From the IMG/VR virus record IMGVR_UViG_2744054627_000014: a DNA stretch of 4,575 bases; one strand, 5' to 3'. This document shows, in pieces, positions 1-4,575 of the stretch; position 1 is the first letter of the stretch, and every line of letters begins with the position of its first letter. The translations under genes and the position numbers were made by a program. Source of the DNA: a virus. Lineage: Duplodnaviria; Heunggongvirae; Uroviricota; Caudoviricetes. The notes beneath the pieces are model-generated. The model worked only from the letters and a program-made list of their open reading frames with translations. It ran no database searches and was not told where the DNA came from.

Positions 1-122
1 TTTTCGTAGTGCAGATATGAACTTACAGATCATAGGTGTAATGATCGAACACCGTATTTACCGCCGTAAACGTTAGTATTCCCACCGTAAATATCGGGAG
101 GCGTAACAGCCTCCCGTACCCC

Positions 123-142
123 ATTTGTAAAGTCTTACAAAT
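123..142. promoter_or_regulatory. Perfect 8-bp inverted repeat ATTTGTAA-N4-TTACAAAT, candidate operator in the AT-rich leader
   Basis: ATTTGTAA at 123-130 and TTACAAAT at 135-142 are exact reverse complements. The related motifs CTTACAAAT (134-142) and CTACAAAAT (181-189), and further nested inverted repeats at 184-202, lie in the same non-coding AT-rich stretch. Confidence 0.2.
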
Positions 143-401
143 TAAATTCACTTAAATATCAATAAAGTAGTATTCACACCCTACAAAATACCACATTTGT
201 GGTTTACACAATACAACTCAAATTGTATCTTTAGCCACAAGTCGAACGGCGCGACTCTAAACCATGCGTCGGGACCGTGGCGGGACAGGATGTCGGCAAT
301 ACGGGTCAGTAAGTTCCCTTTGGGGTGCGGCGAAGCACTGTCTAATTAATACAAGTCGAAGCCGCCGAACCACTAAAGTGAACTGAATGAGGAATCACAA
401 G

Positions 402-632
402 ATGCCTAAATATAAACTGGTTAATGACCTGGCTATCGGCGACAAAATTGAATTCAGTGGAAAACGGATAATGGAGGTTACCCAAAAAACTGACCGCGAC
501 CAGCATAACGTTAGCCTGACTCTAGTTAACAAACATACAGGTTCTGCGACCAATACTTGTTTTAACCGAATGGATACCGTCGTCCTTCCCCATAACAATC
601 CTCTGAATCCTCCATGTAATTGCTGTGTGTAG
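402..632 (+). CDS. Hypothetical small protein, 76 aa, Cys-rich C-terminus (..PPCNCCV); alternative in-frame start at 387
   Basis: ORF in track (387..632). ATG at 402 has a GAGGA Shine-Dalgarno at 389-393 with 8-nt spacing; ATG at 387 has none. Stop TAG 630-632 is followed directly by a hairpin plus T-run terminator. No recognisable domain. Confidence 0.5.
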   Translation: MPKYKLVNDLAIGDKIEFSGKRIMEVTQKTDRDQHNVSLTLVNKHTGSATNTCFNRMDTVVLPHNNPLNPPCNCCV

Positions 633-637
633 TCTTT

Positions 638-662
638 GCCCGCCTCAAGTGACGGGCTTTTT
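638..662 (+). terminator. Rho-independent terminator (GCCCG / CGGGC stem, 10-nt loop, T5 tail)
   Basis: GCCCG at 638-642 pairs with CGGGC at 653-657, immediately followed by TTTTT at 658-662, 6 nt after the stop of the 402-632 ORF. Confidence 0.55.
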
Positions 663-865
663 ATGTCTGAAAGCGCACTCGCAACAGCGTGCTCCCCGAT
701 ATGAAAAAGGAATACAACCGATGAAACCTGAACACATCCATAGACTGACGGGGCGCGATGTTCTCCGTTATCGCCGTAAAACTTCGATTTGATGACCGGT
801 CTGGCCGTTGCCACTGCGCTCGGTCTGATCATCACTTTCATTCTCCTTGTAGCGAGGACCACAGT

Positions 866-1863
866 ATGAGTTTAGAAACCAGTCTAGAACTTAATAATCA
901 ACTTCTGGCACAACATAATGCGCTGCTTGAACGTCTTATCCGCACAATGGCATCAGGTATTGTTATGCATCCTGACACGATTTCACGAGTGCAGGAATGT
1001 CGGGATACAGCAACTGAAACTGAAAATATGTCAGCGGCAATGACACTGGATGATCTGGAGTTCAGCGACGTTATCGCACTGGCTGGTTTCTACCCGGTAG
1101 CCACCCCTATCACAGAAGACATGCTGCAACGTGCTGTTGCCTACCGTGATGCTGAAGGCGATAAACGAGTAGTTCAGATTGATGCTCTCGACAGCGCATT
1201 ACAGGGCGTCAAACGAGCCAGAGCGCTGCTTAAACCTGCTCTCCTGGACCTGTCCCGTAACATTCTTAAGTTCTGGGACGACCTGCCAACCATCGGCGAG
1301 CGACGTGCTTTTGCCGAGCAGCTACTTGATGCACCTGCAGATGGGCGTGATGAAGTTAAGCCGAAAAAGGCCAGTAACAAAGATGGAGAACGCACGGGGC
1401 CGTTTTACGTCAAAAATATATCCGGCACAGCAGCCAGTGAACTCCACACCTTACGCAAGTTGAACGAGATGCTTAAAAAGGCTATATCGAGATCAACCGT
1501 GTTGAGTACCTTCAGCTGCAGGAAGAATTTGCACGCAGAGACGCAGCAAATTCCAGCCAGAATAATGACGCCAAAGATGACCATACAATTGATTTCGCGG
1601 CACTACGCAAACAAGCTGAAGGGTTGATCCTCCAGTTAGCAAAAGGGGGTTACCGGGCAGAAGCTATTGCAATTCTGGAAAAACAGGGAGCCAGGAAACT
1701 TGGTGAAGTAACGGATGAAAATCTCGCTGAAGTAATCACCCTGGCTGAAAAGCACTGGAGGGTTAATTATGCCAGACGTTCATGCACGACTTTCCCCGTC
1801 ATCGGCGCATCGATGGATGCGCTGCCCAGGAAGTCTGGCGCTGGAGGCCACACAACCGGATAA
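866..1863 (+). CDS. Hypothetical phage protein, about 330 aa if frame-corrected; apparent single-base frameshift in the A5 run at 1475-1479; 3' end uncertain
   Basis: ATG 866 is preceded by GAGGA (854-858, 7-nt spacer); the in-frame stretch from 758 to 865 translates to low-complexity, non-protein-like sequence. Frame 2 reads ..[10 protein letters not shown] and then degenerates, while frame 1 continues from the same point with protein-like sequence ([32 protein letters not shown]) to 1863. No family recognised. Confidence 0.5.
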
Positions 1864-3070
1864 AGAAACAACTTTTGCAATCGAGGGCACTGCAGCGCAC
1901 GCGCTTGCTGAAAAAGTTCTACGAAACAGGCAAAGCCACCCGGAACACTACGCCGGATGCAATGTTTCTATGTTTCTCGGCTCATACCCCCTTCGCGAAA
2001 ATCCTGATGATACATCTGGCCCACAGGTGGATGATGAAATGGTCGAAGCCGTTGGCCGGTATGTTGATACGGTCTGGACTCTTGCACAGAATAATGAACT
2101 ATTGGTTGAACAACTTGTTGATTTCTCACATATAACGGGTGTGGAAGAATCTTTCGGAACTGCCGACGGCATAATCATCGCGGGTAACGAATTACAAATC
2201 CACGACCTGAAATATGGCAAAGGCGTCCGCATTGATGCAGAACAAAATGAGCAACTACAACTGTATGCTCTGGGTGCGCTCGAACAATTCAGCATGCTGT
2301 ATGACTTTGAGACTGTAAGATTATTTATTCACCAGCCAAGGCTCAACCACGTTTCAGAATGGTCGTTAACCGTACAGGAACTTCAGTCTTTCGGTGAACG
2401 GGCACTGGAGGCCGCAACCAGTGCGATCCTTGTTCTCAATATTGCTGAATGCGAAGGCATTGAGACACTACCGCTGGAAAACTTCATACCTGGAGAAAAA
2501 CAGTGCCGCTTCTGTAAAGCAAAAGCTATTTGCACTGCCCAGAAAATGCAGCATTTACAAACAGCGGCCAGCGACTTTGAAGATCTGACAAAGCCTGTCA
2601 GCGAAATAATCACCAATGCCAGCGCACGTGTACCTCTGTTAACCATTGAGCAGCTTGCGGAGATCTATAGCCAGGCCGACTTTATTGAATCCTGGCTAAA
2701 GGCAGTACGGGACCGGGTTCACAATGAACTCAATGCCGGACATCCGGTACCGGGGTTTAAACTGGTAACAGGAAAACAAGGTAACCGGGCCTGGAGTGAT
2801 GAAGAGGCAGCTCGCGCACTTCTGAAGGACCAGTTCAGGTACAAAACTGAAGAAGTATTCGACTTTAAACTTATTAGTCCCACAAAAGCCGAAAAACTTA
2901 TCAAAAAGGCCAGTCCGCGCCGTTGGTCAAAAGTCGAGGCACTGATAACACGAGCTGATGGTAAACCCACCGTCGTTCCCGAGTCAGACCCACGCCCCGC
3001 ACTCAATATCAACCCTGTAAATGATTTCGACGACGTATCCGACGATACGCTAACCGCAGACCTCATCTGA
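1769..3070 (+). CDS. PD-(D/E)XK family nuclease, Cas4-like / RecB-like exonuclease (DUF2800 type), 433 aa, intact
   Basis: GGAGG at 1757-1761 sits 7 nt upstream of ATG 1769. N-terminal [14 protein letters not shown] motif, nuclease core GTADG...IHDLKYGKG (D...D-x-K, about 2203-2226), QLQLY (QhxxY) motif, and a CxxCx5C cluster ([10 protein letters not shown], about 2504-2533) which with the N-terminal Cys resembles the four-Cys Fe-S arrangement of Cas4/AddB nucleases. Single uninterrupted 1.3 kb ORF. Confidence 0.85.
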
Positions 3071-3085
3071 TTTAAGGAAATACCC

Positions 3086-3630
3086 ATGAAACTGAAGCTG
3101 AACAATGTTCGTCTGGCCTTCCCGTCTCTGTTTGAAGCTAAAACTGTAAACGGCGAAGGCGATCCGCGTTTCTCCGCAGTATTTTTAATGTCTCCCAAAC
3201 ACCCACAACTGGAAGAAATCCGTAAAGCTATGAAGCAGGTAGCGAAGGAAAATGGGGGAGAAGTGGGAGTCCATTTATAACCAGCTGGAGAAAAACTCAA
3301 TCTGTGCCTGCATGATGGTGATGAAAAGCAGAGTATGAAGGCTTTCCCGGCAATTTCTTCCTGAACGCTGCTAACAAAGCGCGCCCAGCTGTTCTTGATC
3401 GCGATCGTTCGCCACTAATTCAGGCTGATGGACGTCCCTATGCAGGGTGCTATGTAAACGCCGTTATCGATATCTGGGCACAGGACAATAATTTCGGTAA
3501 ACGCATTAATGCCTCACTCGGCGGAGTCCAGTTCCTGCGAGACGGCGATGCATTCGCTGGCGGCGGAGTGGCAAGCGCTGACGATTTTGACGATATCAGC
3601 GAAGGTGCTGATGCTGAAGCACTGATTTGA
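3086..3630 (+). pseudogene. DUF2815-type phage protein (putative ssDNA-binding partner of DUF2800), reading frame broken by three +/-1 frameshifts as written
   Basis: AAGGA at 3074-3078 sits 7 nt upstream of ATG 3086. N-terminus MKLKLNNVRLAFPSLFEAKTVNGEGDPRFSAVFLMSPKHPQ matches the family as I recall it. Protein-like sequence continues across frames 2 -> 0 -> 2 -> 1 (..KWESIYNQLEK / KLNLCLHDGDEK / EYEGFPGNFFLNAANKARPAVLDRDRSPLIQADGRPYAGCYVNAVIDIWAQDNNFGKRINASLGGVQFLRDGDAF..) to TGA 3628-3630. Shifts are at 3249-3258 (A4/G5), 3291-3295 (A5) and 3324-3327 (A4). Confidence 0.8.
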
Positions 3631-3639
3631 GTATCTATG

Positions 3640-3676
3640 CAGCCCTCATTTAATTGTGGGCTGTTTAATTTTTGTT
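3640..3676 (+). terminator. Putative rho-independent terminator downstream of DUF2815 (CAGCCC / GGGCTG stem, 12-nt loop, T-rich tail)
   Basis: CAGCCC at 3640-3645 pairs with GGGCTG at 3658-3663, followed by TTTAATTTTTGTT (3664-3676); starts 10 nt after the DUF2815 stop. Confidence 0.45.
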
Positions 3677-4170
3677 CCTCTTTCAATGAACGAACTTTAT
3701 TATCATATATTCTTTGTGCGAATTCGTTAATTTGCTTAGTTAAGTTGGAATCTAACTTATAATATTTTCCGCCCACTCTATTAAATTCTTCCTCATTATT
3801 ATTTTGGGTTCAATTTGATTAATTCTATTTAAATGCATATCACGACCATTTTCAAAGTTAAAATATGCTTGGTCACTAACGTTCTGCCCATCAATTGTAT
3901 AAGTAGTACCACTTGCATGGAAAGATATTTGAGTCTTTTTACCCGCATATAGTTCATTATGTATAGCTTTATCAGTACTTATTATTCGCAGCCATATCCA
4001 AAACTTATCATTAAGAATATATTTATCAATCAATTTTTAATATTAAAAAAATCTCTGCCTATCAGTAATAGAGGCATCAGAAAATAAACACCAAGAAAAC
4101 TCAACGCAGCTGTAATAATAGATTGAAAAAGATATTGATAATTCCATTTTATTCTCCAGAAATTAGACAT
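3646..4170 (-). CDS. Hypothetical protein with a predicted N-terminal transmembrane helix, encoded antisense in the AT-rich island; frame interrupted at homopolymers; both ends uncertain
   Basis: Minus-strand ATG (complement of 4168-4170) opens a 46-aa frame [46 protein letters not shown] (one strongly hydrophobic segment), stopping at 4030-4032. One base added in the T5 run at 4034-4038 would join it to track ORF 3752..4033 (..LIDKYILNDKFWIWLR...NLIEWAEN). A second shift at the T4 run 3765-3768 joins the only frame that stays open through the AT-rich DNA at 3640-3776 (YYKLDSNLTKQINEFAQRIYDNKVRSLKEEQK). A possible stop TGA (complement of 3646-3648) would need a third shift at 3669-3673. No good Shine-Dalgarno at 4170; an alternative ATG at 4147 has GGAGA-N5-ATG but a different frame. 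Confidence 0.35.
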
Positions 4171-4575
4171 GAATAGTATACTATGGGGCGACCTGGAAAC
4201 CTATTGTGACATTCCGATCAACAACGGTACCCATGCGTATGCCGAAGGCGTTGAAGTGATGCTTTTCGCATGGGCTATCAACGACGGGCCAGTAAACGTG
4301 TGGGATATCACTGCCGGTGGTGGTATTCCACACGGCTTATACGAAGCAATCGCAGACCCTGAAACCCTGCTTTATTTCCATAACTCTCACTTCGACCGCA
4401 CCGTTCTGCGTTATGCAATGCCGCGACTGGCACCGCCTGTCGAACGTTGGCGCGACACGATGGTGCAGGCGCTGGCGCACGGTCTCCCGGGTCTCTGGGG
4501 GAACTCTGCGAAGTACTAGGCGTCCCGCAAGACAAAGCGAAGGACAAAGAAGGTAAAGCGCTGATCCAGCTGTCT
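4169..4575 (+). CDS. DNA polymerase, family A (phage PolA-like), N-terminal 3'-5' exonuclease domain; partial, continues past window end; one frameshift near 4486-4492
   Basis: N-terminus [36 protein letters not shown] carries the Exo I D-x-E motif (DLET, 4190-4201). Frame 2 stops at TAG 4517-4519, but frame 1 continues from about 4492 with protein-like sequence ([27 protein letters not shown]) to the window edge; the shift lies in the CCCGGG run at 4486-4491. Weak or absent Shine-Dalgarno. Confidence 0.8.

Follow-up and report, generated by a model that had tools for sequence, protein, structure and literature searches.

Gene content of the contig

The window, i.e. the entire stretch of 4,575 nucleotides analysed here, harbours the replication module found in a common temperate phage of E. 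coli (prophage) and is byte-identical to LSBR01000923.1, the whole of contig number 923 in the draft assembly GCA_001641855.1. The prophage is also present in four independent assemblies, which served as references (L005, L006, L007 and L009; from NCBI GCA_050544845.1, an ENA metagenome scaffold, Logan ERR3905490 and NCBI GCA_002109655.1), and these are mutually identical across 4,585 bases. Indel sites were called by base-by-base alignment of the window with all four. Since tblastn with the intact proteins overlooked the short segments between junctions, direct coordinate mapping was used instead.

Unless stated otherwise, the features lie on the plus strand. The 3' end of a cI/LexA-like repressor gene (1-76), truncated by the contig start, is free of indels; its counterpart in L005 (7679-8302) encodes 207 aa including HTH_3 and Peptidase_S24 domains, and the annotation of the relative L001 reads LexA family protein. 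Downstream, an ORF of 64 aa (402-595) has its final codons shifted by contraction of a C5 run to C4 at 588-591, the corresponding ORF of the window extending to 632. No Pfam, PHROG or PADLOC match was obtained for this ORF or for the antisense 166-aa ORF described below. An unannotated RprA-like sRNA element was also noticed at 564-667. Two further runs are shortened in intergenic DNA, namely the T-run of a terminator hairpin at 658-662, which is T5 here and T6 in the reference, and an A-run at 704-708 (A5, reference A6) shortly upstream of the start of a 49-aa ORF. Because the relative L010 likewise has T5 at position 658, this site may be naturally variable. The 49-aa ORF itself (721-869; phrog_11981) is broken by a change from A5 to A4 at 778-781, while the gene for a 300-aa hypothetical protein (866-1766; phrog_6784) contains two contractions, A6 to A5 at 1475-1479 and A5 to A4 at 1748-1751; upon restoration, its product aligns with positions 1-298 of the 298 positions of phrog_6784.

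The adjacent DUF2800/PD-(D/E)XK exonuclease gene (1769-3070) is intact and encodes 433 aa, as had been recognised in a preliminary description made from the letters of the window. Precomputed Pfam matches to PF10926 (DUF2800) and PF12705 (PDDEXK_1) exist for the identical 433-aa protein, the product matches phrog_69 (exonuclease, 7.6e-135), and the intact protein is found with 100% identity on many contigs, in 103 blocks of the collection. The following gene, coding for a DUF2815/Enc34-type (gp2.5-like) single-stranded DNA-binding protein (3086-3630), bears four contractions: A5 to A4 at 3249-3252, G6 to G5 at 3254-3258, A6 to A5 at 3291-3295 and A5 to A4 at 3324-3327. In its unrepaired state the ORF reaches 34.7 bits against PF10991 and covers profile positions 1-57 of 176 only, whereas the restored 182-aa protein attains 151.5 bits against this Enc34_ssDNA-bd profile (cut-off 26) over positions 1-172.

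An AT-rich variable slot with a GC fraction of 0.28-0.32 harbours an ORF of 166 aa on the minus strand (3646-4147), which is affected by five indels, i.e. the contractions T6 to T5 at 3669-3673 and T5 to T4 at 3765-3768 as well as additional A's at 4032/4033, at 4045-4051 (A7, reference A6) and at 4122. Finally, the 5' part of a gene for a family A DNA polymerase, PolA (4169-4575), is truncated by the contig end and shows a change from G4 to G3 at 4489-4491. The window thus holds only the N-terminal ~135 codons of PolA, and the 116-aa ORF found there yields no Pfam match on its own, while the intact homologue of 687 aa carries PF00476 (DNA_pol_A) and matches phrog_17. Restoring the bases results in full-length proteins with end-to-end Pfam and PHROG profile matches, the restored genes matching PF10991, phrog_6784, phrog_112 and phrog_17 over full length.

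Indel inventory and dependence on run length

Relative to the four references, the window displays 16 single-base indels and not a single substitution (0 mismatches in 4,573 aligned bases), which corresponds to about 3.5 indels per kb; nonsense substitutions, larger deletions and IS insertions were likewise absent from this comparison. One-base homopolymer contractions account for 13 of the 16, the other three being the additional A's within the AT-rich stretch. In terms of context, 14 are located in runs (the 13 contractions, whose runs are 4-6 long, and the expansion from A6 to A7), and the remaining two are A's outside runs that adjoin long A/T runs. A possible 17th indel, TT to T at 4573/4574, may be present at the contig end. 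Six reading frames are affected, those of the 64-aa, 49-aa and 300-aa ORFs, DUF2815, the antisense ORF and PolA, in addition to the two intergenic sites at 658 and 704, and coding status is consequently no barrier.

The preliminary description had reported frame jumps at 1475-1479, 3249-3258, 3291-3295, 3324-3327, 3765-3768, 4034-4038 and in the CCCGGG run of PolA. All of these are real and lie within 1-2 bases of the places given there, with the second resolving into two separate losses. At 4034-4038, the jump was rightly seen but is not due to a lost T: the T5 run is unchanged and is preceded by the additional A at 4032/4033. Moreover, the count of seven sites was too low, the sites at 588, 658, 704, 778, 1748, 3669, 4045 and 4122 having been missed, and the estimate of "four or more" genes is to be replaced by the figures above. 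Continuity of homologues across the junctions had been set beforehand as a test, and every junction is spanned by the unbroken proteins that the identical prophage encodes.

Contractions are confined to runs of at least 4 (13 of 13), a class covering 6.8% of the sequence (P ~7e-16). Their rate rises with the true run length, from 0/3273 for runs of up to 3 and 1/41 for runs of 4 to 6/20 for runs of 5 and 6/8 for runs of 6 (Fisher tests: 4 vs 5, P = 0.004; 5 vs 6, P = 0.04). The affected runs have a mean length of 5.4, adenine is the base most often affected, and the number of contractions per gene tracks the run content of each gene. This also applies to the DUF2800 gene, which has five runs of 5 and was spared for want of a run of 6: with the empirical per-run rates 1.8 errors are expected and none is observed (P = 0.12). 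Its integrity was therefore rejected as a sign of selection or biology.

The indels are, moreover, nearly private to the contig. Among ten relatives examined, 15 of the 16 occur in none, and no gene-breaking indel is common to any of them; the only recorded source of the frameshifted products (253 aa; 116 aa) is LSBR01000923.1. The relatives L001, L002 and L003 differ from each other by 1.2% substitutions, yet two of the three pairings are devoid of gaps over a shared stretch of 3,027 bases; the third (L002/L003) has 13 unlocated gap columns in an alignment that includes ~150 bases to the left of this stretch. In this stretch, the window shows 9 gaps. An error on the side of the references was considered and rejected, given that four sources concur, that genomes of induced phages and complete genomes in RefSeq have the same run lengths, and that only these lengths give full-length profile matches.

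Origin of the frameshifts

In view of the comparison between assemblies, the frameshifts are almost certainly sequencing and assembly errors that do not form part of the DNA of the organism. According to this explanation, the true sequence would be an ordinary, intact prophage replication module in a heavily fragmented E. coli draft, comprising the repressor, small ORFs, the 300-aa protein, the DUF2800 nuclease, the DUF2815 single-strand-binding protein, a cargo ORF and the family A DNA polymerase. Homopolymers would have been counted too short by the base-caller or in the consensus, with a frequency that increases with their length, and three spurious A's would have been inserted in one AT-rich stretch. 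A model of pure under-calling leaves these 3 of 16 events, the insertions, uncovered, two of which fall outside runs in a 28-32% GC context. As for the platform, the best fit seems to be flow-based sequencing of the Ion Torrent or 454 kind: a 4.5-kb contig bearing the number 923 is more in keeping with flow-based short reads and a fragmented assembly than with long reads, and assembly indels of Ion Torrent relative to Illumina have been reported with a mean run length of 5.5 and adenine as the most affected base (PMC12046094). A search of the literature and accession records for notes on the sequencing platform of LSBR01/GCA_001641855 found none, nor any paper that cites the accession; a neighbouring accession turned out to come from an unrelated organism.

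Genuine pseudogenisation, in which a cryptic prophage has undergone recent and real slippage in its runs, possibly within a mutator lineage deficient in mismatch repair, is very improbable. It would accommodate the preference for runs, because replication slippage favours them at a rate that is exponential in run length (PMC8510543), and the dispensability of prophage genes would render frameshifts tolerable; in addition, the T5 run shared with L010 at 658 hints at natural variation at one or more sites. On the other hand, zero substitutions accompany 16 indels in 4.6 kb, whereas in mutation-accumulation lines of mismatch-repair-defective E. coli substitutions outnumber small indels by ~7:1 (6.02 vs 0.85 per coding sequence; PMC8510543). 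At that ratio, the likelihood of obtaining indels in 16 of 16 events is ~3e-15, an approximation that takes no account of local context, and a mutator origin, whose spectrum should be dominated by substitutions, chiefly transitions, is rejected on this ground. Furthermore, a general process that leaves 3.5 indels per kb and alters 6 of 8 hexamer runs would amount to some ten thousand indels genome-wide, and the absence of nonsense substitutions, larger deletions, IS insertions and gene-breaking indels shared with a relative also speaks against decay, which should leave mixed lesions inherited by related strains.

The preliminary description, which had likewise favoured sequencing error, is thus supported by the absence of substitutions beside 16 indels, by the run-length gradient and by the uniqueness of the indels to this contig. 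It had retained a recently inactivated cryptic prophage as a live option; this is effectively excluded and the hedge can be almost removed, owing to the same imbalance, the steep length dependence, the intergenic hits and the occurrence of the frameshifted products on this contig only. A related scenario, extremely unlikely in our estimation, holds that the contractions are physically present in the prophage of the isolate as a result of run-specific slippage that spares substitutions, the prophage having been inactivated purely by homopolymer contraction. For instance, the family A polymerase encoded by the element might replicate it beyond the reach of mismatch-repair surveillance.

A negligible probability is assigned to functional frame-shifting, by which the runs would serve programmed ribosomal frameshifting, transcriptional slippage or phase variation and the genes would still be expressed. 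Transcriptional slippage is possible on A-runs, and several of the sites are runs of A4 to A6, but runs of 4-5 are well short of the lengths usual for slippage or contingency loci. Programmed frameshifting and phase variation are rejected since the homologues, including those of DNA-identical prophages, all encode each protein in one continuous frame and since the affected positions are spread across two intergenic places and six reading frames that are unrelated to one another. The DUF2815 gene alone would require four successive shifts within 75 bases.

Significance and relation to known systems

The appearance of decaying genes is hence an artefact in a draft contig of low quality, derived from an ordinary prophage of E. 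coli whose true sequence, an intact replication module, is already well sampled. As a quality flag, this means that pseudogenes, decay of the prophage, programmed frameshifting and new short proteins should not be inferred from the contig, nor, probably, from the assembly GCA_001641855.1 as a whole. The truncated ORFs to be regarded as artefactual comprise products of 253, 79, 64, 93 and 116 aa as well as an antisense ORF of 145 aa. Conversely, the contig offers a clean, small-scale calibration of how error scales with run length.

Among known classes of error, the homopolymer miscalls of Ion Torrent, 454 and nanopore data share with the window one-base indels almost exclusively in runs and without substitutions, under-calling that grows with run length, A/T runs as the worst affected, and fragmented assemblies with many artefactual frameshifts in genes. 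The window differs from this class in that two of its three insertions lie outside runs, and its small, numbered contig disfavours a long-read assembly. With respect to gene content, the phages vB_EcoM-606R2, 689R2 and 611R5 together with prophages of ~159 complete E. coli genomes exhibit 96-99% nucleotide identity to the window. In these phages and prophages the module follows the same order, i.e. small ORF, 300-aa protein, DUF2800, DUF2815, cargo slot and family A polymerase, the cargo between DUF2815 and PolA varying among relatives; unlike in the window, the genes of these phages and of the matching prophages are all intact. At the level of families only, the arrangement resembles the replication module of the type found in Enterobacter phage Enc34, in which PF10991 likewise has DUF2800 and DNA_pol_A as neighbours.

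Source of the contig and the underlying prophage locus

The window and contig LSBR01000923.1 of the NCBI draft assembly GCA_001641855.1 are byte-identical over the contig's full 4,575 bases. A literature search found no paper naming this assembly, a heavily fragmented E. coli draft in which the window is a single short contig, number 923. Matches at 96-99% identity were obtained from about 159 complete E. coli chromosomes and from three induced temperate phages (vB_EcoM-606R2, -689R2 and -611R5). The matching records share a gene order of cI/LexA-like repressor, small ORFs, 300-aa hypothetical protein, DUF2800, DUF2815, a variable cargo gene and family A DNA polymerase, and all genes from repressor to polymerase are annotated as intact in them. 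Longer contigs carry the whole prophage, including a VapE-like primase/helicase, Q antiterminator, holin, terminase, portal and SNF2 helicase, with the integrase adjoining acpS-pdxJ. Many contigs, from 103 blocks of the collection, encode a DUF2800 protein identical to that of the window. The combination of DUF2800 nuclease, PF10991 single-strand-binding protein and family A polymerase is that of the Enc34-type replication module; the locus underlying the frameshifts is a prophage replication module of this type, well sampled before now.

Single-base indels in homopolymer runs

Four independent assemblies (NCBI GCA_050544845.1, ENA scaffold ERZ28583654, Logan ERR3905490 and NCBI GCA_002109655.1), mutually identical over 4,585 bases, served as the reference. 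Against them the window shows no substitutions and 16 one-base indels, comprising 13 contractions and three extra A's; in alignments with three RefSeq/GenBank relatives, too, gaps are of one base only, each in or adjoining a homopolymer run. From reference to window, C5 is shortened to C4 at 588, G6 to G5 at 3254-3258 and G4 to G3 at 4489, while T6 becomes T5 at 658 and 3669, and T5 becomes T4 at 3765. The remaining contractions affect adenine, with A6 reduced to A5 at 704, 1475 and 3291, and A5 to A4 at 778, 1748, 3249-3252 and 3324. The extra A's lie at 4032/4033, in the run 4045-4051 (A6 to A7) and at 4122. A 17th change may lie at the contig end, where the final two bases point to TT having become T (4573/4574). 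Base-level comparison confirmed all seven frame jumps of the preliminary description, although the event placed in the T-run 4034-4038 is in fact the extra A directly before that run, and nine further sites had been missed.

Among ten relatives, 15 of the 16 indels are seen in the window alone. The exception is the T-tract at 658, which reads T5 in the window and in the Logan assembly L010 and T6 in the other relatives aligning across the site; it may be naturally variable or have been miscalled twice.

Runs of at least four bases make up 6.8% of the reference but hold all 13 contractions (P ~7e-16), and the proportion contracted climbs with true run length from 0/3,273 at three bases or fewer to 1/41 at four, 6/20 at five and 6/8 at six (Fisher tests: four versus five, P = 0.004; five versus six, P = 0.04). 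Natural variation was gauged by pairing relatives with one another, which differ by about 1.2% in substitutions. Two of the three pairings are gap-free over a 3,027-base stretch in which the window has nine gaps. The third pairing, L002 with L003, shows 4 gap openings and 13 gap columns in an alignment that extends about 150 bases left of this shared stretch; these gaps may fall inside or outside it.

This spectrum also bears on real decay of a cryptic prophage, which we consider very improbable even in a mutator lineage. Per coding sequence, mismatch-repair-defective E. coli mutation-accumulation lines acquire 6.02 substitutions and 0.85 small indels (PMC8510543), a ratio under which 16 of 16 changes being indels would have a probability of the order of 1e-15 to 1e-14, a rough figure that ignores local context. 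Nor would a living genome plausibly bear such a load: the density reaches 3.5 indels per kb, and of the eight hexamer runs six are altered. The decay reading thus fails on the mutation spectrum.

Genes affected and restoration of their products

Direct coordinate mapping assigned one indel each to the 64-aa ORF (402-595) and the 49-aa ORF (721-869), two to the 300-aa ORF (866-1766), four to DUF2815 (3086-3630), five to the antisense 166-aa ORF (3646-4147, minus strand) and one, possibly two, to PolA (4169 onward). Two are intergenic, at 658 in a terminator T-tract and at 704 before a start codon. DUF2800 (1769-3070), described earlier as an intact 1.3-kb gene, indeed holds none. Improbable intactness would have hinted at selection and so at biology; this reading was rejected, since the gene has thirteen runs of four, five of five and none of six, for which 1.8 errors would be expected at the empirical per-run rates, and zero errors are not improbable (P(0) = 0.12).

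The frameshift-aware alignment proposed in the preliminary description bore out the junctions: intact proteins match the window with 100% identity on both sides of those resolvable by tblastn, and putting back the reference run lengths yields proteins spanning nearly the full profile length. Restored DUF2815 covers positions 1-172 of 176 of Pfam PF10991 (151.5 bits), compared with 1-57 for the window's own ORF, and the restored 300-aa protein covers 1-298 of 298 of phrog_6784. The frameshifted products are on record from LSBR01000923.1 only. To phase variation, transcriptional slippage or programmed frameshifting as an explanation we give practically no credence: it fails because all homologues are single-frame, the sites fall in six unrelated frames as well as at two intergenic positions, and four shifts in 75 bases would be needed for DUF2815.

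Variable regions and an RprA-like element

The slot between DUF2815 and PolA (3640-4170) has a GC content of 0.28-0.32 versus about 0.48 elsewhere. Its cargo in the window is the antisense 166-aa ORF, which has a hydrophobic N-terminus and no match in Pfam, PHROG or PADLOC; in relatives (L001 5167-5766, L003 4582-5211, L004 11918-13242) it consists of 200- or 210-aa ORFs, or of Nmad5 plus a UCP028583-family protein. The slot appears to be a variable site for morons or accessory genes. Downstream of PolA, outside the window, accessory genes likewise vary; among them are a CAP12-PCTIR TIR-domain protein in L004 (15424-16182) and a 342-aa protein with weak HATPase_c similarity in the four reference assemblies (L005 14475-15503), possibly defence-related cargo. 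Among these prophages the immunity region is a mosaic: the relative L008 has another repressor/Cro pair and, in the GC-rich untranslated sequence ahead of the 64-aa ORF (about 8476-8590 in L008; window 237-360), lacks the 13-base segment TCTAATTAATACA (window 341-353).

An RprA-like small-RNA element at 564-667 on the plus strand (error-free copy, L005 8796-8894) takes in the 3' end of the 64-aa ORF along with errors 588 and 658. Against Rfam RF00034 (RprA), whose gathering score is 70, the window reaches 46.5 bits and the error-free copy 49.7 bits (E 4.6e-5), both falling short. The 24-base block AATTGCTGTGTGTAGTCTTTGCCC equals the RprA consensus exactly and is followed by a terminator hairpin, the stem of which differs from that of RprA on both sides with pairing preserved. 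In roughly 5,300 E. coli genomes, BLAST pairs the element with the annotated chromosomal rprA (84.8% across 46 bases); H35, the sole full-length prophage copy among the matches listed, has no feature annotated under the match, and a literature search found no paper using the term 'RprA-like'. The element may be an RprA mimic carried by the phage, or an sRNA derived from a 3'UTR.

Origin of the frameshifts and comparison with known error profiles

The frameshifts are almost certainly explained by under-calling of run lengths, whereby sequencing would have under-counted homopolymers and the miscounted lengths would have entered the consensus of a poor, fragmented assembly. This is argued by the lack of substitutions beside the indels, the steep gradient with run length, the indifference of the indels to coding status, their near-complete restriction to the window, the record of frameshifted products from one contig only and the fragmentation of the assembly. 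For the three extra A's, which occur in 28-32% GC sequence adjoining long A/T runs, we conjecture phasing-type errors.

In a comparison of Ion Torrent with Illumina assemblies, affected runs averaged 5.5 bases with adenine most affected, and Ion Torrent genomes are over-represented among RefSeq exclusions for "many frameshifted proteins" (PMC12046094). The window resembles this profile, its affected runs having a mean length of 5.4 and A as the commonest base; we infer a flow-based platform, such as Ion Torrent or 454, as the best fit. The frameshift pattern is almost certainly no real biological feature and belongs to a familiar class of homopolymer sequencing artefacts.

Follow-up and report, generated by a model that had tools for sequence, protein, structure and literature searches.

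An AT-rich island between the DUF2815 and polA genes

The window, by which we mean the whole 4,575-nt stretch of caudoviricete DNA analyzed here, contains an AT-rich cargo island (3631..4168; 538 nt, not assigned to a strand as a whole) that fills the gap from the stop codon of the DUF2815 gene (3628-3630) to the start of polA (4169). Its conserved left flank is the gene for a DUF2815, or Enc34-type, ssDNA-binding protein (3086..3630, plus strand), and its conserved right flank is the 5' end of a family A DNA polymerase gene (4169..4575, plus strand). The identities proposed for both flanks in the initial annotation are confirmed by the annotation of Escherichia coli strain A16 and by Pfam matches in related loci, PF10991 for the former and PF00476 for the latter. 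The GC content of the island is 0.294, compared with 0.487 for the rest of the window, and the lowest value among windows of the same size across positions 1-3630 is 0.429, which is above that of the island. On the plus strand the island holds only ORFs of 39-42 aa, while its minus strand holds three ORFs that adjoin one another (4170-4030, 4033-3752, and the first part of 3776-3450). The earlier description of an AT-rich island with its coding potential on the opposite strand is thus borne out by the measured composition (29.4% against 48.7% GC) and by a minus-strand gene. No iteron-like repeats were found in the island, and searches for Rfam RNA families gave no match in the window or the island.

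An intact minus-strand gene

Among 5,426 complete E. coli genomes, megablast located the island in a single one, that of strain A16 (NZ_CP028758.1), at 98.8% identity. The A16 copy sits in a prophage integrated beside yfhL and carries an intact minus-strand CDS of 166 aa, WP_042969540.1, labeled “hypothetical protein” and located between a “DUF2815 family protein” and a “DNA polymerase.” Pairwise alignment with this allele places five 1-nt indels in the window copy of the gene (span 3669..4122, without strand), with deletions at 3669 and 3765 and insertions at 4032, 4045, and 4122. Over the alignable region as a whole (611-4573), the window differs from A16 by 41 substitutions and 15 single-base indels, nearly all of them in homopolymer runs. 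The DUF2815 gene of the window has four such frameshifting indels (3249, 3254, 3291, and 3324), and the 5' end of polA has one single-base indel relative to A16. Because homopolymer indels are spread across the whole window, we attribute the breaks in the cargo gene to assembly-wide read errors rather than to gene decay; a pseudogene in the window was rejected on the same pattern. The initial annotation had suspected that the broken frame was a homopolymer artefact, and the intact A16 allele, together with the window-wide indels, upholds that suspicion.

The corrected CDS (3646..4147, minus strand) runs from an ATG at 4147-4145 to a TGA at 3648-3646 and encodes a predicted bitopic membrane protein of 166 aa, well beyond the continuous minus-strand frame of about 60 aa that had been proposed as the check on a corrected sequence. 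An alternative start at 4170 (MSNFWRIK...) was considered and rejected as an artefact of the base inserted at 4122, since the homologues, which are 163-176 aa long, every one begin with MEL(S/T)(I/V)SFST. The chance of 166 open codons arising at the composition of the island is 1.4e-7, and the two closest alleles, whose proteins are 75% identical, have a dN/dS of 0.15.

Predicted topology and structural model of the cargo protein

The cargo protein is predicted to have a single transmembrane helix at residues ~5-29 (4060..4135, minus strand), with a Kyte-Doolittle 19-residue mean of 2.23 and no second strongly hydrophobic segment elsewhere; the helix ends in a near-invariant P25...R31-D32 motif. 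In an alignment of 70 family members, P25 and R31 are invariant, D32 is conserved in 92% and Y21 in 81%, and P25, R31, and D32 lie at the predicted cytoplasmic end of the helix. The N-terminal flank of the helix is short (median 10 residues) and acidic in the 70 members, with mean counts of 0.19 for K+R and 1.34 for D+E. The 15 residues that follow the helix have a mean K+R of 2.61, which exceeds that of the N-terminal flank in 68 of the 70. By the positive-inside rule, the N-terminal tail is therefore predicted to be periplasmic and the soluble part, of ~135 aa, cytoplasmic. These features point to an integral inner-membrane protein of N-out/C-in orientation that would present a mostly helical domain on the cytoplasmic face.

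An AlphaFold2 model built from nine input sequences only reached a mean pLDDT of 89.4 and shows a long helix (residues 7-43), a second helix (46-66), a three-stranded meander (71-89), and two further helices (91-128 and 135-161). Within the soluble domain, no conserved catalytic-looking residues, no fold match, and no DNA-binding fold were detected. The initial annotation had anticipated one N-terminal transmembrane helix followed by a soluble domain of about 130 aa of no known family, and the single hydrophobic segment and the lack of any database match agree with it.

A protein family outside the curated databases

Searches of the cargo protein against Pfam, NCBIfam, PHROGs, PADLOC, and the PDB returned no family, fold, or structure match. 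In PADLOC-DB 2.0 its best match was Cas6, at a non-significant E-value of 0.012, and the 70 members of the family gave four one-off matches only, each with an E-value of 2e-4 or higher. No member matched a PHROG family at E <= 0.001, and the gene is absent from 50,697 phage records. A word-indexed search recovered ten clusters only, from Citrobacter, E. coli, Salmonella, and Serratia, while a profile search run exhaustively over 1.84 billion representatives recovered 82 at E <= 0.001, of which 47 were at E <= 1e-10. Nearly all of these representatives are 150-180 aa long. The profile of the whole family is too diverse for scanning loci, and a first genome scan with a profile of the close subfamily gave no match. 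In addition to the conserved helix end, the alignment contains weaker motifs, namely “Y-I-x4-VS-x2-E” in the meander and “KHYKQ...NPI” in one distant branch. As judged from these comparisons, the family is new and uncurated, with no Pfam, NCBIfam, PHROG, PADLOC, or fold assignment.

Deeply diverged alleles in the same slot of other genera

Six IMG/VR contigs, along with Serratia, Klebsiella, and metagenome loci, carry a homologue of the cargo gene that is always antisense and lies between an Enc34-type ssDNA-binding gene and polA; homologues hold the same slot in prophages of Citrobacter, Salmonella, Klebsiella, and Serratia. The flanking proteins are 87-97% identical between lineages, whereas the cargo proteins share 32-40%. 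For one pair of loci (L006 and L010), dN is 0.014-0.017 and dS is 0.31-0.40 in the flanks, while in the cargo gene dN is 0.67 and dS is saturated. Because dS is also far higher in the cargo gene, we interpret the alleles as old lineages exchanged by recombination, and not merely as the product of relaxed constraint.

The divergence is distributed unevenly along the protein. Among prophage alleles, mean identity is 0.77 over residues 1-35 compared with 0.35 over residues 36-166, and the latter segment falls to 18-29% identity between allelic lineages. Synonymous sites in codons 1-35 are saturated (mean pS 0.69, with pN 0.165), which indicates that the conservation of the N-terminus reflects purifying selection on the protein; a shared DNA flank serving recombination was rejected as its cause for the same reason. 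From sequence comparison, the protein consists of two evolutionary modules, a conserved module comprising the N-terminal tail, the helix, and the juxtamembrane residues (P25, R31, and D32), and a diverged cytoplasmic domain. That the helix is more conserved than the soluble domain suggests that it may make specific contacts, either with itself or with a membrane partner.

The DUF2815-polA junction as a cargo hotspot in E. coli

The DUF2800-DUF2815-polA block is present in 159 of the 5,426 complete E. coli genomes (~3%). Of these 159, 140 match throughout the block, the island excepted, and 139 of the 140 carry a cargo at the junction that is unrelated to the gene of the window. Our census distinguishes at least four mutually unrelated inserts, found in 67, 59, 13, and 1 genomes. 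The most frequent (GC 0.29) encodes an antisense protein of 209 aa with three hydrophobic segments and is present in 67 genomes, as well as in vB_EcoM-606R2, a phage that was induced and sequenced. The second combines a forward Nmad5 gene with an antisense soluble protein of 229 aa and is found in 59 genomes, 26 of them with the full-length insert. The third (GC 0.32; 13 genomes) encodes another antisense membrane protein with three segments, of 199 aa. Remote homology of the 199-, 209-, and 208-aa cargos to the family described here was rejected, with hhalign probabilities below 1%. The alternative cargos have no match in PADLOC, their only Pfam match is Nmad5, and none of them is a recognized defence gene.

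Every cargo starts right after the DUF2815 stop codon with a distinct hairpin of its own and runs to the polA start codon. None of the 14 related loci that we examined has an empty junction. Thus, the initial annotation was right in describing a foreign, oppositely oriented, moron-like accessory gene, as related prophages hold unrelated genes at the same junction, but the picture of a single insertion that parted two usually adjacent genes does not hold, since all 14 related loci are filled, and in several genera the slot is occupied by a deeply diverged homologue of the cargo gene. The conserved flanks and four non-homologous types of insert show that the junction behaves as a moron or cargo hotspot, and our literature search found nothing on this slot. 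We consider it almost certain that the gene is real, that its product is anchored in the membrane, and that it is cargo of a hotspot.

Genomic contexts of distant family members

Distant members of the family occur outside prophages. In Stutzerimonas kunmingensis (L027), one member (7959-8459) is flanked by attC copies at 7381-7465 and 8504-8536. The attC-type repeat is ~80 nt long, starts with RYYYAAC and ends with GTTRRRY, and forms an array of at least 8 copies; a divergent IntI-like recombinase of 341 aa, with Phage_int_SAM_4 and Phage_integrase domains, is encoded nearby. Two metagenomic contigs (L025 and L033) likewise have the layout of a cassette array, with attC-like spacer ends. The integron-cassette arrangement is a property of distant members, as in S. 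kunmingensis, and not of the gene in the window.

Other members adjoin defence genes. In L035/L036 (P0108), the member directly follows HsdR-HsdM-HsdS and KwaA-KwaB and precedes a further methyltransferase/specificity pair, and in another (L018, P0028) it lies beside a HEPN_AbiU2 protein, an OLD-like TOPRIM ATPase, and an N6/N4 methyltransferase. The member in Marinicellulosiphila (L028) is bracketed by 113-nt direct repeats, beside PLD-like and DUF4238 proteins. Two distant members lie in housekeeping contexts, one at ilvC-pssA and the other beside an ABC transporter and a LysR gene. The family thus recurs in accessory and defence neighborhoods, namely integron cassettes and defence islands. 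Because it travels as a one-gene unit, we argue that it functions alone.

Expression signals

A Shine-Dalgarno sequence, GGAG (4154..4157, minus strand), precedes the ATG at 4147 by 6 nt. The start codons of the cargo gene and polA are divergent and 21 nt apart, with the GGAG in the gap between them, and the same arrangement is found in all loci with a family member. Given a gap of 21 nt, any promoter of the cargo gene must lie inside the 5' coding region of polA. A strict scan of the minus strand for one promoter type, the sigma-70 consensus, gave no hit at 4148-4575.

Just past the DUF2815 stop lies a terminator-like hairpin (3639..3675, plus strand; stem 3639-3645/3658-3664, followed by a T-rich run) that reaches into the 3' end of the cargo CDS. 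Its predicted RNA fold has a dG of -14.9 kcal/mol (z -3.65) on the plus strand and -11.4 kcal/mol (z -3.0) on the minus strand. A strict terminator scan did not call this hairpin and made no call for the cargo gene. As the T-run lies on the plus strand, the hairpin may serve DUF2815 rather than the cargo gene. Transcription of the lytic operon would run antisense through the cargo gene, and we assume, on the model of other morons, that the gene is expressed from the repressed prophage.

Comparison with known accessory systems

In lambdoid phages, a moron is an extra gene at a junction of conserved genes, with deviant composition and often expressed from the prophage; AT-rich antisense morons of obscure role are common in prophage hotspots. 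The cargo gene shares the first two of these traits, as its close relatives hold other cargo at the junction and its composition is unlike that of the flanking phage genes. As regards a promoter and a terminator of its own, the strict sigma-70 scan recognized no autonomous promoter, and the T-run of the only terminator-like hairpin is on the opposite strand. In 2022, Rousset et al. reportedly described hotspots in P2-like prophages and P4-like satellites in which fixed junctions hold interchangeable, unrelated accessory genes. The DUF2815-polA junction similarly swaps unrelated genes in near-identical elements, but it belongs to another phage lineage and is a different junction, and no cargo found there matches a known defence family. 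A further point of reference among morons is gp15 of HK97, a small protein of the inner membrane that keeps DNA from entering the cell.

A close parallel is SieA of P22, for which three types less than 30% identical occupy one prophage position (PMC10883804). Both proteins are prophage-encoded, about 160 aa long, and located in the inner membrane (by prediction for the cargo protein), and both are encoded at a fixed position in related prophages. SieA acts alone and comprises diverged types with the same predicted topology (PMC10883804), and the cargo alleles are likewise deeply diverged. On the other hand, SieA has three predicted membrane helices compared with one in the cargo protein, and its gene is flanked by ejection-protein gene 16 and tailspike gene 9, whereas the cargo gene lies in the replication module. 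The conserved FxRYPxEAxxFNK motif of SieA is absent from the sequences inspected in this analysis, and comparison through PHROGs detected no sequence relationship.

With respect to integrons, one preprint reports from a systematic test that 18% of the tested Vibrio cholerae cassettes of unknown function are anti-phage, and describes one of them, Brigantia, as a single-gene anti-phage cassette with a transmembrane domain and no other recognizable domain (bioRxiv 10.1101/2024.07.02.601686). The likeness to distant members of the cargo family, which are also integron cassettes, is one of description, and Brigantia may be a different protein.

Candidate function and rival explanations

An anti-phage role of some kind is, in our judgment, somewhat more likely than not. 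Circumstantial support for it comes from the distant homologues in integron cassettes and defence islands and from the contrast between a hypervariable cytoplasmic domain and a conserved membrane module. Our committed guess within it, held tentatively and at somewhat less than even chances, is that the gene is a single-gene, membrane-anchored anti-phage moron that acts by exclusion at genome entry. Being read against the lytic replication operon, the gene would be expressed from the resident prophage, and its product would act alone as an immunity protein. On the inner side of the membrane, the variable cytoplasmic domain would recognize a component of the infecting phage; the response would fall to the conserved membrane module and may be exclusion of the genome as it enters, in the manner of P22 SieA or HK97 gp15. 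The mechanism is proposed by analogy, because the soluble domain offers neither catalytic-looking residues nor a fold match. For the family as a whole, the chances seem only slightly short of even that it represents modular single-gene immunity, in which the conserved N-terminal tail and helix would serve as effector or docking module and the fast-evolving cytoplasmic part would confer specificity, and which would be shared by a hotspot in the replication module of Enterobacterales prophages, cassettes of chromosomal integrons, and the defence islands of environmental Gammaproteobacteria. Several observations count against a defence reading: no member of the family matches a known defence family beyond one-off hits, the other cargos of the slot are not recognized defence genes, the sigma-70 scan found no promoter, two distant members adjoin housekeeping genes, most integron cassettes have non-defence functions, and the gene is rare.

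Several aspects of this system are new, namely the family itself, its modular evolution, the junction as a hotspot, and the distribution over prophages, integrons, and defence islands. If the protein is protective, it would be a very small, self-contained, membrane-based immunity gene without relatives among known systems, and its natural allelic series in near-identical backbones would provide material for mapping specificity. Protection would also single out the DUF2815-polA junction as a cargo hotspot with three further uncharacterized antisense proteins, two of them membrane proteins (in 13 and 67 genomes). Two accessory-gene reservoirs that tend to be studied apart are connected by a single family, which travels as a moron in prophages and as a cassette in integrons.

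The closest rival, which we ranked a close second to exclusion while regarding it as doubtful in itself, is abortive infection by membrane permeabilization. The cytoplasmic domain would sense a phage product, and the proline-kinked helix would then self-assemble and leak or depolarize the membrane, killing or arresting the cell before phage release. The helix is conserved beyond the needs of anchoring, with its invariant P25 and R31 and its frequent Y21, and members of the family adjoin the abortive-type systems Kiwa and AbiU2. Most of the new single-gene integron defences reported in the preprint arrested growth or killed infected cells (bioRxiv 10.1101/2024.07.02.601686). Against this, a single helix must oligomerize to form a pore, and sequence by itself does not tell abortive infection from exclusion. 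Alternatively, in a reading that is plausible but somewhat less likely still, the gene may encode a membrane protein of lysogenic conversion or host physiology that has nothing to do with phage defence (for instance a modulator of a transporter in the host inner membrane, of envelope stress, or of the cell surface), a moron that benefits the lysogen in some niche. Such a role would fit the moron architecture, the rare and patchy occurrence, and the two distant members among housekeeping genes, and integron cassettes include many non-defence functions. It is harder to reconcile with the divergence of the cytoplasmic part in near-identical backbones, which fits an arms race better than a housekeeping interaction, and with two independent defence-island neighborhoods.

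The position between an ssDNA-binding protein and a polymerase would be explained if the protein were a part of the phage's own replication, that is, a membrane tether for replicating DNA. The model for such a tether is p16.7 of phi29, which is encoded near replication genes and in which a membrane helix at the N-terminus is followed by a small, helical domain in the cytoplasm, a design that the cargo protein resembles. The p16.7 gene is transcribed together with early genes and is conserved among the phages of its group, whereas the cargo gene is antisense to the replication operon, dispensable, replaceable, and also found outside phages; it is neither co-oriented with its neighbors nor conserved in related phages. 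Unrelated proteins take its place in 139 of the 140 close E. coli prophages, and also in vB_EcoM-606R2, members occur in integrons and chromosomal islands that have no phage replication genes, and no DNA-binding fold was detected. Its antisense orientation and free replacement make a role in phage replication very unlikely. Still less credible, to the point of being negligible, is a non-coding AT-rich spacer (an origin, or promoter or terminator DNA) or a dead pseudogene with chance ORFs. The window itself lacks an intact ORF, and AT-rich DNA beside replication genes could be an origin. The origin or spacer was nevertheless rejected, given that there are no iterons and that the ORF is conserved with a dN/dS of 0.15; moreover, the 166-codon ORF is intact in A16 and kept in all relatives, its occurrence by chance is improbable at the composition of the island, and its product gives a confident structure model.

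Alternative cargos at the DUF2815-polA junction

At the DUF2815-polA junction, two E. coli loci carry AT-rich, antisense genes that encode proteins of 199 aa (L003:2093-2692, minus strand) and 209 aa (L004:2119-2748, minus strand). Among complete E. coli genomes, 13 carry the former and 67 the latter. Each of these proteins displays one N-terminal and two C-terminal hydrophobic segments and has no family match, and a BLASTP alignment across their last 45 residues (E-value 0.017) suggests that they may be weakly related to one another. A third cargo type, identified in a further E. coli locus (L002:2118-3442), combines a forward gene for Nmad5, annotated as “nucleotide modification” (Pfam E-value 4e-54), with an antisense gene for a soluble 229-aa protein of unknown family; in one genome (H74), this cargo is interrupted by IS1. 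The slot of the Serratia prophages (L012-L014:5342-5968) contains two genes, both antisense, one encoding a homologue of the window cargo and the other an unrelated 208-aa protein. An alternative AT-rich antisense cargo is also found at the same junction in phage ON470579.1.

The divergent start region shared by cargo and polA lies at 4147-4185 of the window and at the equivalent junction in all loci. In every locus, 21 nt separate the two divergent start codons, and the ribosome-binding regions of cargo and polA consequently overlap on opposite strands. Codons 3-7 of polA (ATATACTATGGGG) are identical across the E. coli and IMG/VR loci, whatever the cargo, and slightly variant in a Serratia prophage (L012) and a metagenome contig (L017). 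These codons include -10-like hexamers on the minus strand, for which no matching -35 was found.

Accessory genes and apparent variable regions around the replication module

A second antisense gene, flanked by the cytosine methyltransferase/VRR-NUC genes on one side and by the SNF2 gene on the other, is present in the E. coli A16 prophage (L001:24385-24705, minus strand) and in an IMG/VR locus (L006:2931-3230). Its two versions are only 34% identical, whereas the neighboring genes are 92-95% identical, and this site may represent a second fast-diverging cargo slot within the same replication module. Further accessory genes of the module in related prophages include one in Klebsiella that lies downstream of polA and encodes a CAP12/PCTIR TIR-domain protein (L016:3038-3799) and one in the metagenome contig for a 430-aa PAPS-reductase-family protein (L017:2367-3659).

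Positions 1-610 of the window, unlike the remainder, do not align to the A16 prophage and appear to constitute a further variable region 5' of the replication block; an 81-aa ORF (387-632, plus strand) is found within this part. Between 611 and 4573, the window differs from A16 by 15 single-base indels, nearly all of them in homopolymer runs. Such indels frameshift every window gene relative to A16: DUF2815 carries four, the cargo five and polA one, and the 300-aa hypothetical gene is likewise affected. The source assembly needs polishing.

Surroundings of distant family members

In Stutzerimonas kunmingensis, a distant homologue of the cargo is encoded by one cassette of an integron array (L027:4124-13239) in which an attC repeat of ~80 nt occurs at least eight times and which is accompanied by a divergent IntI-like recombinase (L027:2549-3574, minus strand). 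Another homologue belongs to a metagenomic defence island (L035:1206-11063), where type I R-M genes (HsdR, HsdM, HsdS) are followed by Kiwa (KwaA, KwaB), the family member, and a second N6 methyltransferase with a specificity-like protein. The Marinicellulosiphila locus holds, close to the family member, a 47-nt tandem repeat array together with a microsatellite of the (AACCCA)n type (L028:5324-5741 and 10512-10611).
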